In this document: piece by piece, positions 1 to 41,312 of the stretch
How positions within the stretch are numbered: position 1 is the first letter of the stretch
How the letters are laid out: each line of letters begins with the position of its first letter
Assembly: GCA_023645945.1 (NCBI GenBank)
Contig: JALAIB010000048.1
Span: 1 to 41,312, forward strand
Source: Diploschistes diacapsis
Taxonomy: Eukaryota
Direction of reading: 5' to 3'
Length of the DNA stretch: 41,312 nt
Notes under the pieces: model-generated
Seen by the model: the letters and a program-made list of their open reading frames with translations, nothing else
Databases searched by the model: none
Told to the model about the DNA's origin: nothing
Program-made: the position numbers and the translations under genes

Positions 1-123
1 GTGCTGGGTGAGGTGCTGGGGGCTGGTTTCGCGGGAGTGGATGGTCGTCAAGTTCATAACGGAGGAAAGCGTGGGTTGCAGCATGGTCGTGGGGTATGTT
101 AGAGTATAGTATATTACAGGCAC

Positions 124-2960
124 TTATGTAGGGTTGGTAACGACGTCCTCGTACTCTCTCGAGACTATCACGTCCAAAGTCCTCTGAAAGTGCCGCTTGG
201 GGCCTTCTAGCGACGCGCTCTCCTGGTTGGTTTGAAGGTTCGAATGTATAAGCTCGATGAGACCGTTGAGATATTTGACAGTGACCTGCGTGTAGATTAG
301 CAACGCGGCGCAAGATGTGTGTTAAGAGCACCTACCTGCTCGTTTTGCTGATCAAAGTAATATACGTATCGGTTCAGGATCTCGACGAAAAGCTCGACCG
401 ACACTGCGGAGTCCATGCAAGCATCTGCTACCCGCAAAGCCCTCTGCAGGCACTCAAGCACGCGCTTGCCGTCTCGGTATAGCTAGACCAAAGTCAGCAA
501 CATTGTTCCATCTTGAGGGGTTCCTCCCTTACGTCTTTCGAATCCTCTTCACCCCTTGCTCGAATATCTGTTGCCCACCACAAGTGACTAGCCAAGTACA
601 CTGCTCTGCATTGGTCGGGCTTCTTTAGTAGCTTGCTCCCATGAAGGGCGCATTTGGTAATCAGGGTATCGTAATTCTCTCGCGTGAACCCCCTAGTCTG
701 GTGCAATGCCCCTGCCAGCACACAAACAGCCTGGAACTGGGCTCTCGAATCGCTAATGGACTCCTCGTAGATTGTGAACGCCTGCGCAAAGAACTCGTAT
801 GCTACCTCTTCGAAGCCCGTCTGGTCGGCTATCTGGCCACAAGCAACGAACAACCGTAGGCAAAGTTCTGCAGCACCATTGACGCGGGTATATAGAGTTG
901 TTATCGAGCTATGCATGAACTTGTACAAGGCCGACGATTGAGATTGCCAGCCGTCCTCATAGTGCTCCCTTTTCTTGTAGCTCCTTGCAAGCTTTATCGA
1001 CAATGTAAGTAGAGCAGGCGTTGTGTACTTTATCCGTTCGTTGCCGTCCGCAAAGGCCTTCTTTGCCGCTTGCAGAAGCTTAAATTGGGTATCATTATCT
1101 GCTCCCTTAACAAGATGAACTATCCTGGCGAGCCATCCTTGTTCCTCTATGGTCTCATCGGTCTCGGCGTTTCGCCTTTGACTTGCGATACCTGGGTAGC
1201 CAGCAGGCTGTTGCGACCCCTCCCGAATCAATACACGTAGTATTTCAAGCACGCCCTCCAAGTTTTCGGTGGTTGATATAGCTGTCTGGTTCCGTAAAAG
1301 ACTCCTCGCAACCTCTCCAGCAACGGCGCGACGGGTGGGATATGTTTGCGCGTGAAGTAGTGGTACATAATGCGGAAGAGCAAGGGCGGTGAACAAGGAA
1401 AGGTAAGATTTAATGGGTGCTAAAAGAAGGCCAAGAATGTTCGACTGCGCTGGCTGTGAGTGGAGATCCGCACTATTTGCATATTGGTTCACTTTCTCGT
1501 TGGCGTAGGCGAGAACTTGATCGAGATAGTCCAGCCTATCTGGATAAATGTTGAGGGCAAGGTTTGCCAGTGACATCAAAAGCGCGATTGTGTCCTGTAT
1601 CGGCAATCTCTGGGCTTGCACAAGATGTATGACCTGGCCGTAGAATATCTCGTAAAGCTTGATGTGCGCGGGGATGCCTTGTGCCTTCTTCTCCGTTGCA
1701 CTGTCTTCTGTTTCAACATTATAGGGTTCCGAATTTTGTGTCTCTTTTGCCAAATCTCTCTGATCGGCTGGTTCAGTGCTTCGTTGTGTGTTCTCCGGCA
1801 ACTGTCCATTTACTTGCTCACTGTCTTGCTTGGGGGCTTTAGCACGGGCAGCTTGGGCTTCTCTGGAAATTCGGAGCTTATCAAGCAGCGCCACTACAGC
1901 ATCCTCTTCGGACTGCTTTCTCTGTCCAGGAGACAGCGGGACGGCCTCGTTTTGAGCGTACGATGATAACCTGTTCATCAACCCAATAACAATAGCCTTG
2001 ATGTTGACGTGAGGATTCAATCGCGCAATGGCTGGGAGGAGCTGATCGAGGGTATTGAGGTGAAATTCATCCGGAAATACTTGTGTAATGACTTATAGAG
2101 GGGTTAGTAGAACCAAAGGGAGTCAAAACTAGCATACCTTCGAGTAGGTACTCCTGAGCAAGAACGTCCCTACACTGGACGACTTGCTCTAAGAGGGGCT
2201 CTAATATCGTGTTCTTATACGTCTGGAGGTCCACTAGTTGACTGAGGCGTACCAAGTTATTTCCGACCAGCAACTGGAGTTCCTGGCGCTCTTTTGTCCT
2301 CTGCTCCCTCTCACGAGAGTGGCCTTGATGCTGCAAGCGAACCCAAAGCTTATTCATCTCAACGAAGTTCGTCAGAATGAAGCTAATAGAGTCCGAAATG
2401 TTCCCTTCCGGCCCGTCTCCCGTGCCTGTTGGTAAGAAGTCGCGTGCCTGGCCTGATAGGTAGTATCTCAGGAAGAGTCCTCTTATAGGATGCTGGATGC
2501 CTCTGCTCATCTCCATCATGTCCTTCATTATCTCCTTAACCGGCGCATCCTCGATACCCATGTAAATTGTGCCAACAGCGACCATGAGGTAAAGACGAGG
2601 GACGATGTTGCCTGCATACTGCACAAGTTCGTAGAGATCGGCGAGGTGATGTTCTGGGTGCGCTTCACGTATATGAACACCTAGGATCCTCAAGGCATCG
2701 AATACAGCCATGTAGAGCTCATAGTACTGCTTAGGGCCCAAAGTCGAAGCTCGAAGCTCGGCGCATAGCGAAGACCTGCTGGATTCAGCTCAGGTTTCTA
2801 TTATAGGAATCACGAAATCGTACGCGCATTTCAGAGCGTCCATAAGCTTCCCAGGAGTATCAAGACACCTCCGCATCTGGCTCGTATGCATGCGTACTGA
2901 GCCAAGTGCATTCTCGAGCAGCACCCCCTGGTCCTCGATTGCCTGTGGTGGTGCTGCCAT
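124..2960 (-). CDS. VPS35: Retromer cargo-recognition subunit Vps35 (5 exons: 2960-2824, 2775-2138, 2091-533, 482-336, 285-124)
   Basis: Spliced translation gives [11 protein letters not shown]...[101 protein letters not shown]. Four GT-AG introns of 46-50 nt keep the frame; TAA at 124-126. Confidence 0.97.
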
Positions 2961-3566
2961 TGTTGGGGATGCAGAGCGCCTGTGAGTAAGGCCTAAAGTC
3001 TTCTCCTTCTGTCCTGGCTGCGCCCGCAAGCCTGCGATTAATTGTAACACTTTGTCGGGTGCAGCATAGGGATTGCTTGACTGATATTATTTCCTAAGCA
3101 AGGTTAGCCGCAAGGTACGACGATTTGGCTTCCCCTACCGCATTTTAGCGGAGATAAGCTGAACATCTTACTGGTATTTAAAAGCTCACTGCCCTAGCTA
3201 GCATCCGAGTTCGGATAATCAAGATATCGAAATATTCAACTACTTGCCATCTGATCCCTGCCAATTTTAACGGATATTCGGGCACCTATACACCGCCTGC
3301 TCTCGCCTGTGTTCAGAAACTTTGGTATAGCAACAGCTAAATAGTTCGTTGTGTGGTGAGCTATCACGTAGAAGGAACTGTCCTCATGTCCGCGATCTGC
3401 GAACTACTCGAGGAGGCATTTGTTTCAGCTCTAGCTATATCAGTAATCAGAAGTGCTTTATCCGAGATCTGTCAAAGCCTATATAAGCTGTTTAATCTGA
3501 GCTGGAAAGAATGCCCACCTCTGAATGTGCAACTTGCTAATATCTGAGTACCGACAACCCATCAAC

Positions 3567-4423
3567 ATGACCATCCAGATCACAGGCTCCTCCGGCAAAA
3601 CGGCTCGACACCTCGCGGCCTTGCTTAAGCCCTCACACCAAATCTTGATAGCCTCGCGATCCGGGGCAGAGGTCGACGGGATACCTGCGGTCAAATTCGG
3701 CTGGTCAGACCCGGTTACGTACGCGAGCCCCTATTCACATCCGCAGTCACAGGCTAGTCCTATCAGTGCAGTATATCTGAGCCCGGCAACACAAATCCCT
3801 TGGACATCATGAAGCCCTTCATCGATACAGGTAAAGAGCATGGCGTCAAGCGCTTCGTGCTGTTAAGCGCCATCCGCGAGGACGAGACGACGCCGGGGAC
3901 CGGTAAAGTACACGCGTACCTCAAGCAGCTCGACGTCGAGTGGGCAGTCCTGCGACCGACCTGGTTCATGGGTCAGTCTCACAAGCGGAGACCTTGCGCC
4001 CTGTGCAGCTCATCACGCCCCAGAGAACTTCTCCGAGCAGCAGCATCTGCCAACGATCAGGGATGAATCAAGCATCTTCTCGGCGGCCGGCCACGGCAAG
4101 ATTTCCTTCGTCTCAACGGAGGACATTGCGGCGGTGGCCTGTGGCGCACTGACCGACGAGAAGCCGCATAATCGCGATTATGTGATCGTTGGCCCGGAGC
4201 TGCTTTCGCACTACGACTCTCCAAAGAGCAGCTCGTAGAGACCTTTGTGAGATACGGCCTGCCAGAGGCGTACGCGCAGAGGCTTGGTGGAGGCGAGGCG
4301 CGCGCCGCGACGGGTGAATTTGCGATTCTGAACGACGTGGTGGCTCAAGTGACTGGGCGGCCTGCGCTTACTATGCGCGAGTACATTGAGAAGAATAAGC
4401 AGGTGTGGCAGATGAAGCTCTAG
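3567..4423 (+). pseudogene. NmrA-like / agroclavine dehydrogenase (EasG-like) oxidoreductase, disrupted
   Basis: ITGSSGKTA Rossmann start, GVKRFVLLSA, WAVLRPTWFMENFSE (across an intron at ~3972-4023), VSTEDIAAVA, GPELLS, LNDVVAQVTGRP. Frameshift near 3778-3782; a second frameshift with apparent loss of ~20 codons near 4205-4220. Confidence 0.8.
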
Positions 4424-4896
4424 GCTTTGTGGGGAGCCCAAGAAGGAGAGATAGCTTGGGCCGATGGTTCCGGTTGACGGGACTGTATCCCAAATGATGC
4501 CCCGTTCACGATGCAGAAAGCATGATAACCTATAGAGATAGATATTGTATGGCGTCCTTCTATGTCCTATGTAATGGCCTTATTTGTAGAAAAGTGATAT
4601 TGACATTTGATTTATTATCAGTTCTGTGCACATTCACTGGTTATATGACACCGGGATTCTTCATTGAAAGTTTTGATTCATACTATGTAAGCTATTCCCA
4701 TGTTATGGGCACGAATCGAAGGTTCTCTCCCTTTGCAAAATCCTTGTACCCGGAAGTAGCCGAATAACGCCAATGCATGCCCCAAAAGTGTTTGCCAAAG
4801 TCAAGGGTATCACGACCACAACTCCAGTCGCTCGTGAGGTCCATGGATAGATATTGCTACTGTTTCTAATCAATTTCCACATATAATGCCAGCGTT

Positions 4897-5946
4897 TCAA
4901 ATGTAAGTCGGGACACTCTTGGCAGTTGATATCGTTGTGGTGGAATTCCAGTTCCAGTGCGACCATGTCGTGTGCCATATTCCATTGTCGTGAGTCGTGG
5001 TTGTAGCAGTAGTTGTAGCGAAAGATGAAGCCGTCGTGCTAACGCTAGAGTTCAGCACAGAGAGGACTGTGGGGACCGGTGTGAAGACCGGTGTAGGCAC
5101 CAGTAGAGTTGTCCAGAGTACAGCCGAGGTCGTCGGAAAGCTCGACCCTGTACTGTAGAAAGTTGACGAGGATAGATTTGTAGTACCAATAAGCGAAGAT
5201 GACGTCGTTGTAGCCGAGTTCACCGTATTGGTCGCTGAGGACGAGCTTGAGTAAAGTGAAGTGGCTGACGGCGACGAAATTGAGCTTGCGCTGGATGTTG
5301 TTGAGCTTGGCAAATGAGAGGATTGTGCCGGCGCTGTAGAAATGGCGGAAACGGTAGTCTGTGAGCCCGAAGGGCTCGATGACACGCTGGCAACAGTACT
5401 GTTTGAAGTACTAGTCGACTGTTGGCTTGGCGAAAGAGGAATATATGAACTCAGTGTCCAAGAAGTCTGCGATATTGAGGTCGCTGAGCTTGGTATTGGA
5501 GCAACTGAGCTTGAAGGTAGCAAATCAGATGAGCTGGATAGTGAGCTATGCGATGTTTGAGGGATTGGAGTCGTGGTTGAAGACGAAGGGACCGAAGTAG
5601 TGGTGGGGTTTTGGGCAGTCAATGATGATGTGTCTGTCGGTGGTCCAGGATTGACTACAGTCAGCGAAAATGGGCTGCACTTGGCGCAGACGGTCGTAAC
5701 TGGAACATCTGTGATTGTGACGGTTGCTGGATTTGGTGAGATCGTGGTTGCCACCGTCTTCACAACTGTGACGTGCGCGGAAAATGCGGATGATGCAGAG
5801 GCACCCGCGCCGCCATCTACTGGAACGACAGACCAGGTTGGCTTACTGCTCCGAGCCTCGAGCTGACGAAGATTCTCGATCGCCAGAGGCGCCGCGACCG
5901 TAGTTAGTGGATGCAGAAGCAGAATCAAGATACCGGCCAAGAGCAT
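4897..5946 (-). CDS. Secreted Ser/Thr-rich (mucin-like, probable cell-surface) protein
   Basis: Single open frame from ATG 5946; signal peptide MLLAGILILLLHPLTTVAAP, WSVVPVDGG motif, long S/T/P tract, C-terminal DNGIWHTTWSHWN. Confidence 0.85.
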   Translation of the reverse strand: MLLAGILILLLHPLTTVAAPLAIENLRQLEARSSKPTWSVVPVDGGAGASASSAFSAHVTVVKTVATTISPNPATVTITDVPVTTVCAKCSPFSLTVVNPGPPTDTSSLTAQNPTTTSVPSSSTTTPIPQTSHSSLSSSSDLLPSSSVAPIPSSATSISQTSWTLSSYIPLSPSQQSTSTSNSTVASVSSSPSGSQTTVSAISTAPAQSSHLPSSTTSSASSISSPSATSLYSSSSSATNTVNSATTTSSSLIGTTNLSSSTFYSTGSSFPTTSAVLWTTLLVPTPVFTPVPTVLSVLNSSVSTTASSFATTTATTTTHDNGIWHTTWSHWNWNSTTTISTAKSVPTYI

Positions 5947-5966
5947 CTTTGCAGTAGACAATCAAG

Positions 5967-5970
<4 letters not shown>

Positions 5971-6014
<44 letters not shown>
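5971..6014. repeat. (AG)22 microsatellite
   Basis: Perfect dinucleotide run about 25 nt upstream of the minus-strand ATG at 5946. Confidence 0.97.
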
Positions 6015-6015
<1 letters not shown>

Positions 6016-6391
6016 AGGAAAGATCCGCAGAAGGGACCGCGCAGATGTCGGTATGCGAAATGTCGGTAAAGAGAGAAAAACGGTATTTACCTTGCATGTT
6101 GAAATTATGCTTCCATACTTTGATGATTCCATCAAGTGCTGGTGGTTAGTCGCAGGTTCAAAAACATGGAGGTTGGATAGAGATTATGAGGCTGGGAGAT
6201 TCTGGCATGTTTTGTGGCAAGTGCTTAAGCGAGCTTGGCAAACATGCCCGATCTCTCTACAATATAAGCGAGTTTTCAAACCCTAATCAATCAAGCCAAG
6301 CTCCTTACAGACATCATTTGCAATATAGCTCGTTTTTTTCTCAAACGAACTTCGGCCCGGTCGAACCAGTCAAGCAGAAATGGAATGCCAC

Positions 6392-7667
6392 CTAAGAATG
6401 GCCGGTAATCTCTTTTGGCTGATATAGCTCTTCCAGGTATTTCTCTTCTTCCTCAGTGAGAATCTTGCCCTTTGCTTCGATTGACTCCTCCATCCTCTCA
6501 ATGGAGCTAAATCCAATGATTGGACTCGATATACGCTTGTTGATCCATGCAAGTGCGACTTGGCTCATTTTCCATCCGTGTTTCTTAGCAATCTCCTCTA
6601 CCCGCTCAATGGTCTTGAGGTCTGACTCAACACCGGCACCCGAGCTTCTTCCCCCTGACTCCTTTTCACCAGAGCCGCGCATTGATTCTCCGAAGGCTGA
6701 TGGAGGTCTTGCGAGATGACCACGGCAAAGCGGAGCCCACTTTTTAGGGTTAGCGAGCAGCGCCCAGCAATCGGGCAAGGAGCGGGCTTGAAATCCCGTA
6801 CTCGAAGTCCTGGGCAGGCGCAAGACTTACTGGAATCAAGCCGACACCGGTCTCGTTGCAGAACTTGTTCATTTCTCGCTCCTCTTCGCGGTAAAGAAGA
6901 TTGTAATGGTTCTGCATGCTGACAAACTTTGTCCAGCCATGCTTCTCAGCACAGAACTGCATTTGCGCAAACCTGAAGGATTGTCATTTGAGCGGATCTA
7001 TCCATAATCTCGAATGGGGAGCACATACTGGTAGGTCCACATTGAGCTTGCACCAATGTATCTTACTTTGCCGCTTCGAACAAGGTCGTGGAGTGCTTCC
7101 ATGGTCTCCGCAATTGGTGTGTCTTTATCGAAACGGTGAATCTGCAGCAAATCGATGTAGTCTGTCTGCAACCTCTTCAGGGAAGCCTCCACAGCATTCA
7201 AGATGGCCGCTCTAGAAAGCCCTAACCTTCATTAACACAGAACTACAATCGTGGTATGACCCACCTCTCTGATTAACATAATCCCTACTCCTCGCAATCT
7301 CGTCCGGATACTTCATCGTCGACAGCGGCAGCTCCTCCGCAACCGCGCCAAAGCACTTTGTGAGAATTATCACCTTATGCCGTGGGATTTCGTACTTCTT
7401 CATCGCCTTCCCAATACAAATTTCAGAGTAGCCTGCGCTATAGACATTCGCTGTGTCCCAGGTGTTGAGTCCACGGTCATATGCTGCCTTGATGAGGGGC
7501 AGAGCGGCCTCCTCGTCAAGGACCCACGGCATCCACTTGGAGCTGCCGAAGCTCATGGCGCCCATGATGGGCATAGAGACCTTGAGGCCGGTGTTCCCGA
7601 GGCGTTTGTATTCGCATTTAGAATGAGATAGAGACTCTTTGAGAGAGGGGGGCATTTCCTCGGACAT
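6392..7667 (-). CDS. Aldo-keto reductase, aryl-alcohol dehydrogenase-like (4 exons: 7667-7265, 7221-7029, 6972-6831, 6739-6392)
   Basis: [85 protein letters not shown]; three frame-preserving GT-AG introns. Confidence 0.93.
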
Positions 7668-8240
7668 CTTGGCTGGGTAGAGAAGGCGAACTTAGCTGTA
7701 AGGAGAGTAACATGGAAATCAAAAGAAGAGATTGTGATTGTGGCTACAATTGTGGAAAGTGATTGCCTGTAGGTTATTGAGAATTGAAATCGATCCAAAG
7801 CGAAATTGAGGGAATGAGCTATTTGTACTACCACTTGCAGAACAGGCCGACTACCTAAAACGAACATTTTCCTTCTTAAGGGATATGACCAATCAAGTCA
7901 TCATTGTACATCTTGCGGGTAAAGATCTTGTCCTTTGGAAGGCTGTACGAGGGGTAAAGCGGGGCAGCTACATGTACTTGTCGACAATGGCCCTATGCTA
8001 TAGACTTGTTTGTGCGTAGAATGCATTGCGTTGAGAAGGGTTGAACGCGGTTAAACAAGAAAATGCATTTTGATATCGCAACCCTATCTGGAAACTTTCC
8101 CACCAGCCTGCTGTAGACAAAACAGACTTCCCATTTAATCGCTCTAGCATCCAAAACTGTAACAAATTTGACTCCCGTGAAAGGTTCGTTTCGCCAAACG
8201 CACCAGAAGCTATCTTGAACTGTTCAGCCAAGTCTCGAAA

Positions 8241-9375
8241 CTAATCGCTGCTCGAATTTGACTTTCGAGTCTCAAACTTGGTGGTAGCAGCGTCGAGGTA
8301 GCTCTTTGGCACCCACGGATAGGCGTCGCCAAACCGCTCGACCACGAGACCAGCACTTCCAGGATCTTTGAACCCTCTCTCGAGCTGCCTTTCGTAGCTG
8401 ACCTGTCTCAGCCTCTCTGATTCACGTGGCGTCAGCCTAAGGTAGATTTCGACACAAACGGCGTGCAGAAACAGAGCCAGGACACCAGACATGCCAAAAT
8501 TCATACCCCAAAGCAGCGGCTGCATTCATGACGCTTTGTCCATTGAGATCGGCTTTGACCACAACGTAGCCATCCAGAGCCCACTGAGCATTTGTCGGGT
8601 TACAGGCAGGAAAGTCGTTGTAGACATTCGTAGCGTTATTCTTGTAGGTGAAGAGCATCTCTGAGCATGGGAATGCCCCGTACTGCTGCGATTCCGGCCA
8701 ACTGCTTTGCACTGAGGTCGCGATCACTTGAATCAGGCGTAAAGAAATGATCGAGGCAAAGTAAAACCAGGCGCGCAACATCCATGCTCGGTGTTGATCG
8801 ATCTGTAAGCGCTTGATGTTGATGTATGCAAGGACAAGGGAAATAGTGGTAATGATCACTAGCACCCCAACAAATACTTGAGTCACGATATCTCCACCAA
8901 AGGCGTGGTTTACAACCATAATGGCACCAGCGTCGCTTACAGCCACTAGCAGGAAGATGACATAGCCAGCGATGCGATGGTATAGTATGGCCTTGTAGCA
9001 TATAAGTGGGACAAACTGGAAAGCGGCAAGCAGAGGAGCAGGAAGAATGGTGCCCGGGTGCAGAATGATCCCGATCTTGTTCCTCGGAAAGTTCTCGTAC
9101 CAGTAACATTCGCCGGGAGCGGCTGTGAATCCACCCTGGCCATTGGGGTTACAGAAGACCTTCCAGATATTGAGGTATTCGAACCGTGCTAGGGTAAACC
9201 CCAAGAAGGCGCCGTCGAAAATGAACCCTTCGCAAAATTAATAGACATACTTGAGATTTGGAATGGCTGACTCACAGAGGATTGCGTTGTATCCCTTGCT
9301 GAACCCCAAAGGGTTGTAGATTTTTCAAGCTACCCGCACAAAATTATTGGACGGAGGACGGTCAACAGTAACCAT
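8241..9375 (-). pseudogene. DUF2306-like multi-pass membrane protein, disrupted
   Basis: MVTVDRPP...VA*KIYNPLGFSKGYN, intron 9228-9275, LQFVP-like FQFVP, YHRIAGY, RLQIDQHRAWMLRAWFY, EIYLRLTPRESERLRQVSYERQLERG. In-frame TGA at 9325-9327 and a +1 frameshift in the G run near 8506-8509. Confidence 0.85.
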
Positions 9376-10070
9376 GATGGAGGGAAGATGCAATGTATCG
9401 AAAGCTGAAATGACTAAAAGAAGATGAACAGAGACGGGGAGGTATGAGCTTGGATTCGAGCGGAGGAACTCAAGCAAGACTTCAATTTGGAATACTAAAG
9501 AAAGCGCTCCATATATATAGGCCTCCTGCCACGAGGTGCATCGCATGGGCATCAGTGGTTAACGCCATACCGGTGCCCACAAGACGTTCGATGGGGAAAT
9601 ACTGAAACAAGGTTGAAGCTCTTTTGCGGTACAAGATGAGATAATGACTTTTAATTCAGTCTTGATAATTAGCTCTGCGGTGAGCAAGGAGACTGGCAGA
9701 CTAGACTCAGCCTCTATGCTAACCTTATAGTAGTCACGCGTCTTGAAGCCTAGTTAGAATATCGCACTGACCGAGTGGGATATCGTTATAAGTCTGTAGG
9801 ATTGTAGGATCATGATGCGAAGTTTGATATCTTGTCGATGCTGCGTCATCGCATTAAGCCCTACCGAACTTAGAACACTTCCTAAAGCTTGGACCTTTCC
9901 GCGTCTTAAGAGTTTCGCGCTGCAATTGTCCCGATTCTTTCCGTATGAGCTGTAGTTGGTTACTAGCCATTTCGCGTCAAGCTACGCAAGGTAATTCATA
10001 CTGTCGGTCGAGCTCCCACTGATATGTTATAGCTATCTCTGTTTCTAGGTACGATATTTAGTTTCCGGAA

Positions 10071-11888
10071 ATGGTCGGCATACCAGGTAAGGCTGTCGGT
10101 CCGTCTGTATGTTGCTCACTAATATCATGCTTCAAGGTAAATCTAAAGGGATGTCACACGTGTAGGCGTCGGAAGATCAAGTTCGTGTCCGAGCCAATGT
10201 GGCATAACGCTTTTGTAACGCTGAGATGTCTAGATGCGATTTAGCGGAGCCCTCATGTAAGCAGTGTTTAAAAAGCCGTCGAGAATGCGAAGGCTATAGC
10301 AAAGGAGCGGTCTTTCTGAATCGAACGGTGAAGGGGCTGATGAGAAGGGGTCACCTTGAAGAAGCCATTTCCAATCAGTCCGCCCCAACCGTGCAAGGCT
10401 CACGGTCAGGCGGCAAATTAAGCAATCAACTTTCAGTGTATCGTCTCCCGCCACAAATCGATAGTACAGATGCCACAAAGTCGATCCTGGAAGGCTCTTT
10501 CCTAGAGAGGGTTTTGGCATCTGAGAGCTCTCTGGGATGGTCCTCGCCGGCGGTATTCCTTAAGGAGGTAATGCTCTCCGCAAGTCGAGGGTCGGTCTTA
10601 GAACCAGCGATACAGGCTCTCTGGATGTCTATGATGGGCCACATGGCTAGTAACCAGGATTTGTCTTTCCAAGGCAATCAGAGTTACAGCAGAAGCCTTC
10701 GCCAGTTACATCGACGATTATCAAGCCCTGAGGTCACCATTAACGATAAAGTTCTGGCCACGGCTGAAATCCTAGGCTTGTACGAGATGGGTGACATAAA
10801 GTCTAAACCAGTAAAGATGAGCTCTAAGCAACTTTGAAGCTCTACGAAGCAACCACAAATAGTGTTGCAGCACACGATAAGCACGTTGCTGGATTAATCC
10901 AGCTTTTTCAGTGGCGCGGCAGTAAAAGTAGTTAACGAATCTAGATTAAGTAAGCAGGTTTTACGGGTTGTGAGATTCAGTGCGGTACGTTTAATCTACT
11001 GATCAATTATCTTTCATGCTTTCTCCTGCCAGCTTCAATGGCCTGGCAATTTTATGTTGAGATCCTAACGGGAGGCAGATGGTATATGGCATACAGTATC
11101 GTCAACGGTGACCACTGGGTGACCCGGAATGGAGAACTAAATCACGAGAGTCCATCGATGATTATGAGCAGAGTCCTCTCGACATTGGCTTCGACGTCGG
11201 AGCGCTACTCGAGTTTATGATGGCTTTTGTGAAGGTCCGCATGCAACCAGAGACGCCTAATCAATCACCACTGCGAACCTTTCCGAAACGACTGCAACAA
11301 ACCATTGAGGTTAACAAGTCGCTTGAAACCTGGTGGGAAGATTTCGTAGCTTGGGCCCCGAAGCCCTTGTACATTCAAAGCTCTACCTCTCAGTCTGTAC
11401 CGGAGTGTACTTTCGTATACCAAGACCTCCGTCTCGCGCACCTCTGCATGATCCATTGGGCATTACAGCTTGTTCTGTGTATAATAATGACGCGCATATC
11501 AGACCACACGCCTGCAGATGCCAAAGCAACAGCTGGCGTGCAACAATTCCTTGCCGTTGCCTCACGGCACGGTGGAGACTTCCAGCTCGCAACAGCCACG
11601 AAGATAACAAACTCAATCGGCTACACTCGACGACCAGAGATGGGCTATGTTGGCCCACAAATAACACTGTTTCCTATCCGTGTCGCACTCACAATATTCC
11701 ATCATTTGCCAGGGTCATATCCACGATATCAAGCTCCAACACTCGCAGAGCGTATGAAAAGTATGGCTCCTGAATATGGGCTTAGGTTTGCCGAGGATCT
11801 TGAGACTCGTGAGGAAGACTTGAACGTGATGGTAGCAGTTCCCATCAGCAATCTGAATTGGAAAGCTAAACCAGAGGACGAATTGTGA
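10071..11888 (+). pseudogene. Zn(II)2Cys6 fungal transcription factor, disrupted
   Basis: Reconstructs as MVGIPGKSKG-CHTCRRRKIKCDLAEPSCKQCLKSRRECEGY (introns ~10087-10136 and 10181-10233), but only with removal of one G at 10148-10150. Further frameshift in the A run near 10924-10927, a probable dead donor (ATGGGT) at 10787 and more lesions around 11030-11220. Confidence 0.8.
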
Positions 11889-12414
11889 GCAGCGCCATAA
11901 GAAACAGATGGCCAACGGAGCAGCCAACACCCTAGCTAGAAGCTGTCTACATCTGGAACACTAGTATGAGCTACTGCCATTCGCAGGATTGTCGCATGGC
12001 AATAGGTGTGTTACCGCCGGTAATTCATGTGCGCCTCAAGGTCAAACCATGGAGTCTGGTATCCTGATGTTTCGATACATTCAGCTGTTATCCCTTCTTA
12101 TAGTTCATGGGGAGGGTATGGCAGACAGTGTTTGCACAAATGCTTTATAAGTAAACGTGCCTAATAATGCTGACACAGATCATTCGTCGATAGTCGTTAA
12201 AGCTGCAGGGCGCAACTTGCTTGTCTGGTTGCTATGCGGGGCCACCCTCGGCATCAAAAGATATTTAGAAGCTGCTTCACTACTGAGATGACGACGCATT
12301 ACAAGTTGACCCAACTAATCCATATACAATCGCCCAGCATCATGGTGAGCTCTGCGCATCTAAATGCGGCACCCCGATCAAGCACTCTCACATCTCACAA
12401 ACTCACACCTCACA

Positions 12415-13330
12415 ATGGCCGCCTCCCTGCCCCTCATAACGCTCGAAGGGCACTTCAGCTCCACCACCGCCACAACCGCGCCCCAACTCCAAACATGGGG
12501 TCCCCAGATGGCCACAAAGCTCACCTCCCTCTCCGATCAATGCCTCCATGACATGTCTGCATGCCGCCGCCCGCCAGCACCCCGATTGCTTTTCACCACT
12601 TGCGAGCCTGCCGATGGCACACCCCTCCGACGCCGTCGCCGAATTCAAGCGGACGGTCACGGAACTCGGGCTCGTAGGCGCGCTGGTGGATAATCACTCC
12701 GAAGGCGAGCTCTACGACGGAGAGCGCTTCGGGCCGATCCGGAAGGAGGCGGTAAGGCTGGACGTACCGGTCTACCTGCACCCTAGCTTTGCGACGGACG
12801 AGATGATGCAGGTCAATTATCGGGGCAACTATCCCAAGGACGTGGCGGCGCATTTGAGCAAGCACGTCTTCGGATGGCACGCGGAGACCGGGTAAGCCAA
12901 TGGTCTAGTTCGCTCCCTCAAGGCAATCCAGCGGACTACGGCTCTTGCAAAGCAAGGAAGCACACGCTAACCTGAGACTGGCCCTTGGGCTGCATTTCCT
13001 TCGCCCCTTCGCCTCCGGCCTCTTCGACCGCCCGCCCACCCTCAAGCTCGTGCTAGGCCACATGGACGAAACAATCCCCTTCATGTTGGGCCGACAGGCG
13101 CGGCGGACGGAAGCTTGGACGCACGTTCGGCGGCCCCTACGCGAGGTCTGGCGCTCAAACGTGCATGTCACGACCAGCGGTATGTTTGACACGAGGCCGC
13201 TGGAGTGCCTGCTTAAAAGCATGCCGCTGGAGCACGTGCTGTATAGCGTTGATTATCCGTTTTCGTCGAATGAGACGGGGGCAATGTTTGTGGAGGAGGT
13301 GGAGAGAAGGGGGGTGTTGGAAGGGGAGGC
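12415..13330 (+). pseudogene. Amidohydrolase-2 family aromatic-acid decarboxylase (2,3-dihydroxybenzoate decarboxylase-like), disrupted and 3' truncated
   Basis: LITLEGHF, LASLPMAHP, LGLVGALVDNH, LDVPVYLHPS, FGWHAETG, LKLVLGHM, NVHVTTSGMFD, VLYSVDYPF. Frameshifting deletion near 12550-12560, no clean acceptor for the intron starting at 12892, and the usual terminal NA..LL helix is missing. Confidence 0.85.
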
Positions 13331-13660
13331 GGAGGGTGATGGCGAAAGAGAGGTGATGGTTAGGCAGGTGCCGTTTATGGAGATGCTGTCGCCGAGCTTG
13401 GCGTCGGAGAGGATGAGCGGGCAGTGGGTTATGGTGAGGGAGGTGCCGTTGCCGCCGGAGGTGGTGGGGTCGTGGGCGGTTAGGACGGAGACCACTGTGT
13501 AGGGATTTTAATGTGTTGTTCTTGGGCTGATAGTATGAGAAAGTTGATGGTGTGTATGTAGTAAAGGTCATGAGCAGATACCCCAGCGGGACAATTTATA
13601 GAGAGTTCGGAAGATAGAACATGACTAACCTCCGATCTCTTCGATGAGCCCTGTAAACAT
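13330..13660 (-). pseudogene. RIB5: Riboflavin synthase 5' fragment (exon 13660-13630, intron 13629-13495, exon from 13494), truncated
   Basis: Diagnostic MFTGLIEEIG N-terminus spliced to VVSVLTAHDPTTSGGNGTSLTITHCPLILSDAKLGDSISINGTCLTIT. Similarity stops after about 60 aa, where the frame runs into the antisense of the amidohydrolase. Confidence 0.88.
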
Positions 13661-14281
13661 GGCTTCTCCCGTTTTCACATCCAAGAGAGGTTTGATCGCT
13701 AGTCAGTTGATCCCACACCTTTCAGAGGGCAATCGAAATAAGTCGCTTGGCTAGCAGCAAGCTACTCCAGGTATGAGACAGTGTGTTGAATTATTGAGGG
13801 GAAGGCGTACAATCTGGTGCGAGCAGAAGATACGAGGAGCGCTCAAGGTAATATTCAGATGCTTTACTCAGACAATGAACAGGTTAACCTGTAGCGTAGC
13901 TGATGATTCGAAGACCTGTGCAAGCCCAATGATGACTACAATGTTGTATGCATCCTCGTTCAATTTGTGAGAGCGGGGTCAATCTTCCCAGGCCACGGGC
14001 GAGCCTCAAGCGTGCAACTGTGGTATGACCGAAGCACTTAACTGCTTAATTTATAGGCAGCATGGTCTAGCAGGTTTTCTATGACCATTCTGGAGCGGTT
14101 TGTTCGAGAATCTGCTTCCGTGACAATTTATACCATGGCAGGGTTTCAAGGCATCATAGTAGCGTTTGGTCCGAGGTCCGGAGGCTCTCCTGATATATCG
14201 ACCTCCTGTGTGCTTTCTTAGCCAGCAAATCTCTATACAGAAACTTTTCTGGGGTCAGCCTCAACACCTTGGCATCATGTT

Positions 14282-15532
14282 TCAAAGATGTTTGCGTTTC
14301 CACTTCTCGAATTCCGCTTTCCTCTCCTGCAACCGCCCCTTGCGCAAGTCGAGCGTGCCACGGGTATTACCATCAAGATCGTTCCTTTCCCGACCAGGTC
14401 GGCCTGGTTGCACCTTATTGGCCATCACTCTCTTATGCAGCAGCATTTCAAGATCCTGCTTTATTTCATCGCAGTAATCATACCGGTATGTGCCGTCTCC
14501 TCCATCTTTGGCCAATACTATGCAGACTCTCATAACCTTTGGGTAGAAGAACGTTAGAGATGGCTTATCAACTAGCTGGTCCACTATTTCGACCGCCACT
14601 TCACCGTGCCTCGTGACTTGGAGTTCTCCGCGACACCAGATGGACTCTGCATCTGCCAACGTCATATGGTAAGTGGCTGCGAGGCAGACCGAGCTGAGAT
14701 TGGGTAGATCTGCAATCATTTCACAGAATTCGGAATGACAGCTTGGCCAGGCACTCGAAGCTTGAAGCGGCGCCCCGTCAATGGAAGCAAAGGCAATATA
14801 TTGTTCCGGCTTGAGAGAGAGGTGGCGGATAAAGTCCCTTTGCATTTTCGTCCGCGTTGTAGTGAAATCATGAGCGGTACGAGACTTCGCAAAAAGGTAC
14901 GTATTCTGCGTCCAGAAGATCCTGAAGGTCTCTGCGTAAATGGCCCGGCATGTCCGCATAGCCTTCAAACAGAGCTGCGCTTCTCTAACCTGCTCTCTCA
15001 ACACGTCTTCTTGGCTTTGTGAGTCTAGAGCTCTCCCTGCCTTCGCAAGTGGCCAGGCCTTGGCGAAGCATGAGTTGTGCCGAAAGTCGTGATAATAATG
15101 CCTTCGATCTCTGGCCTCGTAATCCACAAATCTTTGACCGGGAGGCAGCTTGCTTCGATATGCATCCCAGTAGGTCTTATCAGGGTTATCGTAAGGATAC
15201 ATAGCATATGCAAGCACGTCCGAGAGAGGTGCGCTGCAGATGACATGTGTCACATTGTGGATTGATGGATTCACAATATGTATTGTGTGACCTCCGAAGA
15301 CGAATTCCTAGATCTGATCACGTATCTCGCGAGGAAGCCGGAATAAATGAGTATCAGGAGTTACGTAGGGCGCATTAGGTCCTTGACTCCATGTCACATA
15401 CTGTTCCAAGGAGACAGTTGCCGACTTCTTGTTCCGTTCAGCCCTGGCCTCCTTTTTGCTTCCTCTCAGCGTGTCCTTGACGTTCAAGATGTCTTCCCTG
15501 AAGCTTCTAAGATGGTCCCGGAAATTAGCCAT
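14282..15532 (-). pseudogene. Fungal DUF7730/F-box-like (LPxEIRxxI) protein with one premature stop
   Basis: ORFs 15308-15532 and 14282-15274 are in one frame: LFRLPREIRDQI*EFVFGGHTIHI ... MRTCRAIYAETFRIFWTQNTYLF. The TAG at 15308-15310 sits where Trp (TGG) or Tyr is expected. Confidence 0.7.
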
Positions 15533-17304
15533 ATTGAGGTCAGATCGATATGAAGGTTCCGTGATTCAACGGTGGCAAAATACATCGCTTTTAAGATACG
15601 TGTAAGCTATAGGATAGCTGTTGCCTCTTTCCATTCTTGTAGTGTCACGCTCATTGATTGCGCAGTGCAGAATGCAGGCTCTGCTACCTCCGTGAACGCA
15701 CTATAATCAATGTTAGGCTAAGTTCTTCGAGGGAACGTTGGCGCTTAGGATTGCAGAAGCTGGCTTGGTAGTAACCTTTGGTCGTAAGAGGTATAAGGCA
15801 TTTTGTGAGTGCCTCCGCTACATATGTAAAATACACCGTGGCGCGGTGGGAATAGTTATACTTTTCTTTTACAACAGTAGTCGCTACAGTACATAGCTTA
15901 ACCTGAAAGTTATTAAGGCCTTTCAAACCAACTCTACGAATAACCACCTTGAGGAATATATATCATCGTACTCTATTCCATAACATCGGAGCACAAGGAT
16001 CCTGTGTCCAGACGGGACAGCCAAAGCTATAGAACTTGGTCCGTGAGGCCCGCAGGCAAGGAGCTCCAGTCTAGTTGAATGAATCGCGAGAACATTAACC
16101 ACTCAACTTCTATAACAGATAGCGCAAACCTGGAGATGAATCAATAGCATTGAAATGAAACATAAACGACTAGATGCGAAACCAACAAGGGGAAAAGACC
16201 TACCGAGCAGAGGCAGTGTAAATCCGCCTGACCCTGACCCGATCTGAATCTCCTAGCCTTTATGGACAGGGTCAGTTTCGTTCACGATATCTTGCAGGAA
16301 GGCGTCCGTCCACGAAAAGGTATAGCCTTGCCAATTCCTTTTGGCAGCATTTCTATAACAAAGATGCAACTGTCATTATCCACCACCGAACAGCCAGAAC
16401 GCGGTCAGTTATTGGCTTCTCGGGAGGCTGCAGACTTCGTGTGGTTCTTATCGTACTGGCAAAGTTAACAAGCTCTGTGACTGTGCGAAATCCGTCGATG
16501 ATTTTAATCATCTCGGGAATACTTCGCTCATCCCACCCGAACAAGATGAGATTAGACCGACAATAGGTATTCCTAAGTCGGTACTCCGGGTGAAATTGCG
16601 CAAGAGATGAGATATAACAGACTCCTTAGCGTCGGAAGCTCGAATCCCTGACCTTCTAGACCAGAGAAATGAATGAGATATGAGGAGGGATCTCTCCACA
16701 AGTAAACAGAACTGCAGCTCCACGGCGAACCTCAAGCTAGGAGCTATATTGGTAATTTCCATTCTCATAGAGCTTTACGACGCAATAAAAACTGAAGAAT
16801 GATACCGACGACAGACAGGCTGGGACGCCTTAGATCTTGGATCTCTGACTTCCGGCATCTCAATGGCTCCCCAATGTAGTCGGAGTTAGATAGTTGAAGT
16901 CCGAGGGAAAAATAGCAGAGCCGGAGTCAGGTCCGAGGAAAGGGAAGCATCAAATCTATAGATATCTACTGAAGAAAAAGTAGAAATTATCTACGAAAGA
17001 CATCTACTGCATCTTGCTGCACGCGTACTTTGACTCGAGGGAGTGCGTATCATGCAGGCAATTCCAATGTCTAGCTCGGCACCCCGTACTATTTCGCTCT
17101 TCATCGGGTTCGTGTGTCGCTGGTTTCGTTTCTTTTCCAAAGCGTCGAGACTCCGAGCGTTCTGACTGCGGATCAGCGTATAGTATATAAGCCAAAAGAT
17201 GCCATACCTTGGTGCTCGTACGAGATGCGTCTGTTGTGCCACCTTCAGCTATTGCCCTAACAGTTCCTGGCCTTGGTGGCGATAAGGAGCACCCATGAAA
17301 GGCC

Positions 17305-17310
17305 AAAAAA
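17305..17310 (-). terminator. RNA polymerase III terminator (T6)
   Basis: TTTTTT on the minus strand 4 nt after the tRNA discriminator base. Confidence 0.75.
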
Positions 17311-17314
17311 TTAA

Positions 17315-17435
17315 TGGAAGAATTGGGTATCGAACCCAAGACCTCTCGCATGCAAAGCGAGCGCTCTACCACTACTGCACATCAGAATTGAAATCTAGGC
17401 AAACCTTTACTGAACCTTACCTGAGCTATACTCCC
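17315..17435 (-). tRNA. tRNA-Ala(UGC) interrupted by a 49-nt D-loop intron (exon 1 17435-17421, exon 2 17371-17315)
   Basis: Joined exons give 72 nt: GGGAGTA TA GCTC AGTGGTA GAGC G CTCGC TTTGCAT GCGAG AGGTC TTGGG TTCGATA CCCAA TTCTTCC A. Perfect D, anticodon and T stems, G3:U70 Ala determinant, discriminator A, anticodon TGC at 17352-17354. Confidence 0.95.
17372..17420 (-). other. Spliceosomal-type (GT-AG) intron inside the tRNA D-loop
   Basis: Sequence GTAAGGTTCAGTAAAGGTTTGCCTAGATTTCAATTCTGATGTGCAGTAG: CAG|GTAAGG donor, CTGAT branch motif, YAG acceptor. Exact removal restores the D-loop AGTGGTA. Confidence 0.85.
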
Positions 17436-18276
17436 ACTTATCCAAAGAATGGTCCCTAAAGAATCTATATGTGTGATTCAATATAAGCTATTCAGCGTGT
17501 TTGGAGGTGTTTTTTTATTCACCATTGTTCTCGTAGAGCAAGTGGTAAGCCGGCACATCTTTTTTGTTTCTGTTTCATGCACCAACTTGGCCGTGAATGC
17601 CCCGTTACTTCCTTAATCCCTCTAATCCCTCTGAAATATACCACTTCTATGCACTAACCCCCAACGAGGTCTTTTCACCGCCTTAGATTTGGAATGATCT
17701 TCCAGTTGCCGAAAGGAACTTTTAAAATCCTTCAGTTGACTCCGCCACCTAGCCACTGACTTGAGGGCATTTGCGCAGTCATCTTCCGAGCTTCCCGGAC
17801 CCTAGACTAGAGTAGAGAATAGACTAGACTAGAGTACGTTGTACGAAGGCTAGCAAGTTCTGGGGGAGATCTGTGCCCTGTCTCAATTTCGCACGCTCGC
17901 AACGGTCAAAGAATCAGGATGCTGTGGTCATGCTCTCTTCTCTGTGGCATATCTAGCTAGATGAGGGAATTAACTTATCTGTGTGAACAGATCCTATCCT
18001 CAAGCGCCATTCAGCCTTGGGAACTTAGGACCCTTTCCCCCTCCCCGCTTTGAAGCTTCATGACATCCTCGATGGCCATCGTGTGTGTGTGGTTAATGCA
18101 ATCAACCCATTGTCTTATTTAGTCGGCGCCACCTCTCGCACTTTCAGTCATTCGCATACCTCATCATCAGCAACACAGTCTAGCTATTATATAGCCAAAG
18201 CTGTTCAGTCGTCGCATCCATCAAAGTGTCTTCTACCCGCAGTATCCTATCTCCATCCACCGCATCGCATATCACG

Positions 18277-19457
18277 ATGAACAATAAGCCGACCGAGCCT
18301 GTGACCAACAGTCGCGCTCGTAACAATGGCATGAGTCTCGTTGACGTCCAACCTCCTCGTCGTGAGGACCTCCAGCCGAGTTATGCGCAACAACTCCAAG
18401 GAGACGATGCTGCCACGCAGGGCTGGTATGGCTCAATGAGTAAGCGCAACTTCTTGATGCTTTTGCTGAGCACTGCTGACACTGCCAGTCAACATGATCG
18501 GATCCTGCGTTGGTACCTGTGGCTCTATCCCTTGGTTCGCAGCCCTCCTTTGTCCATCGAAAAGTTCTTAATAACGGTGGCTCAGTTGTGTTGTCTGCCC
18601 GAATCCCTACAAGCCCGTTCAACAAGGAAACGTCGGCCTCGTCACGAAGTTCGGTCGCTTCTACCGCGCGGTTGATCCCGGTCTAGTCAAGATCAACCCG
18701 CTGTCCGAGAAGCTGATCCAAGTCGATGTCAAGATTCAGATAGTTGGTATGTTGATTTGTGCATATCTTCACAACGCGGAGGCTCACAATCATTACAGAG
18801 GTCCCTAAGCAGGTGTGCATGACCAAGGACAACGTCTCGCTACACCTTACTTCCGTCATCTACTACCACATCGTGTCTCCGCACAAGGCCGCATTCGGCA
18901 TCTCCAACATACGCACTGCCCTCATCGAGCGCACACAGACCACTCTGCGACATGTCGTGGGCGCTCGCGTTCTTCAAGATGTTATCGAGCGCCGTGAAGA
19001 GATTGCGCAATCTATCGAGGAAATCATGGACGACGTCGCCTCCGGTTGGGGCGTCCGTGTGGAGAGCATGCTTATCAAGGACATCGTGTTCTCCCAAGAA
19101 CTCCAGGACTCGCTCTCCATGGCCGCTCAATCCAAGCGTATCGGAGAGTCCAAAGTTATCGCGGCCCGCGCCGAGGTCGAGAGTGCCAAGCTCATGCGAC
19201 AGGCTGCCGACATCCTTAGCTCCGCCCCCGCCATGCAGATCCGGTACCTGGAAGCGATGCAGGCCATGGCTAAGACGGCGAATAGTAAGGTGATTTTCTT
19301 GCCTGGCAGTCCGAATCAAGCCATCGCAGGTATGCAACTGGCAGACCAAACTGCCGAAGGACCAAGCAACCACAGCGCTGGAAAGCAACTCTTCGACAGC
19401 ACCTACAATGACGAGTTCCAGCAGGCTATCAACGCGAGGATGACGGAGAACATCTAG
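18277..19457 (+). CDS. Stomatin / SPFH (band 7) family protein (introns 18440-18488, 18535-18585, 18747-18798)
   Basis: Spliced frame gives CCVVCPNPYKPVQQGNVGLVTKFGRFYRAVDPGL, EVPKQVCMTKDNV, ERTQTTLRHVVGAR, LSMAAQSKRIGESK, AMQIRYLEAMQAMAK. Start uncertain (first ATG 18277; in-frame GTG 18226). Confidence 0.93.
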
Positions 19458-19961
19458 GCTATAGATCGAGTTGGAAATAAAGGTTAAGCAAGCGCTGTTG
19501 TGGTGAATGGAGATTCGAAGTGTGATACCCGGAGTCCTGGGCGTTATTTTAGGATGATGCTAGCAATCCTGTAACCTATCTTCTCCAGTACCGCGTTCTT
19601 TACCGTTAAAACAGTCAGTGCCCCGACGTAGACTCTTTGTTTAAAGTTGTCTTGTACCGAGATGTCAGCTTTGCCGTAGTTTAATCACCAAAGGTACGTT
19701 GTAAATATGGATTGCGTCATCTGTCGAGATCCAGTTAAAGAAGTTTTTCCTGGCATGAGGTGGTTGATTGCTGGTCAGGTTATTTTTCTAGTAGTTCCCC
19801 ATGAGTCACTCTAAACGATGAGTATCAACGTTTCCTCAAAGCTTTTGTCTTCTTGACTGTTTCTCGCACAGGAATTCTTTCTTGGCACTATTGGAGCGGT
19901 TAAAGTGGGGGATATAGATGCTGTCGTTCTGATATGGTGATATGGAGAGAGGTGTTGGGAG

Positions 19962-22900
19962 ATGAGCAAAAAAGTATTCAAGAGTCAGGCCTCGAGCAGC
20001 AAAGCAGTGTTCGGCTCGAGTGTCGCCTTCGGCAGCGTCCATTTTGGAAGAGCGCCAGGATCAGTGCTATCATATGTTTATGAGCCGCCAGATCTCGGTG
20101 GCATTTCCGACCCTGCTGTTGTCGTCTGTTTCAAGAACGTCCAGAAGAGGGACAGTACTACTAGGACCAAGGCGCTGGAAGAACTTCAAATCTATGTGAA
20201 CACTCGAAGCGACAGTAAGGATGCCCTCGAAGATTCATTCTTGGAAGCATGGGCCCGACTCTTTCCTAGGACTTCGATTGACAATGCGCGTCGAGTACGG
20301 CAGCTTGTCCATACTATCCATGGCCTGATCATAGAAGTATGCGGGAAACGTTTCGTCAAGCATATGCCTGCTACAGTGGGGGCATGGTTGGCTGGCCTTC
20401 AAGATGGAGATAGACCCGTTGCACGCTCAGCGCAAGACGCCATCAAGAGGGTCTTTTCTACGGAAGGAAAACAACAGGGCGTCTGGAAGGCTTTCCGCGA
20501 TCCGATATTGGAGTATTGTTCGGCCGCTGCTTTGAACGAAAGTCCGAACACGCTGAGCGATAATCGAACGGTAAGCCCAGATGATGCAGAAGCCAAATAC
20601 TCTCGTGCCATTGGAGGGGCACTGCTGACGATTGCGACGCTGTTGGAGGTCCTTCCCGTTGAAGATACAGAGAAAAGAGGAGACTCATATGAAGAGCTAC
20701 TGCATTCCGAAGCTGTTTTAGGCCTGGCATCTTCCGAGGACGCTTTCCTACGGAAAGCTATCTATCGTCTGATCACAACAGCTGAGGCCAAGGTCCAGAA
20801 CCTGCTGCAACTATCAATTGTGGGCAATCACATTATTAAAGCTCTGGATACAGACCAAACAGGTTCTATGAGCGACTTCCTACGGTGCCTAATCAGCCTT
20901 TCAAAAGCGCAGCCTGAAGTATGGACAAGTCTTTACACGGGTTCATCGAAAAAGTCGCCACACAAACGACTTTGTCACTTCTTGCGCAAGGGTTCGCAGG
21001 GCGGCAGCGGGGAGGTATGGTCTCAAATTGGTATCCTCTTAGAGCTTGTGCCACGCTCCGTGCTGCTTCCAGACACCGAACTTCATCCTGAAAAAGATGC
21101 CCAGGCTCAGCAGAGGGTTCATGTCCTAACGGCATTGAAAGAGGGTGCCACCCGTAAGAATGAGATTAGAGCGCTGCAAAAGGACGCTTGGGAATGCTAT
21201 CTCAAGCTTGCAGAAATGATACTCAATTACCAGGTAGAGCCCAGTGCCCGAAGCGAGCTGATACGGAGCTCTGTTCTACCTTTGTTGCAGCAATACATAA
21301 ACCCCGAGACCGAGAACATTGAATGGGGCATCGGCGGCCTAGCTTCCGAATATGTCGTTGAAAAAGCGATCACGGTGGCTTTTTCTTACGACCCTAGAAC
21401 AATACAGGATGTGGTAAACAAACTTTCGGATACACTTATCGAAGAGCTTAAGACATCTCTTCCAGAGCAATCAAAGGACCACTCGAAATCTCAAGATGCA
21501 ACGAGCGACAAGTTCAAGCGCTGGTATACTGTGAGAGCGAGTATGTTGCACAAGGGTGACATACAGTTGTCCGAGATATTCACGAAAAGGGTAGAGTCCG
21601 AGGTGGTTGCCGCAACCAGTGTGCTGGTGTCAAGGAATGGGAAGCCCTATAGCGCTGCCATGGTCCTGGAGCGAGCAGCCACCCTTGTCTGTGGATCTCA
21701 GCAGGCTGTCAATGGAATGTACAAAACCGGCGAGTTTCAGCAGCCGGTGCTTGATAAACTTGTGAGGTTTGCAAAAGAGGAACTGCCATCTCTAATGGGA
21801 TCGCTCTCGTCTTTATACATGCTGAAGATACTGCAAACCCTCGAAAGCGCATGTCCATTAGAAGGTACTTTGACAGCAGCCGTACAAAGGCTCGCTGCTG
21901 CGGAGCCTTCTCCTAGCAGAGACTCGGCATTATACTATCTTACTTCACTACGACCGTGGCCTGGACAGCAGCAAGTGCAGGCGATTCTGTCTCAGGCTGT
22001 CTTGGCCGACTTGAAGCATGCATTGGATGGAGTTGAAGGAAAGTGGTCGCTAATTGAGGCTACTATAAGGAATTCGCAGTCTCCCGATTCTGTGAAGGAG
22101 GATATCCTGGCAAAGATGACAGAAAGTCTTTCGATATCTGCGGAGACTGTGCCGGCACTCGATGGTTTTGATGGGATTGCAAAGGATGCTGGGCAAGCCT
22201 TTGCTAGGCTACTCGCGAGTCCTCACGCTCCAGACCTCCTTTCAAAACTACTTTTTCTTTCACAAGAAGGCGATGAGTACACGCGCAGTCGAGCTTCGAA
22301 GCTAAAGGATATTGTGAGCTCGTCTCTTGCAAAATCAAGCGCAAACGAAATTACTAGCAATCCGGTATTGAATATCATCAAAGAAAGTATCCCGAATACG
22401 CATCAAGAGGCCCTTTCCGTGGAATCGCTTGTGTCTCAGGCGTTGGATCTTCTCAAAGGCAAACCATCAGACCAAGTCAAAGATATCCTGAGTGAATTGC
22501 TGCCTGAGGCTAAGCAATGGAAAGATTTCCTCGGACTCTTCCTTAAAAAACAAATTGATGACGCGTTGGTCTTGACCAATCCTCTTGGTGGCGCAATCCA
22601 TTTACTCTCCTACCCCTATCAAGCGTCTGATCTGGGCCCTATTGGATACGATGCCCAAGGGTGCTCCGCACTTATACGCATGGCGCTCTTCGTTGCTAAG
22701 GTATTTAAAGACTCCGACCTTTGGGAGAAGGCAGACAGCGAGACCTTACTTCGGACATACGTAAACATCTCGATCGTTGCTCAGCTTGCCAATGATCACC
22801 TCAGTCTTCCTCCCGCACAAGCGCTTTTCGATATAGCAGTCGGAATCGAGGAGTCACAAACAGTCGATGCTGTGGCAGAGATTCAATCCTTCTGCGCCGA

Positions 22901-24869
22901 TTGTCTTCGAGTTGGCGCAATCTCGACTGAGCCATGGCTAGATGCTGCATTGTTCGAACTCTACCAGGCCACTGGGACATCGCAATCTATCTCATACTAT
23001 AACGCGCGTGCCTATGCGGCTGCTGCGTCTGAATTACGAGAACTGCAAAAAGGGGCTCAGAAGATCATGAGTGCGGACGCTGAGCTTTCGAGAATGGGTA
23101 AGCAGCCGAAACTTCTCTCGGATATTACACTGCTTGCTAGTGCCTCAAGCTCGCCGGCCTTGATCAAGCTGTTAAATGAGCTGGTGGCGGATATCGCGGG
23201 TCGAGATCTTGAGGGTGATCTACAGATCAGCCTGCAGAAGATTGTTATGTTGAATATGGTTCTCCAGGTCGAGGGGATGCCATTAGAGGAGCTTCCGAAA
23301 CACCGTCTAGTGTTCTTCGTTCAGCATGTTTCAGCGGCCTTGCATTCTTCTATTGATGGAAATATAAAGAGCGAGCTGATGAAAATACTTGCGACATTTT
23401 TGCCACTGATACAAGATATATTCGGCGAGTTCTGGGAGAACATACTCAACGCCATACCACAAGCGTTGGGATCGGAAGATAGCAAGCTGCCACTTGTTCA
23501 TGCTAGCCTGCGCCTCTGTTCAGTTCTCTTGAAGCTTGTTACCAGTCACGCGAACGAGGACTTTCAGGAGTCTTGGGTAGATGCGAAGCCGAGGATTGCG
23601 GCTAATCTACTTTCGATGCTACGGGCCCACGCAGATGCTTCTGATATTTCCAACCAACCTCTTAAGATTGTCAACAGCCTTTTGGCGAGACAAGTATCCG
23701 CCTTCGCCGATACTATGCAACTGGAATTGGAAGATATGTACCCGATTATGGCAAGCGAGTCAACAACGCTGCAACGCTCAGCTTTCGAAATTCTACACAA
23801 AGCCATACCTTTGGCACAGGAGCAAGTATCTCTAGAGGCTGCGCTATCCAAAAACTTCGTCGCAAAGCTTCCTGAAGAATTGCTCTCCCTCATGCTTGAA
23901 GCCCCGTCAGCAGATAACTATCTTGACCTCCACCGCGAATCCGAACTTCCCTCTCCTCTCGCCCGCTACCTCCTTAGCTGGAAACTTGTTTTCGACCATT
24001 GGAACAACGCCTCCTACACCCTCCAATCTCTCTACGTTTCCAGTCTTAAGGACAGCCAGTCACTCCCCCTCCTTCTTTCCTTCACTTTTAACGTCCTTAT
24101 CGGCTCTCAGGACAAACACCCCTTCGACCCTTCCAGACTTCCATCATGGATAGGCAGTTACTCCCCTTCCCCCTCCGTAGACCCCGCAACCGAAAGTCGC
24201 CATCTCTTGTGCCACCTCTACTACCTGACCCTTAAGCACGCCCCACATCTCGCAAAGGACTGGCACACCAACGCGTGCCCGCGCGCCCTAAAATCACGTG
24301 TGGAGAGCTGGACGGAAAGACACGTCTCGCCCCTCATCATAGCCGCCGAGCTAGCCACCGTTTCCGCATGGACGCCCCCAGAAGTGACCACTGCCGCCGA
24401 CTCGAGCGCGTCCTCGAAAATGGAGATCAAAGTTTCCAACCGCGCCCGCGAAGCCTCTGCATCCCTGCCGCTCGACGACACGCACATCTCAATCCGCATC
24501 CTTCTGCCGCCCGCCTACCCCCTGTACCCCATTGCTCTGGCCACTGGCAACCGCGTCGGCATCGACGAGAGAAAATGGACGTCCTTCCTCAACGTCTCGC
24601 GCATTGTCATGAACTTCAGCTCAAGTTCGCAGGGACTAGGATGCGTGATCGACGGGATCGCGGCTTGGCGGTCCAATGTGCTCTCTGCGTTGAGGGGGCA
24701 GAGCGAGTGTGCGATATGCTACAGTGTGGTGAGCGAGGATAGGAAGGTGCCGGACAAACGGTGCGCGACGTGTAATAATCGGTTTCATGGGATGTGTTTG
24801 TACAAGTGGTTCCAGCGGAGTGGAGGGAGTAGCTGTCCGCTTTGTCGGAATGCTTTCAATTATGCTTGA
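19962..24869 (+). CDS. LTN1: E3 ubiquitin ligase listerin (ribosome quality control), 1635 aa, single exon
   Basis: N-terminal FKNVQKRDSTTRTKALEEL and WARLFPRTSIDNARRVR; C-terminal RWD-like LLPPAYPL and RING ECAICYSVV...CATCNNRFHGMCLYKWF...CPLCR. Confidence 0.96.
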   Translation: MSKKVFKSQASSSKAVFGSSVAFGSVHFGRAPGSVLSYVYEPPDLGGISDPAVVVCFKNVQKRDSTTRTKALEELQIYVNTRSDSKDALEDSFLEAWARLFPRTSIDNARRVRQLVHTIHGLIIEVCGKRFVKHMPATVGAWLAGLQDGDRPVARSAQDAIKRVFSTEGKQQGVWKAFRDPILEYCSAAALNESPNTLSDNRTVSPDDAEAKYSRAIGGALLTIATLLEVLPVEDTEKRGDSYEELLHSEAVLGLASSEDAFLRKAIYRLITTAEAKVQNLLQLSIVGNHIIKALDTDQTGSMSDFLRCLISLSKAQPEVWTSLYTGSSKKSPHKRLCHFLRKGSQGGSGEVWSQIGILLELVPRSVLLPDTELHPEKDAQAQQRVHVLTALKEGATRKNEIRALQKDAWECYLKLAEMILNYQVEPSARSELIRSSVLPLLQQYINPETENIEWGIGGLASEYVVEKAITVAFSYDPRTIQDVVNKLSDTLIEELKTSLPEQSKDHSKSQDATSDKFKRWYTVRASMLHKGDIQLSEIFTKRVESEVVAATSVLVSRNGKPYSAAMVLERAATLVCGSQQAVNGMYKTGEFQQPVLDKLVRFAKEELPSLMGSLSSLYMLKILQTLESACPLEGTLTAAVQRLAAAEPSPSRDSALYYLTSLRPWPGQQQVQAILSQAVLADLKHALDGVEGKWSLIEATIRNSQSPDSVKEDILAKMTESLSISAETVPALDGFDGIAKDAGQAFARLLASPHAPDLLSKLLFLSQEGDEYTRSRASKLKDIVSSSLAKSSANEITSNPVLNIIKESIPNTHQEALSVESLVSQALDLLKGKPSDQVKDILSELLPEAKQWKDFLGLFLKKQIDDALVLTNPLGGAIHLLSYPYQASDLGPIGYDAQGCSALIRMALFVAKVFKDSDLWEKADSETLLRTYVNISIVAQLANDHLSLPPAQALFDIAVGIEESQTVDAVAEIQSFCADCLRVGAISTEPWLDAALFELYQATGTSQSISYYNARAYAAAASELRELQKGAQKIMSADAELSRMGKQPKLLSDITLLASASSSPALIKLLNELVADIAGRDLEGDLQISLQKIVMLNMVLQVEGMPLEELPKHRLVFFVQHVSAALHSSIDGNIKSELMKILATFLPLIQDIFGEFWENILNAIPQALGSEDSKLPLVHASLRLCSVLLKLVTSHANEDFQESWVDAKPRIAANLLSMLRAHADASDISNQPLKIVNSLLARQVSAFADTMQLELEDMYPIMASESTTLQRSAFEILHKAIPLAQEQVSLEAALSKNFVAKLPEELLSLMLEAPSADNYLDLHRESELPSPLARYLLSWKLVFDHWNNASYTLQSLYVSSLKDSQSLPLLLSFTFNVLIGSQDKHPFDPSRLPSWIGSYSPSPSVDPATESRHLLCHLYYLTLKHAPHLAKDWHTNACPRALKSRVESWTERHVSPLIIAAELATVSAWTPPEVTTAADSSASSKMEIKVSNRAREASASLPLDDTHISIRILLPPAYPLYPIALATGNRVGIDERKWTSFLNVSRIVMNFSSSSQGLGCVIDGIAAWRSNVLSALRGQSECAICYSVVSEDRKVPDKRCATCNNRFHGMCLYKWFQRSGGSSCPLCRNAFNYA

Positions 24870-25438
24870 GGAGGGCATAGATATGGAAGGCGGATTGAGA
24901 GGTTGGGGATAGACAGAAAGAGGAGGATTAGGGGATTGCGGAGAACGCCACGATAATAGGCAAGGGCTAGCTCTAATTTGCTAGAGTTCATGAAATTACG
25001 ACCAATATCGCAAGATGAAGTGGCAAGTATACCCTGAGTTCATGTACATTAGGGGTCATGAGAAGCCGCCGCTTGCATACGCAGGTGAAGCATTGGAAAG
25101 ACTCATAGTAAGAAGCAGGGGCAGCATTAGCGAGCTCTAAACATTCCAGGATCTTCGTCTCATGCCGTGATTGAATAGATGGAGCTTGCAGGATAAACAT
25201 CAAAATTCTTATTACCCTGTGAAGCAAATGTTCCGACAAAGCAGCTCTCGGGCATCTATCTGGCGCAAAGCTACCAATCATGAGCCTTCCAAGTATGTAT
25301 CCAGGTATCAGCACGGCAGCGGCACTGCCTAAGACTCCAACAATATCTTCATTCTTCTTCCTCTAGGATGGTCAGCCATATCCGTTGTTGCGCAGCAATT
25401 TGAATCTCATATTTGCCTTCATGAAGGGTGCTTTAGTG

Positions 25439-28400
25439 ATGGAGGCTCTCGCTGTAATTGGCCTTGTTGGCAACATTGCCGGATTCATCGACTTGGGCGT
25501 AAAAGCTCATCTCCAAATCAGTCGAAATCGACCGATCAGGCGAGGGCGCATTTGCAGATAACCTCAACAACCGGACAGCGACGAATCGTTTACTCGACCT
25601 TGGCGGGAGACTCAGAGTTGGCGGCGAATGGCGAACCCGACCCTGTATTATCCAGGCTCTGGGACTCTTGTCGCACTGTCGCAGATGAGTTACTGACAGC
25701 ACTCGAGAAACTCAGAGTGAAGGGTGATCCGAACAAATGGAAGAGCGTAAGAAAGGCGCTGCGGAGCGTACGGAGCAAGGAGAAGGTTGAAGAGCTCGAA
25801 GGACGACTATCGAGGCTTCGGGATGAGTTGAACCTACATGTTACTATACACCTCAGGTTTGTATCCCGTCGCTGTTCAAAGTAGCCAGATTGACTTTGTA
25901 CACTCTACAGGGAGCAACTTTCAAAGTACAGGCAAGAGCAATCGGATGGGTTCCGAACCCTTGATAAAAGGATGCAAATATTGATCGAGGCAACGGTTCA
26001 AGGGCAAGATTTGGTACAAACGATGCATGAAGAGCAGATCGAGTTGCTCGAAAGCACGCATTGGGCGACGTTATCAAAGATCGAGGACGAGCATGCGAAG
26101 ACACGTCAGGAGATCATCTTAGAGATTAGGGTAGGACCATTCCTAGCTTACTACGACTTCGATACTAACAAGACCTGAAGGGGTCTGAGAAACCACGGCA
26201 TCAACCCCCGACCACAAACCCTTGCTGGTCTGTCCCATTCACTAGAGCGCGTACGTTGGCTGGTCGCGTCTCAGAACTTGAACAGATCGAGTCCCAGCTT
26301 TTCAAAGACGGCTACTTCTCGAAAACAGCAATCACCGGTCTCGGTGGCGCTGGCAAGACTCGGATAGCACTCGAGGTGGCCTATCGAGCGAGAGAAAAGT
26401 ATCCAGACTGCTCGGTTTTCTGGTTGGCGGCTTCGACTTTGGAGAACGTACAACAGTCCTACCTCAAAATTGCCCGGCAGCTGCAAATAGACGGCATAGA
26501 AGACCAGAAGACGGATATCAAGTAGCTTGTACAGGACCGCCTAACCCAAGAGCGCACGGGTCGGTGGTTGCTAATAGTTGACAATGCTGATGACCATGAC
26601 ATGTGGTTCAAAGCAACGGACGGCGGCATAAATTTACGTCTTATCGATTATCTGCCGAAAAGTAATGTCGGAGCATTAGTATTTACGACAAGGAACCGCA
26701 AAGCTGCCACTAAGCTTGCTGGCGGAAATGTCGTTGCGCTTGCTGAGCTCGACGAATTGGCCGCCAAGGACATATTACGGAGCGCTCTGATCGATAAACA
26801 AGCACTGATAGATGAGAACACTACGATAAATCTGCTCGAACGACTAACCTTCCTACCTCTTGCTATCGTTCAAGCTGCAGCGTACATCAACGAAAACGAT
26901 CTACCATTGTCGGAATACATATCATTACTTGATTCTACGGAGGAGGATATGATCGAAGTACTGAGCGAAGATTTCGAGGATGAGGGTAGATACCAGGATT
27001 CGAAGAACCCTATTGAAATCACGTGGCTTATTTCATTTGAGCGTATTCGACAGCAGGATCAGTTGGCGGCCGACTATCTGTCATTCATGTCCTGCGTGGA
27101 TCCGAGAGCTATTCCACAGGAGATGCTTTTCCCGCCGCCGTCAAAGAAACAACTCATTGAGGCCATCGGGACCCTGAGCGCTTACTCTTTTGCGACCAAG
27201 CGGCCGGCAACTGATGTCATGGATCAAAGCTTCGACCTTCATAGGCTGGTGCGCCTTGTCACACGGAACTGGTTGAGAAAGTCAGGCACTCTAGGGGACT
27301 GGTCCTCTAAGGTCGTTGCGAGGCTGGCTACGATTATCAAAGAAGCCTACGGACAACAGTGCAGGTATCTGTGGCGTTGTCTATTACCGCATGCACAGGT
27401 CGTCCGCGCTTCCAGCCTCTTTTCGACAGACGTTGAGCCTAGCCAGTGGTTCCTTGCGTACGTTGCACTCTGCTTGGAAGCCGATGGGAGGTACATCGAG
27501 GCAGAAAGATTCTACAAAGATATGAACCAAGCTCTAGAACGAACCGACGACTCTGGGTACCATTATACAATGATGGTGAAGCTCGAGTTAGGCAGAATGT
27601 ACATGGCCCAAGGTCGATTGAGAGAAGCTGAAGAACTCTTGGGACAGACTCCGAATGCAATAAAAAAGGTGTTTGGGGAAGAGAGTAAAGAAATGTTGAC
27701 CGCTATGAATGAACAAGCATTGCTATTGTCAGTTAAGGGGCGAAAAGCGGAGGCAAAAGAATTACACGTGCAGATATTAAGGATAAGAAAGTGAGTGTTA
27801 GGGCAAGAAGCTGAAGACAGGCAGGCTTACGAGTCTGGAAAACGCAGCGATCATGTGCATGTTGGAAAATAAATTAAATGAAGCCGAGGAGATGTTGGCG
27901 CAGGTTGTGGATATCAGGAAAAGAGCAATGCGGGAGAAACAATCCAAGCTCTGCACCATGTACCTTCCGGCCATGGGTTTCACACACCCGGGACGGTTCG
28001 TTGGAAGCTGAAGAATTCCTTGTACCAACCATGGACTTGCAGAAGACCGAACTAGGCGAAACTCATCCAGACACGCTGAATAGCTTGCGTAACCTAGCGA
28101 TCGTTTATCTTGCCGATCAGCGATGGAAGGAAGCGGAACGGATATGTTCGCAAACCGTGCAGGCAGAACAAAAGGTCTTCGGAGAAAGCCATGGAAGAAC
28201 AACAGACAGCATGGATGATCTTGCATTAATACTCTATCCTCAGGGGGCGACTGGACGAAGCGGAGAAGCTAGCTATCGAAGTTGTCAGGTTAAATAGCGA
28301 GACTCTGGGCGAGAATGATCGAAAGAGGCTCTCAAGCATGCACCGTTTAACGATCATACTCTTCAAGCAGGGCCGACGGGAGGAGGCAGAGAATATGTTC

Positions 28401-28790
28401 ATGCAAATTCGGAAATCATACGAAAAGCAGCTAGGCCAAGTTTGTCCGCACCCGCTTTGTGGCGACATGTGTGATATTTGCGACAAAATTGTTCGGCGAG
28501 GAAAGGTACGAAGAGGTTGGGGACCTATTTGCACTGATCGCGAGATCGAGGGAAATGGGGCTGAACGAAACTTTACCAGATTCACGGCACAGCTCGCAGC
28601 ATCTGCCATGTGTGCGCATTGGAATCAACTTTATCTCGGCGGCATATCGAAAGACTTGAAGATTGTGGAAGAAATGTGCGTTAAGGTCGTGGGCGAGGAT
28701 GAAATATTGAAGCATGTGAGGATGGAGCTGCAGCATATGAAAGACGATGAAAGACAATCCGGCATCCGATCGGTCTGCCGCTCATGAAAT
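25439..28790 (+). pseudogene. Fungal NLR-like gene (N-terminal SesA/HeLo-like helical domain, NB-ARC, TPR), disrupted
   Basis: MEALAVIGLVGNIAGFIDLG start, introns ~25857-25910 and 26131-26180, P-loop GLGGAGKT, Walker B WLLIVDNADD, FTTRN, LPLAIVQAAAYI, FDLHRLVRLV, TPR LGETHPDTLNSLRNLA. Frameshifts at ~25501, ~25620 and in the TPR region; stops at 26523 and 27792. 3' end approximate. Confidence 0.88.
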
Positions 28791-30068
28791 GCCATCGAAT
28801 GCAGATGAATGAATCTATACGAGGGCTCCCAAGAAGCTTCAGATATATTAAAGGACAAACCCGAGCAACTTGAAGCTATCCCTAAATTTTCAGCTTTATC
28901 TCCTGAATTGGCTTGAAGAATCCTTCAGGCTCTTATGTCGCGCAAAAATGGTGAAAGAGATGTCAAGTGCAATGATTGTCCGATACCGCTGCGGACTTCC
29001 AAATATCTCTAGAGGCTTGAAACCCTCCTGTGGCATTTGAATATCTGATAATGATATTATCCTCCTGTGCGAGTTGGATCACCACACTGCCAGTCCGGTG
29101 TTGGAGCATGTTGCTTATGGGTATTGCGATGCTAGACTTACTGCATCCCACATGGTTGATCTACTTTTGTTGTCTCCTGACGTGCAGAAATACGAAAATG
29201 GTCATAATATCCCTGGTTTTCTCTGTCAGAATCTATGTCTAGTCACATGTACTACCAGCCGAAGATCTAGACTCCTTTCAGCCGGTTGCCTATGTTAGCA
29301 AGACATGGTGAGCAGCCTTACAGTTATATATATCGCACATGGCTCCGGAGGTATTGAGGACATTTGGTGCCTTCTTCTCGTGCATACGAACTGGGGTATG
29401 CCAACACTCGCAAAAAGTAATGGAAAAGGTCACTGTCGTAAGACGGCTCCGAAAATGCTGCTTCTTGAAGCCTGTAAAAAAGGACACAGTTGGTTGAAAG
29501 CTATGGCCTAGCGTGACAAAAAAGGTCTATCTTTTTGTATGCTATGCGAGACGAGCAGGTGCTCCAACTTCCTTCTTTACCCTGACTGTGTGGCCATAAA
29601 TTGTCACACCAGAGTATGGTGGTCTCTGCAGTACCTGCTTCGTGGTGAACATTCTGCTAACGAATCTCTGGGATATAAAAAGGTATCTCATAATGAATAA
29701 GGGTTGCTTGCTTGCTTCTTCTCCTTACTGGAGTGGTTAACAGCGTCTAACTTCTTACGCTCTTGTATCGCTAGTTCTACTTATTATCTCTTTCAAACAT
29801 ATCACACGATATCTTCCCAAGCCACTTGTGTCCCATGCATTACAGCATGGAGCCGGAGATAATTGAGCAAACAGCCGATGTGAAGAGCGAAGAGGCCCAG
29901 GCAGACTTTCCATCTCAGCTCTTGAGTAAGTATGCTCACTCCCCAACACCTTATCACGGTCGAGCTAATATATGCATGCACCATGGCTAGATTATACTGA
30001 GAAACCTGAAGTCGATCAGCGCCTCCAAAGCGTCTTCCATTTCGACGTTAGAACCAGTAAGTGTCGAT

Positions 30069-31425
30069 ATGTCTCCAAGATGTCAGCTAGCCACTACCCT
30101 AGATTGGTCTGACCTGAATTTAGACGAGCTTGAAAAGATCAGCATTGACAGCAAGAAGCCCTGGCAACCTCAATCATGGAAGACTGCTGCCTATCAGGCT
30201 GATGATCGGGTCTTCTTTATCGATTCCCAACCTAGTAAGCACCGTACCGTCTCAAATTACCTAACGGCCCTCACTCTAGACCGTTATCTAACCAGTCCTC
30301 AGATACTCTGGAAGAGCTCGACATCGCCACCGACTTGTTAAGTGGGGAGCAAGAGCCTCCCATTGATCCAGCCTTGACCCAAAGGTCCTTGACTCCAATC
30401 TCAGGCACGTTAGATCACCCCCATCCGGGCGTGACCGAGAACCGAGGATTAGTCGATGCAGCTCCTATTGCCATGGACGTTGGCTTTGGTATGGATAGCG
30501 GCCAATTCAACACTATCGACCCATTAAACCATGGTCGAAGTGCCACAGCCAGCGACTATGTTGTAGGTCATACTCCCACGAGTGCTGTTTTGTCAACTCA
30601 AACATCCCAGCCCACTATTACGTTCAGCCCTTGTGCCACCTACAGCTCCTCTGGTACTACTACTATGCCCTCTGGCCCCTCGCCTCCATCGTCAGAGAAA
30701 GCGTACACGGAGCAAGAGCGCAGCGAAATCATTCTGGACAAGATGATTTGTCCCAACGAGGACAGGGCTCGTCTACAGGGCCCGGGCTACTGCAACAAGG
30801 AGCTTCTGCGGGCACCGGGTATGGCGTGTACCAGGAAGTAATCCGCCCCACAGCTTTTTTACTTGCCCCCCCCTTTTTTTTGGGCTGATACGCGCTCCAG
30901 GGGCCGATGCAATATCCAACACGCGCCGTGGCCGACCAACGGCGAGCTCGTGACGACGAGCTGCATGAACATCTGCGAAGTCTGCGGAGTAAAAACTTCC
31001 CAAAGAAGTTATCTCATAAGCCGTTTTGCTAATCCCAGACTAGAAGCTGAGGCGCGGCGACTCCAGCAACCTCACTAGACATGTGCAGCAGGCCCATACG
31101 TGTGTCTCTCTCTACGAAACCACCCCATATGAAATCCTTCCCGCAGCTGACACCTTTCGCCAGGGGAGCCACGTTCGACTCGGCCGATCCGCGCAGGCTT
31201 TGGACGCATGCCGGAGCGGCGCATCCGCGGAAGAAGCGCGTTCGCGACCGTCGGTTCGAGGCGAAATGCTCGACCTTCGCCGTCAAGAGCGGAACCGGGA
31301 AGCAGGGTGGCGGCAGCGAGGCCTACAGGAGGAAAATGGGATGGCAGGACGAGGCCGCCGAGCAGCTGAAGCGATATCTGCTGGCCCAGGACGCGACGAA
31401 AAAGGGAAATACGGGCTCTTCTTGA
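30069..31425 (+). pseudogene. Probable decayed gene of unknown function (S/T/P-rich N-part, Cys-containing C-part)
   Basis: Chain of same-strand GC-rich ORF fragments (30069-30341, 30335-30841, 30863-31078, 31081-31425), a possible intron at ~30235-30302 and a C8-T8 run at 30866-30881 at a frame break. No family recognised. Confidence 0.4.
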
Positions 31426-32354
31426 AGGGGTCTGGGGTCTGGGGTGCTCTTTGCTCGTCGACTTGCGATATCGGACGCTGCTTTAATGCGACGGAAAGCT
31501 CTCCCCCATGTTCGCAGGCTTGGAGCCATCCATTCGTGAGCATGTAGCGTATCCGCTCTGCTTAAAGGCCCACCCCTCTCACGTGCAAAGAAAACTTCGT
31601 TACAAGGTAATGCTCGAGCTGTATGCATGCACCTGTCATCCCGACATTTTCGCGTGCGTAATTCGCAGCATCATCGGGATATTTCCCTAAACGGAAATCT
31701 GTAACGGGTAGTCTACCCGGATCTTCGGCGGCAAAAGATAGCAAGCCCTAACCCAACGCTCCGTCAAGCATATCCTAGCTGCTACAACTGCGCGTCCCAC
31801 GACGACGACAGGAAAAAGAGAACCGGTTAAACAGCCAGGTGTTGCCTCGAGATCAGACAGAGACTATGTGCCATCATCTAATCTATTTATGTGTTGTCGT
31901 GTAACAATACCCTATTCTTGGACATGGCTAGCTAGCTCCTAAAGTCTAGGCGCCGAAGGTTTCTTCCGAACGGTTAGCCAACCCCAAACTCCATGAGGAT
32001 TAGCCCGCAGCGAAACTTGTTTACGTCGTTGATGATCCTCCGACCTCATTTCCGGACAAGACTAGCTCTCGGAGCATTACCGAGGCCATTGTCCTGGCCG
32101 CTATACCGGATATTCATGTGGTAAAACGAGACAAGTCGTATAGAGAGTAACGGTTGAAGGAATCCAGGAGAAGCTGGGGAGCAGCTCGGCTGTTTAATGT
32201 AGGTAGTCAGACACGGCTCTATGGTGCCGAGGAGCGCTTCGATAGTATTATCCAGCAGCCAAGAGCTTGCTCTTTCTCTTGTAGTAGGTTCGTAGCCCTA
32301 TAAGTAACGCCTACCAGTGCTGGTAGCGGTCAACCTTTTCTGTTAAATCTTGTC

Positions 32355-33085
32355 ATGTTTTCAACGGGTCGGGGTACCTATTTCTTCCTCTATCCTGCTC
32401 TTCGTTCGCGTCCTCGGCCATTCTATCATCCTCCTGGTCCATCTCCTCGTCCGATGCCTCACCGGCTCCGGCTAGTGCACACATTCTGATGAGGTCCCGG
32501 GTCCCATTGTAGCGTCATTATCTGCCAGCTAACCCGCCTCTCAGGATCATCCAATGTGAGTTCGATGATTTCGCCATCTACAATTCGGCGGTTAGTGAGA
32601 GAGTGTGATATATTCAGATCCCGGTCTATCCCCCCGAAGCGAAGTGGGTCTGCGGCCAGGTCGAAGCGTGCAAGCCAGCCAACATAAGCAGACTCGATGC
32701 CATTATCCAATTGCTCGATAGGCTGGCAGCCCACCCAAGCTTTGCTCCACCAATAATGTAGTAGTGGGATTAGAGCGATCATGTTGCTAGCTCGGTTGAT
32801 GATCTCTTTTCCCTCGGTGGCTAATAATTGTGGATATCTTTGGATGACTGGCTCATCGTGTAGAATTATCAGGAACTCCAACAGGAAGTCCGTGATTGGA
32901 CAGCACTACTTTGCAGGACGTGGAAAGATATAGCATTGCTGGGCAACGGGAGACCAGGAAACCACACATAGGAAATTGTCTCTGATGTCAGTTGAGCTTT
33001 GATCGAGCGATAAGCTGGTGAAGCAGGATTCAAGACGATCATCCATGGATGGAACGACGTTAGATGTCATTATTGAACTTTTCAT
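32355..33085 (-). pseudogene. Fungal HNH_2-type (HNH endonuclease-like) protein remnant
   Basis: RDNFLCVVSW...QCYIFP, NMIALIPLLHYWWSKAWVGCQP, WQIMTLQWD-LIRMCALAGAGE plus an acidic tail. In-frame TAG at 32906-32908 and a 7-nt duplication frameshift at ~32493-32505. Confidence 0.65.
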
Positions 33086-33968
33086 GTTAGGAAAGAGGAC
33101 AGAGAACAATTGAACAATAGAGAATATATTTGATAGGGTTGCGATCTGGACCGCGAGTCCTATATTGTCCGAAAGGTAGAGGAAGGAAGAGACTCGTAGC
33201 TAGGAGAGTGAACCTTCAAGCCAGCGAAAGAAGAGTTCAATTGCCGGATATATAGTAGAATATCAGCCTTCCAAAACCCTAAGCCCGGGCACAAAGCCAA
33301 GGTCATATTACCAACAATTACATCGCCCCATGTAAATGATATTCCCCTAAGAGTAAAGGGGCAGGCAAAAAGTGTTCATTTATTCTACTAGCTTGGAGCT
33401 CAGATTAAATAACAAGTAGCTGAGTCACATGACACCCAGTATCTCTTCGACTTCGGGAAGATCGAAACGCTCTGAGCGCACAATGTTTGGGCTCCAGGAG
33501 CAAAGCAGCCAGCAGAGCATGACACGAACTGTGCTTCATAGAAGATATAGCGTCGTTGCCCTTCTCCGCGGCAACCAGCGCTGGTGGATGCAGTCTCGTA
33601 GGGGAGAAGAGCTCCTGGACTAAGCATGGTTTGTACTTTGTAGTTGTATAGAGCGAATCGTTTAGCCTATGGGTCTTCCGGAAAATCAAAAAATCTAGCA
33701 GAGACCTCGTGGGGTTAGATCCCGGTCTTTTCTATCGTTGTATGGAGAGCCGGCGTGATGGTGTGGCAAGGTGAAGCGGGAAGGTTGCAGGGGCAGTAAC
33801 ACGACGCCGGACCGGACGGGGTCTCTCCATGCATGACAGGGTGTTGTGTATTCTCAAATATGTACAGCATGGACAGCAACAACCTCCTGTTGACAGCCCC
33901 TCACGATATGCACAATCGGCCATTCCATTATATCATGAACTCATTCATTCCTTCCATCCGGAAGCTTC

Positions 33969-35329
33969 TTACTTGCTCTTCAATGTCGCAACACCAATGC
34001 TCTTCCCATCCACATTGTGGTCGACGTACTTCCCCTGAAACCATGCTTGGCCAACAACCCACGTGTCAGCCCCAAAGTCGATCCCGGAGACAATGGCCGT
34101 GCAGTTGCCGCTGTTGTCCTGCGCCTCGAGGAAGGCGCTGGGCTCGATGTCGAAGAAAGATTTGCTGCCTGTAGGGTAGGCGAAACCGACGGTCGGCGGC
34201 TGGTCGCAGGGGTAGTAGCCCGTCAGCACTTCTGTGCAGCCGGGCAGGGAGACGTTGACGGCCTGGATGCCGGCTGCGTCGAAGAGGGCTTGGACTGCAC
34301 CTGGAGGTCTGCAGGAATGAATATCAGTTTCCGCCCCAGTGAATAGAAACTGTGGTGGAGGGAGGCCTTACCCAATCACGTTCGCCGTGCCACTGTCCAG
34401 GACAATCTGCTGGTCTTTCGCAATCACCTTTCCGTTGACCGACACGTCACCGGTGACTTGCCACTGGTCCGAAATGGGCGCAGTCGCTAGATTACCAGAG
34501 TACAGCGAGCTGTCGAGCTCGCCGAGGATCTGCTCGCCCGTACCGTCCGTCTTGAAGGCTAGGCCGAAGCGGCACGACAAAACGGCCTCGTGGTTGCAGA
34601 GGTTTGTGAAGAACGGGGTTGTTTGTAGCTCGGATGAGTCTGCGCCGGCGAAACCGACGAGGCCGTCGTGTGGGAAGGTAGTGATGGTGCCATTGTTGGG
34701 CGGAGTGGTTTCGATGACGTTGGCGAAGACTTGGTTTGTGGCGGTTAGGCCGCCGAAGGAGACGATATCGCTGTATTGGCCGTAGGATATCTTATATGTC
34801 TGTTAGTGGGATCGATCTACCTACTGGGTGGAAGTACAAGTAGCAACGCGGTAGATGGAGGACATGGGAAACTGACTTCAGCGACACCACATCCATCCTC
34901 CTCCGTTGTCGAGTATGCTAGCTTGCCGTTCTTGTTTAGGTTTTCGCTTGCAAACGACGGCTTGTATTTGCCGGGATTAATGGCGGGATCGGAGGACCCG
35001 GTATCGATCAACAGGCTCAGATCAATGGCGTCACCGACAGTAAAGCTCCCGTACCAAAAGCCCTATGGTTGTATAAGAACATTGTTGTTTCAGAGGGTAA
35101 TGTCCATAAAGGAACGTACTGCATCTTCTGATTCAGGATTGATGACAGCCCTCCTTGTGGTCTTCCGCGCAATAACTTTGGCCGCTTGCTTTGGGATGCT
35201 TGATGCATCGTAGGTAGATGACCTTGCTTGCGAGAGTTGGATGCGAGAAACTGATCGTGAGCGAACAGGATTTGCGATGGCGGTTGCGGCCTCAAGAGCA
35301 AGCAACAGTACGGAGTTCGAGATGTGCAT
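33969..35329 (-). CDS. Secreted pepsin-like (A1) aspartic protease (introns 35063-35119, ~34791-34876, 34309-34371)
   Basis: Signal peptide MHISNSVLLLAL, FWYGSFTVG, catalytic LLIDTGSSD and IVLDSGTANVIG, DGLVGFAG, WVVGQAWFQGKYVDHN; the frame stays open after splicing. Confidence 0.92.
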
Positions 35330-36355
35330 TCTGCTCGAAGGTATTCGTCTGAAGAGCGAGTGACGAGTAAAGGATAGGCGAAGTAAGGATACGTTCGTTC
35401 ATATATGCAGCGCGCATCCTAGACTTGCTTATTCGTCGGTTCGGTTCGGTTCATTAGGTACCCAGACAGTGACTCTCAGGTGAACCAGTAACATCGTTGA
35501 CCAAAGGGGTGGAAACCGGAGAGATTCAGCGTTCGGTGATCACTGCCATGTTGGGCCAAGGCCCGTAATGTTGGAAAAAAGTTGAGAGGAGAGGAGAGGA
35601 GAAGAAGAAAGAAGTAGCCCCAACAGCCGATGTAGTGTGGGCTGTCTATCTTCTTCATCTTCTTCTTCTCTACTTCTTCTTCTTCTTCGTCCGAGTACGT
35701 TGTATCAGTGCCCGCATCCTTTCTATCCTGTTTCCCGTCGCTACTGCAGCCTTTTGAAAAATGTAACCCTGAGCCGGAGGACACAATCTACCTTTGTATC
35801 GTCCAACTGCCAGTCCTTTCTTCCCATGCAAGAAGATCATCAGGCAAATCTCTTTTTTCTAAAGGAACAGGCGCAGGCTCTGAACCATTGAATGGAAACC
35901 GCGACTAATCCTGATGCTGGCGTGTTCGCTACCGTTGGAGTCTGACAGTTTTGGGGACCTTTCCGTCCGAGGGCTACGGCTCCAACCAAGTATATAACAA
36001 CGCTTATTAACAACGAGGAACCAGTTTCATCAAGAATAAGCAGCCGTATGCTGCCTGTTGTTACACAGTCAATGAATGACTCTGCAATCGACGATGTATG
36101 TAGCACGCAAGATTTACCCGCTCTACCTACACATCGTGCTAGAAATTCTTACTTGCCTGTCTCTAGCACTGTGGCTGAACTCAGACCTCGCGATGAACTC
36201 ACCAAAAGTGAAGTCTCTGTCGATGCTCTTCGAATAGCTCATGAAGGATCTTGGTACATGTAGAATGTGGAAGCATATACTAAGACTTAACGACGGACTT
36301 GCAGGCGATCTGCTCATTTCCTGATTTCCTAATAGCATTTTTCATCTGCACAGTC

Positions 36356-36835
36356 ATGCTGTCTATCTAGCCTTTCCCTTTTCATCTCCTTCTTCATCCT
36401 CACCTTGGCAACACCGTCGCCAGAAACCCCCATAGCGAAGTCGGCAGGTTCCCCACTGGCGACGAAGTTATACCAGGCGCAGGCACGCCTAATAATGTGA
36501 ATACAGATCCGGTTTTCAACCCCCGGATAGCCGTCCGCTTTACCAAGCATCTGCAGGGCGACTGCCGGAGTGTTGATGGTGGACGAGCGCAGTGCAGCAA
36601 CATCTGCTATGTCCTGGTTTCTACACAGGCTTCGGGCGGCAACCAACAGCAGCCGTGGATTGACTGCGCGAAGGATGATGGCTCGTCAAATGGCATCTGT
36701 GCTTTGCACAAGTGGAATTCGCTTAAAAGGACGAATCTGATCACGGTATCCTCGCCGACGAATAGTACGACGCCTCGAGGTTGTTCCTGTGAGTACGAGC
36801 CAGGGAATGGTACTTACTCTGAGATTCAGTGTTAA
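36356..36835 (+). pseudogene. Possible decayed small secreted Cys-rich protein
   Basis: ATG at 36356 is in frame with ORF 36497-36835 (8 Cys) but has TAG at codon 5. A hydrophobic signal-like stretch (SLSLFISFFILTLA) lies in another frame. Confidence 0.3.
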
Positions 36836-37337
36836 AGGGGTCACTGCGTCCCCCGGGCTACAGGCGGTAACGCTTTTTACGGGTTACGAAAACAATGAAA
36901 ACATTCCTGAATGTGTTGAGACGTGCAGTGCAGGTTCGGAGGCGAAGGGATCGCCTATTAAGAACCGCAAAGAAGTCGCACGAAGTGGTTGCCTGTTCAT
37001 CGCTTCCCTGTACAGTATATCATCAGATCAGAATTACTATCCTGAAATATCTCGCTTGATCTAGATATGCTTCTCGACATGACCTTTCCTTTCCACTTCA
37101 AAACCTAGGTTCCTACCTTGCTTAGTATCTGCAAAGGAGCTGTTCACTTGGGCATCTTAACTGCCCAGAGTGGATAAAAAACCTATAAAGTTCTACTGCG
37201 GTCGTCCGCGGCTATATACAGCTAGATATGTCTCACCTACGCCGCTGACCACGCATTTGCTGAAACGAGCGTCTAAAGGACATGAAGGTAGCAAGCCTTG
37301 CATTGTGTAATTAACTACAGTACTTTGTCGCCCCAAA

Positions 37338-38546
37338 ATGCGGCTTTTGAACGCTAAGACTGAAGAGTTTTCCACCTTCTTCGATGCCGACATCCCCAAG
37401 TATCTAGTCCTATCCCATCGGTGGGAAGGCCGCGAAACAACCCTGCAAGAATTCGAGGCCAGGCGACACTCGGACTCGAACGCGGGCTGTGAAGGAATTG
37501 CAAAAATCAAACGTTTCTGCGAGCAAGCTCTGCAAGATGGATGCAAGTGGGTTTGGGTCGACACATGCTGCATCGACAAGGCGAGCAGTGCGGAGCTTAC
37601 CGAGGCCATCAACTCCATGTGGCGCTGGTATGCGAACGCGCAAGCCTGCTACGTCTACATGAGCGACGTCCAGCCTGTTGCTGATGAAGTGTCTAAGCCG
37701 TCCTCCTGGGGGCTTGATGCAAGGCTCAGGGAATCGGCATGGTTCACGAGAGGCTGGACCTTGCAAGAAATGCTAGCACCACGGAGAGTGGTATTCTTCG
37801 ACCGTGATTGGAAACGCCTCGGGAACAGGGACAAGGCACCTTTGACGAAAATTCTGCAATCCATCACAGACATCGACAGAAAGTATTTCGGAAAAATCGG
37901 GAAGATCAAGTCGGCCTGCGTTGCTGAGAGAATGCTCTGGGTGTCTCAGCGACAGACCAGTCGCATCGAGGACATCGCTTACTGCATGCTGGGCATATTC
38001 GACGTCTACATGCCCTTAATCTACGGCGAGGGCCTGAACGCTTTCCTGCGACTACAGCAAGAGATCATCAAAGTGTCGGATGACGAGACCATCTTCGCGT
38101 GGGCAGCGCCCGGCCGCAAGCGTTGCGGTCCACTTGCAGAGCACCCGTGGGACTTCAGTGAGCTTGCCGGCGATAAAATCGAACAAAAAACATGGATCGA
38201 GCGGTCACCGTTCGGGATGACTCACAAAGGCTTGGAGCTCGAGATCTTCGACTCGCCGTTCATTAACACCTCGCAGGAATGCAGCATAGTGATCAATTGC
38301 CACGTCGAAGGTAAGGGCTGGATTCTCTTGGACTTGATGAAGGTTGATGGTGTCAGCTGGTGCAGGAAAAGTGGTGACTCCCTACGCTATAAGCAGGAGC
38401 TACCGTTCAGTCCTTCACCTTTGAGGGTGCAGCCTCAGTTTACACCCCATATTCCTTTCCCCGATCTGACTCCCAAATTTGTTAACGAGGACAAGCAACG
38501 ACGCATGAAGATATTCATCAGGCAGCATAACAACAGACTCATGTAG
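37338..38546 (+). CDS. HET-domain (heterokaryon incompatibility, PF06985-type) protein
   Basis: MRLLN...IPKYLVLSHRW, WVWVDTCCIDKASSAELTEAINSMWRWY, WFTRGWTLQEMLAP, RIEDIAYCMLGIFDVYMPLIYGEG, AFLRLQQEII; intact 402-aa ORF. Confidence 0.93.
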   Translation: MRLLNAKTEEFSTFFDADIPKYLVLSHRWEGRETTLQEFEARRHSDSNAGCEGIAKIKRFCEQALQDGCKWVWVDTCCIDKASSAELTEAINSMWRWYANAQACYVYMSDVQPVADEVSKPSSWGLDARLRESAWFTRGWTLQEMLAPRRVVFFDRDWKRLGNRDKAPLTKILQSITDIDRKYFGKIGKIKSACVAERMLWVSQRQTSRIEDIAYCMLGIFDVYMPLIYGEGLNAFLRLQQEIIKVSDDETIFAWAAPGRKRCGPLAEHPWDFSELAGDKIEQKTWIERSPFGMTHKGLELEIFDSPFINTSQECSIVINCHVEGKGWILLDLMKVDGVSWCRKSGDSLRYKQELPFSPSPLRVQPQFTPHIPFPDLTPKFVNEDKQRRMKIFIRQHNNRLM

Positions 38547-38835
38547 TAAAACTATTTGTAAACAGCAAGGCATTATTATCCAAATATTCTCAATATCTTT
38601 AAGATTTTCCCGTTAACTTAAGCGCTATATCATTGTGCTCCTCTGAAAGAACATTCGGTTCGAGAGTGTTGCCATCTCACTTCATCCTGCTGAGGCGCCC
38701 TGTAGTACACTGGGCGTTGAGAGAAGTCTGAGTTCTGGACTACTGCCGAGTAGTACGTGCCTCTCCGAGTTATACATATATGGCGGACTGCTGAGAAGCT
38801 TTGGAAGGATACCAGGTGGGTTTATGCTTGTTCTA

Positions 38836-39021
38836 ACGTATTCCACTAGTCAGTGACTAACACAAGTCAGTGACTCACTTTGTACCTCTCGTACAAAAAT
38901 ACATGTGATGATACGTGATAATCACGTGGAGAGCGACAATTAAGTACCATCACATGTATTTTTGTATGAGAGATACAAGTGAGTCACTGACTTGTGTTAG
39001 TCACTGACTAGTGGAATACGT
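38836..39021. mobile_element. 186-bp MITE of Tc1/mariner (pogo/Fot1-like) type
   Basis: TA|ACGTATTCCACTAGTCAGTGACTAACACAAGTCAGTGACTCACTT... with its reverse complement ending ...GGAATACGT|TA. Inverted arms of ~79 bp with few mismatches, ~29-bp spacer, TA on both flanks, no ORF. Confidence 0.85.
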
Positions 39022-39504
39022 TAGCGTGACTAAGCCTGAGCTAACGTAAGCAGCCCTGCCATTCGCTTGATGGCTTGGCGGCTGGGCAGAAGAGCTGTGC
39101 TAACAGCTGGACACGGCTGGTGGGGGTTTCTCATTGGTTGATGCTTGATAACAACCCTTGCAAAATGCACTAACGCTTTATCCATATCTGATTGGCTGGA
39201 CTTGCCCTGTTGTCCAAGCTTTCTACTTGTGAGGATCGCGTCCCATGTTGCAATCAACCCCCTCCGATCAAGTAAACAAGTAAGTGGGGAGTTCTAGCTA
39301 GCTCAAGATCCACCACCATCCAAATGGGTCCCACATCCACCTCCAAGATCCCAACAACACATTCTTTTATATGCAACTGACTGCTCTTCTGCCTGAAACA
39401 GAACCGCCAAGTGCTCGTCCCGCGGCGCAACGCACGTATTGACGTTACCACTGAGCACATTCCTTAGAGACTGGTAGTACGAGCAACGGCAAGAAAATTT
39501 CAGA

Positions 39505-40316
39505 ATGGCAGAGAGTACATCAGCAAGGAGAGGCGAGGAGGAGCCTCTTCTCGGTCAGCCCGGCGATGTGATGCAGCGAAAGGAACAAGGAATCCAGTAC
39601 AACCTGGTCACGGGTAGGACTTCGTCTGCGGAAAATGGTGCATCGTCAACTGACAGATAGGTATAGGCACTGCTGCTCTGGCGCAGGCCGGCATTTGGAT
39701 CCTTGCTGCTATAGTATGGTCAGCCGTCTTCAACTCGGAGCTGATGCTCTTCTCTGCTCATCCGGTAGGGCTTCCCCACAGGTTAAGAAGTTTGCTGATA
39801 TTGTCGTAGTTGGTAAATTCCGCCGGCCTGTTGCTCATAACGCAAGGCATTCTCATACTACAGCCCACGCACACCCCAGAGCAGAAACAGACCGGAACCG
39901 TCCTACATTCTCTTTTTAATGGGGTGGGCGTCTTGGCTCTTATCGCTGGTCTCATTATCATCGAGTACAACAAGTTTGACCACGACGCACCCGCGCATTT
40001 TGACTCCGCCCACGGCCGCCTGGGCTTGATCACCTACATCGTCTTCGTTCTTCAAGCGATCGTCGGCTTTACGCAGTATTATACCCCCAGCATCTATGGA
40101 GGCGTCGACAACGCCAAGGCGATATGGAAATACCACCGTATTAGCGGCTATGTCATTCTGCCGTTGAGCTTAGCCACGGTCTGTGCTGCGACCTACACTG
40201 GCTTCAACAAGATTTCTCTCCACATCCAGCTCTGGTCGGTGATAGTCGCAAGCTTGCTTGTTGTGACTGGTCTCGGGGCCAGGATGAAACTTCAGAAGCT
40301 CGGGTTGAAGAATTAG
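39505..40316 (+). CDS. Cytochrome b561 domain membrane protein (introns 39614-39666, 39765-39809)
   Basis: EEEPLLGQPGD, LFSAHPLVNSAG, QGILILQPT, VLHSL, HFDSAHGRLGL, AKAIWKYHRISGY; heme-ligating His pattern. Confidence 0.9.
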
Positions 40317-41033
40317 ATGGTTAGAACAAAGCAGAAGAATCACCAAGGATGAAAAATTAACAAACGGTAAAGAGAGGGACTCCGAAGCTTTGTCGAAAAT
40401 GGTGCAATGTTACGCGGTTTTCTTGGATTCGCATTCTTGACTCAAGATTTTTGTATATAGTATTGAGCCAGGCACCCTATGTGATCTTTGGAGCTCCTCG
40501 TTCACAAAATTGATTGATATTAAAGCATATTTCACGGTCGTTTTGGCAACCGGAACTTGACTCCAAATCTTCTTAAGTGTTTCAAGCCCGGAAAGGTCTT
40601 CGATTTTCCTAATGGAACCGCATCATGGCTCAGAAGTGCTCCAGACCATGGAAGGAGACATTGAGCACTTTCCCTCAGGTACCTATTCGACGACGATACC
40701 ATCCATGTTCTCACTAAAATTTCCCCAGTCAATACGGTTTCTGTGCCACAATGACCTATCTTGAAACCGGACAACATCCGCAGTGTTCCAGCGCAAACTT
40801 CTGATTAACAATAGCAGGGCCAACAAAGGCTGGGTCGATGGTGCTCGGTAGGCCACTATTATACCTGTCAGGGTGTGAACAAGTTATTGTTTCCGGTTCC
40901 CCAAACCAGCTTCATACCAGCAACTTTACCTGGCAAGGTATGCAGCTGATGTTTGGGCCTGGTACCATAAACTATTACGAGAATAGCGGTAGGCCGACAA
41001 GGACCGTTTAATTACAACGACGGCAATGATAAT

Positions 41034-41312
41034 CTATACTCTTGTTCCGAAAACCCTCAACCTCTTCACCCCTCCATCCGGTATCATAACAAGCCTCACA
41101 TGAGTGAAAACCCTCTCTACCATGCCAGGCTGCAGCTCACATTCCGCCTCCTCATCAGCCCTCATTTCCCGATCCTTTACAATAACCGTCCACTCACCCC
41201 CTTGCCAATCTTCTTCCCTCCCTTCTCCCCGCACCACATCACACCCTTCCACCCTTACCGCTCTCGGAAAGTTCCCCCTGAAATGCATCGTATCAACCAC
41301 CACTCTCCCCAC
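41034..41312 (-). CDS. DAL2: Allantoicase, 3' end only (runs off window)
   Basis: VVVDTMHFRGNFP and FTHVRLVMIPDGGVKRLRVFG allantoicase repeat motifs. Confidence 0.9.
   Translation of the reverse strand: MGRVVVDTMHFRGNFPRAVRVEGCDVVRGEGREEDWQGGEWTVIVKDREMRADEEAECELQPGMVERVFTHVRLVMIPDGGVKRLRVFGTRV

Follow-up and report, generated by a model that had tools for sequence, protein, structure and literature searches.

Structure of the split tRNA gene

The window, by which we mean the whole stretch of 41,312 nucleotides that was analysed, is filamentous ascomycete DNA from a lichen sample, and Pfam matched HET, DUF7730, VPS35 and listerin in it. A tRNA-Ala(UGC) gene lies in two parts on its minus strand. 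Exon 1 (17421-17435, minus strand; tRNA nucleotides 1-15) holds the 5' strand of the acceptor stem, U8-A9, the 5' strand of the D-stem, and A14 and G15, and its 3' end is CAG. It is followed by an insert of spliceosomal type (17372-17420, minus strand; 49 nt), which carries a donor, a branch-like sequence and a tandem acceptor and in which the longest T run is 3. Exon 2 (17315-17371, minus strand; nucleotides 16-73, 57 nt including the discriminator A) comprises the remainder of the D-loop with G18 and G19, the TGC anticodon arm, the variable loop, the T arm with the B box, and the 3' strand of the acceptor stem with U70, followed by the discriminator A. A T6 run (17305-17310, minus strand) is found 5 nt 3' of the discriminator. 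It resembles a Pol III terminator, the presumed role in which the initial annotation had named it. Upstream, the TATA-like element ATATAG (17465-17470, minus strand) occupies -35 to -30 from tRNA position 1 and may serve as a promoter element. The insert interrupts the A box, of which the first 8 nt are kept. The initial annotation had the coordinates of the gene right and left out its strand.

When the insert was removed in silico (17420-17372), ARAGORN called a tRNA-Ala(tgc) of 72 nt with G3:U70, in agreement with the proposal that 49 nt split the tRNA between nucleotides 15 and 16. The D-loop and T-loop of the excised form are normal, with the B box and all the usual invariant positions in place. 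The features expected of a tRNA-Ala cloverleaf (anticodon UGC, G3:U70, and the invariant residues of the D- and T-loops) were all found in this form. There is one mismatch, U6.U67. The cloverleaf had been described as flawless; its length, G3:U70 and B box stand, and the adjective is slightly too strong because of this mismatch. In the untouched whole window, ARAGORN reported no tRNA at this locus or elsewhere, and Rfam at the gathering score found nothing. With relaxed thresholds, the Rfam tRNA model scored 26.4 bits against a cut-off of 29 and aligned only exon 2 plus some insert bases. The locus was missed by both programs, as would follow from the suggestion that standard tRNA finders could overlook such genes.

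Splice signals, acceptor choice and chance

The 5' site GTAAGG (17420-17415) stands directly after the CAG that ends exon 1. A branch-like CTGAT (17385-17381), in the context TTCTGAT, places the branch A at 17382, 10 nt from the insert end. The U1-type donor, CTRAY branch and YAG acceptor described previously are all present, and there is a complication absent from that description: the acceptor is tandem, with CAG (17377-17375) and then TAG (17374-17372), 3 nt apart. Splicing to the upstream CAG, just 7 nt from the branch A, would add 3 nucleotides to the D-loop and put four nucleotides between G15 and G18, which is one above the normal tRNA limit. ARAGORN accepts the 46-nt excision as well as the 49-nt one, and only the latter gives a D-loop of canonical size; it is for this excision that the claimed restoration of the D-loop by removal at GT..AG holds. 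TAG was chosen as the probable acceptor because of the D-loop geometry and the branch distance. Because exon and insert both end in AG, three placements of the cuts give an identical product, and one of them is GT..AG. Excision of GT..AG segments followed by ARAGORN is too lenient a finder to set boundaries, as 14 different excisions were accepted at this locus. If both tandem acceptors were in use, two forms of the tRNA differing by 3 D-loop nucleotides would arise.

The frequency of such signals by chance was estimated from the window. The set that was scored (GT start, G at +5, YAG end, and CTRAY 7-22 nt from the end) occurs in full in 4 of 82,526 49-mers, both strands and real introns included, or approximately 5e-5. 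Among 23,470 GT..AG excisions of 35-110 nt across the window, a tRNA was restored at this locus only. With three control pairs of ends, a tRNA was restored in 0/30,101, 0/23,098 and 0/28,825 excisions.

The mRNA introns of the window were used as a yardstick. A first, stricter intron heuristic gave 2 candidates; the relaxed version, a rough scan that joins open reading frames, gave 54 candidates of 43-90 nt, many of which are noise. The plausible ones measure 46-86 nt, with 10-17 nt from branch to end. Both the length of the tRNA insert (49 nt) and its branch distance (10 nt) are inside the ranges of these candidates, and the match in size with the mRNA introns of the window that had been pointed out is thereby upheld. 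A candidate intron of the VPS35 gene (532-483) begins with GTAAGG, the same hexamer as the tRNA insert, and an additional VPS35 intron of 45 nt was read by hand. Another VPS35 intron (2092-2137, minus strand; 46 nt) has a perfect TACTAAC branch and, from the reading frames on either side, apparently ends in AAG, not YAG.

The same locus in other samples

Five DNA sequencing runs were found, three of which (X1, X2 and X3) cover the stretch wholly or partly and were compared over 16600-18100. X1, the best match and possibly the source of the window, is labelled as a lichen metagenome; X2 represents a relative that is approximately 6% diverged at the locus; X3 is a rock metagenome. In X2, a 629-nt contig (contig 11) spans 17279-17498 with 14 mismatches in 220 nt. 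None of the 72 exon positions is changed. Two of the 49 insert positions are changed, at 17403 and 17389 (intron positions 18 and 32), and both are outside the donor, branch and acceptor. The flanks have 8 listed mismatches in 99 nt, and 4 unlisted ones are probably near the ends of the aligned piece (8-12 in total). Fisher's test of the exons against the flanks gave p = 0.02 with the listed changes only and p = 0.001 with all. When the regional divergence of X2 (approximately 3.4%) was taken instead of the local flank rate, the probability of zero exon changes was approximately 0.08, so the exon constraint is modest. The upstream element reads ATATAT in X2, compared with ATATAG in the window. 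Judging from these alignments, the unchanged tRNA sits in an intergenic region that evolves fast. Upstream of the gene, X2 skips 105 nt of the window at 17498-17604 and has 114 other letters in their place; near 17802 it lacks 22 nt.

At the tRNA, the depth in both X1 and X2 is that of the single contig that bears the insert, and no contig breaks where exon and insert meet. Neither a near-identical intronless copy nor a further copy of the insert was seen in these two runs, in which contigs drop rare variants and some conserved records were filtered. This hints that the gene may have no intronless twin in either sample. The possibility of a repeat or introner copy was rejected, since no other X1 or X2 contig matched the insert or the exons. 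The X3 contigs are of low depth and lie outside the insert; one of them is an Ala-like tRNA without an intron, which has 5 mismatches over 47 nt and comes from some member of that community.

A second tRNA-Ala(UGC) gene with a D-loop insert

The pattern used to scan public collections consisted of the two halves of the D-arm with GT, 30-60 free bases and AG between them. It matched 45 loci: 28 in metagenome contigs, 17 in contigs of prokaryote genomes and 0 in viral contigs. Of the 48 candidate excisions from these loci, only the one at L008 and the four at L037 restore a tRNA by ARAGORN. The remaining loci are chance matches or other things, where excision restored no tRNA; L003 and L015, for example, are ordinary tRNA-Val genes with a chance match upstream.

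L008 was examined over 864 nt; the contig to which it belongs measures 94.6 kb. Its tRNA-Ala(UGC) has G3:U70, and both the acceptor stem and the cloverleaf are perfect. An insert of 47 nt (L008:407-453) sits at 15/16; it begins with GTTCGT, has CTAAT 11 nt from its end, and closes with CAG. Its donor has T at +3. A TATA-rich stretch is found upstream at a distance similar to that of the window element, and a T11 run comes after the gene. The 15/16 site that the organisms have in common is imposed by the search pattern, which in L008 also forces the GT and the AG; the remaining signals of L008 are found in 2 of 312 GT..AG 47-mers of the window. The mature tRNAs of the window and L008 are identical at 57/72 positions. 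Among the 21 stem pairs, 6 are changed on both sides and 0 on one side only, which is compensatory. The inserts and flanks could not be aligned, and nothing outside the exons is common to the two loci. Such covariation is what two functional tRNAs would show after a long divergence. Together with the X2 locus (0/72 exon changes and 2 changes in the intron interior), an unalignable insert at the same site fits the predicted pattern of conserved exons and splice signals around a variable intron interior. L008 also carries a 7-nt insert (L008:475-481) at the canonical 37/38 site of the anticodon loop. With this insert besides that of the D-loop, the gene would need two kinds of splicing.

A tRNA cluster with inserts in Arg and Leu genes

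The four other positive sites are on L076, the whole 8.2-kb contig around L037 (G001:C138), which is labelled as part of a gammaproteobacterial MAG. Its GC content is 65%, and its UXS-like and SCO1-like coding pieces are apparently split by introns (translations, judged by eye). We infer that it is a mis-binned eukaryotic contig, possibly from a green alga. A dense tRNA cluster occupies L076:1504-2714. Four of its genes are tRNA-Arg(CCG), all of them interrupted at 15/16 by a GT..AG insert (63, 54, 48 and 54 nt). In addition, tRNA-Leu(UAA) is present twice, and in both copies an insert of 45 nt, of the form GTGAGT..CACTGAC..CAG, separates T-loop positions 59 and 60. The Leu insert is an unbiased example because its ends were not imposed by the search. 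In Arg copies 1 and 3, the exons are identical and the rest of the tandem unit is nearly so, and the inserts (63 vs 48 nt) hardly align.

Spacers of 5-26 nt, free of T runs, separate the tRNA genes of L076, and T6 occurs in the first Arg insert. The tight spacing without T runs and the T6 in an insert argue for a long precursor in this organism, perhaps made by another polymerase. Seven other small contigs of G001 were inspected and gave no convincing split tRNA; six have ordinary intact tRNAs, and L078 had no ARAGORN call. Both ARAGORN and Rfam missed the split genes of the window, L008 and L076, so genome annotations may list as missing some tRNAs that are actually present.

Proposed removal of the insert

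We believe, with a probability of roughly 0.65, that the window locus is a functional nuclear gene for tRNA-Ala(UGC) whose D-loop contains a U2-type (GT-AG) intron at 15/16. The gene anatomy and the signals are directly observed, the insert is kept in a relative, and like inserts are present in tRNA genes of two other organisms. From these data we infer transcription by Pol III, use of the TAG acceptor and excision by the spliceosome. The gene would form a short transcription unit, most likely of Pol III, in which the B box is intact, TATA-like sequence lies at -30 and T6 is the terminator; T runs of at most 3 in the insert are compatible with such a unit. U1 would pair with the donor (CAG followed by GTAAGG) and U2 with the branch-like TTCTGAT, and the acceptor would be TAG, 10 nt after the branch A. 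Ligation of the exons would then give a 7-nt D-loop with G18 and G19, and the usual end-processing would follow. The likely origin is an intron that was reverse-spliced into an abundant tRNA at an exposed CAG of the D-loop, followed by reverse transcription and recombination. The same route was proposed for U6 introns in part of a review (PMC5855946).

Several features speak against this reading. The A box is split by the insert. As a 5' exon, exon 1 and the leader would be very short and have no cap. The acceptor is a tandem, and use of its CAG would lengthen the D-loop as described above. A weak arrangement resembling a bulge-helix-bulge (BHB) is possible in the window insert, and the L008 donor has T at +3. 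The T6 in one L076 insert would stop Pol III.

A rival explanation is that the spliceosome removes the insert from a Pol II transcript, either a host non-coding RNA or a polycistronic precursor, from which RNase P and RNase Z release the tRNA with no part for Pol III. The close packing of the L076 genes without T runs, the T6 in one of their inserts, and an A box that is split in every case would all fit such a transcript, and part of one paper describes an Arabidopsis tRNA-like RNA that is made from a Pol II transcript (PMC6152437). However, the window gene and L008 have the layout of stand-alone Pol III genes, with TATA-like sequence near -30, an intact B box, T6 or T11 directly 3', and insert T runs of no more than 3. 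For the window locus, we consider release from a Pol II transcript unlikely.

Another explanation is a non-canonical tRNA intron whose removal would be the work of the tRNA splicing endonuclease and tRNA ligase, with GT..AG being incidental. The inserts were compared with a BHB template of two 3-nt bulges with the cut sites, a 4-bp helix between them and flanking helices. In the window pre-tRNA, 9 of the 12 template positions can pair, including 3/4 in the central helix. This is weakly suggestive, with an expectation by chance of approximately 1-3%. The initial annotation saw no BHB; no conserved one was found here. The 7-nt insert at 37/38 shows the endonuclease pathway in use on the L008 gene, and other lineages are known to have ectopic introns in the D-loop and the T-loop (PMC3978253). 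On the other side, the central helix is incomplete throughout: 3/4 in the window, 2/4 in L008 (5/12 overall) and 0-2/4 in the six L076 inserts. Cleavage by the endonuclease also gives no reason for the recurrence, in inserts that cannot be aligned, of a donor, a branch and an acceptor spaced as in spliceosomal introns. That the spliceosomal signals are conserved and the BHB is not counts against an endonuclease-type intron, which we regard as quite improbable here.

It is also quite unlikely, in our estimation, that the locus is a tRNA gene, dead or decaying, into which something was inserted by chance, or else that it derives from a tRNA and has another role (a TFIIIC site, for example), in either case with no excision at all. 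The split A box, the U6.U67 mismatch and the rejection of the locus by standard finders are what one would see in such a gene, and the P of approximately 0.08 at regional divergence leaves the X2 exon conservation compatible with it. Against this are the chance frequency of the insert signals (on the order of 5e-5), the unchanged X2 exons beside 8-12 changes in 99 nt of flanks, and L008, where a perfect cloverleaf and six compensatory pair changes accompany an insert at the same site. Nor is the locus a repeat, given that the other X1 and X2 contigs have neither the insert nor the exons. A group I or group II self-splicing intron, which has a conserved catalytic core and usually exceeds 200 nt, was rejected for an insert of 49 nt with no Rfam intron family at gathering score in the window or at E up to 10 in 17200-17550, and a canonical TSEN intron was rejected for an insert at 15/16 and not 37/38.

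Relation to known introns

A spliceosomal intron in the window gene would most resemble known cases in other non-coding RNAs. As in fungal U6 (the single U6 gene of S. pombe), a short non-coding RNA gene is interrupted by a GT-AG intron that has canonical signals and is otherwise unconserved in sequence. The S. pombe U6 intron is removed by the spliceosome, according to the review cited above for the origin route (PMC5855946). U6 is a Pol III transcript. Unlike U6, the host here is a tRNA, which has no role in the spliceosome's active site, and the 5' exon is only 15 nt. Because a tRNA is outside the active site, the argument from proximity for reverse splicing is weaker than for U6. As in the rDNA of lichen and other ascomycetes, introns of spliceosomal type would occur in lichen fungi in a gene that is probably not transcribed by Pol II. 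One study reports that yeast excised a spliceosomal intron of lichen rDNA from Pol I transcripts (PMC8527467). There, unlike here, rRNA is the host, and the word tRNA has 0 occurrences in that paper.

Among tRNA introns, the ectopic ones of Cyanidioschyzon merolae, nucleomorphs and archaea likewise interrupt the tRNA outside 37/38, the D- and T-loops included, and introns outside 37/38 are missed by standard finders, as noted in part of PMC3978253. Those introns have a BHB at their junctions, whereas the inserts described here have spliceosomal signals instead and an unconserved BHB. With canonical TSEN introns at 37/38, the window gene shares a nuclear pre-tRNA that must lose an internal piece, and L008 has an insert of that kind as well; the position at 15/16 and the recognition signals are different. 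The two systems, tRNA introns and spliceosomal introns, are treated in reviews as separate, with separate enzymes (in parts of PMC12530127 and in section 8.1 of PMC13149111), and the intron types as unrelated, in part of a 2025 paper (PMC12530127).

In the literature searched, the coverage of which leaves out most subscription journals, no paper was found that describes a tRNA gene with a spliceosomal intron, which accords with the earlier statement that no established case in tRNA was known. The hosts of spliceosomal introns listed in part of one review are U6, U2, U5, U1 and rRNA, and tRNA is absent from that list (PMC5855946). We rate ectopic spliceosomal introns as already known in U6 and rRNA, and a tRNA host as one that would be new. 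If the proposed intron is real, tRNA would join this short list of non-mRNA hosts. A tRNA that requires the spliceosome would link translation capacity to splicing capacity. The gene would also be a test case for the origin of such introns, and for the action of the spliceosome on a very short 5' exon in a probably uncapped Pol III transcript.

The best reading of the three sets of genes is that the window gene would be one of a larger group of tRNA genes, as yet undescribed, that have introns of this kind. More tentatively, and at slightly less than even odds, spliceosome-dependent maturation of tRNA may be recurrent and overlooked in the nuclear genomes of distant eukaryotes (ascomycetes and a GC-rich, alga-like organism). 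Such genomes would have GT-AG introns in the D- or T-loop of tRNA genes, sometimes together with an endonuclease-type intron. In some of them the split gene would be the only one for an anticodon, so that decoding would depend on the spliceosome and tRNA finders would report an incomplete tRNA set.

Other split or tRNA-like elements

Two further stretches of L076 were noted. L076:1929-2030 resembles permuted tRNA halves, in which a T-arm piece comes before a D-arm and anticodon piece with CAT; a brute-force test for permuted tRNAs on L076 returned thousands of lenient matches. L076:2558-2714 looks like a tRNA with an interruption of 80-90 nt in the anticodon region. Among the loci of the collection scan, L009, L011, L012, L013 and L020 share a conserved element, in which a part resembling tRNA-Val(CAC) from the D-arm to the 3' end is preceded 5' by approximately 47 conserved bases. 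The element is without a recognisable 5' acceptor strand, and ARAGORN called no tRNA in it. Possibly it is a structure resembling a tRNA, or else a split gene of some other kind.
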